64,000 nucleotides of DNA, from positions 425-64,424 of the forward strand of contig JAFGXP010000045.1 of the NCBI GenBank assembly GCA_016936535.1. Direction: 5' to 3'. This DNA comes from Thiotrichales bacterium (GTDB lineage Bacteria > Pseudomonadota > Gammaproteobacteria > Thiomicrospirales > Thiomicrospiraceae). The notes below the pieces were generated by a model that saw nothing but the letters and a program-made list of their open reading frames with translations, was not told where the DNA came from and did no database searches. Positions 1 to 64,000 of this stretch are shown in pieces (the stretch's first letter is position 1; each line of letters starts with the position of its first letter). Made by a program: the position numbers and the translations under genes.

Positions 1-338
1 GCTTGGATGTGTGCCTGGCAAGACTCTTCCGTTAAGAAGAAACCTGTACATTCGATAACCAAATCCGCGCCCACTTCATCCCATTTAAGGTCTGCTGGAT
101 TACGCTCTGCAGTGATACGAATTGTTTTGCCGTTAACAATTAGATTGCCATTTTCTACGGAAACCTCTCCGTCAAAACGACCATGTACTGAGTCGTATTT
201 CAGCATGTACGCCAAGTATTCAGGGTCAAGCAAGTCATTAATCGCAACAACTTCAATATCCTTAAAATCCTTAGCCGCAGCGCGGAAAGCCATACGACCG
301 ATACGGCCAAAACCATTGATACCAACTTTAATTGTCAT
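1..338 (-). CDS. gap: glyceraldehyde-3-phosphate dehydrogenase, N-terminal part (3' end runs off the window)
   Basis: The reverse complement of 338..241 reads [33 protein letters not shown], the GAPDH Rossmann N-terminus. It is missing from the ORF track because there is no stop in the window. The listed + ORF 7..369 is its antisense shadow. Confidence 0.85.
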
Positions 339-424
339 TATCGTTTTCTCCAAAATTACACAGCAATAAACCACTATCACCGTTTCAAAAAAGGGATTCG
401 CAGCGGCCAACCTGGGCCGCCACG

Positions 425-448
425 CAAAATTCAAGCCCCTTTCGGGGC
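425..448 (-). terminator. weak intrinsic terminator or attenuator after tkt
   Basis: Hairpin gcccc(435-439)/ggggc(444-448) with a 4-nt loop. On the minus strand it is followed by ttgaattttg, an interrupted T-run. It lies 7 nt after the tkt stop. Confidence 0.4.
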
Positions 449-454
449 AAGGTG

Positions 455-2443
455 TTATTTGCCCAACACTTTGTTGGCAACGGCCACCACGTTCTCGACG
501 GTGAAACCAAACTCTTTGAACAGCAACTCAGCAGGAGCAGACTCACCGAAGGTCGTCATACCAACCACATCGCCATCTAAGCCAACGTACTTGTACCAGC
601 AATCTTTCACACCGGCTTCAATAGCAACGCGCTTAACCCCAGGAATCAGAACAGAATCTTTATAGGCTTGATCTTGAGCATCGTAAGCATCAGTACAAGG
701 CATTGAAACCACACGTACTTTTGCGTCCATTGCCGCAGCCGCTTCAACTGCCAATCCAACTTCGGAACCGGTTGAAATAAAGATAATATCTGGCGTGCCA
801 TCACAATCTTTAAGAACGTAACCACCCTTCTCGATATTTTTAACTTGCTCGGCAGTACGCGGCATTGGCGTCAAAGCTTGACGCGAGAAAACTAACGCGG
901 TAGGCGCCTTGTCACGCATCACGGCCACTTTCCATGAAACCGCTGACTCAACCGCATCACAACCGCGCCAAGTTTGGAAGTTAGGGATAACACGCATGGT
1001 AGCCATCTGCTCAACCGGCTGGTGCGTTGGGCCATCTTCACCTAGACCAATCGAGTCGTGCGTGTAAACATAGATGGTTCCAATTTTCATCAGGGCAGAC
1101 ATACGTAGGGCGTTACGCATGAACTCCATAAACATGAAGAAGGTGCCGCCAAACACTTTGAAACCACCATGCAGAACCATACCGTTCATCATGTGCGCCA
1201 TACCAAACTCACGCACACCCCAAGACAAGTAGTTTCCGTTGGCGTTTTCGCGATTGACCTTGACCATTTTTGACCAGTTGGTCAAGTTTGAACCAGTCAA
1301 ATCGGCTGAACCACCGAACAACTCAGGCATCAATGAACCCAATTTCTCAATCGCTTTCTGTGAAGCTTGACGAGACGCCAACTTCGGCATATCCGCTTGA
1401 GTTTGCGCAATGAAAGCATCCATCTCAACTTCAAAATTCGCCGGCAATTCGCCAGCCATACGGCGTTCAAACTCAAGCGCTTCGGCTGGGTAGGCCGCTT
1501 TATAAGCTGCAAATTTTTCGTTCCATGCCGCTTCGTCTTTTAAACCCTGTGCCTTGTGATCCCATCCCGCGTAAATCTCTTCAGGAATCTCAAAAGGCGC
1601 GTGTGGCCAGTTCAACTCTTCACGAACCAAGGCGATTTCATCATCACCTAAAGGCGCGCCGTGACAAGAGTATTTACCGCACTTGTTTGGTGAACCGTAA
1701 CCAATGACGGTCTTAGTACAGATTAGAGAAGGTTTATCCGTTACAGACTTCGCTTCTTCGATCGCTTTATTGATTGCGTCTGCATCGTGACCATCCACAT
1801 TCGGAATCACATGCCAATCGTAAGCTTTAAAACGCCCCGGAACGCCTTTTTCCATCCAATCGCCGATATTACCGTCGATTGAAATATCGTTGTCATCCCA
1901 GAAGGCAATCAGCTTGCCAAGACCCAGCGTACCGGCCAACGCACAAGACTCGTGCGATAGACCTTCCATCAAACAGCCGTCACCCATAAAGACATAAGTA
2001 TGGTGATCAACAATTTCGTGTCCAGGTTTATTGAATTGTGCTGCCAAAGTACGCTCAGCAATCGCCATACCGACCGCGTTAGTAATCCCTTGACCTAGCG
2101 GACCCGTGGTTGTTTCGATACCGTCTGCATAACCGTACTCAGGGTGACCCGCCGTTTTAGCATGCAACTGACGGAACTGCTTAATGTCATCCATGCTCAG
2201 GTTGTAACCACTTAGGTGCAGTAGAGAGTAAAGCAGCATTGAGCCGTGACCGTTTGACAAAACAAAGCGATCACGATCGACCCACTTTGCATTGGACGGA
2301 TTGTATTTCATGTGGCTGTTCCACAAGACTTCGGCGATATCCGCCATCCCCATTGGGGCGCCAGGGTGGCCTGAGTTGGCTTTCTGAACCGCGTCCATAC
2401 TCAGTGCGCGGATAGCATTTGCTAAATCTCTACGAGTTGCCAT
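455..2443 (-). CDS. tkt: transketolase
   Basis: N-terminus [41 protein letters not shown] is near-identical to E. coli Tkt, and the TPP motif GDGCLMEG is present. I set the start at ATG 2443 (SD gagga upstream) rather than the TTG at 2455. Confidence 0.97.
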
Positions 2444-2702
2444 AGTTTTCCTCAATTTTTATAGAAAAAATTCGCTTGATGCGGAGCCTGATGTGATGAA
2501 GTTTTTAAGGGATTTCAGAACCTTAAGGCTGGCCACAGGGTAAATTTGGTCGCCTATTCTCTCTCATATTAATTCTTTCATCAAGTTTTCTTAATGATTC
2601 GCAAGCAATCTCTAGGGAAAGAAATTACGTAAAAATCATTAAAAATCAGCTCATTAGCCGCCATATCCGTCCCAACGTGGACTTTTTTGAACGATTTTGG
2701 GT

Positions 2703-5700
2703 TCAAACCAAGTTCGAAGGGGCAGGAACTGTCATCTGCTCACTCTGTCCCTGCCATTTAAGCCTGGCCTGCTCATACCAGGAGAGCATCGCGGGCAACA
2801 CCAGTAAAATCAGCAAGGTAGAAAACGCCAAGCCAAACGCAATCGCCGTGGCCATGGGAATCAGGAATTGTGCTTGCAGCGACGTTTCAAACAACAAGGG
2901 CGTTAAACCGGCAATCGTGGTTAAAGAGGTCAACAGAACCGCGCGCACCCGCTGCACCACCGCCTCTTCTAGCGCTTGATTCACGGATAAGCCTACTTCG
3001 CGCAACCGCTTGTAAAAACTGACCAAAATAATTGAATCGTTAACCACTATCCCAGATAAAGCAAAAAAGCCGAATAAAGAGAGGATGGTCATCTCAATAC
3101 CCATCCACCAGTGCCCCATAATCGCGCCAATCAAACCAAATGGAATCGCCATCATTACCACCAACGGCCAACCATAAGATCCAAACACCCAAGCCAGTAC
3201 GATGTAAATCATTGCCAAACCGACCAGCAGGCCAATTTTCATATCCCCAAGCGTTTCGGACTGGCGCGCCTTCTGCCCTTCCACTTCATAACGAATGCCA
3301 TATTTTGCTTGCAACTGCGGCAGCGTATTGGCCTCTAAACTGGCTAAAATTCGATTGGCGTTGTTCACGGTTTTATCCACCTCGCCAATCACCGTTACCG
3401 CGAGTAAGCCATCAACATGGCGAATAACATCAAAACCGCGTTGGTTCTGCCAAGTAGCGACCACACTCAGCGGCACGCGCTCACCATTTGGTGCAACCAC
3501 TTGCATCTTATTCAAGGTGGATAAAGTACCTTGTTCTTGACGCGGGTACTGAACGCGTACTTCAACTTCATCTTCCGCATCGGTAAAAATCTGTACCAAA
3601 CGCCCAGAGAATGCATCAGACAATTGACGTCCCAAAGAGACATAACTAAAACCAAGCGCCTCACCCTGTGCGGTTAAACGATAAACCAATTGATCACGAC
3701 CATAGGGCAGATCGTCGCGCACCGCACTAACACCCGTTACCTGGTTCAATACTTCTTGCAACGCCAAAGAAGCCGCCTTCAACTGCTGCGGATTAGCGCC
3801 GCTGAGACGAATATCAATATCACTCCCAGGGGGACCCATTCGCGGGGCTTCAATGGTGAGCACCTCCAACCCAGGCACCGTACCGGCTTTTTCTTGCCAG
3901 ACACGAATAAACTCCGAATTTAGGGTTTTACGCTGATCCGGTTCAACCAACTCAATATTAATCCCAGAAAAATTCGCACCGGTTTGCCGCGTACTTTCGT
4001 TGTAATGCACCACCGCCACCTTCAAGATACCCGGCTCCAGCTCTTGCTCTGTGGCCAACAATGCTTGATACAACTGATCAACGTACTGACTTGAAACCTC
4101 CGAAGGCGTTCCTGCCACAAAACGGGCATCCGCACTGAGCTTGGCGGAATCCGGCGAAGGAAAGAAGACAAAACCCAAGCGTCCGCCAATTAAGAGCGCC
4201 AGCGCTAAAATCATTAAGGCCAAGGCACTGCTGACGGTGATGGAACGGTGTGCTAAACACCAACGCACAAGTGCACGAAATTGATGATGACGAAAATGAT
4301 CGATGGCCCCGTCTAAACGAAAGCGCACACTCCCAGGTGCTGCAGGTTGAACCTTATGCAAGGCTTGACGTAAATGCCCCGGCAAAATAGTGAAACTCTC
4401 CAATAAAGAGGCCAGAATGACCGCAATAATGACCAGCGGAATGGCAAACAAAATGTTACCAACTTCGCCACCAATCAACATCAGGGGTAAAAACGCCGCC
4501 ACTGTCGTCAATGAGGAAGCCGTTACCGGCCAGAACATTCGATGCGCACCGCCTTCTGCAGCCTGTAAAGCAGATTCGCCCCGTTCGTGATGAGCCAGCG
4601 CATCCTCACCCACCACAATGGCATCATCAACAATAATCCCCAGCGCCATAATCAAACCAAACAGACTAATCATATTGATTGAGCCACCGGCCAGATGCAG
4701 AATCATTAAGGTTGCCATAAAAGACACGGGAATCCCGACCGCAATCCAAAAAGCCACTCGACCATTCATGAAAAGATACAGAATCAAAATGACTAAAATC
4801 AGACCGCCCACCCCATTGGTCACCAGCAGATGAATTCGCTGACTGACCAAAGACCAAGTCTCATCGTACACCTGGAGAATCACACCTTGCGGCAATTGAG
4901 GTTCGGTTTGCGCCAGCCACTCTTGCAACACCTTAGACGACTTGAGGGTGTCACCGCTTTCCGATCTTTGCAGAATCATCTCAATCGCTGGATAGCCATT
5001 CACCATTAAATAAGGGGCATCTTTTTGCGGACGCCGTTCAATCTGGGCCAATTCACCCAAGGTGACCTTTTCATTACTTGACGTGACAATAGGGGTTTGC
5101 GCAAAGGCCAATTCATCGCGCTTTTGCTGCAAGGCTCTGAGTTCGCGCGCGCTATCGTCGGACCCGACCGTACCGGCCGGTAAATCACGACTCATCGACG
5201 CTAATTGATTGCCGACCGCTTCCAACGTTAATTGATACTGCTCCAATTTCTGTTGTGAAACCTCGACCGACATTTCTTCAACCGGCAGACCATTAAAACC
5301 AATCTTATCAATCCCTCGGTCCAGTAACTCCCGTTCATACTGACGCACCAAAGGCCGTAATGCTTCTAGAGAACCGTTCTGGCTCAAAACCAATAAGCGG
5401 GCGACTGGCTCATAGCGCACCAGCCGCTCAATCACTGGCGTCTGAATATCCTGCGGCAAACTGCGCAGCTCGCTGACACGTTGGTTGACTTGGTCCAAGG
5501 CTTCAATCATATCGGTGCCTTGCGCAAACTTAAGCGTAACGGTCGCCACCCCCTGGGCAGAAGTCGACGTCATCTCATCCAAACCGTCCAAATTGCGCAG
5601 CACGCGCTCAATCGGTTCGGTCACCGACTTTTCGACATCCTCAGCATTCGCTCCCGGCCAAATGACTCGCACCGTGGCGTAGTCCAACTCAAAGTTGGGG

Positions 5701-5888
5701 AAAAACTGCACATTCAATTTAAACAAGGCCACAATACCAGCCAAAAGCATAATCACCATCAGGAGATTAGGGGCGACCTTATGCCGTGCAAAAATGCCAA
5801 TCACACCATGGGTTTTAAATGGCTTTTCCGGTACCGAATAATCGTGATCTTTATCGTGAAGCGATGGCGTATTGCTTGACTCGTTCAT
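2703..5888 (-). CDS. RND efflux transporter permease (AcrB/HAE family)
   Basis: 1061 aa with the typical RND layout of two large periplasmic loops and about 12 hydrophobic segments. Its ATG overlaps the stop of the upstream membrane fusion protein gene (ATGA at 5885-5888). Confidence 0.9.
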   Translation of the reverse strand: MNESSNTPSLHDKDHDYSVPEKPFKTHGVIGIFARHKVAPNLLMVIMLLAGIVALFKLNVQFFPNFELDYATVRVIWPGANAEDVEKSVTEPIERVLRNLDGLDEMTSTSAQGVATVTLKFAQGTDMIEALDQVNQRVSELRSLPQDIQTPVIERLVRYEPVARLLVLSQNGSLEALRPLVRQYERELLDRGIDKIGFNGLPVEEMSVEVSQQKLEQYQLTLEAVGNQLASMSRDLPAGTVGSDDSARELRALQQKRDELAFAQTPIVTSSNEKVTLGELAQIERRPQKDAPYLMVNGYPAIEMILQRSESGDTLKSSKVLQEWLAQTEPQLPQGVILQVYDETWSLVSQRIHLLVTNGVGGLILVILILYLFMNGRVAFWIAVGIPVSFMATLMILHLAGGSINMISLFGLIMALGIIVDDAIVVGEDALAHHERGESALQAAEGGAHRMFWPVTASSLTTVAAFLPLMLIGGEVGNILFAIPLVIIAVILASLLESFTILPGHLRQALHKVQPAAPGSVRFRLDGAIDHFRHHQFRALVRWCLAHRSITVSSALALMILALALLIGGRLGFVFFPSPDSAKLSADARFVAGTPSEVSSQYVDQLYQALLATEQELEPGILKVAVVHYNESTRQTGANFSGINIELVEPDQRKTLNSEFIRVWQEKAGTVPGLEVLTIEAPRMGPPGSDIDIRLSGANPQQLKAASLALQEVLNQVTGVSAVRDDLPYGRDQLVYRLTAQGEALGFSYVSLGRQLSDAFSGRLVQIFTDAEDEVEVRVQYPRQEQGTLSTLNKMQVVAPNGERVPLSVVATWQNQRGFDVIRHVDGLLAVTVIGEVDKTVNNANRILASLEANTLPQLQAKYGIRYEVEGQKARQSETLGDMKIGLLVGLAMIYIVLAWVFGSYGWPLVVMMAIPFGLIGAIMGHWWMGIEMTILSLFGFFALSGIVVNDSIILVSFYKRLREVGLSVNQALEEAVVQRVRAVLLTSLTTIAGLTPLLFETSLQAQFLIPMATAIAFGLAFSTLLILLVLPAMLSWYEQARLKWQGQSEQMTVPAPSNLV

Positions 5889-7117
5889 GGCTGAACCTCA
5901 ACCACTTTCAACCCATCAATCGCATTAGGAAGATGCGTTACCAAGAGTTTTTGTCCATCACGCAGCGCCTCCCCGCGAATCAAGGCCATCGCCTTACCTT
6001 CACGCATCAACTCTCCCTTAATTTCAACTGCAACGGCCTGCAAACGCTGATCAACAACAACATAGACCCGGTCATTACCGTAAATCGCACTGAAAGGAAC
6101 CGCTACGACCTGCTCTAAGGATTGTCCACGGAATTGGACCGCCAGCAATTCACCTGGACGCTTGGTTTGTAGCTTCTCTGGCAGGGCAAAATACGCATCC
6201 ACCCCGCTGGTTGACGCCTCACCCGCCAAACGCAACAAAGGTAATTCATGCTCTTGCTGAGCATCGCGGAGATACGCATTCAAAGGCGACGGTTTCTGCA
6301 ATGCCTGCTGTGCTTGCACCAAGCTACTGACCGGTAACTTGGCTTTGAATTCCATGCTATCCAACCCATAAAAACTGACCAAAGCGCTCCCTGGATTGAC
6401 TCGATCACCTTCACTCACCGCAACCGTAGCCACACGGGCCGCATAGGGAGCTCGCACCACGCCGCGTTTTTGGTTAAGCTCTACCTGCTGCAAAGCGGCT
6501 TGTGCTTTTTGCAACCGTGCTTGCAATTGCATTCCTTGTGCATCCGCTTGTTGCACTGCCAGCGTTGCCCCAACCACAACATACTCCTGCTTAACCAAAG
6601 CTTCTTTAGCGGCATCAACCACCGATTGCGCCGCCAAATTCTTCTGCAGCAGCGTTCGCGCACGGCTGAGCGCTTCTTGTTTTAATTCCAACACCTTTTG
6701 CTCATGTACCAAACGCTGCTGATTAGCTTGTACATTCAAGGCCTGCAATTTCAATTGCGCTTTCGCATCAGCTGCATCGGCACGAGCTTGAACGACCGGT
6801 ATCGTCATATCCTCGGCTGCAAGGGCAATCAGGGTTTGGCCCGCCTTAACTTCATCACCCGGTTTGACCGCTACCTGCGCCACCACGGCGGCAATTGGTG
6901 CCGCCGCCTGCACCATTGCATTGGATTCCACCTGACCATACAAGGTTTGGCTTGCGGCCAACTGCGCCAATTGCACAGTTTGGGTATTGACCATCCACAC
7001 TTTTTCTTTGATTTCAACGGGAGGCTGTTGTAGTTTGCTGTTTTTTAAAACAACAAAGGCCGCGATTGCCATACCTAATATCACCAAAGGCAAGATTCGC
7101 TTAATCCATTTGCTCAT
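5885..7117 (-). CDS. RND efflux periplasmic adaptor (membrane fusion protein, HlyD_D23 type)
   Basis: N-terminal TM segment (ILPLVILGMAIAAFVV), a Q/A-rich coiled-coil hairpin and a beta-barrel C-terminus. It is translationally coupled to the RND permease. Confidence 0.85.
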   Translation of the reverse strand: MSKWIKRILPLVILGMAIAAFVVLKNSKLQQPPVEIKEKVWMVNTQTVQLAQLAASQTLYGQVESNAMVQAAAPIAAVVAQVAVKPGDEVKAGQTLIALAAEDMTIPVVQARADAADAKAQLKLQALNVQANQQRLVHEQKVLELKQEALSRARTLLQKNLAAQSVVDAAKEALVKQEYVVVGATLAVQQADAQGMQLQARLQKAQAALQQVELNQKRGVVRAPYAARVATVAVSEGDRVNPGSALVSFYGLDSMEFKAKLPVSSLVQAQQALQKPSPLNAYLRDAQQEHELPLLRLAGEASTSGVDAYFALPEKLQTKRPGELLAVQFRGQSLEQVVAVPFSAIYGNDRVYVVVDQRLQAVAVEIKGELMREGKAMALIRGEALRDGQKLLVTHLPNAIDGLKVVEVQP

Positions 7118-7377
7118 GTGTTTGCCTCAACCTTGTTTGTTGTCGGTTCTACGACTCAGCGCTAATATAAAGTAAAAACGAAAGAGCACCCGAGTCGCTC
7201 TCGCATTAAAAACGTCTAATCATGCCGGAATTCAGGCAAAAAATCGATAGTCTCAAACATGAAGAAAACGTGGCTGCTCCGCGAAAATACGCAAGACGTT
7301 GCACTTTGAATAAGAGATTGCTAAGATTCATCCATTAAAAACACTTATACCTAAATAAACTTTAACAGGAGAACATC

Positions 7378-7947
7378 ATGAAAAAATCGGTTTTATCGAT
7401 CTTATTAGCCGGCCTTACGCTGAACGTTCAAGCCAGCGAACCTCATCCTGCCAATCTTGAAGCCCGCTCAATCGTTAAAGAATTTGGCGGTCAACTACAG
7501 CCTGCATTACAAGCGGCGATGAAAGCTGGTGGTCCAGTCGCGGCCATTGACGTTTGTCAAACTAAAGCACCCGCGATTGCCAAAGATTTAAGCGCAAAAC
7601 ACGCATGGAACGTCAACCGCGTTAGCCTTAAACCTCGTGGCGCGACCGCTACCCCAGACGCATGGGAAACCGCCACGCTAAAATGGTTTGACGAACAAAT
7701 CGCTGCGGGCGTAGATCCCAAAACCCTAGAAAAATTTGAAATTGTTAAGGCCGATGGCGCAGAGACCATCCGCTATATGAAACCGGTTATGACCGCTGGC
7801 TTGTGCCTGACTTGCCACGGATCAGAGCAGCAAATCCCCGCTCCGGTTAAAGCCAAACTGGCTGAAGTCTATCCAAACGATACCGCGATTGGTTACCAAG
7901 AAGGTAACGTGCGTGGTGCTTTTAGCTTCCAAAAAGCCGCTCAATAA
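7378..7947 (+). CDS. periplasmic c-type haem protein, DUF3365/Tll0287-like
   Basis: SD aggag, signal peptide MKKSVLSILLAGLTLNVQA and a single CxxCH motif (CLTCH). The overall similarity to DUF3365 proteins is judged from memory. Confidence 0.7.
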   Translation: MKKSVLSILLAGLTLNVQASEPHPANLEARSIVKEFGGQLQPALQAAMKAGGPVAAIDVCQTKAPAIAKDLSAKHAWNVNRVSLKPRGATATPDAWETATLKWFDEQIAAGVDPKTLEKFEIVKADGAETIRYMKPVMTAGLCLTCHGSEQQIPAPVKAKLAEVYPNDTAIGYQEGNVRGAFSFQKAAQ

Positions 7948-7958
7948 TACCCCTTCAA

Positions 7959-7990
7959 AAAAGCCCCTTCTCCGTTCAAATGGGGCTTTT
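7959..7990. terminator. bidirectional intrinsic terminator between convergent DUF3365 and cca genes
   Basis: Arms aaaagcccc (7959-7967) and ggggctttt (7982-7990) flank the loop. T-runs are present on both strands; the minus strand reads ggggcttttttg. Confidence 0.7.
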
Positions 7991-8002
7991 AACTGCATAA
8001 GG

Positions 8003-9274
8003 TTAGGCTTCGCCAGAAGCCTCGTTTGTCACAGTACGGTATTGCGTTAGAAACGCGTGAATATTGGCAATTCTTTGCAGACGAACCTGTTCGGCAAATT
8101 CCACACCCTGATATCCTTTAGCAATTATCACCTGATTATCAACGGCACTCGCTGCCTGCAGCAACGCAGACCAAAAGGGAAGTTGTGGATAATCGCACCG
8201 TTCAAAACCCAGTCGTCCACGCGCATCGGCCTGACACACTATGAGCAATTCTGAAAATTCGACGGGATCACGATAGGCTCCGCACTCATGAAAAACCTTA
8301 TGATAGGTTTTTGCCTGCAATGCCGGCTGCCCTTCTCTGAGCCCAGAATGAATCAAACCATGATATTCCGTGACTTTCCGTGCCAGTTGTTCGACTTTTT
8401 TCGGTACGCGGTAACGTGCGCAGAGTGCCGCAACCAAGGGGACGCCTGCGGCTTCATGACCATGATGCTTTGGCCAAAGCTCTGGCGGGGTAAGACTCTT
8501 ACCTAAATCGTGCACCAGTGCCGCAAAACGAACGGCCAGATGTTGACTTAATTCACAAGCGGCCTCCAGCACCATTAAAGTGTGAATCCACGCATCCCCT
8601 TCCGGGTGATATTTCACGGGCTGCGCAACGCCCTTAAGCGCATGCAGCTCGGCAAACAAAACAGGCAGAGCCCCCACCGCATCCAGCACCTCAAAAAAAC
8701 GCCGCGGTTGTGCACAGGCCATTGCCTTCACCACCTCTTGCCACACCCGCTCTGGTGTTAAAGCTTGTAACTCGCCCCCTGCACTCATCTGCTGCATCAA
8801 GACTTGGGTTTCCTCCGCCAAATGAAAGCCAAAAGGGGCCAGTTTTGCGGCAAACCGCGCCACACGCAAAACCCGTAAAGGGTCTTCATTAAAAGCAGGA
8901 GAAACATGGCGCAGCACACGATTTTGCAAATCTTGCTGACCGCCGTAAGGATCGATGAGGGTACCGTCTTCGGCTTTCGCCATCGCATTGATGGTCAAAT
9001 CTCGGCGCAGTAAATCTTGCTCTAGGGTAATGTTGACGTCAGCCCACACACTAAAACCGTGATAACCCACGCCTTGTTTACGCTCTGTGCGTGCCAAGGC
9101 GTACTCTTCTTTGGTTGTGGGGTGTAAAAAAACTGGAAAATCTTTGCCTACTGGTAAAAACCCCTGCGCTAGCATTTGCTGCGGGGTCGCGCCAACCACG
9201 ACCCAATCCTGATCGTAAACCGGGACACCAAGCAATCGATCGCGCACTGCGCCACCCACCAAATAAGTTTGCAT
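8003..9274 (-). CDS. cca: multifunctional CCA-adding tRNA nucleotidyltransferase with HD domain
   Basis: Starts [16 protein letters not shown] (GGxVRD motif) and has the HD motif VHDLGK. I set the start at ATG 9274; the 30-codon upstream extension in the track has no homology support. Confidence 0.92.
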
Positions 9275-9370
9275 AAAAATTCCTTTTCGAGGCCGCTCTA
9301 TTTCGTAACAGGGGGTGCAGAGGCATAAACCGCTTTGCGCAAACCCTGAAAACTCAAAAGTCACCCTTAA

Positions 9371-9408
9371 AGAAGCAAAAAGCCGTCAAGTGACGGCTTT
9401 TTGCTTCT
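9371..9408 (-). terminator. 38-bp perfect palindrome, intrinsic terminator after the NDUFA9-like gene
   Basis: agaagcaaaaagccgtca / tgacggctttttgcttct gives 18-bp arms. The gccgtca core is followed by ttttt on both strands. It starts 6 nt after the stop at 9414. Confidence 0.7.
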
Positions 9409-9413
9409 TGTTG

Positions 9414-10370
9414 TTAATCGCGATTGGCGTATTGCCGAAAACGGTTGTAGCGTTCTCGCTGGTGTTTTGGTTGAGCATAGTCAGCAATCACAGGCCCAAT
9501 TGCCATGGGTTCAAAACCAAAGTGGTCAGCAAAAACCTGATCCGTCGTCGCATCTTTCTGCAGAGTAAGTAACTGCGATTTACTGACGGAGACCACCGGT
9601 GCCAGAGCGCCGAGCGCTGCCATAATTCGGGCATTTAGACGGCACATTGGAAAAACCACAGCATCTTTTGCTTGCATCAAATCTGCGACCAAGCGCCCCA
9701 AATCCTTTAGGCGCATCGCTTCAGATCCGGCCACATCGATTTTTTTACCGAAAAACGCCGGCTGATCAATGGCAGCAACCAATGCCTTTGCAAAGTCTTT
9801 CACCCACAAAGGCTGAACTTCAGTATTCGCGTTTGCCAACATTAATACCGGCATTCGCTGCAACTGTTGAATAAAGCGCTGAGTGGTATCGTCTTGCTCG
9901 CCAATCAATAGACCAGCCTTCAAAACCGTTACCTTCGCATTGGCGATGGTATTCATATGATTGTCAAAATTTGCCAAGGCACCCAACCAACAATGGCTGT
10001 CTTGTTCGGTACTGGCGCCAATCTGTGAGAGGCTAAGCACTCGCTCAACGCCGGCACTCTCCATCGCGGTTTTAAGTTTAAGTGACACCCTGTCAAAGGC
10101 ATCATGCTCAACCTGCTCGGTTCCCGTGGTACGGTCGGCAATCAGATTGACCACAATTTTGGTCGGCCGCAACAAGGCAACCAAAGCCGTCTGATTATCG
10201 AAGCTATCCAGCGCAACCAATCTGCAATTAGGGTAGAGCGCAAACTCACGGAAACGCTCGGGACGACGAACCACCAATTGAATATGATAGCCGGCTTTAG
10301 AAAGTTGATTCACCACCGCACGACCAACAAACCCGGTGCCGCCAAAGACGGTGACTTTATTTCCTAACAT
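9414..10370 (-). CDS. NAD(P)H-binding SDR / complex I NDUFA9-like protein
   Basis: Rossmann motif VFGGTGFVGRAVV immediately after the ATG at 10370. Confidence 0.8.
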   Translation of the reverse strand: MLGNKVTVFGGTGFVGRAVVNQLSKAGYHIQLVVRRPERFREFALYPNCRLVALDSFDNQTALVALLRPTKIVVNLIADRTTGTEQVEHDAFDRVSLKLKTAMESAGVERVLSLSQIGASTEQDSHCWLGALANFDNHMNTIANAKVTVLKAGLLIGEQDDTTQRFIQQLQRMPVLMLANANTEVQPLWVKDFAKALVAAIDQPAFFGKKIDVAGSEAMRLKDLGRLVADLMQAKDAVVFPMCRLNARIMAALGALAPVVSVSKSQLLTLQKDATTDQVFADHFGFEPMAIGPVIADYAQPKHQRERYNRFRQYANRD

Positions 10371-10457
10371 GTGCAAATTCCAATGCTGAGTTTCAAATCG
10401 GCAAAGGATAATCAATCCGCCAAGGTTTGGTCAAGTTTTTCATGGTGTTAGAGTTTT

Positions 10458-10466
10458 TGTTACAAT
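10458..10466 (+). promoter_or_regulatory. candidate extended -10 promoter element for ycgL
   Basis: tgttacaat matches the TGnTAnAAT pattern, 32 nt upstream of ATG 10498. No good -35 element was found. Confidence 0.3.
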
Positions 10467-10497
10467 GGGCGCTTTAACGCTAACCACAGGCCAATTT

Positions 10498-10794
10498 ATG
10501 CAAGCCATTCAAGTTTCCGCTTACCGCAGCCCAAAAAAACAGGAGCTGTATCTTTTTGTTCCGCAAGCCGATGGGTTGGAAAAATTGCCCAAAGAACTGC
10601 TGGTGATGTTTGGCCAACCGCAATTTGTGTTTGATTTCACCCTTACGCCAGAGCGCAAAATGGCGCGCGAAGACGCCGTCGAGGTGTACCAAGCACTCAA
10701 CACCAAAGGGTTTTATATGCAAATGCCACCGCATGAAATTGAAAAACTCAGCAACTATGCACCGCCACCCGAAACGCTGGACAATATTTATTAA
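10498..10794 (+). CDS. ycgL: YcgL domain protein
   Basis: VSAYRSPKKQELYLFVPQ...LPKELLVMFGQPQ...GFYMQMPP aligns with E. coli YcgL (VIYRSSKRDQTYLYV...VPEELMKGFGQPQ...GYYLQLPP). Confidence 0.85.
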   Translation: MQAIQVSAYRSPKKQELYLFVPQADGLEKLPKELLVMFGQPQFVFDFTLTPERKMAREDAVEVYQALNTKGFYMQMPPHEIEKLSNYAPPPETLDNIY

Positions 10795-10896
10795 CAAAAT
10801 AGGACCTTGCAGAGTGCTCTGCGCGTTGGTTTACAAATTCCACTCGGTCGCTACAATAGGTCGTGTTTTCTCATTCACTGTTCAAAGGAACTTAAA

Positions 10897-11508
10897 ATGG
10901 CTTTTACTCTACCGGATTTGCCCTATGCTTATGACGCTCTCGAAGTCTCAATTGATGCGCGTACTATGGAAATTCACCACACCAAACACCATCAGGCCTA
11001 TATCACCAACCTCAACAACGCCATCGCCGACACCGAAATGGCCGATCAATCTTTAGAATCCCTCATGCGCAATGCCGGCAGCCTTCCTGCTGCGGTGCGT
11101 AACAATGGAGGCGGTCACTGGAACCACGCCTTTTTCTGGGAAGTGATGAGTGGCGATAGCATGGGTGCACCAACCGGCGCGCTCGCGGATGACATTCAAG
11201 CCACCTTCGGTAGCTTTGACGAAATGAAAGCCAAATTTCAAACGGCTGGTGCGACCCGTTTTGGCTCAGGCTGGGCTTGGTTGAGCGTTTCTGCCGATGG
11301 CAAGTTGCAAATTTCTTCTACGCCAAATCAAGACAACCCCTTGATGGATGTTGCCGATGTTAAAGGCACGCCGATTCTCGGTCTAGACGTTTGGGAACAC
11401 GCCTATTACCTGCGTTACCAAAACCTTCGTCCGGCTTACATGCAAGCTTGGTGGGATGTGGTCAACTGGAATAAAGTTTCAGAACTCTATCAAGCCGCCA
11501 AAGCTTAA
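10897..11508 (+). CDS. sodA: Fe/Mn-family superoxide dismutase with Mn-type residues
   Basis: [16 protein letters not shown]..., HHTKHH and DVWEHAYYL are present. GGGHWNH and NQD give Gly/Gln placement typical of the Mn type; metal specificity is not proven. Start is at ATG 10897. Confidence 0.9.
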
Positions 11509-11590
11509 GTTGCCGCCTATCCGCCAGCACCCTCTTGTTCAGTGGATGTCGGCACCCTTTTAGGCAGCACGCCGTGTCACTCCGACACTG

Positions 11591-11627
11591 ACAAAACCGG
11601 ACATTGCGCCGGTTTTGTATTTTTTTC
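11591..11627 (+). terminator. intrinsic terminator after sod
   Basis: Perfect 10-bp stem acaaaaccgg / ccggttttgt followed by atttttttc. Confidence 0.85.
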
Positions 11628-11724
11628 GATTCTTTTTCCTGTCAAAAATCCCAAAAGTCGCTTGGCAGTTACCTTTGCCATTTGTACAATCGATTTCCAC
11701 GCTTGCCGATATCAAGGATTTAGG

Positions 11725-12687
11725 ATGCCACAACTCCCCGAAACCATTTCCAGTTGGTTAACGCAAAATAAACAATACCCACATCACCTTCTGATTAATC
11801 TGCTGCTGCAAGCCAACTACACACCCGAAAACGCGGTTCTCTATTGCAAACTGTTTTTTGCCGAGGACTTTGCCGCAGATCCACACCAGGTACATCCTCC
11901 AGCACGACGCAGTGTTGAGCAAGCGCTCAGCTTAAGCCTTGCCGATTTTGTCCAAGTTTGCGCACCCAATCCAATGACCGAAACTACGCCACCGAAAGCA
12001 GACGATCTGCCCTCAGACTCCAAGCCCTTTTTTGCGCCAAACGGCGATTTTGGTCCGACCTTTCCCAATGCCCTACAAGCCGAAGGTGTGCGTTATCCCA
12101 TTACCGGTTTATGCCATAGACCACGCGCTTTTCAGGTATTGAATGTCTTAAGTGTTGAGGAGTGCCAACAACTGATTGCCGAAAGCCGACATCAGCTCCA
12201 GCCCTCAACGGTGGCAACCACCGATCAAGGGACCCAGCGCAGCGCGGTTCGCACCAGCTACGGAGCTCAATTGGCTAAGGCCGGCAGCCCATTGGTACGC
12301 AAAATTGAACAGAGACTCGCTCAGCTGTTTCACTTTCCCAGCACCCATGGAGAGCCCTTACAAATCTTAAAATATGCCATCGGCGCCGAATACAAACCCC
12401 ACCTGGACTACTTTGACCCCAAACTGTATCAAAACCAATACAGTGTGCCGCGCTGTGGCAATCGGGTGGCAACCATCATTCTATATCTTAACGAACCAGA
12501 GCTTGGTGGCAGTACAATCTTCCCTAAGGCTCAGCTTGACTTTATGCCGATTCAAGGCAGTGCCGTCTATTTTGACTACTGCAATGCCGAGGGCGAACTG
12601 GACCCAAAAAGTCTGCATGGCGGCACCCCCGTGCTAGCCGGCGAAAAATGGATTGCGACTCAATGGGTGCGTATGCAGCCTTGGTAA
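11725..12687 (+). CDS. 2OG-Fe(II) oxygenase, prolyl 4-hydroxylase (P4Hc) type
   Basis: The HxD...H triad (KPHLDYF, SLHGGTPV) and a C-terminal basic residue (KWIATQWVR) are present. Start is at ATG 11725 with SD aagga; the upstream part of the track ORF overlaps the sod terminator. Confidence 0.8.
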   Translation: MPQLPETISSWLTQNKQYPHHLLINLLLQANYTPENAVLYCKLFFAEDFAADPHQVHPPARRSVEQALSLSLADFVQVCAPNPMTETTPPKADDLPSDSKPFFAPNGDFGPTFPNALQAEGVRYPITGLCHRPRAFQVLNVLSVEECQQLIAESRHQLQPSTVATTDQGTQRSAVRTSYGAQLAKAGSPLVRKIEQRLAQLFHFPSTHGEPLQILKYAIGAEYKPHLDYFDPKLYQNQYSVPRCGNRVATIILYLNEPELGGSTIFPKAQLDFMPIQGSAVYFDYCNAEGELDPKSLHGGTPVLAGEKWIATQWVRMQPW

Positions 12688-12729
12688 CAAAACACACCCT
12701 TTCAACTTCATCTCCCTAAAAGGATTCTC

Positions 12730-13290
12730 ATGGCCAGTATTAGCCCTCCCGTTTGTGACTTCAATCAACCAGCAATCGACTTTGCCTTAACTGGCGTGGA
12801 TGGCAACCGCCACACCCTCGCCAGTGCTCGTGGTCCAAATGGACTTTTGGTGATGTTTATTTGCAACCACTGCCCTTATGTCAAAGCGATTCAAGCTCGT
12901 TTAGTTGAAGATACTCGGCAATTACGCGATGAATTTGGCGTTCACAGTATTGCCATCATGTCGAATGACGCGCACTATCGTGAAGAAGATTCGTTTGAAA
13001 ATATGCAAAAAATTGCTGAACAGTGGCAGTTCCCCTTTCCCTATATCTATGACGAAACGCAAGCAGTGGCCAAAGCTTATGGCGCGGTTTGTACACCGGA
13101 TTTTTTTGGTTATAACGCTGAGCTAAAACTGCAATATCGCGGGCGCTTAGACGCATCACGCAAGGAAACTGCACCCGCAGAGGTGCGCCGTGATTTATTT
13201 GAAGCCATGAAACAAGTCGCGCAAACTGGCCAAGGGCCTTCAGAGCAGATTCCGTCAATCGGCTGCTCGATCAAATGGAAGGCAGAATAA
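12730..13290 (+). CDS. thioredoxin-fold protein (AhpC/TSA-like thiol-disulfide oxidoreductase)
   Basis: CxxC motif CNHCPYV in a thioredoxin-like context (LLVMFICNHCPYV). Confidence 0.8.
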   Translation: MASISPPVCDFNQPAIDFALTGVDGNRHTLASARGPNGLLVMFICNHCPYVKAIQARLVEDTRQLRDEFGVHSIAIMSNDAHYREEDSFENMQKIAEQWQFPFPYIYDETQAVAKAYGAVCTPDFFGYNAELKLQYRGRLDASRKETAPAEVRRDLFEAMKQVAQTGQGPSEQIPSIGCSIKWKAE

Positions 13291-13384
13291 ATAAATGTAA
13301 AAACTTAACATCCGAGGCTGAGTAACATACAATGTGCAGCATTTAAATGCACTTTTTATGTTTTCACTACCTTAGGAGCAAACA

Positions 13385-14050
13385 ATGCGCTTGGTTTTTT
13401 CCCTTCCTGTTCTCATCGGGCTTATGGTATTGAGCGGCTGTCAGTCACCTAAAGAGGCCAGTAAAGAGAACTTCACCAAGGTTCTCAATGACTATCATCA
13501 GCGCAACTGCGTAATGCTCTCTTCTTATGACTTCCAAGATTTCCCCATTACCATTAAGTTGCTTCCAGTTCAAAATCGCTGGGCGAACAAACAAAATCCA
13601 GAAAGGACCGTACAATACGATGTTTTGGTGGATGCGGGCCTGTTGCAAGTAAAAGACGGCGAAACACAAGATTATGAAAATGCCTTTAGCCGCACTAAAA
13701 TTACGGTTCCGACCAAAACCTATCAATTGAGCGAAGCCGGTAGCAAAGCCTTTGCCCAACAAACAGGGAAAGGCGTCTTAAGCAGCGAAGGTAAAAGAGG
13801 TTTCTGTGCCGGCTATTACCACGTCACGGAAATCAGTAATTTCTCGGAACCTGCGGCGTCGATGGGCTATACCATCAGCAATGTCAACTATCGTACAGAC
13901 CTTGAAAAAGTCCAACCTTGGGCACGGAACGCGCGCTTGCTGGAAGCTTATCCTCATTTTGCCAAGGCACTGCAAAGCCCTCAATCGCAATTTAGTACCT
14001 TAGTGCTGATGAATGATGGCTGGGTTCACGAACGCGAAATGCGCCCATAA
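13385..14050 (+). CDS. lipoprotein of unknown function
   Basis: SD aggag and a lipobox (LMVLSGC) after a hydrophobic leader. I recognise no family. Confidence 0.7.
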   Translation: MRLVFSLPVLIGLMVLSGCQSPKEASKENFTKVLNDYHQRNCVMLSSYDFQDFPITIKLLPVQNRWANKQNPERTVQYDVLVDAGLLQVKDGETQDYENAFSRTKITVPTKTYQLSEAGSKAFAQQTGKGVLSSEGKRGFCAGYYHVTEISNFSEPAASMGYTISNVNYRTDLEKVQPWARNARLLEAYPHFAKALQSPQSQFSTLVLMNDGWVHEREMRP

Positions 14051-14100
14051 ACACAAGCTCAAACACAAGCTCAAACACAAGCGCAAACACAAGGTCACAC
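14049..14100. repeat. 12-bp tandem repeat, 4.3 copies (aaacacaagctc)
   Basis: Units start at 14049, 14061, 14073 (gcgc variant) and 14085 (ggtc variant), followed by acac. The array fills the whole spacer between the convergent stops at 14050 and 14095. Confidence 0.95.
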
Positions 14101-15249
14101 AGCGTTTCTTGCTCGCTGCGGCAGCAACAGCGGCAAGGCATTTTGTAACCAGTGGGCGAGCAGCTGCGGAGCTTCTGCCATCGCCTCGCGCTCATGCATC
14201 GGTTGGTTGACCAGACTGAACAGGGCGGTAAAAACCGGTAGAGTCTCGCGTTGAACCGCAAGGCTGCCGGCAACCCCGATGCATGGCACCTGATAGGTGG
14301 CAGCCAACTCGGCCATGCGCAGCGGCAATTTACCATAGGCCGTTTGGGCATCTATCCGCCCTTCACCGGTGAGTACCCAATCCACCGGCTCGCCATTTTT
14401 GGGTTGTAGGTAAGCGTCGAGTGGCAAATACGCGCGTAAGACTTCAAAACCCGAGACAATCTGTGCGTTGACAATACCAACCAATCCCGCTGCCATGCCT
14501 CCTGCCGCCCCAGCGCCCTCTAGGTGTGCGACCTTTCGTCCAGTTCGCTCGGCAATCGTCTGCGCCCAAAGTCGCATCCCTTCTTCTAAAATCGTAAATT
14601 GCTGCGTCTGCAGGCCTTTTTGTGGCCCAAAAATCGCCGTTGCCCCCATTTCACCCAACAGCGGGTTACGGACATCGACTGCCAACACCCACTCTACCTC
14701 TTGCAAAATCTGAGGAATCTGGCCAATGCGATCAAGAAAACGAAAACCCTGTCCCCCCAATAAAACCGGATCACCCGCAGAATCGAGTATCTCGACACCT
14801 AACGCTTGTAACGCACCCATTCCACCATCATTGGTCGCCGATCCGCCTAACCCCAGCACAATTTTCTTCGCGCCTAAATCTAAGGCGGCTTGCAGCAATT
14901 GACCCGTACCGTAACTGTGCGTCTGTAAGGGGTTGCGCTCGTCCAAACGAACTTTGTGCAAGCCACTGGCCTGTGCCATTTCAACAAAGGCCGTTTGGGT
15001 TGAAGCTTGCCACGCAAACGTGGCTTTGGTGCGCCGTCCAAGAGGGTCACTGACCCATACACTGTGCGCTTGCGCTAAACCGGCAACAATAAAAGCCTCG
15101 GCAAAGCCCTCCCCACCATCTGAGAGCGGTAATGCCATTACCTCCGTTTCGGGGGCATAAGCCAAAATCTGTTGCCGAGCAATTTGGCAAAACTGCACCG
15201 CACTGAGAGAACCCTTAAAACTGTCTGGCGCTAATAAAACTCTTGGCAT
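14095..15249 (-). CDS. glycerate kinase (GarK/GlxK family)
   Basis: N-terminus VLLAPDSFKGSLSA matches the family N-terminus (IAPDSFKESLSA). 384 aa. Confidence 0.9.
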   Translation of the reverse strand: MPRVLLAPDSFKGSLSAVQFCQIARQQILAYAPETEVMALPLSDGGEGFAEAFIVAGLAQAHSVWVSDPLGRRTKATFAWQASTQTAFVEMAQASGLHKVRLDERNPLQTHSYGTGQLLQAALDLGAKKIVLGLGGSATNDGGMGALQALGVEILDSAGDPVLLGGQGFRFLDRIGQIPQILQEVEWVLAVDVRNPLLGEMGATAIFGPQKGLQTQQFTILEEGMRLWAQTIAERTGRKVAHLEGAGAAGGMAAGLVGIVNAQIVSGFEVLRAYLPLDAYLQPKNGEPVDWVLTGEGRIDAQTAYGKLPLRMAELAATYQVPCIGVAGSLAVQRETLPVFTALFSLVNQPMHEREAMAEAPQLLAHWLQNALPLLLPQRARNAV

Positions 15250-15297
15250 ACCCGCTCCTTGTTTTTGATTGCAACGCAGATTTTAAAAGCCGCAAGG

Positions 15298-15315
15298 CTG
15301 TCATCAAACTGTTAT
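15298..15315 (+). promoter_or_regulatory. Pho box (PhoB binding site) candidate upstream of the btaA-like operon
   Basis: CTGTCAT-caaa-CTGTTAT against the consensus CTGTCAT-AWAW-CTGTCAY. Two weaker heptads follow in 11-bp phase (gcgTCAa at 15320, aatTCAc at 15331). The site is about 85 nt upstream of ATG 15400, in that gene's orientation. Confidence 0.55.
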
Positions 15316-15399
15316 CTAAGCGTCAACGCAAATTCACGCTGCAATCCAAGCACTTTTTTAAGATGAGAAGCGTTTTTATCTCATTCATCAAGGCCGTGT

Positions 15400-16656
15400 A
15401 TGAACAGCACCACTCTCGAAAAACCAATTAAAACCAAATCTCTGCTGAACAAAGCGGTTATCAATAGCTCCTTTTTCAGCCGTAAAGGCATTTTAGACCG
15501 TTTGTTTACCGCTTGGTTTGACCGCTTAGTCTATCCGCAGATTTGGGAAGATCCTGAAGTGGACATCGCCGCTCTCCAACTCAATGCTGATTCACACATT
15601 TTCACCATCTCTTCTGGGGGCTGCAATGCCCTAAACTACTTGAGCTGTCATCCGCAATCCATCACTGTGGTCGATTTAAACGAAGCGCACATTGCGTTGA
15701 TTCAGCTCAAGCTGGCGGCAGCACGTTTTTTGCCGGATTCGCAAAGCTTTTACGCCTTTTTTGGATACGCCAATCAGGCGAATAACTTGGCACTGTATCA
15801 ACGCTATCTCCAACCGCATTTAGACGCAAAGACCCGCGCCTATTGGGAACAGAAAACCGGTTGGCATCGCAAGCCACGGATTGCCCTCTTTACACAGGGA
15901 TTTTATCGCTTTGGTTTGCTGGGCCAATTTATCGGCCTCACCCACTGGGTGAGTAAGCGTTTAGGCTATGACCTTAGCGCAGTGATGCAAGCAAAAAATC
16001 TTGAAGAACAAGCGCAGCTCTTTGAGCAGCACATTGCCCCAGTCTTTGAAACGCGTCTGTTACGCTGGCTATGCAAACAGCCAATCGTGCTCTACAGTCT
16101 AGGGATTCCACCCTCGCAGTTTGCCGAAATGGCGCAAGACTCTCAACAGCAACAACAGGGAATGCACCAACTGCTTAAAGAGCGCGCTCGTAAATTGGCC
16201 TGCGACTTTCCATTACAAGAAAACTACTTTGCCTGGCAAGCTTTTGCTCGTCAGTATGATCACGTTGAGCGCTCTGCTGTGCCTCGTTATTTACAAGCCA
16301 AACACTTTGCTACCCTTCAGGCTGAAGTTAACAAAATCAGCGTGTTCCACCAGTCAATGACCGAGCGTTTGGCTGCTATGCCAAATCAAAGCCTGAACGC
16401 CTACTTATTACTGGATGCTCAAGATTGGATGGATGCTGGACAACTGAACGCTTTATGGCAGGAAATTGACCGTACTGCCAAACCAGGTGCACGAGTGGTA
16501 TTCCGAACCGCCGGCCGGCTTTCGCCTTTGGAAAGCAAACTCAGCGCCGAGCTCTTGGCAAACTGGCAAACCAATGCAGAAGCGAATGCACAATGGAGTG
16601 CGCAAGACCGTTCCGCCATCTATGGCGCGGTCTTTGCCTATCAAAAATGCGTTTAG
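15400..16656 (+). CDS. BtaA-like protein (DUF3419; family of SAM:diacylglycerol 3-amino-3-carboxypropyl transferase)
   Basis: Contains YPQIWEDPEVDIAAL and FTISSGGCNALNYL, the hallmark N-terminal region of the BtaA/DUF3419 family. Its 418 aa is similar to BtaA in length. Confidence 0.8.
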   Translation: MNSTTLEKPIKTKSLLNKAVINSSFFSRKGILDRLFTAWFDRLVYPQIWEDPEVDIAALQLNADSHIFTISSGGCNALNYLSCHPQSITVVDLNEAHIALIQLKLAAARFLPDSQSFYAFFGYANQANNLALYQRYLQPHLDAKTRAYWEQKTGWHRKPRIALFTQGFYRFGLLGQFIGLTHWVSKRLGYDLSAVMQAKNLEEQAQLFEQHIAPVFETRLLRWLCKQPIVLYSLGIPPSQFAEMAQDSQQQQQGMHQLLKERARKLACDFPLQENYFAWQAFARQYDHVERSAVPRYLQAKHFATLQAEVNKISVFHQSMTERLAAMPNQSLNAYLLLDAQDWMDAGQLNALWQEIDRTAKPGARVVFRTAGRLSPLESKLSAELLANWQTNAEANAQWSAQDRSAIYGAVFAYQKCV

Positions 16657-16667
16657 GTTTTGACACC

Positions 16668-17765
16668 ATGAGCCCAGAAGTGGTGCCAAATTACGCAAGC
16701 TTGCGCCTCGTGCATTTGTTTAATCAGTTTGCGCCTCGACAAGCCATCCGGAATTTGCAAACGGAGCTGGAACTATTCCAGCACAATGGCCGCTGGTTTC
16801 CGTTGACCCGCAATCAAACCGAATATGACAACAGTTACATTTGTTCGTTTTACACCGCTTATGTGGCTTATGCTCGCGCCGAGCTCAGTTTGATTCAACA
16901 ACCCTTACAACGCTGGGGCCTGCATAAAACCAGCTATTTAGCGGCTTTGATACTGCGTCTGGCACGGATTAATCAAACCGTTTGCTTGAACAATTGGTTG
17001 TTCTCTACCAACCCGATGCACTGGCTCAGTGCTGAAGAAATGCGTGAAATTAGTCAGCGTTTAGTACAGCAAAATCCGTTTCATAATTTGAGCATTCGCT
17101 CGCTGAACCGGCGTCACAATAGCGAATTCATGACCCATCTCGAACAACAAGGTTGGTTATTGATTCCGGCGCGCCAAGTCTATCTGTTTGCAAAAGATGG
17201 GGATTGGCAGACGCGCAACAATGTCAAAAATGACTGGCGCTTATTACGTAAAACGCAATTGCAGCTGCGTCACCCCCTTCAGCACCAAGCCGAAGACTTT
17301 ACCGTCATTGAACAGCGCTTTCGTCAACTATTCATTGATAAGCATTCCGCTTTTAACCCGCAATTCAGCGCCAATTATCTTTACGGATTACATGAACAAA
17401 AACTGTTGGAGTTTTTCAGTTTCTGTGATGCGCAAGGCCGCATTATGGCAACACTCGGTGTTTTTACGGAGAACGGCATTATGACCGCACCCATTGTCGG
17501 TTATGACACCGAAGCCCCTAAGCAGCTTGGCTTATACCGTCTCGTTATTGGCCAGCTGCTTAAACTGGCCGCTGAACGCAAATTAGAACTCAATTTAAGT
17601 GCCGGTGCCGGCGAATTTAAACGCAATCGCGGCGGCGAAGCCGTCATTGAATACAGTGCGTTTTACTGCCGCCATTTACCGTGGATGCAGCGTCAACTGC
17701 TCAGTGGCTTTGCCAAACTGCTTAATCGTTATGCCCCCAAAGTTTTTGCCGAGAATCCCTTATGA
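16668..17765 (+). CDS. GNAT-fold (FemAB/CelD-like, probably double-GNAT) acyl- or aminoacyl-transferase, function unknown
   Basis: The C-terminal block IVGYDTEAPKQLGLYRLVIGQLLKLAAERKLELNLSAGAGEFKRNRGG resembles Acetyltransf_6/FemAB-like domains; this is a by-eye judgement. Start is ATG 16668, 12 nt after the btaA-like stop. An alternative ATG at 16647 would overlap that gene by 10 nt. Confidence 0.6.
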   Translation: MSPEVVPNYASLRLVHLFNQFAPRQAIRNLQTELELFQHNGRWFPLTRNQTEYDNSYICSFYTAYVAYARAELSLIQQPLQRWGLHKTSYLAALILRLARINQTVCLNNWLFSTNPMHWLSAEEMREISQRLVQQNPFHNLSIRSLNRRHNSEFMTHLEQQGWLLIPARQVYLFAKDGDWQTRNNVKNDWRLLRKTQLQLRHPLQHQAEDFTVIEQRFRQLFIDKHSAFNPQFSANYLYGLHEQKLLEFFSFCDAQGRIMATLGVFTENGIMTAPIVGYDTEAPKQLGLYRLVIGQLLKLAAERKLELNLSAGAGEFKRNRGGEAVIEYSAFYCRHLPWMQRQLLSGFAKLLNRYAPKVFAENPL

Positions 17766-18700
17766 ACGCTGAAAACCCTCATGTCCTTGCGGCACTGCAC
17801 ACTTTGTCCGATCCGGAATGGCTCAATCAGACGCTACACGAAGAGTCCCACGCAAATCCACAGAGCGCCTATTTAAGCGATGAGACTCCGAAGCGTTACC
17901 GAACCCTTTGGATTTCTGACTGCCATCTTGGTTCAAAAGGCTGCAAAGCCGAGTTTCTGAGCGACTTTCTCAAACGCCATGATTGCGACAAACTGATCCT
18001 CAATGGCGATATTATTGATGGCTGGCGAATGCGCAAGAAGATTCATTGGCCGCAAAGCCATACCAATGTCATCCGAAGGATTCTGACGCGCGCCAAACGG
18101 GGTACTCAAGTGATTTACATTACCGGCAACCATGATGATTTATTACGCCGTTACTCGGGGATTGATTTTGGCAACATTCATTTAGTGGACGAACATCTGC
18201 ACATCACCGCTGATGGCAAAAAATTGTGGTGTGTGCACGGAGACCAATTTGATGGTGTGATTCAATGCCATCGCTGGTTAGCCTTTGTTGGCGATTTTCT
18301 TTACGAAACCGTTCTCACTTGGAATCGCTGGTTTAATAAGGCCCGTGCCCGCTTAGGATTTGGTTATTGGTCGCTGTCCGCCTATCTCAAACATCGCGTT
18401 AAACGCGCCGTTAACTTTATCTCTGACTTTGAACAGGCCGTCGCCAAAAGCGGCCGCCAGAAAAAAATGGACGGCGTGGTCTGCGGCCACATCCACCATG
18501 CGGAAATTCGCGAAATGGAGGGCGGTATTATGTATTACAACAGCGGTGACTGGGTTGAATCCTGTACCGCACTGGCTGAAGACTTTGACGGCCAAATTCA
18601 CCTGATTCGCTGGATAACCATCGACCATCAAACTCAAGCCGGCCATGAACCGCATTCCGAGCGTGCCCACCTCATTGAACCCCTGAAGGTTAAATCGTGA
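17762..18700 (+). CDS. LpxH-like calcineurin-type metallophosphoesterase, probably PlcP-type phospholipase C rather than true LpxH
   Basis: Motifs DCHLG, GDIIDGW, GNHD, HGDQFD, GHIHH and GDWVESCTA are present. The ATG overlaps the stop of the preceding gene (ATGA at 17762-17765). Confidence 0.8.
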   Translation: MNAENPHVLAALHTLSDPEWLNQTLHEESHANPQSAYLSDETPKRYRTLWISDCHLGSKGCKAEFLSDFLKRHDCDKLILNGDIIDGWRMRKKIHWPQSHTNVIRRILTRAKRGTQVIYITGNHDDLLRRYSGIDFGNIHLVDEHLHITADGKKLWCVHGDQFDGVIQCHRWLAFVGDFLYETVLTWNRWFNKARARLGFGYWSLSAYLKHRVKRAVNFISDFEQAVAKSGRQKKMDGVVCGHIHHAEIREMEGGIMYYNSGDWVESCTALAEDFDGQIHLIRWITIDHQTQAGHEPHSERAHLIEPLKVKS

Positions 18701-18726
18701 TTTCGCGCTTTTTTAGCGATTTGGGC

Positions 18727-18735
18727 TGGTAGAAT
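18727..18735 (+). promoter_or_regulatory. candidate extended -10 element for the exonuclease-hisI unit
   Basis: tggtagaat fits the TGnTAnAAT pattern, 38 nt upstream of ATG 18773. Confidence 0.3.
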
Positions 18736-18772
18736 AGTGCGCTTACATTCACTTCCATAGATCGCAATTTTC

Positions 18773-19852
18773 ATGAGCAATGCACAACTGATTTTGATTG
18801 ATAAACGTAACCAACCGCTAAAAGAGTACATCGTCGCGGTCGCCGCTTCAGATGGCCTTAATATTAAAGGCGTTGAGATTATGGCTTCACCGGCCAAAGG
18901 CGAGACCTCGCTCTTAAATGCCCAGGTGATTATTCCGCCTTTAGAAGCGCACGATTTTGACCTCAAAAAATTGGTGCAAGCGACCTTGGCGCAAGTGAGC
19001 CTAAATGAAGAAGTTGTCGATTTGACAACCTTTATTGAACGCTGCTCCGATGAACCTGCGGTGCGTCAAGCATTGCACGACTCCATCCCCAAACTGAGCA
19101 AAAAAATCGAAGAGCTGCTCAGTGAGTTTTTAAAATCGGAAGTGATTCCGCTTATCTTAGAACGCCGCAATGACGCACTTTATAAACTAAAAGAACACGC
19201 CAGCGCGTTAAAAGGAAAAAAGGTCGTCTGTATTGACATTGAAGCGACCAATATCTCAACGGATCCCAGTGCCGATATTATTCAGCTTTCGGCCTGCGAC
19301 GGCCAGGGCTCGCCCCTGTTTAACCAGCTCATCAACCCTGGTTACGACATACCGGAAAACGAAAAACACAATATCACCACGGAAATGGTTCAAAACCAAC
19401 CCATGCTCTCTCAAGTTTGGGAATCGATTCATGACACGCTTCGTGACGCCGATGTCGTTTTGGCCTACAGCACCGAAAGCGACTTTATGTACCTTGAAAA
19501 AAGCGCCGAAAAAAAGCTGCTGCGGTTTGAACTGGACTACAGCAAATGGCTGGATGTGGCCGAACTCAGTCGCGATCTGAACGGCGCGATACGCTGGCAT
19601 TCCGAACGCATGTACTGGTTCTATAAAACCCCTAAACTGACCGACTCTTATGAAAAAGTACTCGGCAAACCCTTCCCCGGCGACGCGCACGATGCCCTAG
19701 CCGACGCCCAAGCCACTCTCGAACTGTTTAATGCCATGCTTGAGAAAGGCCGTAAATCTCAAATTGGCGAAACGAAAAAAGCCAAATCGGTGAAAGAAGC
19801 GATCACCAACAACCCCTTCGCCGCCGCCTTCGCCAATGCCAAACGTTCGTAG
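18773..19852 (+). CDS. DEDDh 3'-5' exonuclease (DnaQ-like) with an N-terminal domain of about 150 aa that I could not place
   Basis: Exo I motif CIDIEAT, Exo II-like STESDFMYL and Exo III HDALADA are present. I cannot assign residues 1-150 to any family. Confidence 0.8.
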   Translation: MSNAQLILIDKRNQPLKEYIVAVAASDGLNIKGVEIMASPAKGETSLLNAQVIIPPLEAHDFDLKKLVQATLAQVSLNEEVVDLTTFIERCSDEPAVRQALHDSIPKLSKKIEELLSEFLKSEVIPLILERRNDALYKLKEHASALKGKKVVCIDIEATNISTDPSADIIQLSACDGQGSPLFNQLINPGYDIPENEKHNITTEMVQNQPMLSQVWESIHDTLRDADVVLAYSTESDFMYLEKSAEKKLLRFELDYSKWLDVAELSRDLNGAIRWHSERMYWFYKTPKLTDSYEKVLGKPFPGDAHDALADAQATLELFNAMLEKGRKSQIGETKKAKSVKEAITNNPFAAAFANAKRS

Positions 19853-19863
19853 GAGCCTAGAAA

Positions 19864-20307
19864 ATGTGTGAGGTGAATTTTAAAACACTGGAAAAAGCCA
19901 GTCTGGGCCAAAGCGTCGATTGGGCACAATTGCAAGGCCAAGTAAAATTTGATCAAGACGGTTTGATTCCCGCAATTGCCCAGCAATACGACAGCAAAGA
20001 AGTGCTGATGATGGCCTGGATGAACGCTCAATCTCTGCAAGAAACTTTGCAAACCGGTCGTGTCTGCTACTGGTCTCGCTCGCGCCAAAATTATTGGCGT
20101 AAAGGCGAAGAATCTGGGCAAATCCAATTACTGAAAGAGCTGCGATTTGATTGCGACGGCGATGCTATTCTCTTACTGGTGGATCAAACCGGCCCTGCTT
20201 GCCATACCGGTCGCCGCAGCTGTTTTTATACACTCGTCGATGGTCAACAAGCCACGATTACCAGTGCCCCGCTCATCGATCCCAACACCCTCTACCGCAC
20301 AAAATAA
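19864..20307 (+). CDS. hisI: phosphoribosyl-AMP cyclohydrolase (monofunctional HisI)
   Basis: GLIPAIAQ...MMAWMN...YWSRSR...WRKGEESG...DCDGDAILLLV...ACHTG is the typical HisI core. SD aggag; the gene starts 11 nt after the exonuclease stop. Confidence 0.92.
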   Translation: MCEVNFKTLEKASLGQSVDWAQLQGQVKFDQDGLIPAIAQQYDSKEVLMMAWMNAQSLQETLQTGRVCYWSRSRQNYWRKGEESGQIQLLKELRFDCDGDAILLLVDQTGPACHTGRRSCFYTLVDGQQATITSAPLIDPNTLYRTK

Positions 20308-20500
20308 CAACCAAATCGCGAGGCGATTTCGCGCCGCCCGAGAGCCCTTGTTCTAAAGGGCTAAATCACCCAAAAAACCATCCTCGCCTTTAACATGACA
20401 CAACGCAATTCTTGCACACCGAAGGTGGTAGAGATTTTCGATTCCTTTAAGATTGAAGCGTCTGCGAAGCGCGCAGATTCAATTCTTGGAGAAAGAGAAG

Positions 20501-20749
20501 ATGAGTATCGAAATGTTGACCGAATTTTTGGGCTGGTTGTCGATCATTAATATCGCCATTCTTTTGTTGTCGAGCCTGAGCTTGATTGCGATGCGCCGAA
20601 CCATTACCCAAATCCACGCCAAACTGTTTGGTTTAAATGAGCAAGACTTAGGAAGGCTTTATTTCCAATATCTTGCCCAATACAAAATCGCGGTTATGGT
20701 GTTGAATATTGCACCCTACCTTGCCCTAAAACTGATGTCAGCGGCTTAA
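20501..20749 (+). CDS. small membrane protein, unknown function
   Basis: ATG 20501 is preceded by ggagaaagag. Two hydrophobic segments are present (LGWLSIINIAILLLSSLSLI and IAVMVLNIAPYLAL). Confidence 0.6.
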   Translation: MSIEMLTEFLGWLSIINIAILLLSSLSLIAMRRTITQIHAKLFGLNEQDLGRLYFQYLAQYKIAVMVLNIAPYLALKLMSAA

Positions 20750-20767
20750 CAAAACAAGAGTTAACGC

Positions 20768-21919
20768 TTAGGACTTGCCGTCATCAAGCTTATCGTCATC
20801 ACGCTCGCCCTCTCCCGCTCTATGAGGCTCCTGCAGGTGACAAAATTCGCGCAACAGCATGGTGGCGTAGGTGCCAACCGGCAGCTCAAATTGCAGATGT
20901 AAATCCAGTGATTCATCCCTTGCCGAACTGGGTTGCCATTGCCAATGGAGCGCTTGGGGAATGAGTCGCAGCGCACGACGATCCGCTTCGACACGCATTC
21001 CCGCCAAAGCTTGCTGCCAACTTTGAAAAGGCTCTAAAGATTGCTGTTCATAAGCTAAAGCCGGCCCTTGCGCCGAGACCCAGCCACGCCCCAAATCCCC
21101 AATCAAAACACCGCTTGGATGAATGTCGCCGCTGCGAAGACGCTCGGCCAATTCCGGCGTGGCATCATCGGCAAAACAGCGCTGCGAACCCGCCAGCTGA
21201 AACACCTCTCCCGGTAAGGCCTGGTTCCAATTCCCTTGCATAACTCTTTGACTGAGCGCGCAATTGAAAGCCCACGATCGTAAGGTAGAAAGATAGAGAC
21301 TTTTTTTATGTCGAGGAACGCGCCGTGGGGCCTGCAGCATTGCAATCGCTTTGGGCAAATTATTGCCTCCCTTGCCAAAACGCTGAGCGCCAAAATAGTT
21401 CGGCACGCCTTGTTGCGCAATCTGCTGCAAACGGCTTTCAAAAATGGACTTTTCGGCCTCAGAAAAGTCCCCTACTGCAGATTTCAGAGAGCGCAGACAA
21501 ATTTCAAAGCGATTGCCGCTCAGACCACCGGTTTGCAATTTGCGCAGATGACGCTGTGCTTTCAGCAATCGTACCTGCGGGTGAGGCCAACTTGACCAAT
21601 CCGGATTTTCGCGCCCTGGGAGTTGGACACTCAGCCATTGTCGCGTTACCGCATGACGATCTTTTTGTCCCGCCATACCTACCGCATTTCGGGCAACACC
21701 GGCCCATTTCGCAACTTCACCGGCTAACCATTCGCTATTCTCGCCACGTTTCTCTAGGAATAGCCACAAATGCTCGCCCTCCCCGCTCAAGGTGAAGGGA
21801 TTCAGTTCGGTAACGGTAAAGTCCTCCGGTGAGGCCTTAAACGTGGCGTGCCAATCGGGTTGGCCATAGGCATAGGCTAATTGAGCAAAATCCACTTGAT
21901 TAAAAACAGGTTGGTTCAT
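20768..21919 (-). CDS. truD: tRNA pseudouridine(13) synthase TruD
   Basis: YAYGQPDWHATFKASPEDFTVTE aligns with E. coli TruD ([23 protein letters not shown]). Start is set at ATG 21919. Confidence 0.9.
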   Translation of the reverse strand: MNQPVFNQVDFAQLAYAYGQPDWHATFKASPEDFTVTELNPFTLSGEGEHLWLFLEKRGENSEWLAGEVAKWAGVARNAVGMAGQKDRHAVTRQWLSVQLPGRENPDWSSWPHPQVRLLKAQRHLRKLQTGGLSGNRFEICLRSLKSAVGDFSEAEKSIFESRLQQIAQQGVPNYFGAQRFGKGGNNLPKAIAMLQAPRRVPRHKKSLYLSTLRSWAFNCALSQRVMQGNWNQALPGEVFQLAGSQRCFADDATPELAERLRSGDIHPSGVLIGDLGRGWVSAQGPALAYEQQSLEPFQSWQQALAGMRVEADRRALRLIPQALHWQWQPSSARDESLDLHLQFELPVGTYATMLLREFCHLQEPHRAGEGERDDDKLDDGKS

Positions 21920-22028
21920 GATGTCTTTCTTTATTGAATGCAACGTCATAGGGTGTGACGCCTGCTGCTGGGCACGGCCATCCATCTGTTTGATGGCTAC
22001 CCGTATGAAAAGCTGTCTTCTAGGCGAG

Positions 22029-22475
22029 TTACAGATTGGTAAAAAGTTTTTCCGCGATTGGCGGCTCTTTGCCTTGTGGCGCTTCTAAGTAAATTTGAAT
22101 CAAGAGTTGGCGAATATTCCCCGGCACCATGTAGTCTTTAATCAAATTCCGCGCATCGACAGGCGAGTTTTTATTGATGTACAAATACAGATTACGAACG
22201 TAGCAAGGATTGTTCGGGTCAGAAGCCATCGGTTTGAGTGGGCCTTCGCCTTCGATTTTGAGATTTTCTTTCGAGATAATCACTATCTTATGGTAGTAAT
22301 TGGAACCTAACGGCTGATCAAAACAGACTTCAAACAAACGGTCAAAATTCCCTGAGCCTCGATCTAAATGATCGACCATCTGCGCACTGACAATCTTAAC
22401 AGGCTCTTTAGAACAACCTGTTAAACCGAATGCCAAGCCGCACCCAATCAAGATACTCGATACGAATTTTGCCAT
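22029..22475 (-). CDS. lipoprotein of unknown function
   Basis: MAKFVSSILIGCGLAFGLTGC contains a lipobox. Start is at ATG 22475. Confidence 0.65.
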   Translation of the reverse strand: MAKFVSSILIGCGLAFGLTGCSKEPVKIVSAQMVDHLDRGSGNFDRLFEVCFDQPLGSNYYHKIVIISKENLKIEGEGPLKPMASDPNNPCYVRNLYLYINKNSPVDARNLIKDYMVPGNIRQLLIQIYLEAPQGKEPPIAEKLFTNL

Positions 22476-22529
22476 CTTTCCTCCTGACTGATCGAGTTTT
22501 GCTGTCAAAACCGATCACACAGCTCATAA

Positions 22530-22558
22530 AAAAGCCTTAAATTGAATTTAAGGCTTTT
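22530..22558 (-). terminator. intrinsic terminator after the Tim44-like gene
   Basis: aaaagccttaaatt / aatttaaggctttt gives 14-bp palindromic arms. The minus strand continues with ttttta. Confidence 0.7.
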
Positions 22559-22605
22559 GGTGTCATAAGGCAGCATAGTGTCTTTGCCAACTGGCACAAT
22601 AAGGC

Positions 22606-23592
22606 TTAGCGCTGTTCTTGCTGAATCCCAGCCAACGCCCAATTACCTTCACCTTGTTGCAAGCGACGAATATGCCAAATCTCGCTAAACGCATGCGCGC
22701 CTTCATCGGCATTTTCTTCAATGAAGCCACTGTAGCGTACACTGACAATAAAGTAGTTGTCCTCAATCACCTTGTCGGCTATTTCAACCTGCAGTGCATC
22801 AACGCGTGTTTGGTTTTCACCGGCCTGCACGCCTTCAAGTTGCTGAGCCAGTTCTTGGAAAAGCTCTGCGGTGCAATAGTCACGCAAAGCCCCCAAATCC
22901 GCGTCATCCCACGCTTTTTGTAAAGCAATAAAATGCTCTTTCGCGCCTTGCAAAAAGCCTGCTTCATTAAACCAATCTGGATCAAGCGTCACACTCTGTG
23001 CCGCAGAGCTTGGTGCAGAGCCACTTAAGCCTGAGCCAATAATCGAACCGCCAGCATTCGGATTATAGGGCACATGAGCGGCTTGGGTTTCGCGCATTTG
23101 CACTGGCGCAGGCTGAGTTGGCGTTGAGGTGTTCGGCATTTCTCGTGGGTAACCGGCATAAGCAGACTGCGCTTCTTGATTTTGGCGTTTTTTGCGTTTA
23201 AAGAACATAAATAAACCAAACGCAATCAAGGCAAAAAGCAAGAAATCCATGATCTGCAAACCTTCAAAAGCGTCGCCAAAAATCATCGCCGCTAAGAGCC
23301 CCCCGACAGCCAAACCGGCCAAAGGCCCTAGCCATTTAGAAGCACCCGACTTTGCCGCCGTTGTGCCTGCCGCCGCGGCCGCTCCCGCTGGCGCAGCCGA
23401 AGGTGCCGCATTGGTGGCTTTCGAGTCGGTTGTTGATTTTTGGTTAAACGATTTTGGTGCCACTTGCTTGTTGTAACCACTTGAACCGCCACTGCCTAGG
23501 CGCTTGGCTTCGGCCACTTGGCTGAAAGCAAATAGCAGGGTAAATAAGCTTAGCCACAAAATGCTGAAAAAAGATTTACTGGAAGTCATCAC
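22606..23592 (-). CDS. Tim44-like domain membrane protein
   Basis: Layout: signal or TM segment, low-complexity A/G/S linker, second TM segment (LLFALIAFGLFMFF), then a C-terminal domain of about 150 aa (DPDWF...FVSVRYSG...WHIRR) resembling the Tim44 C-terminal fold family. Confidence 0.7.
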   Translation of the reverse strand: MMTSSKSFFSILWLSLFTLLFAFSQVAEAKRLGSGGSSGYNKQVAPKSFNQKSTTDSKATNAAPSAAPAGAAAAAGTTAAKSGASKWLGPLAGLAVGGLLAAMIFGDAFEGLQIMDFLLFALIAFGLFMFFKRKKRQNQEAQSAYAGYPREMPNTSTPTQPAPVQMRETQAAHVPYNPNAGGSIIGSGLSGSAPSSAAQSVTLDPDWFNEAGFLQGAKEHFIALQKAWDDADLGALRDYCTAELFQELAQQLEGVQAGENQTRVDALQVEIADKVIEDNYFIVSVRYSGFIEENADEGAHAFSEIWHIRRLQQGEGNWALAGIQQEQR

Positions 23593-23731
23593 TCACCTCG
23601 AAGGTTGCATTAAATTTATCGGTGCCATTGTACTGGAATTGACTTGAATGTCAGCTAATTGATAAAGCCGCTTTATCACCTTCAAGTAAATTGTCATTGA
23701 TTGCCGACCCAGGGCTTGTTCACACTTTTGG

Positions 23732-24319
23732 TTATCGCGGTTCTTTTACGCAGCGCGAAATGGTGTAGTCCTTACCTTGTTTGACTTTCTCATAATTACC
23801 GAAAACCTCGTTAAAATTCCGCTTCATATAATCGCGCAACCCGTTGATGGTCACTACCACCAACTGTCCACCGGGCGCAAGCTGGCAATAAATATCGTGC
23901 AATAAAATACTGAGCATTTCTTTACCGACTTTGGCTGGAATGTTTGAAACTACTGTGGTGAACTGCAACTCCTTGGGAACATTGCTTAACCCATTAGACA
24001 GGTAAGCTTTGGCATGGTTTAGACGATTGATTTCGGCATTTTTATTGGCGTACTCCACCGCCACAAAATCCTTATCGACCAGATGCACTTCGCTATTTGG
24101 AACCGCAGCGGCAATCGCCAAGCCGATTGGACCATAGCCACAACCAATATCGAGCACCGTTTCCTGTTCAGTTAACGACAAATAGCGTAATAGCAAATCT
24201 GTACCAGAATCAATTTCGCGCGGACTGAAAATCCCCCAAGTGGTGGCAAACTTTAGCGGTTTGCCGAGCAGTTGCGCATCGATGTGTAAGTCTTGTTTGA
24301 GTTGTTCAATGGTAGCCAA
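23732..24319 (-). CDS. class I SAM-dependent methyltransferase (MTS small domain, RsmC/RsmD-like)
   Basis: Motif I VLDIGCGYGPIG and motif IV-like SNIPA are present. The apparent start is a TTG at 24319 with agga 8 nt upstream. Confidence 0.75.
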   Translation of the reverse strand: MATIEQLKQDLHIDAQLLGKPLKFATTWGIFSPREIDSGTDLLLRYLSLTEQETVLDIGCGYGPIGLAIAAAVPNSEVHLVDKDFVAVEYANKNAEINRLNHAKAYLSNGLSNVPKELQFTTVVSNIPAKVGKEMLSILLHDIYCQLAPGGQLVVVTINGLRDYMKRNFNEVFGNYEKVKQGKDYTISRCVKEPR

Positions 24320-24476
24320 GGGGAATTCCTGATCGAGATAATAAAAACGGATGTCTTAAGACGCTGGCCACAGCGCGGCCTGCCTAAGACCAAAATTTGG
24401 TAAACTATTGTACCTTTTTATTTTGCCGATAGAACGGTGCTGCAACCGTCGGCGCGCCCTCAAGACGATACAACAG

Positions 24477-26507
24477 ATGCACGGATTAAACGAAAGACAA
24501 CTGAAAGCGGTATTGCACACTCAGACTCCCACGTTGGTTTTAGCCGGCGCAGGTTCAGGCAAAACCCGCGTGATTACCGAAAAAATTGCCCATTTAATTC
24601 GCAAACATAACTATTTACCTCACCATATCTATGCAGTGACCTTTACCAACAAATCGGCAAAAGAGATGAAGGAGCGGGTACACAAACTGCTTAAAGATGA
24701 CAACAGCAAAGGACTGAATGTTTCAACTTTCCACAATCTTGGTCTGAACATAATTCGGCGCGAATACAAAGCCCTGGGTTACAAGCCTAATTTCAGTATT
24801 ATGGACGCGGCCGATGCTGGGCAAATTTTGAAGGAGTTAATGCACAAACACACCCTCGATCCGGAAGTATTGGAGGGCGTGCAATGGGACATCTCCCGCT
24901 GGAAAAACGCACACCTATCCGCTGAACAAGCCTTGGAACAGGCACAAGATCAACAAGAGCAGGCACGAGCGCTGCTGTACCAAGCCTATCAGAAACAGTT
25001 AAAAGCCTATAACGCGGTGGATTTTGATGATTTGATTGGCCTACCGGTCAGCTTATTCAAGGAAGAGCCCGAAATTCTAGACCAATGGCAAAACCGAGTG
25101 CGTTATTTGTTGGTGGATGAATATCAAGACACCAATGCGGCACAATATGCCTTAGTAAAACATTTGGTGGGGGTCCAAGCGCGCTTTACGGTGGTTGGCG
25201 ATGATGACCAGTCTATTTATGCTTGGCGTGGTGCCCAGCCAGAAAACCTGATTCAACTTAAACAGGATTTTCCGGCTCTTGAACTGATTAAACTTGAACA
25301 AAATTACCGTTCCAGCAATCGAATTCTGCAGTCCGCCAATGCCTTGATTGCCCATAATCCGCATGTTTTTGAAAAAAGTCTGTGGTCGGAAATGGGCCTC
25401 GGTGAACCGATTCGAGTGATTGCGTGCGCTAACGAAAACCAAGAGGCCGAACGCGTGGTCTCCGAAATCATTCTGCATAAATTTAAACACCGCAGCAAAA
25501 ATCGTGACTACGCTATTCTCTATCGTGGCAACCATCAGGCACGTTTAATTGAACGCGCGCTGCGTGAAAACAATCTGCCTTATGTTATCTCTGGCGGAAA
25601 GTCGTTTTTTGATCATGCTGAAATCAAAGATGTGATGTCGTATCTCAAACTGATCGTTAACCCAGATGATGACGCGGCCTTTTTGCGGATTGTAAACACC
25701 CCCCGCCGCGAAATTGGTACAACGACCTTGGAAAAACTGGCCACCTACGCCAATCAACGCGGTATCAGTTTGTTTGACGCCACGCAAGCGTTTGGCATTA
25801 CTCAACTTCTCTCAGAAAAATCGCTCGGACGCGTGCAGCGCTTTGGGGAACTGTTGCTTAAATGGACCAAAACGGCAGACCATGCTCAAGGCGAGGAAGT
25901 GGTGCAACTGATACGCAATTTGATTGAAGAAATCGAATACGATAACTGGCTGCATGAAACGGCCACCTCCCCTAAGGCAGCCGAAAAACGGATTAGTCAG
26001 GTTCGAGAATTGATTTTATGGATTGAGCGGATCATTAAAAAAGCCGAAGAAGAAGCAGGTGAGGCAAAAACTCTGGCGACCATTGTCCGACACATGACGC
26101 TGGTCGACATGCTGGAGCGCAATGAATCAGAACAAGATCATGACATGATCAGCCTAATGACACTACACGCTTCAAAAGGCCTGGAGTTTCCTAATGTATT
26201 TTTGATTGGCATGGAAGAAGAGCTTCTACCTCATAAACAGAACTTGGAATCGCCCGGCCTTGAAGAGGAGCGACGTCTTGCTTATGTTGGATTAACCCGT
26301 GCCCAATATAGCCTCACCCTAACCTATGCGAACAAACGCCGTAAATATGGTGAAGATATGACCTGTGAACCCAGCCGTTTTCTGTATGAACTGCCCCCAG
26401 AACTCCTGCAATGGGAAGGCAAACCAGGAGTAGAAATCAGTCAAGAAGAACACCTCAAACACGGTAATGAAAACCTCGCTAACCTGCGTTCGCTGTTAGG
26501 CGGATAA
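24477..26507 (+). CDS. rep: ATP-dependent DNA helicase Rep
   Basis: Collinear with E. coli Rep: LVLAGAGSGKTRVIT.KIAHLIR, YLLVDEYQDTN, FTVVGDDDQSIYAWRGA, LEQNYRSS and LMTLHASKGLEFP. Start is at ATG 24477. Confidence 0.95.
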   Translation: MHGLNERQLKAVLHTQTPTLVLAGAGSGKTRVITEKIAHLIRKHNYLPHHIYAVTFTNKSAKEMKERVHKLLKDDNSKGLNVSTFHNLGLNIIRREYKALGYKPNFSIMDAADAGQILKELMHKHTLDPEVLEGVQWDISRWKNAHLSAEQALEQAQDQQEQARALLYQAYQKQLKAYNAVDFDDLIGLPVSLFKEEPEILDQWQNRVRYLLVDEYQDTNAAQYALVKHLVGVQARFTVVGDDDQSIYAWRGAQPENLIQLKQDFPALELIKLEQNYRSSNRILQSANALIAHNPHVFEKSLWSEMGLGEPIRVIACANENQEAERVVSEIILHKFKHRSKNRDYAILYRGNHQARLIERALRENNLPYVISGGKSFFDHAEIKDVMSYLKLIVNPDDDAAFLRIVNTPRREIGTTTLEKLATYANQRGISLFDATQAFGITQLLSEKSLGRVQRFGELLLKWTKTADHAQGEEVVQLIRNLIEEIEYDNWLHETATSPKAAEKRISQVRELILWIERIIKKAEEEAGEAKTLATIVRHMTLVDMLERNESEQDHDMISLMTLHASKGLEFPNVFLIGMEEELLPHKQNLESPGLEEERRLAYVGLTRAQYSLTLTYANKRRKYGEDMTCEPSRFLYELPPELLQWEGKPGVEISQEEHLKHGNENLANLRSLLGG

Positions 26508-26536
26508 TAAACGTCAAGACATTGGAAGAGCCTTCT

Positions 26537-27757
26537 ATGCATCCACAATCGCTTTCTTCTTTTGAAATCGCGCCCATACCCCACCTCTATTTTGGCTGGG
26601 GAATTCGTCATCAATTATTGCAACAACTGGAAAAGCGCTTTCAAGGTCCCGTTGTCTTAATTTGCAGCCATTTTTTAGCGCAAGAAGGCCAATTTGGATG
26701 GCAGTTGAAAAGCACTTTGCAAAAAACCTGCCAGGTTCAAACCTTCACCATCCGCGGCGAACCCTCACCTGAAACCGTCGATCAAATTGTGGCGCAATGC
26801 CAGCCAAAAACCGAGGTGCTGATTGCCCTTGGCGGTGGCAGTGTGTTAGATGCAGGCAAAGCCATTGCCGGCTTAATTCCCTCTCAAAATTCGGTTTTAG
26901 ATTATTTAGAAGGCGTGGGAGCGGGTAAATCTTTTACTGGTCCAACTTGTCCGTTTATAGCGATTCCCACCACGGCTGGCACCGGCAGCGAAACCACCAA
27001 AAACGCAGTTTTATCGCGCGTTGGCCAGTTTAAAAAATCTTTTCGCGACAATCAGTTGCTTGCCAAAGAGGCTTGGCTTGATCCAGAGCTCTTAGAAACC
27101 TGCCCAAAATCCGTACTTTATGCCACAGGCATGGATGCCTTTACGCAACTCTTAGAAAGTTACGTCACCTTAAAAGCGAATCCAATTACCGACGCCCTTG
27201 CTTGGCGAGGCATGACGGCTTTCTTAGGCGCTTTTGATGCCATCGACCACCCTGAACCCGCGGAAACACATTCGTCAAAACACCGACAACAAGGGTTAAG
27301 CAATTTAATGTTGGCAGCCTCCCTCTCTGGCACTACCTTGGCCAATGCGGGACTTGGAGCAGTTCATGGCTTGGCAGGGCCGATTGGCGCTTTTTTTGAC
27401 GCCCCCCATGGCGTGGTTTGCGCCAAACTACTTGCTCCCATTACCATAGCCAACCTGCAAGCACTCAATGCGCATCCGGATGCTTCATTCGCAGCTACTT
27501 TTCTCGAAAAATACGCAGCAGTGGGTCGTTTGGTCAGTCAACAAGATGCTTTGAATACTCAGCAGGCACACACAGCATTGATTACTTACCTACAACAACT
27601 CACCGCAACCTACGTACCACAAGGATTAGCCAGCTACGGACTGCGCTCAGACAATTTAGAGCCAATTCTAGCAAGCTGTCGCAGCGGCAGTATGCTCGGC
27701 AACCCGACACCGCTCAGCGATGAAACTTTAAGAAAAGCCATCCAAGGATGTTTATAA
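26537..27757 (+). CDS. iron-containing (group III) alcohol dehydrogenase family protein
   Basis: GGGSVLDAGKAIA and IPTTAGTGSE motifs are present. Start is at ATG 26537 with SD ggaagag. Confidence 0.85.
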   Translation: MHPQSLSSFEIAPIPHLYFGWGIRHQLLQQLEKRFQGPVVLICSHFLAQEGQFGWQLKSTLQKTCQVQTFTIRGEPSPETVDQIVAQCQPKTEVLIALGGGSVLDAGKAIAGLIPSQNSVLDYLEGVGAGKSFTGPTCPFIAIPTTAGTGSETTKNAVLSRVGQFKKSFRDNQLLAKEAWLDPELLETCPKSVLYATGMDAFTQLLESYVTLKANPITDALAWRGMTAFLGAFDAIDHPEPAETHSSKHRQQGLSNLMLAASLSGTTLANAGLGAVHGLAGPIGAFFDAPHGVVCAKLLAPITIANLQALNAHPDASFAATFLEKYAAVGRLVSQQDALNTQQAHTALITYLQQLTATYVPQGLASYGLRSDNLEPILASCRSGSMLGNPTPLSDETLRKAIQGCL

Positions 27758-27932
27758 ATTTTCCTTATCTTTTCGTGAATTTATTTTTGCTTAAAAAAGT
27801 GCCTTTACTGCACGGCAAGCTTTGCGTTTTCAACGAAAAACCGTGTATGATGGTCTGAAATTAACATCCTTTTATTCTATTTATCGGACTCAAAACGAGT
27901 TTTGTACCCAATCAATGGCGAGAGAAACCCTC

Positions 27933-28655
27933 ATGAAACTTCAGAAAAATGCGATTAAACTGGCGCTTGTGGCGGCTGGTTTTGCCTTTGCCTCAACCGC
28001 TTATGCGCAAACCAATGCCATGAAAAGCCTAAACACAAACGATGTCGAAGCCATGGTCAAATTATATGAAGACCTGGACCAAGACGGCATTATGGATAGC
28101 AAAGACCATTGTCCAAACACTGCCTTAGGTGCAACGGTCGGCGCAAATGGTTGTACTCCTGTTGCAGCACCGGAAATCAATACCGTAGTAGAAGAAGTCA
28201 CTCTGTATCAACCGATTGTTGAAGAGAAAATTGAAGCCCCTCTACCAGAGCCGATTTTCACTATGCGCAGCACCTTGTTTGACTTGGACAAAGCCACTCT
28301 ACGTACCGATCAAATCGGTGCACTGCGTGCCAACCTAAGCAAACTTAACACCATGAAGCCAACTGACAACCTTCTTATTATGGGTCACACCTGTGATTTA
28401 GGTTCAGATCGTCACAATATGGGATTGTCATGGCGTCGTGCGCAAACCATTCAAAGATTTATTGCGACTGAAATGCCAAACCTTGCAAACCGCATCTACA
28501 TTGTTGGGCGTGGCGAAAACGAGCCTATGGTCTCTAATACCAGCGAAAGCAATCGTCAACAAAACCGTCGCGTAGAAATTCGTGTCCTACCTGGTAATCA
28601 AATTTTGCCGAGCGATGCGAGCATGCAAATGCCAGCAGGCATGGCGGGACGTTAA
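27933..28655 (+). CDS. OmpA-family protein with a thrombospondin type-3 Ca-binding repeat
   Basis: Signal peptide ...FAFASTAYAQ, a TSP3-like repeat DLDQDGIMDSKDHCPNT, and an OmpA_C region (GHTCDLGSDRHNMGLSWRRA...NRRVEIRV). Confidence 0.85.
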   Translation: MKLQKNAIKLALVAAGFAFASTAYAQTNAMKSLNTNDVEAMVKLYEDLDQDGIMDSKDHCPNTALGATVGANGCTPVAAPEINTVVEEVTLYQPIVEEKIEAPLPEPIFTMRSTLFDLDKATLRTDQIGALRANLSKLNTMKPTDNLLIMGHTCDLGSDRHNMGLSWRRAQTIQRFIATEMPNLANRIYIVGRGENEPMVSNTSESNRQQNRRVEIRVLPGNQILPSDASMQMPAGMAGR

Positions 28656-28678
28656 TTAAAGATCCGAGCCAACGACAT

Positions 28679-28706
28679 AACGCCGCACTTAAGCGGCGTT
28701 TTTATT
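28679..28706 (+). terminator. intrinsic terminator after the OmpA-family gene
   Basis: aacgccgc-acttaa-gcggcgtt followed by tttatt. Confidence 0.85.
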
Positions 28707-28904
28707 GGCACTTAAGCGCTTTAAGTGGGTCAATACAGAAATCCCCCTTTTCACTTTCCCTAACGCTTGAATTTGCTATACTTGAAGCCTAAAAATGGCG
28801 CCCTTATGCTTTACTCGCTTTGGTTTGATCCGAGTGCGTTTTGCCGCTAAAGGCCTATTGATTTTGGCCGCAACCTTCAGGTTTTTATATAAAGACGGTA
28901 TCTC

Positions 28905-31100
28905 ATGACAACGAATTCAGAGGTGAAAGCTCCCGAAGCTGCCACCACGCCCTCTTCGGCCAAGGTTCAATCGGCCCATATCGAACTTAAAAGCCCACTG
29001 TTAGACAGCTTGGTTATTTACACCAAGCTAATTCGTACGCCCTATACCAAGGATGCCTTGATTTCTGGCCTTCCCATTAAAGATGAGAAAATCACGCCAG
29101 AACTCTTTCAGCGCGCGGCTGAGCGTGCCAACCTGAATGCCGCCTTTAAACAACGTAAATTACATGATATTTCCGATCTGGTTTTACCTTGTATTTTATT
29201 GCTCAATGACAAACAAGCCTGTGTTCTAGAGTCCATAGACAAAAGCAATGGAACCGCAGAAATCGTTTTGCCAGAAGCCGATCAAGGCAAAACACTAATT
29301 GATCTCAAAAAACTGGAGAATCAATACACCGGTTATGCCATCTACTTAACCAAAAAACATCACCTCGATAAAAAACAAGAAAACTTGCTTGGTTTTGAAG
29401 AAGGCCATTGGTTCTGGAGCACCCTCTGGAAATCGAAATCGATTTACCGCGATGTGCTGGTCGCGTCCTTATTGATTAACGTCTTTATTATCGCCACCCC
29501 ACTGTTTGTGATGAACGTCTATGATCGAATTGTGCCGAACAATGCGGTTGAATCACTATGGGTTTTAGCGATAGGTATTACGGTTATCTATGTTTTCGAC
29601 TTGATTCTGAAATATTTACGTGCTTACTTTTTAGAAGTCGCCGGCAAAAAAAGCGATGTTCTTATGTCCGCTAAAATGTTTGAGCAAACCCTCGGGCTGA
29701 CTATGCCAAATCGTGTCGGCTCAATTGGTGCGTTCGCCAACATTTTGCGTGAATTTGACAGCATCCGTAACTTCTTCACATCCGCCAGCGTGACCGCGAT
29801 TATCGATCTTCCTTTTGTACTGATTTTCCTTGTTGTTATTTATTACATTGCAGGTTGGATTGTCTTAGCGCCAATCGCCATTATCTTAATTATCATGACT
29901 TATAGCTTCTTTATGATGGGCCCGATTCAGCGCAGCATCGAAGCCACCTATGAGGCAAATAACGAGAAAAACGCGATCCTGATTGAAACCCTTACTGCCA
30001 TGGAAACGATTAAGTCCATGGGGGTTGAAGCTCGATCACAATGGCAATGGGAACAGGCTGTTGGCGAGATTGCCCGTGTCGGTTTAAAATCTAAAATGCT
30101 GCAAGCATCTATCGGCCGTGCCACTGAGTTTCTTTCGCAACTGAGCACCGTTGTCATTGTTATCGCCGGCGTGTATATGATTACAGATGGCAATCTAACC
30201 ATGGGGGGGCTGATTGCAGCCGTGATGCTGAGCCAGCGTGCAGTAGGGCCAATGGGCCAGTTTGCTAACCTTGCAACCTCTTACCAACAAACTCGCACGG
30301 CACTTAACTCACTCAATGCGCTAATGGAAAAAGAAGTCGAACGGCCGCGTAATAAACGATTTATTCAACACGTCAAATTTGACGGTAAAATCGAGTTTAA
30401 TAACGTCAGCTTTACCTATCCTGGAGACAGTCGCCCAGCTTTAAGCAACGTTAGCTTTACCATCGAACCCGGAGAACGCGTCGGGGTGATTGGCCGTATT
30501 GGCTCGGGCAAATCCACCATTCAAAAACTGATTTTAGGTTTCTACAAGCCGACCGAAGGTAGCATTTTGATTGATGGGATTGACATTACCCAACTCGATC
30601 CAGCGGAGTTACGTCGCAACATCAATTATGTACAGCAAGACGTTACGCTCTTCAGTGGAGATGTTCGCGACAACATCGCTTACCGTGCGCCTTTTATTGA
30701 AGACAGTAAGATTTTAGAAGCCGCTCGCATTGCGGGTGTCGATGACTTTATTAAACGTCATCCAGCAGGCTACAGTATGAAAATTACCGAAGGCGGCAAA
30801 TCTCTCTCTGGCGGTCAACGTCAAAGCATTGGCGTCGCTCGCGCACTCTTAGTCGATGCCCCTATTTACCTTCTCGATGAGCCAACCAATGCGATGGATG
30901 CTAAATCTGAGCAAACTTTAATTGAACGCTTAAAAGAAAATCTGTCACACAACACGATGATGGTGGTGACCCATAAAATGAGTATTTTGCAGCTAACCGA
31001 CCGTCTAATGGTCATGGAAAACAGCAAGTTGGTCGCCGACGGTCCAAAAGCAACCGTTTTGGAAGCCCTTAAAGCTGGCAAAATTCAGAAGAGTAATTGA
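28905..31100 (+). CDS. type I secretion system ABC transporter (permease/ATPase) with an N-terminal C39-like domain (LssB/LapB/HlyB type)
   Basis: Walker A GRIGSGKST, signature LSGGQRQ and Walker B IYLLDEPT. The N-terminal domain of about 150 aa aligns with C39-like domains but has LLDSLVIY where the catalytic Cys block would sit. Confidence 0.9.
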   Translation: MTTNSEVKAPEAATTPSSAKVQSAHIELKSPLLDSLVIYTKLIRTPYTKDALISGLPIKDEKITPELFQRAAERANLNAAFKQRKLHDISDLVLPCILLLNDKQACVLESIDKSNGTAEIVLPEADQGKTLIDLKKLENQYTGYAIYLTKKHHLDKKQENLLGFEEGHWFWSTLWKSKSIYRDVLVASLLINVFIIATPLFVMNVYDRIVPNNAVESLWVLAIGITVIYVFDLILKYLRAYFLEVAGKKSDVLMSAKMFEQTLGLTMPNRVGSIGAFANILREFDSIRNFFTSASVTAIIDLPFVLIFLVVIYYIAGWIVLAPIAIILIIMTYSFFMMGPIQRSIEATYEANNEKNAILIETLTAMETIKSMGVEARSQWQWEQAVGEIARVGLKSKMLQASIGRATEFLSQLSTVVIVIAGVYMITDGNLTMGGLIAAVMLSQRAVGPMGQFANLATSYQQTRTALNSLNALMEKEVERPRNKRFIQHVKFDGKIEFNNVSFTYPGDSRPALSNVSFTIEPGERVGVIGRIGSGKSTIQKLILGFYKPTEGSILIDGIDITQLDPAELRRNINYVQQDVTLFSGDVRDNIAYRAPFIEDSKILEAARIAGVDDFIKRHPAGYSMKITEGGKSLSGGQRQSIGVARALLVDAPIYLLDEPTNAMDAKSEQTLIERLKENLSHNTMMVVTHKMSILQLTDRLMVMENSKLVADGPKATVLEALKAGKIQKSN

Positions 31101-31103
31101 AAA

Positions 31104-32486
31104 ATGAAACTACGTGAAAAAGTCGAATTGTTAAAGAATCGCTTCCGCCAAAAAAACAGTCACGAGGCCATTCTTGAGCAAGACATCGAATTTATGTCAA
31201 GCCTTAGCCAAGCAAGTCTTGAAAAGCCGACTGTTCGCTCGCAACTTGTCGTTTGGATTTTACTGCTTGTCGTCATTTGGGCGATTGTCTGGGCAAATTA
31301 TGCCGAACTAGACAAAATCGTCCGTGGTGATGGCAAGGTTGTACCCTCGACCCAGATTCAGGTGATTCAAAACCTCGAAGGGGGAATTGTTGAATCTCTT
31401 TTTGTTAAAGCCGGCGACCAAGTCAAGATCGGTCAAACACTGCTCAAGCTTGACAACACCCAATTTGCAAGCTCCTTTAGTGAAAGTGAAGTCCGTCAAT
31501 CGCAGTTAATTGCCGCGGCTCAACGCCTTGCTGCCGAAGCCAATGATAAGATTTTGGCTCCGCCTCCCAATTTTGACAACAGCAAAGTTCAAGAACTCTA
31601 TCAGCGTGAATATGAGTTATTTTTATCACGCCAAAAACAACAAAAAAGTAGTGACAACATCTTAGTTGAACAAATTGAACAAAAAAAACTGGAACTACGC
31701 GGAGCGATGGTCCAGCAAGACCAACTCAAACGCTCTCTGGAATTGATCACCAAGGAAGTCACCTTAATGCGTCCCCTCGTCAATCAGGGTATCGCCTCTG
31801 AAGTTGATTTACTACGCCTACAACGAGATCAGAATGAAGTCCTGTCCAAACTCAAAGAAGTGCAAAACTCAATTCCGCAAATCCAGTCGGTCATTACCGA
31901 ATACCGCGCCAAACGCATCGAGTCAAAAGAAGACTTCATGAATAAGGCACAGAAAGAACTCAATGATGTTCTTGCTGAAAAAGCCAAATTAGAAGAATCG
32001 AAAATTGCACTGGCTGATCGGGTTCGACGCACGGATGTTCAATCGCCAGTCAATGGCACCATTAAACAAGTATTCGTCAATACCATCGGCGGTGTTGTGC
32101 AGCCGGGCAGTGATATCGTAGAAATTGTTCCAGACGATGACACTCTGGTACTGGAAACAAAAATTCCGCCAGCAGACATTGGCTTTTTGTATCCTGGCTT
32201 GCTTGCAAAAGTGAAATTCACTGCTTACGATTTTGCGATCTATGGTGGTCTAGACGCTAAGGTGATTAGCCTTTCTGCCGATACCATTACCGATGAAGAA
32301 GGCAATAGCTTCTATCTTGCTAAAATTGAAACTGTGCGCAATCACCTTGGCACAACACAAGATCCACTCTATCTTTTACCGGGCATGACCGCCAATGTCG
32401 ATATTATTGTTGGTAAACATTCCGTAATGGATTACATTCTGAAGCCGATTATCAAAGCCAAAGACCTTGCTTTGCGTGAGTCTTAA
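31104..32486 (+). CDS. type I secretion membrane fusion protein (HlyD family)
   Basis: Starts 3 nt after the ABC gene. It has an N-terminal TM segment (LVVWILLLVVIWAIVWA), a long coiled-coil middle and a C-terminal beta domain. Confidence 0.9.
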   Translation: MKLREKVELLKNRFRQKNSHEAILEQDIEFMSSLSQASLEKPTVRSQLVVWILLLVVIWAIVWANYAELDKIVRGDGKVVPSTQIQVIQNLEGGIVESLFVKAGDQVKIGQTLLKLDNTQFASSFSESEVRQSQLIAAAQRLAAEANDKILAPPPNFDNSKVQELYQREYELFLSRQKQQKSSDNILVEQIEQKKLELRGAMVQQDQLKRSLELITKEVTLMRPLVNQGIASEVDLLRLQRDQNEVLSKLKEVQNSIPQIQSVITEYRAKRIESKEDFMNKAQKELNDVLAEKAKLEESKIALADRVRRTDVQSPVNGTIKQVFVNTIGGVVQPGSDIVEIVPDDDTLVLETKIPPADIGFLYPGLLAKVKFTAYDFAIYGGLDAKVISLSADTITDEEGNSFYLAKIETVRNHLGTTQDPLYLLPGMTANVDIIVGKHSVMDYILKPIIKAKDLALRES

Positions 32487-32598
32487 ACAAAAATAACGCT
32501 CAAAGATAGACACACAAAAGAAATACGTGAAAATACACATATTAATAAATTCAATTAGTACTGATAATATGAAAACGTTAACATCATTAAACTGAATG

Positions 32599-32626
32599 CT
32601 GTCAATTTCATTGCATATGGTACAAT
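32599..32626 (+). promoter_or_regulatory. candidate sigma70 promoter for the LuxR-type gene
   Basis: -35-like ctgtca (32599-32604), a 16-nt spacer, then extended -10 tggtacaat (32618-32626). It lies inside a 183-bp very AT-rich spacer. Confidence 0.35.
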
Positions 32627-32669
32627 TTTACATATAAAATATTGATAATAATAAATGATTACCCATTAG

Positions 32670-33266
32670 ATGAAACCATTGCTGCTCTACATTAAGGATC
32701 AAAACGCTCTACAAAACTGGGTCAGTGTTTGCTCAGGTGGTTGTATTGTGCTAAGCCATCTGAGTGAACTGACTGACTTTCCGCCATTGGATCAGCTTGT
32801 TTTCATTCAAATAACTGAGCAATGCAGCGTTGATTCATTAATACAACTAGCAAGAGATGGATATGGTGTGATTGCCTTAAGCAATACGCCAAACGATCCC
32901 GAAGGGATTAGGCTGTTTCAGAATGGTGTTAGGGGTTATGCCAATACCTTCTCGGCTAAACAGCGCATTGAGCAGATTGTGGCCACCGTTAAATCAGACA
33001 GCGTTTGGCTTGGCCCCTCGATTATGCAGGCCATTTTTCAATCGCTTCTGAAGGGTCAAACCCCAAAAGATTATTGGAAGCAGTCTCTTACGGAACGCGA
33101 AATTGAAGTCACCGAACGGGTACTTCAAAGCAAAAGCAACCGAGAGATTGCCGCCGAACTTGGTATTACAGAAAGAACCGTTAAAGCACATTTACGAAAC
33201 GTTTTTGAAAAACTGGAAGTCACGGATCGACTCTCCCTCGTTTTAAAAATCAAAAATTGGTCGTAA
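32670..33266 (+). CDS. LuxR/FixJ-type HTH regulator with a pseudo-receiver N-domain (VpsT/CsgD-like architecture)
   Basis: C-terminal LuxR HTH LTEREIEVTERVLQSKSNREIAAELGITERTVKAHLRNVFEKL. The N-terminal receiver-like fold has Gln (LVFIQI) where the phospho-acceptor Asp is expected. No SD precedes the ATG. Confidence 0.8.
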   Translation: MKPLLLYIKDQNALQNWVSVCSGGCIVLSHLSELTDFPPLDQLVFIQITEQCSVDSLIQLARDGYGVIALSNTPNDPEGIRLFQNGVRGYANTFSAKQRIEQIVATVKSDSVWLGPSIMQAIFQSLLKGQTPKDYWKQSLTEREIEVTERVLQSKSNREIAAELGITERTVKAHLRNVFEKLEVTDRLSLVLKIKNWS

Positions 33267-33307
33267 ATTATATTGATTCAGATTTTGGACAAACAGAGAC
33301 CACCACT

Positions 33308-34627
33308 ATGAAAAAACGTTTTCCTAAACTTATTTTGGCGCTAAGTAGCGCACTAGCCCTAAACAGCTACAGCCAAAGCGTGCAAGCGATTGAATTGATT
33401 CCTACTGTAGAGGATGCAATTTTACACAGCCCTGAGTTCCGTCAAATTGTGAAAGAAAAGCAAGGGGTTCAAGCGGATCTTCGCGGCGCTGAAGGTGGGT
33501 GGCTACCCTCGATTGACCTTGGAGCCGGTATTGGCACGGAAACCATTAAGACTGATACAGGTGAAACCGATTTTGATCGCCAAGAAGCCTCTATTCGAAT
33601 TACGCAAAATTTGTTTGAGGGTTTCGGAACTGAAAACGAAATCAAGCGTCAGGAAGCTCGCCTAGAGTCAACAAAGTTTACAACCATGGCGGCAGCAAAT
33701 AAAGTTGCGTTGGACATGGTTACTGCTTACATGAATTTGCTGAAAGAACAGCAATTGCTTAACTTGGCAGAAGAGAACAAGCTGACCTTGGAGCGTATTC
33801 TTGACCAAATTATTCAGCGTAGCCAAGCAGGTGTCGGCAACCAAGTTGAAGTCGATCAAGCTAAAGCACGTTTAGCTTTAGCAAATGCGAATGTCACGGC
33901 AGCAAAAAACAACTACCAAGATGTACTCACTCGTTTTCACCGTGTATTGGGCCGATTCCCTGATAGCGACCTAATCAAGCCAAGCACGGATTTCGCGATT
34001 CCTAATACGCTAGAAGAAGCGGTAAACACAGCTCTCATGCAGCATCCTACTTTGCGTTCAGCGAATGCCGATATCACAGAAGCGCGTGCACAACATGCCG
34101 CAGCAAACAAACTGCTTTACCCACGCGTGGACGTCGAAGTAATCAAAACCTATGACGAAGATGTCAACGGCATTAAAGGTAAATACGAAGATTTCCAAGC
34201 AATGCTTCGTTTACGCTACAACCTGTTTAATGGTGGTAAAGACATGGCTTTGATTGATCGTGCCGCAGCTGACATTTACCAATCTGCTGAAGTTCGTAAT
34301 AACACGCGCCGTGAAACCATTGAAAATCTTCGTTATTCATGGGAAGCCACAAATTTCTTGGGCGAACAGTTGATTTTCCAACAGCAACAAATCGATTCGA
34401 CCTTAGAAACACTAAAAGGTTACCGCCAGCAGTTCAGCTTGGGCCGTCGTTCATTGTTAGATCTATTAAACACCGAAGACGAATACACTCGTGCACGTAT
34501 TGCATTTGTTACCAGCGAATCAAACTATATGATTGCGAAGTACCGCGTATTAAATGGTATGGGAACATTGGTTGATTCACTAGGAATTCAAATCAACTAC
34601 GACACTACCGTTGACGAAAAGAAATAA
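33308..34627 (+). CDS. TolC-family type I secretion outer membrane protein
   Basis: Signal peptide MKKRFPKLILALSSALALNSYSQSVQA, with two OEP-like repeat halves and long helical segments. Start is at ATG 33308. Confidence 0.88.
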   Translation: MKKRFPKLILALSSALALNSYSQSVQAIELIPTVEDAILHSPEFRQIVKEKQGVQADLRGAEGGWLPSIDLGAGIGTETIKTDTGETDFDRQEASIRITQNLFEGFGTENEIKRQEARLESTKFTTMAAANKVALDMVTAYMNLLKEQQLLNLAEENKLTLERILDQIIQRSQAGVGNQVEVDQAKARLALANANVTAAKNNYQDVLTRFHRVLGRFPDSDLIKPSTDFAIPNTLEEAVNTALMQHPTLRSANADITEARAQHAAANKLLYPRVDVEVIKTYDEDVNGIKGKYEDFQAMLRLRYNLFNGGKDMALIDRAAADIYQSAEVRNNTRRETIENLRYSWEATNFLGEQLIFQQQQIDSTLETLKGYRQQFSLGRRSLLDLLNTEDEYTRARIAFVTSESNYMIAKYRVLNGMGTLVDSLGIQINYDTTVDEKK

Positions 34628-34653
34628 GTTTTTCTAAACGCGTAGCTTAGACA

Positions 34654-34684
34654 CAAAGCCCTCGAAAGAGGGCTTTGGCGTTTT
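34654..34684 (+). terminator. intrinsic terminator after the TolC-family gene
   Basis: caaagccctc-gaaa-gagggctttg followed by gcgtttt. Confidence 0.8.
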
Positions 34685-34817
34685 AGAACCATTTTTTCAC
34701 TATCATTAAATTTTGAAAGAGCCGCTACAATAACTTAAAAAACATTTTAAAAATGTTTGGCATGCTGTCTTCTCGGATGGCAAAAAAACAAAAACAATAA
34801 GTGATTCAAGTCTCACC

Positions 34818-35513
34818 TTAACTGACGCTCACAGCCATGGCCAAATAAATCTGCCAAACGCCCATTGCGATAACCGACAGTCCTGCTATGCCTCGAACCC
34901 AAGGTTTACGCGCCAAACGAGAGAAATAAAAAGCAAATACGCCAATTAACAGTAAGTTTGGCAGAGTACCTAAACCAAATGCCAACAACACCAAAGCACC
35001 CTCAAGCGCACCGCCAGAACTTAACGCAAGAATCAGCATGCTATAAACCAATCCACAAGGAAGCCAACCCCAGAGCAGACCATATAAAGCAGCTTGACGC
35101 ACATTCTTAACACAACGCATCCGTTGTGCATAAGGCGCTAATCTTTGCCAAAGCCCTTGGCCCCAAATTTCAACATAGGCCAAACCACGCCACCAACCGG
35201 CCAAATAGAGGCCAAGTACAATCATGAAGAAGCCGGCAAAAACCTGCAAAAACTGCTGAAATGGCAGCAAACTGGCCAATGAGCTCAATAAAGCCCCTAA
35301 GGCCCCAAAAAGCCCACCCAGTAAAAGGTAGCTGAATATTCGTCCAAAATTGTATGCAATTTGAAACGGTAGCATCCGCCACCAACTGGCTTGATTTTTT
35401 ACTTCTAAACTAAAGGTTAGAGCGCCAACCACGCCGCCACACATTCCTAAACAATGCACACCACCGAGTAAACCGGCTAACAACGCAGCGATTAAAATTC
35501 CAGAAAATTCCAT
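34818..35513 (-). CDS. integral membrane protein, DsbD_2/TauE-like, with an HCxxMCGG motif
   Basis: Six or more hydrophobic segments and GGVHCLGMCGG near the N-terminus. Start is set at ATG 35513; the track start at 35525 is a TTG. Confidence 0.7.
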   Translation of the reverse strand: MEFSGILIAALLAGLLGGVHCLGMCGGVVGALTFSLEVKNQASWWRMLPFQIAYNFGRIFSYLLLGGLFGALGALLSSLASLLPFQQFLQVFAGFFMIVLGLYLAGWWRGLAYVEIWGQGLWQRLAPYAQRMRCVKNVRQAALYGLLWGWLPCGLVYSMLILALSSGGALEGALVLLAFGLGTLPNLLLIGVFAFYFSRLARKPWVRGIAGLSVIAMGVWQIYLAMAVSVS

Positions 35514-35571
35514 CAGAAACGACAATTACAAAATAAAAGAAAAGAAAAAAAGCAAGAAACGCTCTGAACCA

Positions 35572-37101
35572 TCAAAATAATTCAGCCAACTTACTCGAAA
35601 GGCGATAGCTTAATGCCTCAGCCAAATGCACCGATTCAACCCGTCGAGCTTGCTGCATATCGGCAATCGTTAAAGCCAAACGTAAAATCCGGTAATAACT
35701 GCGCGCAGATAAACCAAAACGCTGCAGTGACTGGTTCACCAACTGTTCACTGGCCGCATCAATAGATACTAAACTCGCCAGTTGTCGATTGGTTAAAACC
35801 GAATTTAGGACACCTTGGCGCTCCAGCTGCAACTGCTGTACCTGTTCAACCCGTTTTCGGACTTGAGCACTGGTTTCTCCATCCAACTTTGCAGCTTGAA
35901 GGGCGCGGATTTCAACCGCAGGTACCTCCAAGTGACAATCGATTCGATCTAACAACGGGCCAGATAGTTTTTTAAGATACCGCGAAATCTGAGTAGGCGT
36001 GTCTTTGCAGCGTCCTAAAGGATCATCCGGAAAATATCCACTGGGGGAAGGATTGCAGGCTGCAATCAATTGTACCTGCGCTGGGTAAGAAACCTGCTGC
36101 TGAACGCGAGCAATTTCAACGCGCCCACTTTCTAGAGGCTCACGCAAAGACTCCAACACATCACGGTTAAATTCCGGCAATTCATCAAGGAACAAGACTC
36201 CGTGATTCGCAAGAGATAATGCGCCTGGTTTTGGAATCTTACCCCCTCCAATCACAGCAGCCGCTGAAGCGGAATGATGAGGATTAACAAAAGGGCGCTG
36301 ATAGAAAGTGGAGAAATCAAGATCTTGTCCCGCTAAAGAGCGCAAGGAAGCGTTCTCTAAAGCCTGCTGCTGACTTAAGGGCGGCAACAAGGTCACTAAA
36401 CGAGAAGCGAGCATACTCTTACCGGCCCCCGGCTCGCCAACCATCAATAAAGAATGTCCCCCACTGGCACAAATTTCCAACACTCTTTTCGCTTGTGCTT
36501 GGCCATGAATATCAGACAAACACAGCGAATAACTCGGTGGCAATACCTCAAGAGCAGGTATCTGAGGAAGGTTTTGCGGAGGCTGTTCTAAAAGATAAGC
36601 ACACACTTGGCGAAGATTTTCTGCCAAGGCTAAAGGCTGCGCGCTCTGGGTTTGCTGGTAGAGCTGCATTTCAGCAAAGTTTCCCCAAGGAATAAAAGCG
36701 TGAATGCCTGGAGGAAGCTGCAATAAGCTGGGTAAAAGACCAGCCACTGGGCGCAGTTCTCCCGTCAATGCCAGTTCACCATAAAATTCCAATTCACCTT
36801 GCAACTGACAAGGCATTTGATTGGTGGCAAGCAAGATTCCCATTGCAATCGCCAAATCATAGCGCCCACCGGTTTTTGGTAAATCGGCTGGCGCCAAATT
36901 GACAGTAATTCGTTTAGCAGGCATGCTAAAACCCGAATTCAACAGCGCACTGCGAACCCTTTCGCGACTCTCTTTTACCGAAGCCTCTGGCAAACCGACA
37001 ATCGCCAAGCTGGGCAAACCGGAACTGACATGAACCTCAATCACCACACGTGGCGAATCCATGCCTAAAATCGCGCGACTGTAAACCCGAGCGATGCCCA
37101 T
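35572..37101 (-). CDS. comM: Mg-chelatase-like AAA+ protein YifB/ComM
   Basis: Lon-protease-like N-domain, Walker A GEPGAGKS, Walker B LFLDELPEF and a C-terminal ChlI-like region. 509 aa. Confidence 0.92.
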   Translation of the reverse strand: MGIARVYSRAILGMDSPRVVIEVHVSSGLPSLAIVGLPEASVKESRERVRSALLNSGFSMPAKRITVNLAPADLPKTGGRYDLAIAMGILLATNQMPCQLQGELEFYGELALTGELRPVAGLLPSLLQLPPGIHAFIPWGNFAEMQLYQQTQSAQPLALAENLRQVCAYLLEQPPQNLPQIPALEVLPPSYSLCLSDIHGQAQAKRVLEICASGGHSLLMVGEPGAGKSMLASRLVTLLPPLSQQQALENASLRSLAGQDLDFSTFYQRPFVNPHHSASAAAVIGGGKIPKPGALSLANHGVLFLDELPEFNRDVLESLREPLESGRVEIARVQQQVSYPAQVQLIAACNPSPSGYFPDDPLGRCKDTPTQISRYLKKLSGPLLDRIDCHLEVPAVEIRALQAAKLDGETSAQVRKRVEQVQQLQLERQGVLNSVLTNRQLASLVSIDAASEQLVNQSLQRFGLSARSYYRILRLALTIADMQQARRVESVHLAEALSYRLSSKLAELF

Positions 37102-37110
37102 ATGGAAAAC

Positions 37111-37386
37111 CTATTCGCCCTTTTCAGTGCCGATTGAGGCTGGATCTGCCTCCTGCTCGAGCTGTGCTAAGCGCTGTTCCAGCATTTCAAGCTTAGCACG
37201 CGTTTTGGCTAAAACCGCTTTCTGCGTATCAAACTCTTCTCGTGACACGAGATCCATTTTCTCAAACCACCGCTGCAAATTCAGTTGCAGCTGGTGTTTT
37301 GCACTCTCTGGTAGCTCGCCCAAACCGGGGGGAATGGCATCCGTCACTTTTTTGACAAACTCTTCTAAATGCACTGGATTAAACAT
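37111..37386 (-). CDS. ubiK: ubiquinone biosynthesis accessory factor UbiK (YqiC/BMFP family)
   Basis: [34 protein letters not shown] aligns with E. coli UbiK ([34 protein letters not shown]). Start is at ATG 37386. Confidence 0.85.
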   Translation of the reverse strand: [91 protein letters not shown]

Positions 37387-37591
37387 ACTTTCTCCAATTG
37401 GTTTCCTAAACGCAATCACTATAACCACTCACCCCAAAATTAGCCATAGTTGAATCACGCCAAGTCGAATGCTTTGCCGTTGGTTGTTCGCCGAGCAGCC
37501 ATAGAATCGATTAAGATAATCGAGCGACTGCCGATAGCATCTTAAAGAGAGCAAAGGTCGCACACTGCGCAATGAAAGGAAGAAGTCTCCC

Positions 37592-38623
37592 ATGTATCGC
37601 ATCCAAGACAGCCCAGAAACGGCGTGGCGGTTATTCCAATTTATTAAAACCGCATTTGAAGAATCGAACATTAATCCGATTCCACTCAACTACTATCTTT
37701 GGTATCAATATTATAAAGGTGACAATCCACGCTTTCGTCAAGAGATGGATGAGCTTCTCAAAGATGAGATGGGGTATAACGACCGAGTGGGTCGTCGCCT
37801 GTATAACGACTATTTTGCCGTTGATTCGACCAGTTCAGAGTTTGATAAGGCGCTACGACGTTTAATCAATTTAATGGTCAAAAAATTGCACAGTTGGAAT
37901 GAAAAGCTGGACTCGCACACCCAAGAACTTGAGGTCTCGGCCCAAGCCCTTAAGGTAAAAGACCTCGACATAACCGAAGTTCAAAAAATCACACACAGTG
38001 TCTTGCATACGGCCAACTCAATGCAAGAGACCAATCGCGAGTTTCAGCAGCAAATGCTGGAAAACACCCAAGAGATTCAAAAACTGCGTCAACAGCTGTT
38101 AGCCGTACAAACCCAAGTGTTAAAGGACGAGTTAACCGAAGTGGGCAATCGCAAGGCTTATAACCTTGCATTAGAGAAGCTACTGATGGATGCGCTTGAA
38201 GACGGTTTCTCTGCCTGTTTGATCGTGACCGATATTGACCATTTCAAACAGTTTAATGACGCCTATGGTCATTTGATTGGTGATAGCGTGCTGCGTTATT
38301 TCGCAAAGCTTATCAAACGCAGTCAAAGCGATAACGAAGAAATCTTTCGTTACGGTGGAGAGGAGTTTGTGATTGTCTTAAAACACTTCACGCTTGAGGA
38401 GGCGGTAAAACGTGCCGAAGACATTCGGCAAAAACTCTCAGAAACCCATCTTAAGCTCAAAAACTCTGACCAAGAAATCCGTGCAATTACTGCTTCGTTT
38501 GGGGTGGCCGAATTAAGAGAAAAAGTCGATGATGCAGAGAGTCTGTTTTATCGCGCGGATCGTGCACTCTACAAAGCCAAACACCAAGGGCGTAATCGTG
38601 TCATCTCTGAAGATCAGCTTTGA
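37592..38623 (+). CDS. diguanylate cyclase (GGDEF) with an N-terminal domain I could not place
   Basis: Active-site RYGGEEF and DIDHFKQFNDAYGH are present. SD aaggaagaag. There is no canonical RxxD I-site five residues upstream of GGEEF (the sequence reads RSQSDNEEIF). Confidence 0.9.
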   Translation: MYRIQDSPETAWRLFQFIKTAFEESNINPIPLNYYLWYQYYKGDNPRFRQEMDELLKDEMGYNDRVGRRLYNDYFAVDSTSSEFDKALRRLINLMVKKLHSWNEKLDSHTQELEVSAQALKVKDLDITEVQKITHSVLHTANSMQETNREFQQQMLENTQEIQKLRQQLLAVQTQVLKDELTEVGNRKAYNLALEKLLMDALEDGFSACLIVTDIDHFKQFNDAYGHLIGDSVLRYFAKLIKRSQSDNEEIFRYGGEEFVIVLKHFTLEEAVKRAEDIRQKLSETHLKLKNSDQEIRAITASFGVAELREKVDDAESLFYRADRALYKAKHQGRNRVISEDQL

Positions 38624-38637
38624 ACAAAGTGAATGCG

Positions 38638-39492
38638 CTATTCCGATGAAGAACTTTTGTAATCGAGCTCCATGACACTCGCCCCCAACTTACGCAATTC
38701 ATTTTTGCGTTTGTTTAATTCAAGACGATTGGTATAGGGCTCCGTGTATAAGGAAAACACCACCCGACCGTCTGTGCGGACTGAGCGGCGGACTTTTACC
38801 TTTTGCCCTTGCTTAGCGAAGCGTTGCTGCGCCGAAAGTGCCGCTTGTTCACTAAAAAAGCTGCCTGCTCGAATGTATTTTGGTTTTTGCAAGGCGACGG
38901 GTTCCGGTGTAGTGTCATCCGGAATCACTTCCTGAGTTTTCAACTCGGTATAAAAGCTCTTCTTCGGCTCACCGTAAATCACCCTTTCTGCCTGTACCGG
39001 CAAAGCCTGCACCTTCAGCTCAACGCTGGATATAGGCTCTGCAACCGACTCAATCGGCGTCCGCTCGGGCAGAATTTGAACCGCACTGGCGCTCTCAGCA
39101 TCCCCGGCTTTCAACTCCGCTTGGGTTAAGGGCGCGCGGATTCGCTCCGCTTCTGGTTTGGGATTGAGATTGGGATTCGGTTGCACTTTTGTCTGCGCCT
39201 TCTCAACGACGCTTCTGGCTTCGGATACCGCAGCCGCCGGTTCTTCCAGCACCTGAATCGTTGGTGTTGCTTGCAACTCGGCTTGTGCACCAGAGCGCAA
39301 ACCTGAACTGGCAAAGTGGTCAATCACCCAATAACCACCGACCATCGTACTGATGACCAAACCCATGACTAACCAGGCATTGCGTCCACTGGCTTGCTGC
39401 TGGTGACGTTGCTGACGCTGGCTATGCGACTCCAGCATTGGCTTAGGGCGAGGCGCAGTTTGCGCAGTGCGCGGTCGATAATCACGGGCCAT
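38638..39492 (-). CDS. SPOR-domain cell-division-associated protein
   Basis: N-terminal basic region, one TM segment (WLVMGLVISTMVGGYWV), a P/E/A-rich linker and a C-terminal SPOR-like domain (YIRAGSFFSEQAALSAQQRFAKQGQKVKV). Confidence 0.75.
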   Translation of the reverse strand: MARDYRPRTAQTAPRPKPMLESHSQRQQRHQQQASGRNAWLVMGLVISTMVGGYWVIDHFASSGLRSGAQAELQATPTIQVLEEPAAAVSEARSVVEKAQTKVQPNPNLNPKPEAERIRAPLTQAELKAGDAESASAVQILPERTPIESVAEPISSVELKVQALPVQAERVIYGEPKKSFYTELKTQEVIPDDTTPEPVALQKPKYIRAGSFFSEQAALSAQQRFAKQGQKVKVRRSVRTDGRVVFSLYTEPYTNRLELNKRKNELRKLGASVMELDYKSSSSE

Positions 39493-39526
39493 AAGACAAT
39501 TTCACTCACACAGGTTATAACAACAT

Positions 39527-41287
39527 TTACATCGACTCTGGGGCAGAAACATCCAGTAACGCCAGACCATTGCGCAAAACCTGGCGCACGGCACTAATCA
39601 GCGCCAAACGTGCATGGCGTAGATTGCGTTCCTCAACAATAAAAGGACTCGCGTTGTAGTAAGCGTGGAAAGCATTGGCTAAATCTTTGAGATAGTAGGC
39701 AATTTGGTGTGGTTCATAAACCGCGGCCGCACGGGCAATCACTTCGGGGTACTTGGCCAACTCTACCGCTAAATCCACTTCATGCACTTGTGTCAGCTGC
39801 ACCAAATTTGCCAACCCATTCTGTGGTTCAAAATCCAAGCCTTTTTCTTGCGCTTGCTGCAAAACACGGCAAATCCGCGCATGAGCATACTGAATGTAAT
39901 ACACCGGATTATCATTCGATTGCGATTTCGCCAAATCCAGATCAAAGTCCATATGCTGTTCAGACTTACGCTGCACATAGAAGAAACGGGCTGCATCGGT
40001 TCCTACTTCCTCTCGAAGTTCACGCAACGTCACAAAATCACCGCTGCGCGTGGACATCGCGACTTTTTCGCCTCCACGGTAGAGTACGGCAAATTGAACC
40101 AGCAAAACCTCGAGGGCATCGGGATTGGTTTCCATCGCTTGCATCGCTGCGCGAACCCGCGGAATGTAACCATGGTGATCCGCGCCCCAAATATCAATAA
40201 GCAAATCAAAACCGCGCTCCAGCTTATTAAAGTGGTAAGCGATATCGGAAGCGAAATAGGTTTTAAGTCCATTTTCTCGAACCACTACCCGATCTTTCTC
40301 ATCACCATAATCGGTCGAACGGAACCAAAGTGCGCCATTTTGCTCATAAACCTTTCCGGATTGCTGCAACTTCAGCAAGGCCGCATCAATGACGCCAGAG
40401 TCCATCAAAGAACGCTCCGAAAACCAGTTATCAAAACGAACTTTAAAGCCCTGTAAATCCTCACGAATATCGGCCAGAATGCCCTCTACTGCAATTTGAA
40501 ACACCCCATAGTACTCACTGCCAAGCAAATGTTTCGCGCGTTCAATGAGCCCATCAATATGCTTTTCTTTATCGCCGCCCTCTTGGCCTTCATCCGGAAA
40601 TACATTCGCCAAAACTTCAAACGCTGGTTTTTGCAAGCGCTGAGCAAAGCGTTCAAACACTTGCTCGGCAATGGCCAGAATATAGTCACCGCGATACCCG
40701 TTGCTTGGAAACACAAACTGCTCGCCGAGCTTCTGCAAATAACGTAACCAAACGGACGTTGCAAGAATGTCCATCTGCCGCCCCGCATCATTCACATAAT
40801 ACTCGCGACTCACCGCAAAACCCGCAGCCTCCAACAGATTGGCAACACTGGCACCATAGGCGGCACCCCGTCCATGTCCAACGTGCAAAGGACCGGTTGG
40901 ATTCGCCGAAACAAACTCCACCAGTACCGATTTGCCTTGCCCTAAATTGCAACGTCCAAAAGCATCCCCCTCGGTTAAAACGCTCGTCACCACATCAAAC
41001 TTGGCGGCATCTTTGACAAAAAAATTAATAAACCCTGGTCCGGCAATCTCCACCTTCTCAATCAACGGCTGAGAACCAAGGGTTTGTATAATTTTTTCCG
41101 CTAACTGCCGAGGTGGCATCCCTGCCTGCTTCGTCAACATCATTGCCAAATTCGTCGCAAAATCACCATGCGCTTTATCGCGGGTGTTTTCCAACTGCAC
41201 GCGAACAGAAGTCTCAACCGGAATCAGGTTTTGCTCTTTTAATTGCTGCACGACATGGGTCAAAATTTGCGCAAGTTGCTGCTTCAT
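39527..41287 (-). CDS. argS: arginine--tRNA ligase
   Basis: Class I HIGH-like motif PTGPLHVGHGRGA and KMSK-like VAMSTRSG, plus the DALR anticodon-binding C-terminus. Start is at ATG 41287 (MKQQLAQIL). Confidence 0.95.
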   Translation of the reverse strand: MKQQLAQILTHVVQQLKEQNLIPVETSVRVQLENTRDKAHGDFATNLAMMLTKQAGMPPRQLAEKIIQTLGSQPLIEKVEIAGPGFINFFVKDAAKFDVVTSVLTEGDAFGRCNLGQGKSVLVEFVSANPTGPLHVGHGRGAAYGASVANLLEAAGFAVSREYYVNDAGRQMDILATSVWLRYLQKLGEQFVFPSNGYRGDYILAIAEQVFERFAQRLQKPAFEVLANVFPDEGQEGGDKEKHIDGLIERAKHLLGSEYYGVFQIAVEGILADIREDLQGFKVRFDNWFSERSLMDSGVIDAALLKLQQSGKVYEQNGALWFRSTDYGDEKDRVVVRENGLKTYFASDIAYHFNKLERGFDLLIDIWGADHHGYIPRVRAAMQAMETNPDALEVLLVQFAVLYRGGEKVAMSTRSGDFVTLRELREEVGTDAARFFYVQRKSEQHMDFDLDLAKSQSNDNPVYYIQYAHARICRVLQQAQEKGLDFEPQNGLANLVQLTQVHEVDLAVELAKYPEVIARAAAVYEPHQIAYYLKDLANAFHAYYNASPFIVEERNLRHARLALISAVRQVLRNGLALLDVSAPESM

Positions 41288-41512
41288 TGGCTGCTCTCTT
41301 TTCAGAATTCGATAGGGGTTGAAGGGGATAGGAAAGGATTTTGTCGGCCCCATCTGGACGACTACTCCGCAAAGCACAACCGAGACAAACCTCAGATTGC
41401 CCTGCAAAGTACAACAAAAATCGAGCTCAATATAATACTCGATTTCTGTCAAGGGCTTGTTGCTTTTCTTTCGTAAAGCTTAAGCGTTAGAAGCGATACA
41501 AAATTATTTTTA

Positions 41513-44014
41513 TCACTCTTTTTTTACCGTTGCTTTTCGAGTACTGGCCTTCTTAGCGGCTGAAGAAGTGGCTTTGCGGGTCGTTTTTTTGACGGTATCC
41601 GTTTTGGTGGCGGGCGCTTTTTTGGCGGCTGCGGGTTTCGCCGCACCCTTGGCACCACGCCCACGCTTGACCGGTTCTGGCGCTTCAGCCAAACGTTGCA
41701 AACACACTTCTAACGTTAGGGTCTGCGCATCTTCATCCTTAGCGATTTTGGCGTTTTTCTTGCTGCTTAACTCAGTAATATAAGGTCCCCAGCGACCTTT
41801 CAGAATCTTAACGTCGGCATTTTCGGGGAAGGTTTTTACAATTTTTTCTGCATCTGCCTGAATTTTCGCCTCCACCAACAGGACAGCCTCTTCCAGGGTG
41901 ATACTCAATGGGTCAAAACCTTTGATCGGTGCATATTGCTTTACCCCATATTCCAAATAAGGGCCAAAAGGACCTTGCTTGGCAATCAACGACTGACCGG
42001 CCGCCACACCAAACTCGGTGCCATCAATGGCTTTGGCATAGAAGGATTCTGGCATCTCACCGACTAAACGCGGCAATTTAAACAATTCCAACGCCTCTTC
42101 CAACTTCAAGGTGTCCATTTTTTGTCCTGGCATCAGACTGGCAAACTGCGGTTTTTGATCATCCTCACCATCGCCAATCTGAACAAAAGGCCCAAAACGA
42201 CCAATCTTAACAAACATCGGCAGACCGCTTTGCGGATGGGCGCCTAGAAGGCGTGCTTGACCGGCCTCCTCGCGGGAAACATCTTCGGCCGCTTCGACCC
42301 TAGGATGAAACTGGCGGTAAAACTCATCCAACATCGCTTGCCACTGCATTTTACCCTGAGCAATGATGTCAAATTTCTCTTCCACCTTAGCGGTAAATCG
42401 ATAATCAAGCACATCCCCAAAATGCTTAGTCAAAAAGTTGGTAACGATGCTGGCGATATCGGTCGGGAAAAGCTTGTTTTTTTCCGAGCCGGCAATTTCG
42501 GTTAAGGTTTCGGCTTGCTGTCCCTCGGCATTCAGGGTAAGCAAACGATAATCTCGCGGCGTGCCCTCGCGATCTTCCTTAACCACATAGCCGCGCTGCT
42601 GAATGGTATCAATGGTTGGTGCATAGGTAGAGGGACGACCAATGCCCATCTCTTCCAACGTTCTCACTAAACTTGCCTCGTTATAGCGCGCAGGTGGGCG
42701 GGCATAACTTTGGCGCGCTAAGAGTTGACCCAAAGTCAAGGCTTGGCCGACTTTCATCGCCGGTAAAAGTGCATCCTCGCCCTTATCACCAAAATCATAG
42801 GCACGCAGAAAGCCATCAAAAGTCACCACTTCGCCTTTGGCAACCAGTTTTTCTTCCGCTAACTGACTTAAGGCAATCTCAACCGTTGTGCGTTGTAATT
42901 GAGCATCCGCCATCTGCGAAGCAATCGCACGTCGCCAAATTAACTGATACAAACGCTGCTCATTGCGCTCTCCGGCCACTTCATTAACGGCAAAATCGGT
43001 CGGGCGAATCGCCTCATGCGCTTCTTGGGCGTCGGCTTGCTTGGTTTTGTAACGACGGGCGTGGCTGTAGCGCGCGCCGTATTCCGCCGTAATGGTCTGT
43101 TGCGCTTGCGCAATCGCGGTTTCCGAAAGATTTAAAGAGTCGGTACGCATATAAGTAATCTTGCCCGACTCATACAAACGCTGAGCAATCACCATCGTTT
43201 GCTTAACCGAAAACCCAAGTTTGGCCGCGGCTTCTTGCTGCAAAGTTGAAGTGGTAAACGGCGGTTTTGGGCTGCGAGTTGCCGGCTTTTCATCGAGAGA
43301 GATGACTTGTAAAGCAGAGCGCTCTACCGCCGACAAATAGGCTTGGGCGTCCTGCTCTGTGGCAAAAGCCGCCGTACGCTTAACCTGAACGATCCCACAC
43401 GCCTTGCCCTGCGCATCCAACAGTTGCAACTCGCCCTGCACTTTAAAGCTGTCCGTTGCTTCGAAAGCCTGAATCTCTTGCTCGCGTTCGACAATCAACC
43501 GCACCGCAACCGACTGCACTCGCCCGGCAGACAAGCCAGTGCGGATTTTTTTCCACAAGATTGGCGAGAGCTCAAAGCCCACAATTCGATCAAGAATTCG
43601 GCGTGCTTGCTGCGCATTGACCAAATCCATATCAACCGTACGAGGATGCGCTACCGCATGCTCAATCGCCGGTTTGGTAATTTCATGAAAAACAATCCGC
43701 TTGGTGTTGACCACATCCAAGCCAAGCGCCTCAGCCAAATGCCAAGCAATCGCCTCCCCTTCGCGATCCTCGTCCGTTGCTAACCAGACCGCATCGGCCT
43801 GCTTGGCCAATTTTTTCAGCTCGGTCACATTTTTCTTTTTATCTACAGATATTTCGTAATTTGGCGCAAACCCATTAGCCAAATCAATTCCCATCCCTTT
43901 TTTCTGGATGTCGCGAATATGGCCGTAACTGGAGCGCACCACAAAATCTTTACCGAGATATTTCTCAATGGTCTTCGCCTTGGCGGGCGACTCCACAATC
44001 ACCAAATTTGTCAT
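41513..44014 (-). CDS. topA: DNA topoisomerase I (type IA), variant without zinc ribbons
   Basis: Toprim N-terminus LVIVESPAKAKTIEKYLG, the active-site Tyr region ITYMRTDS, C-terminal GxxGP(F/Y) repeats and a Lys/Ala-rich tail. Confidence 0.95.
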   Translation of the reverse strand: MTNLVIVESPAKAKTIEKYLGKDFVVRSSYGHIRDIQKKGMGIDLANGFAPNYEISVDKKKNVTELKKLAKQADAVWLATDEDREGEAIAWHLAEALGLDVVNTKRIVFHEITKPAIEHAVAHPRTVDMDLVNAQQARRILDRIVGFELSPILWKKIRTGLSAGRVQSVAVRLIVEREQEIQAFEATDSFKVQGELQLLDAQGKACGIVQVKRTAAFATEQDAQAYLSAVERSALQVISLDEKPATRSPKPPFTTSTLQQEAAAKLGFSVKQTMVIAQRLYESGKITYMRTDSLNLSETAIAQAQQTITAEYGARYSHARRYKTKQADAQEAHEAIRPTDFAVNEVAGERNEQRLYQLIWRRAIASQMADAQLQRTTVEIALSQLAEEKLVAKGEVVTFDGFLRAYDFGDKGEDALLPAMKVGQALTLGQLLARQSYARPPARYNEASLVRTLEEMGIGRPSTYAPTIDTIQQRGYVVKEDREGTPRDYRLLTLNAEGQQAETLTEIAGSEKNKLFPTDIASIVTNFLTKHFGDVLDYRFTAKVEEKFDIIAQGKMQWQAMLDEFYRQFHPRVEAAEDVSREEAGQARLLGAHPQSGLPMFVKIGRFGPFVQIGDGEDDQKPQFASLMPGQKMDTLKLEEALELFKLPRLVGEMPESFYAKAIDGTEFGVAAGQSLIAKQGPFGPYLEYGVKQYAPIKGFDPLSITLEEAVLLVEAKIQADAEKIVKTFPENADVKILKGRWGPYITELSSKKNAKIAKDEDAQTLTLEVCLQRLAEAPEPVKRGRGAKGAAKPAAAKKAPATKTDTVKKTTRKATSSAAKKASTRKATVKKE

Positions 44015-44163
44015 AATTCTTCCAATTTATCCGTCAACCTTACGTACCTAAAAGCTTTTCCACGCCATTTTATAAGGTTGAAAAACCGCTCACTTTTTCT
44101 AGGGTGCATAATTTTAGGCGCTTTTGCAACGAGTTTACATAGGCGTCATCCGAATAACCGCAA

Positions 44164-45291
44164 TTAACGCAAGCGCTGCCAGCGCCCAGCAGAGAGTTTT
44201 TCAATCCAGCCGTGTAATTCCAAACTCATCAACTCCGCCTGCAATGCCGACATGGGCAACTTACTGGTCACGAGCAGTTCATCCACGCTGATGGGCTCAA
44301 ATTCAATTTGCGCTAGGAGTTTTTGACTGGCCTCAGGCAAAGCGGCCTTACTGGGCGGAGAAGAGGCTGAATAAACGGGCGTTAACGTTAAACTTAGCTG
44401 CAATAAAGGCCCCAGCTCATTCAGCACATCTTCTCCGGATTCGACTAACTTCGCACCCTGTTTAATTAATTGATGACACCCTTTGGCTTGCGGGTGATGT
44501 ATCGATCCAGGAATGGCAAAGACCTCTCGACCTTGCTCCAAAGCGGTACGCGCTGTAATCAGAGAGCCACTGTTCAAATTGGCCTCAATCACCAGCGTAC
44601 CCAAACTTAAGCCACTGATAATGCGATTACGTTGCGGAAAGTGCTTCGCCAATGGCTTGGTACCCAATGGAAACTCCGAAATCATCACGCCCTGGACAGC
44701 AATTTCTCGCGCCAACGCTTGATTGGCCGCAGGATAAATTCGATCCAAACCTGTACCCAAAACCGCTACGGTTTTACCGGGTCCCAGAAGCGCTCCGCGA
44801 TGAGCCGCCGCATCAATTCCGGCAGCCAACCCCGAAGTAATCCCTAAGCCTTGCTGCGACAAAAACTCGGCAAAATCATAAGCATTGAGTAAGCCCCCCT
44901 TAGAAGCTTGCCGACTTCCAACCACGGCCACTTGCGGATCCTGCAACAAGCCCACCTGCCCACGCACCGCTAAAATCGGCGGAGGATCGGCAATTTGCGC
45001 GAGCATGGCCGGATAGCCTGCATCCCAATAGCTAAGCCATTGTTGAGAGAAGCCGTTGGCGTTGTCATTTTGCCAATGCAGCGCTTGCTCCACGCGCGAT
45101 TGCGCCTCTACACCCAACACCTGCTCGCATTGCCATGGGCTAAAATGACCCAGCGTTTGCAAGGCTTTAGCACCGGCTTGCACGCTTTCTGTAAAAGTCC
45201 CAAATTCGGCAAGTAAGGCTTGCAGCTGGGTCAGTTTTGGTTGCGCTTGATGCAGACGCAGCAAGACGGCTAATTCGGAAAAGTCACTCAT
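44164..45291 (-). CDS. dprA: DNA processing protein DprA (Smf)
   Basis: Rossmann-like core VAVVGSRQAS...GLAAGIDAAAHRGAL...VAVLGTGLD.IYP..N..LA and a C-terminal winged-helix-like region. It is divergent from def, as in E. coli. Confidence 0.9.
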   Translation of the reverse strand: MSDFSELAVLLRLHQAQPKLTQLQALLAEFGTFTESVQAGAKALQTLGHFSPWQCEQVLGVEAQSRVEQALHWQNDNANGFSQQWLSYWDAGYPAMLAQIADPPPILAVRGQVGLLQDPQVAVVGSRQASKGGLLNAYDFAEFLSQQGLGITSGLAAGIDAAAHRGALLGPGKTVAVLGTGLDRIYPAANQALAREIAVQGVMISEFPLGTKPLAKHFPQRNRIISGLSLGTLVIEANLNSGSLITARTALEQGREVFAIPGSIHHPQAKGCHQLIKQGAKLVESGEDVLNELGPLLQLSLTLTPVYSASSPPSKAALPEASQKLLAQIEFEPISVDELLVTSKLPMSALQAELMSLELHGWIEKLSAGRWQRLR

Positions 45292-45418
45292 AGTTCAGTT
45301 ATAATGCACTCAAAATTTTTATCCCTAGCAAGAACCGCAAGACCCACGGCACCGCCTTGCGTCGCCGTTTAGGCAGTATATACGGTACCTTTGCATTTAT
45401 TAAGTGACGAATCTGAGT

Positions 45419-45949
45419 ATGCCAAACGCCCAACCCAATCTTCTTGACCTTGTGCTTTATCCTGACCCAGGTTTACGTGAGGTGTGCAAACCTGTCAGTG
45501 CGATGAATGATCAAGTTGATCGTCTGATTGATGAAATGTTCTATACCATGTACGACGCCCCTGGTATTGGTTTAGCCGCTCCGCAGGTTGCGGTCCAACA
45601 GCGGGTAATAGTGGTGGATGTTTCCGAAGGCAAAGATCAGCCCTTGGCGCTGATTAACCCCAAGATTATCCAACAGGCTGGCAGCATTACCTGGGAAGAA
45701 GGTTGCCTTTCTCTGCCCGGCATTTATGCCAAGATCACCCGTCCAAACCACATTCTGGTTGAGGGCATGAACCGAGAAGGCAAACAGATTCAAATTGAGG
45801 CTTCCGACTTGTTGGCCGTATGCATTCAGCATGAAATTGATCACCTTAACGGTGTGTTGTTCGTTGACCATCTATCCAATTTGAAGCGCAGCCGAGCGCT
45901 GCAACAGTACCGTAAATTGCAGCTCCAAGAAGAAAATGAAGAGAAATAG
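45419..45949 (+). CDS. def: peptide deformylase
   Basis: Motifs GIGLAAPQV, EGCLS and QHEIDH. Start is ATG 45419; GTG 45404 is an alternative. Confidence 0.93.
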   Translation: MPNAQPNLLDLVLYPDPGLREVCKPVSAMNDQVDRLIDEMFYTMYDAPGIGLAAPQVAVQQRVIVVDVSEGKDQPLALINPKIIQQAGSITWEEGCLSLPGIYAKITRPNHILVEGMNREGKQIQIEASDLLAVCIQHEIDHLNGVLFVDHLSNLKRSRALQQYRKLQLQEENEEK

Positions 45950-46903
45950 ATGCCGAGTCCATTAAGAATTGTTTTTGCTGGCACGCCGGAGTTTTCCGTT
46001 GCCCCCTTAGCGGCACTTTTAGGCTCCGAACATCAGGTCGTGGCAGTCTATACTCAACCGGATCGCCCAGCCGGTCGCGGCCAAAAACTCACCGCCAGCC
46101 CGGTAAAAGCACTGGCCCTTGCCCACAATCTTCCCGTCTATCAACCGCTCAGTCTGCGTACGCCAGAAGCACAAGCGGAACTGGCCGCGCTGCAAGCCGA
46201 TGTGATGGTCGTGGTTGCCTATGGCCTGATTTTACCGCAAGCGGTTTTGGGCATACCGACCTTCGGTTGCTTAAACATTCACGCGTCTTTACTGCCACGC
46301 TGGCGGGGTGCCGCCCCAATTCAACGTGCCATTGAAGCCGGCGATGTACAAACCGGCATCACCATTATGCAGATGGATGTCGGGCTCGATACCGGTGATA
46401 TGCTTTACAAACTGCAAACCACCATTGAAGCGGTGGACACCGCACAAACTGTCCACGACCGTTTAATGCAGATGGGCGCTCAAGCCCTCCTCGATACCTT
46501 ACACCAGCTCCCACACTTGCAGAATCAAGCGCAAAAGCAAAACGAAGCAGACGCGACCTATGCCCACAAGCTACACAAAGAAGAAGCTAAACTGGATTGG
46601 CAGCGTCCAGCGCTTGAACTTTGGCGCAAAATTCAGGCATTCAATCCTTGGCCTGTGGCCTTTTGCGACTTTCAAGAGCATCCGCTGCGCATTTGGCAAG
46701 CGCGCTTAGCCAAGCCAAACGAATCCTTCGGAGACGCTACCGCTGCACCCGGCACGATCTTAAAAGTCGATAAATCCGGAATTTGGGTGCAAACGGCTGA
46801 CCAAGCGCTCTGTTTGCAACAGGTGCAGGCGGCCGGTAAAAAAATGATCAATGCTTATGATTTTGCCCAATCTCGCCACTTAACCGGACAAGTTTTTAAA
46901 TGA
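45950..46903 (+). CDS. fmt: methionyl-tRNA formyltransferase
   Basis: IVFAGTPEF and HASLLPRWRGAAPIQRAI are present. The ATG directly abuts the def stop. Confidence 0.95.
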   Translation: MPSPLRIVFAGTPEFSVAPLAALLGSEHQVVAVYTQPDRPAGRGQKLTASPVKALALAHNLPVYQPLSLRTPEAQAELAALQADVMVVVAYGLILPQAVLGIPTFGCLNIHASLLPRWRGAAPIQRAIEAGDVQTGITIMQMDVGLDTGDMLYKLQTTIEAVDTAQTVHDRLMQMGAQALLDTLHQLPHLQNQAQKQNEADATYAHKLHKEEAKLDWQRPALELWRKIQAFNPWPVAFCDFQEHPLRIWQARLAKPNESFGDATAAPGTILKVDKSGIWVQTADQALCLQQVQAAGKKMINAYDFAQSRHLTGQVFK

Positions 46904-48237
46904 AGCCACTTCAGGAAAACCCTGGCACACACAACCGTTTTGTTGCACTTAAAATGTGCTTAGCGGTGGTAGAGCAAGGCCGTTCTCTGAGTCAAGTATT
47001 GCCCGAAGGCTTGGCTCAGTTTAGCGACCGACGCGAACGGGCTTTTGTACAGAATTTAGTACTGGGAACCTTGCGCTGGCAAGGCCGTTTACAAGCGGTT
47101 GCCGCGCAACTTCTGACCAAACCGCTAAAAGAAAAAGACCAAGATGTTCTGCAATTAATTTTATTGGGGCTAATGCAGCTGATGTACACCGACATCGCGC
47201 AACATGCTGCGGTTTCAGAAACGGTCAATGTGAGTGCGCGCTTAAAAAAACCTTGGGCCAAAGGGTTAATTAATGCTGTCCTACGTGGTTTTATGCGCGA
47301 CGCCGAAGCGCTGTGCGCACAAGTAGATCTTAAACCCGCTCAAAAATACGCCCACCCCCAATGGTTTTACAAAGCGGTACACAAGGCTTATCCAAATCAC
47401 TGGTCTTACCTCCTTGAAGCCAACAACCAACTGGCTCCCCTTACCCTCCGCAATAACGCACGACAGCAAACTCGCGAGCAACTGTTGGCTCAACTTCAGC
47501 ATGCCGGTCATAACGCTCAAGCCCATCCTCTATGCCCAAATGGCTTGGTACTGGAGCAAAGCACCGACATCACCCTGCTACCAACTTATGATCAAGGCGG
47601 TTTTAGCGTCCAAGATGCAGCGGCCCAGCAAGCAGCCGAACTCTTACAACCTCAACCGAATGAGCGTATTCTCGATGCCTGCGCGGCACCGGGTGGCAAA
47701 ACCGCCCACCTTTTGGAGCAAGCCAACAATCAACTGATACTGCTGGCACTGGAAAAAGACCCTGCGCGGATGGAGCGCTTGCAAGAAAATCTTACCCGTC
47801 TTCAGCTGAATGCACAGACTCTGGTCGGTGATGCTGCCCAGCCACAAGCTTGGTGGGACGGACAGCCATTTGACAAAATTCTGCTTGACGCGCCCTGCTC
47901 CGCCACTGGCATTATCCGTCGCCATCCGGATATTAAAATCCACCGCAGCCCAGAAGATATTGAACAGCTGGTGCAACTTCAGCAACAAATCCTGCAAGCC
48001 TTGTGGCCAACGCTCAGGCAAGGTGGTTGGATGCTGTATGCAACCTGCTCAGTGCTGCCACAAGAAAACAGCGCACAAATGCAGCACTTTTTGACCACCC
48101 ATCCCGATGCCGAAGCTCTGCCAATCGAAGGCGATTGGGGTTGGGCAGACACGCCCGTCGGGCGTCAAATCTTTCCGGGACAGGCGGGCATGGATGGTTT
48201 TTACTACTGCCTGCTGCGCAAACGCGCTCCAGAGTGA
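46900..48237 (+). CDS. rsmB: 16S rRNA (cytosine967-C5)-methyltransferase RsmB
   Basis: NusB-like N-domain, SAM motif DACAAPGGKT and catalytic Cys motifs DAPCSATG and YATCS. ATGA overlap with fmt. Confidence 0.93.
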   Translation: MKPLQENPGTHNRFVALKMCLAVVEQGRSLSQVLPEGLAQFSDRRERAFVQNLVLGTLRWQGRLQAVAAQLLTKPLKEKDQDVLQLILLGLMQLMYTDIAQHAAVSETVNVSARLKKPWAKGLINAVLRGFMRDAEALCAQVDLKPAQKYAHPQWFYKAVHKAYPNHWSYLLEANNQLAPLTLRNNARQQTREQLLAQLQHAGHNAQAHPLCPNGLVLEQSTDITLLPTYDQGGFSVQDAAAQQAAELLQPQPNERILDACAAPGGKTAHLLEQANNQLILLALEKDPARMERLQENLTRLQLNAQTLVGDAAQPQAWWDGQPFDKILLDAPCSATGIIRRHPDIKIHRSPEDIEQLVQLQQQILQALWPTLRQGGWMLYATCSVLPQENSAQMQHFLTTHPDAEALPIEGDWGWADTPVGRQIFPGQAGMDGFYYCLLRKRAPE

Positions 48238-48256
48238 CACCTTAGGAGCAAAAGGG

Positions 48257-49030
48257 ATGCAATCTCGGTACTCATCTTGGTGGCTCAGCTTGAGCCTAGT
48301 ACTTTTGAGCGCGGCAACCCAAGCCAATCCACCCGTGCTGACCCAGGTCGTTTCTGACAAAGAAGAACAGACCGAAGATTCACAAACGGATTGGCCGATT
48401 TCACCGGTACAAACCCAAATTTTTCCAAATTACAATCCACTGTCGTACAGCGCCCCTTTTGGTCTCAATCTTGATGCTAGCGCCGACAGTGATCCTATTG
48501 AACGCCCGCCCACCAAGCCTGGCATTCGCTTAATCAAAATGCAGGACTATCTGGAAGATCACCGCTTAAAAGTCGATTCCATCAGTCAGTTCACCCTAGG
48601 TGATGCACAGATTGAGGCGATTAACCACGGTATTGCCATTAAGTTTCGTACTGAAATTCTGTTAACGGAACAAAGCTCCTTTTTCGGCATTCCTTACCAA
48701 CGCACCCGCAAGCATGTACGCTATCTGACCGAACTCAGCAGCATTGGTTTAAACCGCCAGTATCTACTGTTTAACAACCGCAATGATAAGTTGCAACGCT
48801 TCGCCACCTTAGAACGCGCATTAGAGACCATGGGCACTTTGGAAGCCTTTGAGGTGGCGCATTTGAAAACCCTGCACCCAACCCAAACTTACCGGCTCAG
48901 AGTACGCATCTACCTTGATTTCTGGACTCTGCCTGCGCCGCTACTTGTGGACGCACTGCTGGATTCGACTTGGCGTTTAGACAGCGACTGGGTTGAATTG
49001 CAACTGACCACGCCACTCAGCTGGCAATAA
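48257..49030 (+). CDS. DUF4390-like periplasmic protein
   Basis: ATG 48257 has SD aggagcaaaaggg and a signal peptide (WWLSLSLVLLSAATQA). It sits between rsmB and the NtrY-like kinase, the usual position for DUF4390. The track start at 48107 overlaps rsmB and is rejected. Confidence 0.7.
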   Translation: MQSRYSSWWLSLSLVLLSAATQANPPVLTQVVSDKEEQTEDSQTDWPISPVQTQIFPNYNPLSYSAPFGLNLDASADSDPIERPPTKPGIRLIKMQDYLEDHRLKVDSISQFTLGDAQIEAINHGIAIKFRTEILLTEQSSFFGIPYQRTRKHVRYLTELSSIGLNRQYLLFNNRNDKLQRFATLERALETMGTLEAFEVAHLKTLHPTQTYRLRVRIYLDFWTLPAPLLVDALLDSTWRLDSDWVELQLTTPLSWQ

Positions 49031-49048
49031 CCGACTTAGGAGGCGAAC

Positions 49049-51259
49049 ATGAGCGGATTAGGGCGATTTTTAAAGCAATTCGGCTGGGTCAGTTTGCTGT
49101 TTAGCGTACTGATCATTATGTTGGCAATCATGAGCCAGATTTTACAAAATGCCTCTCAATTCGCCGAAGCCTACTGGGTGCTGCTGTTTATCACTTGGCT
49201 GGGGGTCGCGGTTTTACTCACCCTGTTTTTTCGCACCCTGTGGAAACTGTACAAGCAACTGCAGCAAAAAATACCTGGCATTAAAATCACGGTTCGCTTG
49301 ACCTTGCTCGCAACGCTATTGATGGGGATTCCTGCCATCACCATCTACGCTTTCTCGCTAAATTTCATTCAACAAGGGATTAGCCAATGGTTTGATGTCA
49401 CCACCGAAGAGGCGCTGGAAAAAGCCGCTAACCTCGTCAGTATGACCTTAGACAACAAGACCCGCGACAGCCTAAAACTCACCCAATCGGTCTTATCACA
49501 ACAGCAAATTTCACTGGAGTTCAACCCGATTACGGCCGTGAACAACATCCGTGTCTTGCTCAATGCCCAAGAAGTAGCCCTTTATCAAACCAATCAGCAA
49601 CTGGTCGCCTTTAGCTCGCAAGATGGCACGCAGATTCTTCCAAGAACACCGGGAGATAACCTGTTTCAACAAGTACGAAAAGAGACCCCCTATGCGGCGA
49701 TTGAAACCATCGAGGGTGCCACGCAACAAGAACGCTTTGTCCGCATTTTTGTACCGGTCAATTACGGCCTCAACACGCAATATGCACTGCAAGCGATTTT
49801 TCCGCTGCCAGGGAATTTAACTGAGTTGGCCGACTCGGTCGCGGTGGCTGCTCAACAATATCGAGAGCTTTCTTACCTGAAAGACCCGCTGACAACCAGC
49901 TTTACCTTGATTTTGTCGATGGTAGTATTACTGACCTTAGTGACCGCTGTACTGTTTACCATTCGCGCCGTGCAAAACTTTACCAGCCCCATTCGGATTT
50001 TGGCGCGCGGCACCAAAGCGGTATCACGTGGCGACTACAGTATTCGCATGCCGATTAAACGCCAAGATGAGTTCGGCGAGTTGATTAGCTCTTTTAACGA
50101 TATGATTGCGCGCATTGCACAAGCACGCAACGACATCAAACTCAGTCACCAACAGGCCGAAGTGCAAAAACTATACCTGCAAGCGGTGATTCAAAACCTC
50201 TCCAGCGGGGTGATTACCCTCGATACGCAAATGCAAGTGCGCACCCTTAATAGCGCAGCCCAACGTATTTTAGGGTTACAAAATCACCCAGTAAACGACA
50301 TTCCACTCAGCGAATTGGGGCAACTTTTGCCAATCAAAGAACACGCAACCGATCGAGTGGGCTTGGACCTCCTGTTTGAGAAAGTCGTACAACAGTTTGA
50401 CCAAGCCCAGACCGCGCACGAGAACAGCTGGCACCTACAATTTGATTACCCTAGCGAAGAGGGCCAACGGATTTTACGGATTAACGGCTCACCTCTGCCC
50501 TCCTTAGAGCAGCAAACCGCCGGTTATATTTTGGTGATTGACGACATAACCAACTTAGTACAAGCGCAGTTAAATGCGGCGTGGAGTGATGTCGCACGGC
50601 GTTTAGCACATGAAATCAAAAATCCACTCACGCCAATTCAGCTTTCTGCGGAGCGACTCAATCTTAAATTAGGGCGGCGCTTGCAAGGTGAAGACCAAGC
50701 TTTGCTTGAGCGATTGACGCAAACGATTATTGAACAAGTCGGCACCATGCAGAAACTGGTTCAGGCTTTTAGCGACTATGCCAATACGCCAGAAGTGGAT
50801 TTGCAAAAAACCGAGTTGTGCAGCCTGATAAAGGGCATCACGGAAATGTATCAAGACCCACAAGCAAAATGGCAGGTCTTGTCGCATCTTGACCATAACT
50901 GTCCGCTGGTATTGGCCGACAAATCGCGCTTGCGGCAGTTATTTCATAACTTAATTAAAAATGCGCTCGAAGCAACCGAAAACGTGGACGCACCGCAAGT
51001 CGATATTTATGCCGAAGTTTTGGTCGATGAACGTCTGCAAATTCAAGTTTGCGACAATGGCCCAGGCATCCCCAAAGAGGCACAAAACTGGATTTTTGAA
51101 CCCTACGCGACCGATAAACCCAAAGGCACAGGGCTTGGCCTCGCCGTTGTTCGTAAAATTGTCGAAGAGCATCATGGACAAATCCGCGTTAAGGCTTCAC
51201 CCGCTGAGGGCAGCTGCTTTATAATCACGCTACCCATTTTACCGAGTGAGAGACGATGA
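49049..51259 (+). CDS. NtrY-like sensor histidine kinase (TM-HAMP-PAS-HisKA-HATPase)
   Basis: Several N-terminal TM segments, a HAMP region (PIRILARGTKAVSRGDYSIRMP...FGELISSFNDM), H-box RRLAHEIKNPLTPI, and N/G boxes (HNLIKNA, DNGPGIP, GTGLGLA). Confidence 0.9.
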   Translation: MSGLGRFLKQFGWVSLLFSVLIIMLAIMSQILQNASQFAEAYWVLLFITWLGVAVLLTLFFRTLWKLYKQLQQKIPGIKITVRLTLLATLLMGIPAITIYAFSLNFIQQGISQWFDVTTEEALEKAANLVSMTLDNKTRDSLKLTQSVLSQQQISLEFNPITAVNNIRVLLNAQEVALYQTNQQLVAFSSQDGTQILPRTPGDNLFQQVRKETPYAAIETIEGATQQERFVRIFVPVNYGLNTQYALQAIFPLPGNLTELADSVAVAAQQYRELSYLKDPLTTSFTLILSMVVLLTLVTAVLFTIRAVQNFTSPIRILARGTKAVSRGDYSIRMPIKRQDEFGELISSFNDMIARIAQARNDIKLSHQQAEVQKLYLQAVIQNLSSGVITLDTQMQVRTLNSAAQRILGLQNHPVNDIPLSELGQLLPIKEHATDRVGLDLLFEKVVQQFDQAQTAHENSWHLQFDYPSEEGQRILRINGSPLPSLEQQTAGYILVIDDITNLVQAQLNAAWSDVARRLAHEIKNPLTPIQLSAERLNLKLGRRLQGEDQALLERLTQTIIEQVGTMQKLVQAFSDYANTPEVDLQKTELCSLIKGITEMYQDPQAKWQVLSHLDHNCPLVLADKSRLRQLFHNLIKNALEATENVDAPQVDIYAEVLVDERLQIQVCDNGPGIPKEAQNWIFEPYATDKPKGTGLGLAVVRKIVEEHHGQIRVKASPAEGSCFIITLPILPSERR

Positions 51260-52590
51260 GACCTGGCAAGCTGCTAATTGTTGATGACGAAAAAGACATT
51301 CGTAACCTAATGCAGGAGATTTTTGTCGAAGAGGGTTATCAAGTCAGCACCGCCGCCAATGGCATACAAGCCAAACAAGCCTGGCGTCAAACCTTACCGG
51401 ACATCATGTTTTTGGATGTTTGGATGCCGGATGTCGATGGTATTTCTTTACTCAAAGAGATGCAAGATGAAGCTCTGCTAGAACACACCAAGGTGATTAT
51501 GATGTCCGGTCACGGCACCATCGAAACCGCCATTGAAGCGACCCGCCTTGGTGCTTACGACTTTTTAGAAAAGCCGCTGTCATTGGCCAAATTAATTGTC
51601 ACCGCCGAGCGCGCAATGGAAAACATTCGCCTCAACCAAGAAAATCGCCAGCTCAAACAAAAGCTGCCCGAACAGTTTATGCCGATTGGCAAAAGCAAAA
51701 TGATGATGGCGCTGCGCGAAACGATTGAACGACTCAGTAAGTTCACCATGCCGGTCTTGATTGAGGGCGACTCAGGCAGCGGCAAACACCATCTGGCCCG
51801 AGCTTTGCACAAAACCAGCTTGCGCAAAGAGGCTGCGATTGTTGAACTCTCGGCCTATGACTTCAATCGCTATCTGGAACAGATGCAAGAATCCGCCCTG
51901 TTAAATCTTTTGCGTCAGGCCGATTTGGGCACTCTGGTCATTGCCAATATTGAACAATTAAATCTCGATGCGCAGACCCTGTTATTAGATTTGGTTAGCC
52001 ACCGTCCGCTTAGTTTACAACCTGAAAAAATTCTCCTCGACATTCGCTTAATTTCGTTAAGTCGGGGTGGTTTAGAACAAGCGGTAGAGGGCAAACAATT
52101 CCGCGAAGATCTTTATAGCCGTTTAAAAGTCATGCCAATCCAAATTCCGGCCCTACGCCAACACACCGAGGATATTCCGGAGCTTTTGGAGTTTTTTGTT
52201 AACCATTTTGTCACGCGCGACGGCCTTGAATATCGTCACTTTCACCTCGCTGCACAAAATATCCTGCGCCAATACACTTGGCCAGGCAATCTCAAAGAGC
52301 TGCAAAATCTTGTCCAACGACTGCTGATTCTTGGCAGTGGCGAAATTGGCGATGACGAAGTGCGTAAATACTTAAATGAATCGCAAGCCGAAAGCACTCA
52401 AGCGCCCAGTGTCGATACCAGCGTCAATCTCAAAGAGGCCAAAGACCGCCTTGAAGCCGCTTACTTATCGCAACTGCTGCGCGAAACCGGTGGCAATGTT
52501 GCCGAAACGGCCAAGCGCTCTGGAATCGACCGCACCAATCTCTATCGCAAACTAAAAAGTCTGGGCATTGATCCAAAAAACCCGCTCTAG
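51256..52590 (+). CDS. NtrX-like response regulator (REC, degenerate AAA+, Fis-type HTH)
   Basis: The REC domain has DD (LIVDDE) and the acceptor Asp (MFLDVWMPD). The AAA+ Walker A reads GDSGSGKH. The C-terminal HTH reads GNVAETAKRSGIDRTNLYRKLK. ATGA overlap with the kinase gene. Confidence 0.88.
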   Translation: MRPGKLLIVDDEKDIRNLMQEIFVEEGYQVSTAANGIQAKQAWRQTLPDIMFLDVWMPDVDGISLLKEMQDEALLEHTKVIMMSGHGTIETAIEATRLGAYDFLEKPLSLAKLIVTAERAMENIRLNQENRQLKQKLPEQFMPIGKSKMMMALRETIERLSKFTMPVLIEGDSGSGKHHLARALHKTSLRKEAAIVELSAYDFNRYLEQMQESALLNLLRQADLGTLVIANIEQLNLDAQTLLLDLVSHRPLSLQPEKILLDIRLISLSRGGLEQAVEGKQFREDLYSRLKVMPIQIPALRQHTEDIPELLEFFVNHFVTRDGLEYRHFHLAAQNILRQYTWPGNLKELQNLVQRLLILGSGEIGDDEVRKYLNESQAESTQAPSVDTSVNLKEAKDRLEAAYLSQLLRETGGNVAETAKRSGIDRTNLYRKLKSLGIDPKNPL

Positions 52591-52651
52591 GGAAACCCTT
52601 TTCGGATGGGTGTCAAGCACGTTGGATGCCCCACTTTGAGAGTCAAAATCT

Positions 52652-54055
52652 ATGAACATTGTTATTTTAGGCGCGGGGCAAGTTGGTTCATCGTTGGCGG
52701 AGGTTTTAGCCAATGAAAATAACGATGTTACCGTGGTCGATATTGATCGCTTACATTTACAGCGCCTACAAGACCGCTTGGACATTCGCACGGTGTTTGG
52801 TCACGCGTCTCACCCTGATGTGCTGTTGCAAGCCGGCTTAGAAGATGCCGACATCCTGATTGCGGCAACCCAAAACGATGAAACCAATATTTTGGCCTGT
52901 TATCTGGCGCAAACCCTGTTTAAAGTGAACACCAAAATCGCCCGCGTTCGTGGCCGTTCTTATCTGGATCATCCGGAACTGTTCCAACGTACCGACAGTG
53001 AAAAAGGCCTGCACATTGACCTTTTGATCAGTCCGGAAAACCTCGTGACGAATTACATCTTACAGTTGATTGCCCACCCGGGATCACTACAGGTCATTGA
53101 TTTCCACGACGGTAAACTGCGCCTGGTAGCGATGGCCGCTCACTCAGATGGCCTCTTAGTCAACAAAAGCATCAGCACCCTCTCTAAGCATCTGCCAAGC
53201 CATGTTAAAGCGCGAATTGTTGCCATCTATCGTAAGGACGAAATCGTCATGCCAACCGGTGACACGGTGATTCGCACCGGCGATGAAGTATTCTTTTTAG
53301 CCGAACCGAAACACGTTCCAACAATCATTGCCGAGCTGCGCCAACGCAAAGAGAAACCGTCTCGCAACATTATGATTGGCGGCGGCGGTAATATTGGTTT
53401 TCACTTGGCTCAAGCGCTGGAAAAAACTCATAAGGTCAAACTGGTTGACCGCAATATGCAGCAAGCGCGAGAAGTGGCCGAAAAACTCGACAACACCATC
53501 ATCATTCATGGTGACGTTTCTGACAAAGACCTGTTGCTGGAAGAAAATATTGATGAAATTGATCTGTTCATTGCCGTCACCAACAGCGATGAAGCCAATA
53601 TTATTTCGGGTATGTTGGCCAAAAAACTCGGTGTACGTCGAGTAATTGCGCTGGTCAACAACCAATCCTATGTTGAACTGATTCAACTCAACGGCATTGA
53701 CATCGCCATCTCGGCCGATCGCATTACGACCAGTCAACTGCTTCATCACACTCGCCAAGGCGATACGGTCAAGGCCGTGACGCTGCGTCGTGGAACAGCC
53801 GAAGCGATGGAGGTCGTGGCACACGGTTCGGAAAACACTTCGGAAATCATTGGCAAAAAACTCACCGAGATTCCTTGGCCAAAAGACATTACCGTAGGGG
53901 CGATTATTCGCGAAGGTCGGGTCTTAATCGCTCATCGTGACTTGGAAATTGAAGCCGATGATCATGTTGTGCTGTTTTTGACCGATCCAAACAGTGCCTC
54001 CGAAGTTGCCAAACTGTTTGCCACCAGCCAACCCAGTTGGATTGGTTGGAGCTGA
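52652..54055 (+). CDS. trkA: Trk potassium uptake system NAD-binding protein TrkA
   Basis: Two RCK/KTN halves with IVILGAGQVG and IMIGGGGNIG. About 460 aa, like E. coli TrkA. Confidence 0.95.
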   Translation: MNIVILGAGQVGSSLAEVLANENNDVTVVDIDRLHLQRLQDRLDIRTVFGHASHPDVLLQAGLEDADILIAATQNDETNILACYLAQTLFKVNTKIARVRGRSYLDHPELFQRTDSEKGLHIDLLISPENLVTNYILQLIAHPGSLQVIDFHDGKLRLVAMAAHSDGLLVNKSISTLSKHLPSHVKARIVAIYRKDEIVMPTGDTVIRTGDEVFFLAEPKHVPTIIAELRQRKEKPSRNIMIGGGGNIGFHLAQALEKTHKVKLVDRNMQQAREVAEKLDNTIIIHGDVSDKDLLLEENIDEIDLFIAVTNSDEANIISGMLAKKLGVRRVIALVNNQSYVELIQLNGIDIAISADRITTSQLLHHTRQGDTVKAVTLRRGTAEAMEVVAHGSENTSEIIGKKLTEIPWPKDITVGAIIREGRVLIAHRDLEIEADDHVVLFLTDPNSASEVAKLFATSQPSWIGWS

Positions 54056-54056
54056 T

Positions 54057-55508
54057 ATGCACTCAAAAATCATTCGTAAAATTTTCGGGCTTTTGTTGAT
54101 GATTTTCAGCATCAGCTTGCTGCCACCAATTGTGGTGGCCATGCTCTATCAAGACGGCGCTTTAATTGCATTTAGCAGTGTGATGATTGGGTTGTTGGTT
54201 TTGGGGGGATTGCTTTGGTATCCAGTGCGTCATTACAAGCGTGAGCTTAAAATTCGCGATGGCTTCTTAGTAGTGGTGATGTTTTGGACGGTTCTCGGCA
54301 TGGCCGGTGCCTTACCGTTTTACATCGAAAAAGAAGTTCCTCTTAGCATGACTGACAGTATTTTTGAATCCTTTTCTGGCCTAACCACCACCGGCGCTAC
54401 CGTAATGAGTGGGCTCGATAGCATGCCGCATGCGATTCTCTGGTACCGACAACAGCTGCAATGGATGGGGGGCATGGGGATTATTGTCTTGGCTGTGGCG
54501 GTTTTACCGATTTTAGGGGTGGGCGGAATGCAGCTTTATCGTGCCGAAACGCCGGGGCCAGTGAAAGACAATAAGCTGGCACCGCGCATTTCCGAAACCG
54601 CAAAAACCCTCTGGTATTTATATTTAGGCTTAACGGTCGCCTGTGCCCTGGCCTATTGGTGGGCCGGTATGAGTGGCTTTGACGCCATTGGCCACAGTTT
54701 TTCAACCGTGGCAATCGGTGGCTTTTCAACGCACGATGCCAGTATCGGTTACTTCAATGATCAAACCATTGAAACCATTGCCATTATTTTTATGTTTTTG
54801 TCTGGCATTAACTTCGCTCTGCACTTTACCGCCTTTCGCAATCGTACCTTACGCCCCTATCGCCTTGACCCAGAAGTGCAAGTATATACCAGTCTGTTGC
54901 TTGGTGGGATTGCCATCAGCACGCTTTACCTCTACTCACAAGGCACCTTTTCAAGCTTAGCTGAATCCCTACGTTATGGCGCTTTTATGACCGTTTCGAT
55001 TGCAACCACCACGGGCTTTGGCAATACCGACTTCGCCGCTTGGCCAGGTTTTTTGCCAGTGATGCTGGTCTTTATGGCTTTTATCGGCGGCTGTGCCTAC
55101 TCCACGGCTGGCGGCATGAAAGTGATTCGGTTTATTCTGCTGTTTAAACAAGGCATTCGTGAAGTGCACCGTTTGCTGCATCCAAATGCATTGATTTCGA
55201 TCAAACTCAATGGCAAAACGGTGGAAGAGCGAGTCATTATGGCGGTCTGGGGATTCTTCTCGCTCTATGTTGCCCTATTTGCCATTATGATGCTGATGTT
55301 GATGGCCTTGGGCTCGGATCAGGTCACCGCCTTTTCGGCGGTCGCTGCGACCATCACCAATTTAGGACCCGGTTTGGGCGAGGTATCGAGCAATTTCAGC
55401 AGCCTGAGTGATCCGGCTAAATGGATTTTGACGTTTGCAATGCTACTAGGCCGTTTAGAAATTTTCACGCTTCTCGTCCTGTTTACTGCGGCTTTCTGGC
55501 GAAAATAA
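54057..55508 (+). CDS. trkH: Trk potassium uptake system membrane protein TrkH
   Basis: ATG 54057 lies 1 nt after the trkA stop. The polytopic protein has TrkH-type pore-loop motifs (GLTTTGAT, GGFSTHD, TTTGFG). Confidence 0.93.
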   Translation: MHSKIIRKIFGLLLMIFSISLLPPIVVAMLYQDGALIAFSSVMIGLLVLGGLLWYPVRHYKRELKIRDGFLVVVMFWTVLGMAGALPFYIEKEVPLSMTDSIFESFSGLTTTGATVMSGLDSMPHAILWYRQQLQWMGGMGIIVLAVAVLPILGVGGMQLYRAETPGPVKDNKLAPRISETAKTLWYLYLGLTVACALAYWWAGMSGFDAIGHSFSTVAIGGFSTHDASIGYFNDQTIETIAIIFMFLSGINFALHFTAFRNRTLRPYRLDPEVQVYTSLLLGGIAISTLYLYSQGTFSSLAESLRYGAFMTVSIATTTGFGNTDFAAWPGFLPVMLVFMAFIGGCAYSTAGGMKVIRFILLFKQGIREVHRLLHPNALISIKLNGKTVEERVIMAVWGFFSLYVALFAIMMLMLMALGSDQVTAFSAVAATITNLGPGLGEVSSNFSSLSDPAKWILTFAMLLGRLEIFTLLVLFTAAFWRK

Positions 55509-55519
55509 CGGGGAAAAGA

Positions 55520-56107
55520 ATGGATTCTGTTCAACAAAAATGGGAGCACCATTACGCCAACGCCGATCTCAAAAGTCCGGCTCACCCTTGCTTTGTGCTA
55601 CAGCAGCATTCCCGCTTACTGCCGTTACGGGGCCGCGCTTTGGATCTGGCCTGCGGATTAGGCGGCAATGCCCGTTTTTTGGCACGCTGTGGCTTAAAAA
55701 CCGATGCCTGGGATATTTCGGATAACGCCTTGAGCGTGCTTAATCAATATGCGCATTTGCACCAACTGCCGATCACGCCCTTAATCACCGATCTGAAACA
55801 GATGCTGCTGCCCTATCAACAATACGATGTGATTGTCGTCAGCCGCTATCTAGACCGCGCCTTACGCCAGCCCTTAATCGATGCCCTTAAACCTAACGGA
55901 TTGCTGTTTTACCAAACGTTTCTCGGTCCGGTACAAATTCAAGGCCCAAACAATCCCGACTTCTATCTGCAATCGGGTGAGTTAACCAGGCTCTTTTCTT
56001 CTTTGAAGATCTGGGTTTACGGTGAAGGATGGCTTGACTCAGAAAATGCACTCGACCTGCAGGCTCAGCATCGCTATAGTTGGATGGTTGGGCAAAAAAT
56101 CGCTTAA
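55520..56107 (+). CDS. class I SAM-dependent methyltransferase (TehB-like small MT)
   Basis: Motif I ALDLACGLGGNARFLA. Start is at ATG 55520, 12 nt after the trkH stop. Confidence 0.75.
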   Translation: MDSVQQKWEHHYANADLKSPAHPCFVLQQHSRLLPLRGRALDLACGLGGNARFLARCGLKTDAWDISDNALSVLNQYAHLHQLPITPLITDLKQMLLPYQQYDVIVVSRYLDRALRQPLIDALKPNGLLFYQTFLGPVQIQGPNNPDFYLQSGELTRLFSSLKIWVYGEGWLDSENALDLQAQHRYSWMVGQKIA

Positions 56108-56132
56108 AAATTAGATTTTAGAGGAGAAAAAA

Positions 56133-57047
56133 ATGGAGCTCATGGCCGGAAACTTTGTCGTCATTATCCTGCTGATTGCCGTGTTGATTGTATTAATGCG
56201 TGGCGTAAAAGTCGTGCCACAAGCCGAAAACTGGGTGATTGAACGTCTTGGCAAATACAACTGCACACTCGAAGGCGGATTGAATTTTATTATCCCTTTT
56301 GTTGATGACATCAGAGTCAAATACAACACCCAAGAGCAAACCATCGACATCCCCTCGCAACGAGTCATCACCAAAGACAACGTCTCTATTTTTATTGACG
56401 GCCTGGTTTTCATGCGAATTACGGATGCTGAGGCGGCCACTTATGCGGCACTGGATGTACGCCTGATGGTCAGTCAACTGTGCCAAACCACCTTACGATC
56501 AGAAATCGGTTCTCTTGAACTGGATGAAACCTTAAGCTCGCGCGACGATTTAAATGCCTCGCTGATGCAAGCGCTGAATAATGCGGGCAATGAATGGGGT
56601 CTGAAAGTGACCCGAGTTGAGGTCAGTGATATTTCTGTACCGGAGGAAGTGCAAAAAGCCATGGAGTTGCAATTGCAGGCCACTCGTGAGCGCCGAGCGA
56701 TTGAAACCAAGGCTCAAGCAGAAAAGAACGCCGTGATTGCCGATGCCGAAGCTCAGCGTCAAAAAGCTTTTTTAGAGGCAGAGGCTTTAGAAAGAACTGC
56801 CGATGCCGAACGTTATCAACAAGAACAACTCGGAATTGGACAACAACTGGCGATTCAAGCGGTTGCCCAAGCAATGCAGAACAACCCGCAAGCGGCTGAA
56901 TATTTGCTGGCCAAAGAACGGGTCAAAGCCTTCTCAGGCTTAGCGGCATCGGACTCCAGTAACAAAATTGTGATTCCAGTCGAAACCAGTGAATTGCTTG
57001 GTTCAATGAGCCTGCTGCAAGGTCTACTCAAAACCGAATCGCGTTAG
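56133..57047 (+). CDS. SPFH/band-7 (stomatin-like, QmcA/YbbK type) protein
   Basis: SD gaggag, an N-terminal TM segment and an SPFH core (VPQAENWVIERLGKY...TKDNV...RSEIGSLELDE), followed by a coiled-coil A/E/Q-rich tail. Confidence 0.9.
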   Translation: MELMAGNFVVIILLIAVLIVLMRGVKVVPQAENWVIERLGKYNCTLEGGLNFIIPFVDDIRVKYNTQEQTIDIPSQRVITKDNVSIFIDGLVFMRITDAEAATYAALDVRLMVSQLCQTTLRSEIGSLELDETLSSRDDLNASLMQALNNAGNEWGLKVTRVEVSDISVPEEVQKAMELQLQATRERRAIETKAQAEKNAVIADAEAQRQKAFLEAEALERTADAERYQQEQLGIGQQLAIQAVAQAMQNNPQAAEYLLAKERVKAFSGLAASDSSNKIVIPVETSELLGSMSLLQGLLKTESR

Positions 57048-57156
57048 TTGAATGAAAGGCAGTTTGCAAAAGCCTAAAGCTTAAGCTGCCTCAAAAAGCG
57101 GTGCCGAATTTTGCACGCCAATCCCCCTCTTTTTCATAATCCTTTTGGAGACGTCG

Positions 57157-57630
57157 ATGCTGGAATGGATGAATGATGGCTCTTTTGCCCCCTCCCTATT
57201 ACTGGTTGGTGGGCTCATTTTGATACTTGGCGAACTTTTGATTACCGGGACGTTTGTCCTGTTTTGGTTTGGGCTGAGCTTGCTGATGGTTGGCGCTTAC
57301 AGCCTATACCAGCCACTCAATTGGACTTGGCAACTCTTGCTCATTACTGGGGTAGGCACACTCTTAACGGCTTTCTTCAACCCTTACTTGCGCAAAACCC
57401 GAAAACCGCAAGAAACGCAAGCATTCGCCCCCGCCGCCGAGCAGACAATCGGTACTTTACACCTCGATCGCAAAGGGCAGTGCTCGGTATTTTATCGCGG
57501 CACCTATTGGCTAATTGATCCGCTGACACCGCCCAATCCGGTGCAACAAAATCTTGCGGTCAAAATTACAGCCGTCAAAGGTAACGTCGTCAGCATTGCC
57601 ATGCTGCCCGAGGCATCCAACACTCAATAA
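57157..57630 (+). CDS. NfeD-family membrane protein (YbbJ-like partner of the SPFH protein)
   Basis: Three hydrophobic helices, then a small soluble beta domain (GTLHLDRKGQCSVFYRGTYWLI). It occupies the classical position downstream of an SPFH gene. Confidence 0.8.
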   Translation: MLEWMNDGSFAPSLLLVGGLILILGELLITGTFVLFWFGLSLLMVGAYSLYQPLNWTWQLLLITGVGTLLTAFFNPYLRKTRKPQETQAFAPAAEQTIGTLHLDRKGQCSVFYRGTYWLIDPLTPPNPVQQNLAVKITAVKGNVVSIAMLPEASNTQ

Positions 57631-58544
57631 ACCGATTTTGTTCCCACTGGCAGTCCACGAAAGCGGCGGTATGTCCATAGATACTGTCCTGGTGCCAGAG
57701 CGATGCAATGTTCGACCGCCTGATTTAAAGCACAAGCCGCTTCAACCGAGTCTGGACTGGCTAGCGCGGCTCGGTCCGTTGGCAGCAAATGCACGACAAA
57801 TCCACCTTGTGGATGGCGCACAGCGATCAACATCAAACACTCCGCCTCTGTTTTTTGCAAGAGTTTACTCACCAAGGTCATGGTACGGGCAGGAATGCCC
57901 ATAAACGGAGCGTGCACACCATTTTTCCCCGCATCCTGATCTGGCAAGAGTGCGCTGACTTGATTGGCGTGTAGCGCCTGAATTAACTGCCGCAAACCGC
58001 GTAAATCCGTTGCCACCAAACTCGAACCAAAGCGGGTGCGCGCGTGACGCATAACCGGATCTAGACCCGGTAAATTAGGTGGACGGTACATAATCGTCGT
58101 TGGATAGTGGATAGCCGCATAAATGCCGGCCAATTCCCAGTTTCCAATATGCGGCCCTAACAACAGTACCCCTTTTCCTCTCGCATAGGCTTGCTGCAAA
58201 TAATCTTGTCCATGCACTTCTCGTATCACCCCAACCAATTTCGATTGTGGCCAATACCACATGGGCCCCAACTCTAAAATAGATTGCGCATTGTGCTGCA
58301 AAACCGATTTCAGCCTTTGACGCTGCTGTCTAGAGGAAAGCGTCGGATAGACTGCGCGAAGATTGGCCTGCGCCACTTTGCGCATCGGGTTTGGAATCCA
58401 AAATAATAGCCACCCTAAGCCTTTGGCCAAGGCAGAAATCCATCGCATTGGCATCCAAGAAAACAGATGCAACCCGCCTAACAGTGGATAAATTGCCCAG
58501 CGTTTGAGGACTTGCTTCCAACGTGATTTTTGCCGGGCACTCAT
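57624..58544 (-). CDS. lipid A biosynthesis late acyltransferase (LpxL/LpxM/LpxP, HtrB family)
   Basis: HX4E acyltransferase motif GPHIGNWELAG, N-terminal TM anchor, 306 aa. The stop overlaps the convergent nfeD end by 7 nt. Confidence 0.85.
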   Translation of the reverse strand: MSARQKSRWKQVLKRWAIYPLLGGLHLFSWMPMRWISALAKGLGWLLFWIPNPMRKVAQANLRAVYPTLSSRQQRQRLKSVLQHNAQSILELGPMWYWPQSKLVGVIREVHGQDYLQQAYARGKGVLLLGPHIGNWELAGIYAAIHYPTTIMYRPPNLPGLDPVMRHARTRFGSSLVATDLRGLRQLIQALHANQVSALLPDQDAGKNGVHAPFMGIPARTMTLVSKLLQKTEAECLMLIAVRHPQGGFVVHLLPTDRAALASPDSVEAACALNQAVEHCIALAPGQYLWTYRRFRGLPVGTKSVY

Positions 58545-59398
58545 ACCACATCCTCGGGTGGAATCAGGGCGTCTTTGTCTAGATGAGCCTCCCCGGCATG
58601 ATTGTCATCGGCAATCAGCGGCTGCATCGCCGTCCACAGATTGGCGAAGAGATGTTTGTTTTTCTGCTCCTGCGCCAGCAGCAGCGCCTTGGTTTCAGCG
58701 CGCGCCTGAGGCTTGGCGTAGCAAGCCGGACAGTTGTCGGGAATCACCGGCAGGTTGGCGGCTTTGGCAAAGTCGCGCGTCTGGTTCTCGCGTACCCGCA
58801 CCAGCGGGCGGATAATGCGGATATCGCCGTCGTCATTGAGATAATGCGCTTTCATGGTACGCAACTGGCCGGCATTGAAAGCCGACATAATGAAGCTCTC
58901 CGCCAGATCGTCGAGATGCTGCGCCAGCGCCAAGACGTTATAACCTTCGCGGCGGCACACGGTATAGAGTTTGCCGCGTTTCTGACGGGCGCAGAAACTG
59001 CAAAAAGAGTCGCCTTTCATGTGCTGGTTGGCCAGCGCCACCAAATCTTCGGCCTCGTAGAAATAGGGCACGCCCAGCTTTTCCACCCACGCTTTAAGCG
59101 GTGATGGATCAAACCCGGGGATTTCCGGATCAATGGTGCAGGCGGCCAACTCGAATTTGATGGGCGCATGGCGTTGCAGATGTTTCAAAATCACCAACAG
59201 CGCCAGAGAGTCTTTGCCGCCGGACAACCCCAGCAACACGCGGTCGCCGTCGCGCAGCATTTTAAATTGCGCCATCGCCCGCCCCACCGGCTGCATAATC
59301 GCTTTCGGGGGCTTTATCCAATCCTGAGTCCGAATTTTTTTTGTTGGCTTATGGGTTTGCTGCTCTGCAAGGGGGGAATCAAAATCAATTGGCGTCAT
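58541..59398 (-). CDS. ttcA: tRNA 2-thiocytidine(32) synthetase TtcA
   Basis: PP-loop LGLSGGKDS plus the cysteine motifs CSFCARQKRG and CPAC. The stop overlaps the lpxL-family start (ATGA at 58541-58544). Confidence 0.9.
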   Translation of the reverse strand: MTPIDFDSPLAEQQTHKPTKKIRTQDWIKPPKAIMQPVGRAMAQFKMLRDGDRVLLGLSGGKDSLALLVILKHLQRHAPIKFELAACTIDPEIPGFDPSPLKAWVEKLGVPYFYEAEDLVALANQHMKGDSFCSFCARQKRGKLYTVCRREGYNVLALAQHLDDLAESFIMSAFNAGQLRTMKAHYLNDDGDIRIIRPLVRVRENQTRDFAKAANLPVIPDNCPACYAKPQARAETKALLLAQEQKNKHLFANLWTAMQPLIADDNHAGEAHLDKDALIPPEDVV

Positions 59399-59580
59399 TG
59401 GCGTTGCACTGGTTGAGAATAAAGCCGCTATTTTACAATATCTTGCGCGGGTCTAGGCAGTGCGCTTCGTTAAAGGAATCGTTTAGCGGCTGTTCTGCTG
59501 CGCACTTTTACCCAAAAATTCTTTATTCCAGATAAAAAGATTTAGGCTCAGTGCAACAACTCGATTGATAGAATAAGGGC

Positions 59581-59594
59581 CTAACAACTGTTAG
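59581..59594. promoter_or_regulatory. 14-bp palindrome, candidate operator upstream of the MBL-fold gene
   Basis: ctaaca-ac-tgttag with perfect 6-bp arms, 51 nt upstream of ATG 59645. A TetR gene lies immediately downstream of the MBL gene. Confidence 0.25.
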
Positions 59595-59644
59595 TTTTGC
59601 ACCCGATTTATCCATAACAATAAAACCAAGAGAGGAGTTTCATT

Positions 59645-60739
59645 ATGCGCTTTGTGTCGAGCATTTTATTAACTGCGCTGTTCAGCAGCGCACATTTAAA
59701 CGTTCAAGCGGCTTCCCAAGATCCTTACTTTAAAGGCTTTGCCAATTACGCCAAAGAAAACGGCGCGCTCAGCCCAAGTGTTGAAAAGTATTTAAAAGAG
59801 TTGACAGAAACCGAGCGTAAAGTCGGTTATATCGGCCCGGTACTGGATTTACCGAAACCCCAAAAAGTCATGGAAGGGGTTTACACGGTGGTTGGGAGCT
59901 TAATTTGGCACACACCGGAAAACTATGGCCTAAACAACAACCTCTCTTGGGTGGAATTTGCCGATGGTGTTTTTGTCTTTAATGCAGGCCCCAATCCGGC
60001 AGTCGCTTACAGCTTTCATCAAATCATTAAACAACATACCGATAAACCCGTGAAATGGGTCGCCGTTGAAAACTCACAAGGCCACGCTTATTTAGGCGCC
60101 AGCTATTGGGTCGATATTGGTGTAAAAAACTTCTACTCACAAAGCCGAGCGAATCAAGACTTTAACAACGGTTTTGAACAGATTAAAGCCAGTTGGTCAC
60201 GCCGTGTTGGCGAAAACTTGACGCACAGTGCACGCAATGTCAGCGATAAATTCACCGAATTTGACGACAAGTTAGTGATTGATGTGGGAGGCGGCGAAAC
60301 CATTGAGCTGCTGACGTTCGGTCCTGGGCATACCCCCGGTTCAACCTTAGCTTATATCCCGAGCCGCAATCTGCTTTTTACCGGCGACGTTGCCTATAAC
60401 CACCGTTCGCTGGCCTTTTTTCCTTACACCCACACGGGGCATTGGATTGACACTTTCAAAGCAATGAAAGCCGCCATGCCAATTGATGTTTTTGTCATTC
60501 CCGGCCATGGCGCCCCTACCGATATGGCCAAAATTACCGAAGACACCTTAGGGTATCTGGAATATTTACACCGTGCAGTTAAAGAGAAAATCGCGCAGGG
60601 CGGCAAGGAACCCGACATGGGTAGCATTGACCAATCGGCTTATAAACATCGACCTGTATTTGAACAAACTCATCAACAAAACGCTGTTCACATATACAAA
60701 GAACTCACTGGTGGTGACTTAGGGGAAAGCTTTGAATAA
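59645..60739 (+). CDS. secreted MBL-fold protein with a non-canonical metal-binding motif
   Basis: SD gaggag and signal peptide (LLTALFSSAHLNVQA). MBL motifs 3-5 are recognisable (GPGHTPGS, LFTGD, IPGHG), but the HxHxDH position reads NSQGHA. Confidence 0.8.
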   Translation: MRFVSSILLTALFSSAHLNVQAASQDPYFKGFANYAKENGALSPSVEKYLKELTETERKVGYIGPVLDLPKPQKVMEGVYTVVGSLIWHTPENYGLNNNLSWVEFADGVFVFNAGPNPAVAYSFHQIIKQHTDKPVKWVAVENSQGHAYLGASYWVDIGVKNFYSQSRANQDFNNGFEQIKASWSRRVGENLTHSARNVSDKFTEFDDKLVIDVGGGETIELLTFGPGHTPGSTLAYIPSRNLLFTGDVAYNHRSLAFFPYTHTGHWIDTFKAMKAAMPIDVFVIPGHGAPTDMAKITEDTLGYLEYLHRAVKEKIAQGGKEPDMGSIDQSAYKHRPVFEQTHQQNAVHIYKELTGGDLGESFE

Positions 60740-60832
60740 GATTTCAGCCACCTAATCGTTCGACTGCCGTTAAAATGCCTTCGCCAAGCCAAATCCTAGC
60801 TTGGCGTGGATATTTTGCTCCAAAGGAGGCCC

Positions 60833-61411
60833 ATGCAAACTTACGATCGCATTTTGGTGCAAGCCGCAGCTTTATTTGCACAACAGGGCTATGAAGCGGT
60901 GTCAATGCGCGATATCGCTCAAGCCAGCGGGATTAAAGCCCCTTCTTTGTATAACCATTTTTCGGACAAACAAAGTCTATATCGTGCCACGGTACAATCG
61001 GTTTTTACCCAGCACAATGAGCAGCTGATTGATGTATTACGCAGTTCGCACAAACCACTGGATAAATTGAAAAAAGTGATTTATCTCAGTGCCGTAAAAA
61101 TGGCTGAAGACAAGATTTTCCGGCAATTGATTTTGCGCGAACTTCTGCAAAATGATCCGGAAAAGCTGCAATTTTTAGCCGAAAAAGTCATGGCCGATAC
61201 GTGCGAACACTTTGCCCGTATTCTTCGCGAGCTCAACCCAAGCGCCGATCATCACTTCACCATTACCTCACTGATGGGAATGCTGTTATTTCATTTTCAA
61301 ATTGACATCATGCGCGATTTTTTGCCCGATGCTCAGGCCAAACATCACCGTACCGATTATCTCTCTGAGCAAATTTTTTTACTGGTCTCACAGCGGCTAC
61401 TAAACCAATAA
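60833..61411 (+). CDS. TetR/AcrR-family transcriptional regulator
   Basis: SD aaggagg, then N-terminal HTH ILVQAAALFAQQGYEAVSMRDIAQASGIKAPSLYNHF. Confidence 0.9.
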   Translation: MQTYDRILVQAAALFAQQGYEAVSMRDIAQASGIKAPSLYNHFSDKQSLYRATVQSVFTQHNEQLIDVLRSSHKPLDKLKKVIYLSAVKMAEDKIFRQLILRELLQNDPEKLQFLAEKVMADTCEHFARILRELNPSADHHFTITSLMGMLLFHFQIDIMRDFLPDAQAKHHRTDYLSEQIFLLVSQRLLNQ

Positions 61412-61632
61412 AACGCTTTATGCCCCACTCAAAACTCTTGAAAACTGCTGACAGCGTAAATGCAATCACTTGATAAACTGACGCTTCGCATTCAATAATC
61501 AAACCGCAAAAAAGGCCTGCACCCAAGTCAGGCTCGACAGAAAAATAAGGTAAATAGCAACCGACATTTTTTGAACATTGATTTGTGTAAAGGCTTCTTT
61601 TATTTTCGTTATCTATAGAACAGGAGTGAACC

Positions 61633-61869
61633 ATGCGTATAACGTCCCTGACTCTTGCCAGTTTGATGGCTTTCAGCGTCAGCAGCCCCGCCATTGCCGC
61701 CAGCGACCTAAAAAAAGATCCTTTTACTGCAGGCTTCGAAGCCTACGCGAAAGAAAATCCTGAGTTGGCCAAGGCCATTCAATCCTATACCAAAGACATC
61801 GAAAAAGCGGTTCAAGCCAAGCCCAGTTTGGTCGAAACCAAAGAAGAGCTTGGTCATAACAACTCCTAA
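61633..61869 (+). CDS. small secreted protein, paralogue of the N-terminal segment of the MBL-fold protein
   Basis: SD aggag 8 nt upstream and signal peptide ending AIAAS. KDPFTAGFEAYAKEN matches QDPYFKGFANYAKEN of the 59645 gene. A strong terminator follows. Confidence 0.6.
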   Translation: MRITSLTLASLMAFSVSSPAIAASDLKKDPFTAGFEAYAKENPELAKAIQSYTKDIEKAVQAKPSLVETKEELGHNNS

Positions 61870-61937
61870 GCATTGGCTCAGCGCCTAGAAGCAAGCCTAA
61901 AATTTGGGCCTTAGAAGACCTTGCTGAAGTCAAAAAG

Positions 61938-61972
61938 CTCAAAAGGCGCAAATCTGCGCCTTTTGAGTTTTT
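61938..61972. terminator. bidirectional intrinsic terminator
   Basis: ctcaaaaggcgca-aatc-tgcgccttttgag gives a 13-bp stem followed by ttttt. The minus strand also ends in cttttt. It lies between the convergent small ORF and the TauE gene. Confidence 0.9.
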
Positions 61973-62017
61973 GTTGCGGAATAATCTTCGCGATCTTGAT
62001 GATATTTACTGAGAAAA

Positions 62018-62782
62018 TTACGCCAGCAAACCTGGGAGGTTTTTGTACAAAATAAACAATCCCATTAAGACCATGAAAATGGCAAAGCCTTTTTTCAGCA
62101 GCTCTTGATCGACCTTGGAACTGATTTTATGTCCTAACCAACTACCGATAATCCCAATCGCTGAGAAAATCAAAATAATGTTCCAATCCACCACCAAATT
62201 CAGCTCTTTTAACACCGGCATATAACCCACAAAACCGGCAAAAGACTTAATCGTAATAATGACTAAACTGGTACCGACCGCTAAGCGCATCGACAAGCCA
62301 CCCAGTAAAACCAGAGCCGGTATAATCAAAAAACCGCCCCCTACTCCAACCAAACCGGTGACACCGCCAACCACAAAACCATCAATCAAAATTTTGTAAT
62401 AGGCACGCGGTGCATGCGGCTCATCCGAGAGCTTCATTGGCTTATACATAAAATAAGCCGCAACCAGCAACAGCGCGGTAAAAATCAGCATCTGCATCGC
62501 ATCGGATACAAAGTGCGCGCTCCAAGCGCCTGCCCAAGCCCCTGCCATGCCAGGCACACCAAATAATACCACCGTACGCCAATCCACCATTTTCTGCTTG
62601 GCGTAGGGCAGCAAAGCAAACAAGCTAATAATCCCCACAATCATCAAAGAGCCGGCAATGGCGACCTTCGTCTCTTGACCAACCAAATAGGTCAGTACCG
62701 GTACCGTCAAAATGGAACCGCCCGAGCCCAGTAAACCGAGGGTAATACCAATCAATAAAGCGCCAATCCAGGCTAAAACCAT
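62018..62782 (-). CDS. TauE/SafE-family anion exporter membrane protein
   Basis: 254 aa with about 8 hydrophobic segments and the internal duplication typical of TauE (GLLGSGGSILTVP and GLVGVGGGFLIIP). Confidence 0.85.
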   Translation of the reverse strand: MVLAWIGALLIGITLGLLGSGGSILTVPVLTYLVGQETKVAIAGSLMIVGIISLFALLPYAKQKMVDWRTVVLFGVPGMAGAWAGAWSAHFVSDAMQMLIFTALLLVAAYFMYKPMKLSDEPHAPRAYYKILIDGFVVGGVTGLVGVGGGFLIIPALVLLGGLSMRLAVGTSLVIITIKSFAGFVGYMPVLKELNLVVDWNIILIFSAIGIIGSWLGHKISSKVDQELLKKGFAIFMVLMGLFILYKNLPGLLA

Positions 62783-62931
62783 AAGGCTCTCCTAATCCAA
62801 AAAATAAGATCGTTAAAGGTGGGGTGCGCCGCCAGGGCACAAGAGATTAGCAAATGCTGAAATATTTCTCATAGGCGGCTATTGTAGTCAAAGCAGTCTG
62901 TCTAAAACGTGACAGTTGTTTGAAAACACCC

Positions 62932-64000
62932 TTATTTTCGTTGCAAGAGCACACCGCTTTCAATGTGATGGCTGTAAGGAAATTGATCAAACAAAGCGCT
63001 TTTTACCAGCTGATGAGTCTGAGATAAGGTCGCTAAATCGCGTGCTAAGGTTTCTGGATTACACGAAATATAAAGAATTCGCGGGTAGTTTTGAACCATC
63101 TGCCGCGTTAAGTCATCCAAACCCGAACGTGGCGGATCGACCAAGATAGTATCGAAATCATACTGAGATAACTCAACGCCTTTTAATCGCTGAAAGACTT
63201 GTCCTGCCAATGCTTGACTGACTTCTTCCGCTGCCATTTTAATCACTTGCACATTACTCACCGCATTGGCGGCAATGTTCACTTGAGCTGAGGCGACAGA
63301 GGTTTTGGAAATCTCAGTTGCCAAAACGCGACCATAACATTCGGCCAGAGCAATTGAAAAATTGCCGTTACCACAATAGAGCTCAATCAAATCGCCGGTA
63401 CGCTGCCCCGAAACTTTACGCGCCCAATGTAACATCTGCTGCGCAACATAGGGGTTGGGCTGAGTAAAGCTGTTTTCAATCTGCTGATAATGCAAATGTA
63501 GGCCATCTACCTGAAGGGTTTCGTTAATAAAATCCTGATCTAGACACACTTTTTGATGGCGCGCTCGGCCAATAAGATGGGTAATCGGCAATTGAGCACG
63601 TAAGGCCTCAGCAGCGGCCAGCCATCCTGCATCTTCGGCAATTGGCCGCCGATAAATTAAAGTCACCAGCATTTCTCCGGACAGGCTGGCAAGAAAATCG
63701 ACTTGATATAGCTTATGACGAAGCACATCATTGGCTTTCAGAGCGGCAATCAAACGTGGCATCAACTCAGCAATCGAATCAATCGCCATGGGACAAGCAT
63801 CAATCCGTACTTTTTGCTTGGTATCACTATCAAACATAATGTAATAGAGATCGTCCGCTTCATGCCAAACCCGAAACTCAACACGCGCTCGATAATGCTG
63901 CGGCGGTGAGGGAAAAACCTCAACATCGGAAGCTTCTGGCAAAAGCGCTTGCAAACGTGCGACCTTGGCGGCCAACTGCTGCGGGTAATTTTGCGGGTCA
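62932..64000 (-). CDS. trmA: tRNA (uracil54-C5)-methyltransferase TrmA (5' end runs off the window)
   Basis: [23 protein letters not shown] aligns with E. coli TrmA ([23 protein letters not shown]). VDPPRSGLD and the catalytic-Cys region YISCNPETL are present. The frame stays open upstream of Met 63975 to the window edge ([16 protein letters not shown]). Confidence 0.92.

Follow-up and report, generated by a model that had tools for sequence, protein, structure and literature searches.

A putative phosphate-starvation operon pairs a BtaA-family protein with a predicted Fem/MprF-like transferase in a sulfur-oxidising marine bacterium

Three co-directional, tightly packed genes in a sulfur-oxidising marine bacterium (Thiotrichales; assembly GCA_016936535.1, contig JAFGXP010000045.1) form an apparent Pho-box-controlled operon, in which the first enzyme of betaine-lipid synthesis is followed by a tandem-GNAT protein where the usual methylase would be. 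This arrangement predicts a phosphorus-free membrane lipid, and we found no description of such a pathway in the searchable literature. The genes lie at 15400–18700 of the 64-kb stretch of DNA that was analysed (the window), and all three have the GC content of the window. An earlier note, made from the sequence alone, had proposed that BtaA-like, FemAB/GNAT-like and PlcP-type genes lie behind a Pho box without BtaB, and that they make an undescribed phosphorus-free aminolipid. Every element of this proposal that could be checked held, although the lipid product, the phosphate response and the absence of btaB from the whole genome are inferences.

The first gene, ORF1 (15400–16656, + strand, 418 aa), encodes a full-length BtaA-family protein, a putative S-adenosylmethionine:diacylglycerol 3-amino-3-carboxypropyl transferase. 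It matched the Pfam family DUF3419 (PF11899) over profile positions 4–385 of 385, with E 4.2e-105 and 352.5 bits against a cut-off of 28.2. ORF1 is 60–74% identical to Thiomicrorhabdus homologues. It is also 52% and 51% identical, over about 400 aa, to DUF3419 proteins encoded next to BtaB in two other loci, one with a classic btaA-btaB arrangement (L082) and one with a plcP-btaA-btaB arrangement (L083). As ORF1 is no closer to the proteins that are paired with a GNAT than to those paired with BtaB, this argues that the BtaA chemistry is unchanged.

ORF2 starts at the ATG at 16668 and ends at 17765 (+ strand, 365 aa), although alternative starts at 16647 and 16593 would overlap ORF1. It matched Pfam Acetyltransf_6 (PF13480; E 6.9e-7, 29.9 bits against a cut-off of 22). 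An AlphaFold2 model of ORF2 (pLDDT 93.6, pTM 0.91) has a tandem GNAT fold in the Fem/MprF arrangement. In Foldseek searches with this model the best matches, with TM-scores of 0.5–0.66, were all aminoacyl-tRNA-dependent transferases: the peptide synthases Sbb17 (E 4.4e-10, TM 0.52/0.64) and Sba18, the synthase domain of MprF and L-PGS (both about 1e-8) and A-PGS, and FemX (E 8.6e-8, TM 0.53/0.58). In contrast, acetyl-CoA tandem GNATs (VipF, Eis-like, 2wpw) were significant hits but reached only 0.3–0.45. The TM-scores are moderate. At the sequence level there was no match to FemAB (PF02388) or LPG_synthase_C, and a sequence profile found no relative among PDB chains. Only PF13480 was hit, in 12 of 20 family members, with FemAB_like (PF04339) appearing once at E 0.08. 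ORF2 lacks the N-terminal transmembrane flippase domain of the bifunctional MprF, as its maximum 19-residue hydropathy is 1.28 and it contains no membrane segment.

ORF3 (17762–18700, + strand, 312 aa) overlaps ORF2 by an ATGA at 17762–17765, which reads cccttATGAacgc. It encodes a PlcP-type, LpxH-like metallophosphoesterase (Metallophos, PF00149; E 4.8e-12). Although the top nine Foldseek PDB hits for its model (pLDDT 77) were all LpxH, ORF3 falls well below the NCBIfam equivalog cut-offs for that enzyme (NF003743, 40.6 against 134 bits; TIGR01854, 27.2 against 190 bits). It is 43% identical (E 3e-74) to the Metallophos gene directly upstream of btaA-btaB in L083.

The Pho box, CTGTCATCAAACTGTTAT, is at 15298–15315 on the + strand, 102 nt upstream of the ORF1 ATG, and has one mismatch to CTGTCATNNNNCTGTCAT. 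It consists of two 7-bp direct repeats, CTGTCAT and CTGTTAT, separated by caaa, and is followed by weaker units in 11-bp phase (GCGTCAA, AATTCAC) up to about 15341. It was the only hit in the window at up to two mismatches, and at up to one mismatch about 0.07 hits are expected in shuffled sequence. By itself this statistic is weak, as 26 of 100 shuffles gave at least one hit at up to two mismatches, and it is the phylogenetic conservation that makes the box convincing. The box sits in the main conserved block of this intergenic region across nine Thiomicrorhabdus species, and similar boxes lie 60–140 nt upstream of the DUF3419 gene in eight loci. Pho-like boxes precede the pair in Undibacterium and Vogesella. 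The same promoter is kept upstream of plcP in T. xiamenensis, which lacks btaA-GNAT at the syntenic site. A -10-like hexamer, TAAGAT (15359–15364, + strand), lies 36 nt upstream of the ORF1 ATG, where TTTTAAGAT(G/A) is a second, partly conserved block in the alignment of nine species; its role as a promoter element is an inference.

The linkage of ORF1 and ORF2 is conserved across genera and across two proteobacterial classes. The BtaA-GNAT pair is adjacent in about 40 loci, which cover Thiomicrorhabdus, Hydrogenovibrio and Thiomicrospira and, separately, Undibacterium and Vogesella. It is adjacent or overlapping in 14 of 15 Thiomicrospiraceae genome loci, in T. immobilis, T. arctica and T. 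aquaedulcis, in Undibacterium (where the ORF2 relative is 32% identical, E 1e-50), in Vogesella and in 21 metagenome loci. In the betaproteobacterial branch this pair is the only conserved neighbourhood. In a neighbour-joining tree, the BtaA-linked ORF2 homologues fall on one side of the midpoint root, apart from the other members. Searches by tblastn with two BtaB proteins gave no hit in the window or in the genome loci at E<=1e-3, and none in the 80 metagenome loci at E<=1e-6, so the absence of BtaB holds only for the window and for flanks of 5–8 kb.

These comparisons refine the proposal of the earlier note in two ways. First, the conserved core is the two-gene pair of BtaA and GNAT, rather than all three genes. 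PlcP is a frequent but dispensable neighbour, absent in T. marina, Hydrogenovibrio, Undibacterium and Vogesella, although plcP stays adjacent even when inverted, in three loci. Second, the wider family of ORF2 mostly sits in a quite different operon, so the fold alone does not fix the acyl or aminoacyl donor.

What might this operon do? We tentatively propose that it is controlled by PhoB and replaces phospholipids with a phosphorus-free lipid under phosphate starvation. In this scheme, ORF3 cleaves the phosphorylated headgroup from phospholipids and releases diacylglycerol, ORF1 transfers the 3-amino-3-carboxypropyl group of S-adenosylmethionine to diacylglycerol to give diacylglyceryl-homoserine (DGHS), and ORF2, which occupies the gene position that BtaB holds in DGTS operons, acylates the only nucleophile of the DGHS headgroup, its free alpha-amine. 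The three activities, the order of the steps and the donor are inferred, and no biochemical data exist for any member of the ORF2 family. An aminoacyl-tRNA is the favoured donor. The best structural matches include the amine-acylating Sbb17/Sba18 and the lipid-modifying MprF domain, and ORF2 is basic (pI 9.5), with a conserved basic helix (residues 184–195, VKNDWRLLRK) and an invariant FK(318)xxRGG that includes K318 and R321. These features are a possible parallel to the basic helix that binds the tRNA acceptor stem and the catalytic Lys/Arg described as common to this class (PMC6103681). The product would then be an N-aminoacyl-DGHS, a glycerolipid with a dipeptide headgroup, in place of the trimethylated betaine lipid DGTS. 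If so, and this too is tentative, vent and marine sulfur oxidisers and freshwater betaproteobacteria would share a new branch of the betaine-lipid pathway, with what may be the first Fem-type enzyme to act on a phosphorus-free lipid. It may also relate to unassigned environmental aminolipids such as the 'butyramide-cysteine glycerols' of Desulfatibacillum (PMC11181052).

The closest rival, possible but less likely, is the same pathway with a different donor, in which ORF2 uses acetyl-CoA or an acyl-CoA/acyl-ACP to N-acetylate or N-acylate DGHS. This would convert the zwitterionic lipid into an anionic, carboxylate-only phosphorus-free lipid that could stand in for phosphatidylglycerol or cardiolipin, and such a surrogate would be expected to meet a need under phosphate starvation. 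ORF2 is a GNAT-clan protein, and by our reading the loop before helix 289–303 (KQLGLY) partly resembles the GNAT CoA-binding motif. In the sister subfamily, the GNAT is fused to, or adjacent to, an ATP-grasp ligase. This recalls the clavulanate pair of an ATP-grasp enzyme with an acetyl-CoA tandem GNAT (ORF17/ORF14), for which the ligase is apparently proposed to add an amino acid whose amine the GNAT then caps, and it fits an acetyl/acyl-CoA donor equally well. However, the acetyl-CoA tandem GNATs match the ORF2 model clearly worse than the aminoacyl-tRNA transferases, the Q/RxxGxG/A motif is not intact, and Pfam places ORF2 in the Fem-like family Acetyltransf_6, not in Acetyltransf_1/5 or the OlsB family PF13444.

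It is unlikely, although not excluded, that a btaB located elsewhere in the genome methylates DGHS to DGTS, with ORF2 having a separate role, such as MprF- or AlaDAGS-like aminoacylation of phosphatidylglycerol or diacylglycerol, or one unrelated to lipids. tRNA-dependent alanylation of diacylglycerol is known in Corynebacterium (PMC6103681), and a few ORF2 relatives, in four loci, occur without DUF3419. Against this, ORF2 holds the position downstream of btaA that BtaB holds in L082 and L083, often with overlapping stop and start codons, in about 40 loci with no BtaB within 5–8 kb in any of them. Least likely, the pair would place and then acylate a 3-amino-3-carboxypropyl group on another hydroxylated acceptor, such as a small metabolite or a polysaccharide, with its adjacency to plcP incidental: DUF3419 is a large family (5537 hits) of which few members appear to be characterised, plcP is missing next to the pair in the betaproteobacteria and in some Thiomicrospiraceae, and the sister GNAT subfamily belongs to what looks like a secondary-metabolite-type operon, but this reading sits poorly with the similarity of ORF1 over its full length to BtaA proteins of btaA-btaB operons, the Pho-box promoter that the pair shares with plcP, the persistence of plcP linkage through inversions, and the Pho-like boxes in Undibacterium and Vogesella.

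The closest known system is the plcP-btaA-btaB operon ('type 1' plcP neighbourhood) of Phaeobacter sp. MED193 (Sebastian et al. 2016, PMC4796936), with DGTS synthesis by BtaA and BtaB (Klug & Benning 2001 and Riekhof et al. 2005, as cited in that paper). It too is a Pho-box-controlled operon that combines a PlcP-type phosphoesterase with a BtaA-family enzyme, and the logic of releasing diacylglycerol and then installing a homoserine-derived headgroup is the same. Here, however, a tandem-GNAT protein sits immediately downstream of btaA in place of BtaB, plcP is last rather than first, and the predicted end product is an N-acylated or N-aminoacylated DGHS rather than DGTS. Among the aminoacyl-tRNA-dependent transferases with a tandem GNAT fold, MprF and AlaDAGS modify lipid headgroups or diacylglycerol, while FemX and Sba18 (an Orf11-type peptide synthase, as is Sbb17) acylate amines; for ORF2 the acceptor would be a phosphorus-free, ether-linked homoserine lipid. 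ORF3 shares with LpxH (UDP-2,3-diacylglucosamine diphosphatase) the calcineurin fold with a helical insertion, and public pipelines name it LpxH, but it is only 17–22% identical to solved LpxH structures, and its context and its Pho box point to PlcP-type phospholipid hydrolysis. Finally, the OlsB/OlsA ornithine-lipid and related aminolipid pathways (PMC11631085) also make amino-acid-containing, phosphorus-free lipids that are induced by phosphate starvation, with a GNAT-clan N-acyltransferase. OlsB, however, N-acylates a free amino acid with a 3-hydroxy fatty acid and uses no glycerol backbone, whereas ORF2 belongs to PF13480 and is coupled to BtaA.

The region holds three same-strand ORFs. 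ORF1 (15400-16656) encodes a protein of 418 aa. ORF2 starts at an ATG at 16668, 11 nt after the ORF1 stop, although in-frame ATGs at 16647 and 16593 would overlap ORF1, and it ends at 17765. ORF3 (17762-18700, 312 aa) has an ATG that overlaps the ORF2 stop as ATGA. Pfam assigned ORF1 to DUF3419 (E 4.2e-105, over the whole profile), ORF2 to Acetyltransf_6 (PF13480, E 6.9e-7, above the gathering cut-off, residues 182-319) and ORF3 to Metallophos (E 4.8e-12). NCBIfam has no model for ORF1 or ORF2. The flanking genes are a divergent glycerate kinase upstream, and a DEDD/RNase_T exonuclease followed by hisI downstream. The three genes have the base composition of the window, all three proteins are predicted to be soluble, and ORF2 is basic, with a pI of 9.5. 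Elsewhere in the window, an ORF at 11542-12687, whose GTG start at 11542 may be too far upstream, has a C-terminal 2OG-Fe(II) oxygenase domain (residues 273-377) behind a long N-terminal region with no Pfam match. Next to it are an AhpC/redoxin gene (12730-13290) and a putative lipoprotein with no family match (13385-14050).

A Pho box, CTGTCATCAAACTGTTAT, lies at 15298-15315 on the + strand, 102 nt upstream of the ORF1 ATG. It has one mismatch to the E. coli consensus and is the only hit in the window at up to 2 mismatches. Taken alone this is not statistically strong, as 26 of 100 shuffles give a hit at up to 2 mismatches, and about 0.07 hits are expected at up to 1 mismatch. In contrast, the comparative evidence is strong. 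Pho-like boxes on the coding strand lie 60-140 nt upstream of the DUF3419 gene in six of the genome loci that we compared (L001, L003-L006 and L015), and also occur in the loci from Undibacterium (L081) and Vogesella (L085). In an alignment of this intergenic region from nine Thiomicrorhabdus species, the box and the following units in 11-bp phase form the main conserved block, and a TAAGAT -10-like element forms a second, partly conserved block. Between the Pho-box repeats and this element (15316-15364), the window and L001 carry about 11 extra nucleotides (one helical turn) compared with seven other Thiomicrorhabdus species.

Thiomicrorhabdus xiamenensis (CP054020; L171:544-8531), the closest relative by ORF3, lacks the DUF3419-GNAT pair at the syntenic site, and the same promoter (CTGTCATTTTCCTGTTAC..., nearly identical to that of L001) now lies 201 nt upstream of plcP. 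Thus, btaA-GNAT behaves as a cassette gained or lost between the promoter and plcP. T. marina (L002) shows the opposite case, in which the pair is present and plcP is absent. In T. immobilis, plcP is inverted and has its own Pho-like box 66 nt upstream.

A protein search with ORF1 returned 5537 DUF3419 relatives. Identity is 60-74% in Thiomicrorhabdus and then falls to about 50-54% in Undibacterium, Propionivibrio and Mongoliimonas. The contexts fetched for some of these relatives showed two kinds of partner. A classic btaA-btaB arrangement was found in Mongoliimonas (L082), and plcP-btaA-btaB-Metallophos on a 1.48-Mb metagenome contig (L083), while in Undibacterium and Vogesella DUF3419 is followed by an ORF2 relative. 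Pairwise identities among these DUF3419 proteins are 45-60%, with no separation by partner. ORF1 is therefore an ordinary BtaA-family enzyme, and only the partner differs. A profile search with ORF1 against PDB chains, and a similar search with ORF3, gave no hits.

For ORF2, a search found 102 relatives, all named at most 'GNAT family N-acetyltransferase', and an exhaustive profile search found 1438 cluster representatives, 958 of them at E<=1e-30. An AlphaFold2 model built on a 20-sequence alignment is very confident (pLDDT 93.6, pTM 0.91) and shows two GNAT-like alpha/beta domains. When this model was compared with the PDB using Foldseek, the aminoacyl-tRNA-dependent peptide synthases Sbb17/Sba18 ranked first (E 4e-10, TM 0.52-0.66), followed by the MprF, L-PGS and A-PGS synthase domains, and then FemX. 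Acetyl-CoA tandem GNATs (VipF, Eis-like, and the clavulanate protein 2wpw) were significant but fitted worse, with TM 0.3-0.45. Sequence-level searches did not reach any solved structure (a profile search of the ORF2 family against PDB chains gave only chance-level hits) or the FemAB and LPG_synthase_C families. An OlsB-like N-acyltransferase was rejected because PF13444 is not hit. The family shares invariant D189, K225, Y279-D280, G288-Y290-R291, S311, F317-K318, R321 and E328, and a conserved basic helix at 184-195. A basic acceptor-stem-binding helix and a catalytic Lys/Arg are common to aminoacyl-tRNA transferases of this fold (PMC6103681), to which these features may be equivalent, although sequence motifs did not settle whether the donor is aminoacyl-tRNA or acyl-CoA.

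To examine the linkage of ORF2 to btaA, we compared 80 genome loci carrying ORF2 relatives. The 15 closest are from Thiomicrorhabdus, Hydrogenovibrio and Thiomicrospira, and 14 of these 15 have DUF3419 directly upstream. Ten also have the ORF3 homologue adjacent, which in two of them (L014, L015) is on the opposite strand. T. immobilis, T. arctica and T. aquaedulcis have the same layout as the window: glycerate kinase, DUF3419, GNAT, Metallophos, RNase_T, hisI. A scan of metagenome loci seeded with the Undibacterium protein gave 15 Undibacterium-like loci with DUF3419 directly upstream, and six more Thiomicrospiraceae-like or partial examples, three of them with plcP. In that betaproteobacterial branch the pair is the only conserved neighbourhood. 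No BtaB was detected in the window or in any of these flanks. In a neighbour-joining tree the BtaA-linked ORF2 homologues lie on one side of the midpoint root.

A few ORF2 relatives lack DUF3419 next door (loci L011, L016, L101 and L102). In L011 (347-7184) an ORF2 homologue (51% identical) lies on a plasmid-like 7.6-kb contig with a Rep3-type replication initiator, a GGDEF/EAL protein, cytochrome b561 and a HlyD-like protein. This contig is binned as a Synechococcaceae MAG, but the protein groups with Hydrogenovibrio homologues, and it may be a plasmid or a binning error. The relatives in L101 (4683-7079) and L102 (4872-10114) are orphans in high-GC organisms, one next to a GDSL/SGNH lipase and the other near a patatin-like phospholipase.

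The other branch of the ORF2 family is 34-42% identical to ORF2 and occurs in Paenibacillus, Brevibacillus, Planctomycetes, Holophagae, Opitutaceae and alpha- and betaproteobacteria. This sister subfamily (loci L017-L080, L086 and L109-L169; for example L030:2563-9041 and L039:2408-10057) sits in a different conserved operon, which is widely distributed in Firmicutes, Planctomycetes, Acidobacteria, Verrucomicrobia and Proteobacteria, and for which we found no paper. Its genes are a FabH-like KASIII, an NAD-epimerase/3-beta-HSD, an MBL hydrolase, an F390-synthetase-like adenylating enzyme, an ATP-grasp, the GNAT and a Rieske oxygenase. We looked for a DUF3419-GNAT fusion protein as Rosetta-stone evidence, but the long family members turned out to be ATP-grasp::GNAT (proteins P0355, P0404, P0475 and P0483) and GNAT::Rieske (P0431) fusions of this subfamily. 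The family's chemistry is therefore generic and is used on at least two scaffolds.

Homologues of ORF3 are 86% identical in T. xiamenensis and 55-65% identical in many Gammaproteobacteria, and all are auto-annotated as LpxH. NCBIfam aligns ORF3 end to end with LpxH, but the score is only 40.6 bits against an equivalog cut-off of 134. On this cut-off and on context we rejected the public annotation: ORF3 is LpxH-like but not LpxH. It is 43% identical (E 3e-74) to the phosphoesterase that heads the plcP-btaA-btaB operon of L083, which is the 'type 1' arrangement of Sebastian et al. 2016 (PMC4796936). Its model (pLDDT 77) matches LpxH structures as its top nine PDB hits, at 17-22% identity, and carries a long helical insertion at residues 162-233.

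What might this operon make? In the established pathway, as cited in part in PMC4796936, PlcP releases diacylglycerol from phospholipids under phosphate starvation, BtaA makes DGHS from SAM and diacylglycerol, and BtaB methylates DGHS to DGTS. Here BtaB's place is taken by a Fem/MprF-like transferase. The only nucleophile of the DGHS headgroup is its alpha-amine. If ORF2 acts after BtaA, it must therefore N-acylate that amine. All of the enzyme activities, and the phosphate response, are inferred, and we tentatively favour an aminoacyl-tRNA donor, which would give an N-aminoacyl-DGHS. An acetyl/acyl-CoA donor, giving an anionic N-acyl-DGHS, appears less likely but remains a serious rival, mainly because of the ATP-grasp partnership in the sister subfamily. 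It is unlikely that ordinary DGTS is made with a distant btaB while ORF2 does something else, given that no BtaB was detected, albeit only within the window and the flanks examined. A non-lipid acceptor is the least likely of these readings.

Replacing phospholipids with phosphorus-free lipids is a major adaptation of marine microbes to scarce phosphate, and the known surrogate lipids are few: DGTS, glycolipids, and ornithine or glutamine lipids. The operon predicts another class, made from the DGTS intermediate by a Fem/MprF-like enzyme, which would extend tRNA-dependent (or GNAT) lipid chemistry to phosphorus-free lipids. It also assigns a testable function to a family of about 1,400 sequence clusters annotated only as 'GNAT family N-acetyltransferase', and could help to assign unknown aminolipid peaks in environmental lipidomes. 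One possibly related observation is that Desulfatibacillum alkenivorans makes 'N-butyramide cysteine glycerol' lipids under phosphate limitation, to which no biosynthetic genes have been assigned (PMC11181052). A C4 unit plus an amino acid is the kind of headgroup that this module would build, and a BtaA-like step followed by an amino-acid-adding step could produce it.

The searchable literature contains nothing on a BtaA+GNAT module or on N-substituted DGHS lipids. It does contain plcP-btaA-btaB, agt-type glycolipid operons and OlsB-type aminolipids. Compared with plcP-btaA-btaB, the system found here has a Fem/MprF-like transferase in the place of BtaB, and it is conserved, widespread in one bacterial family and present in a second proteobacterial class.
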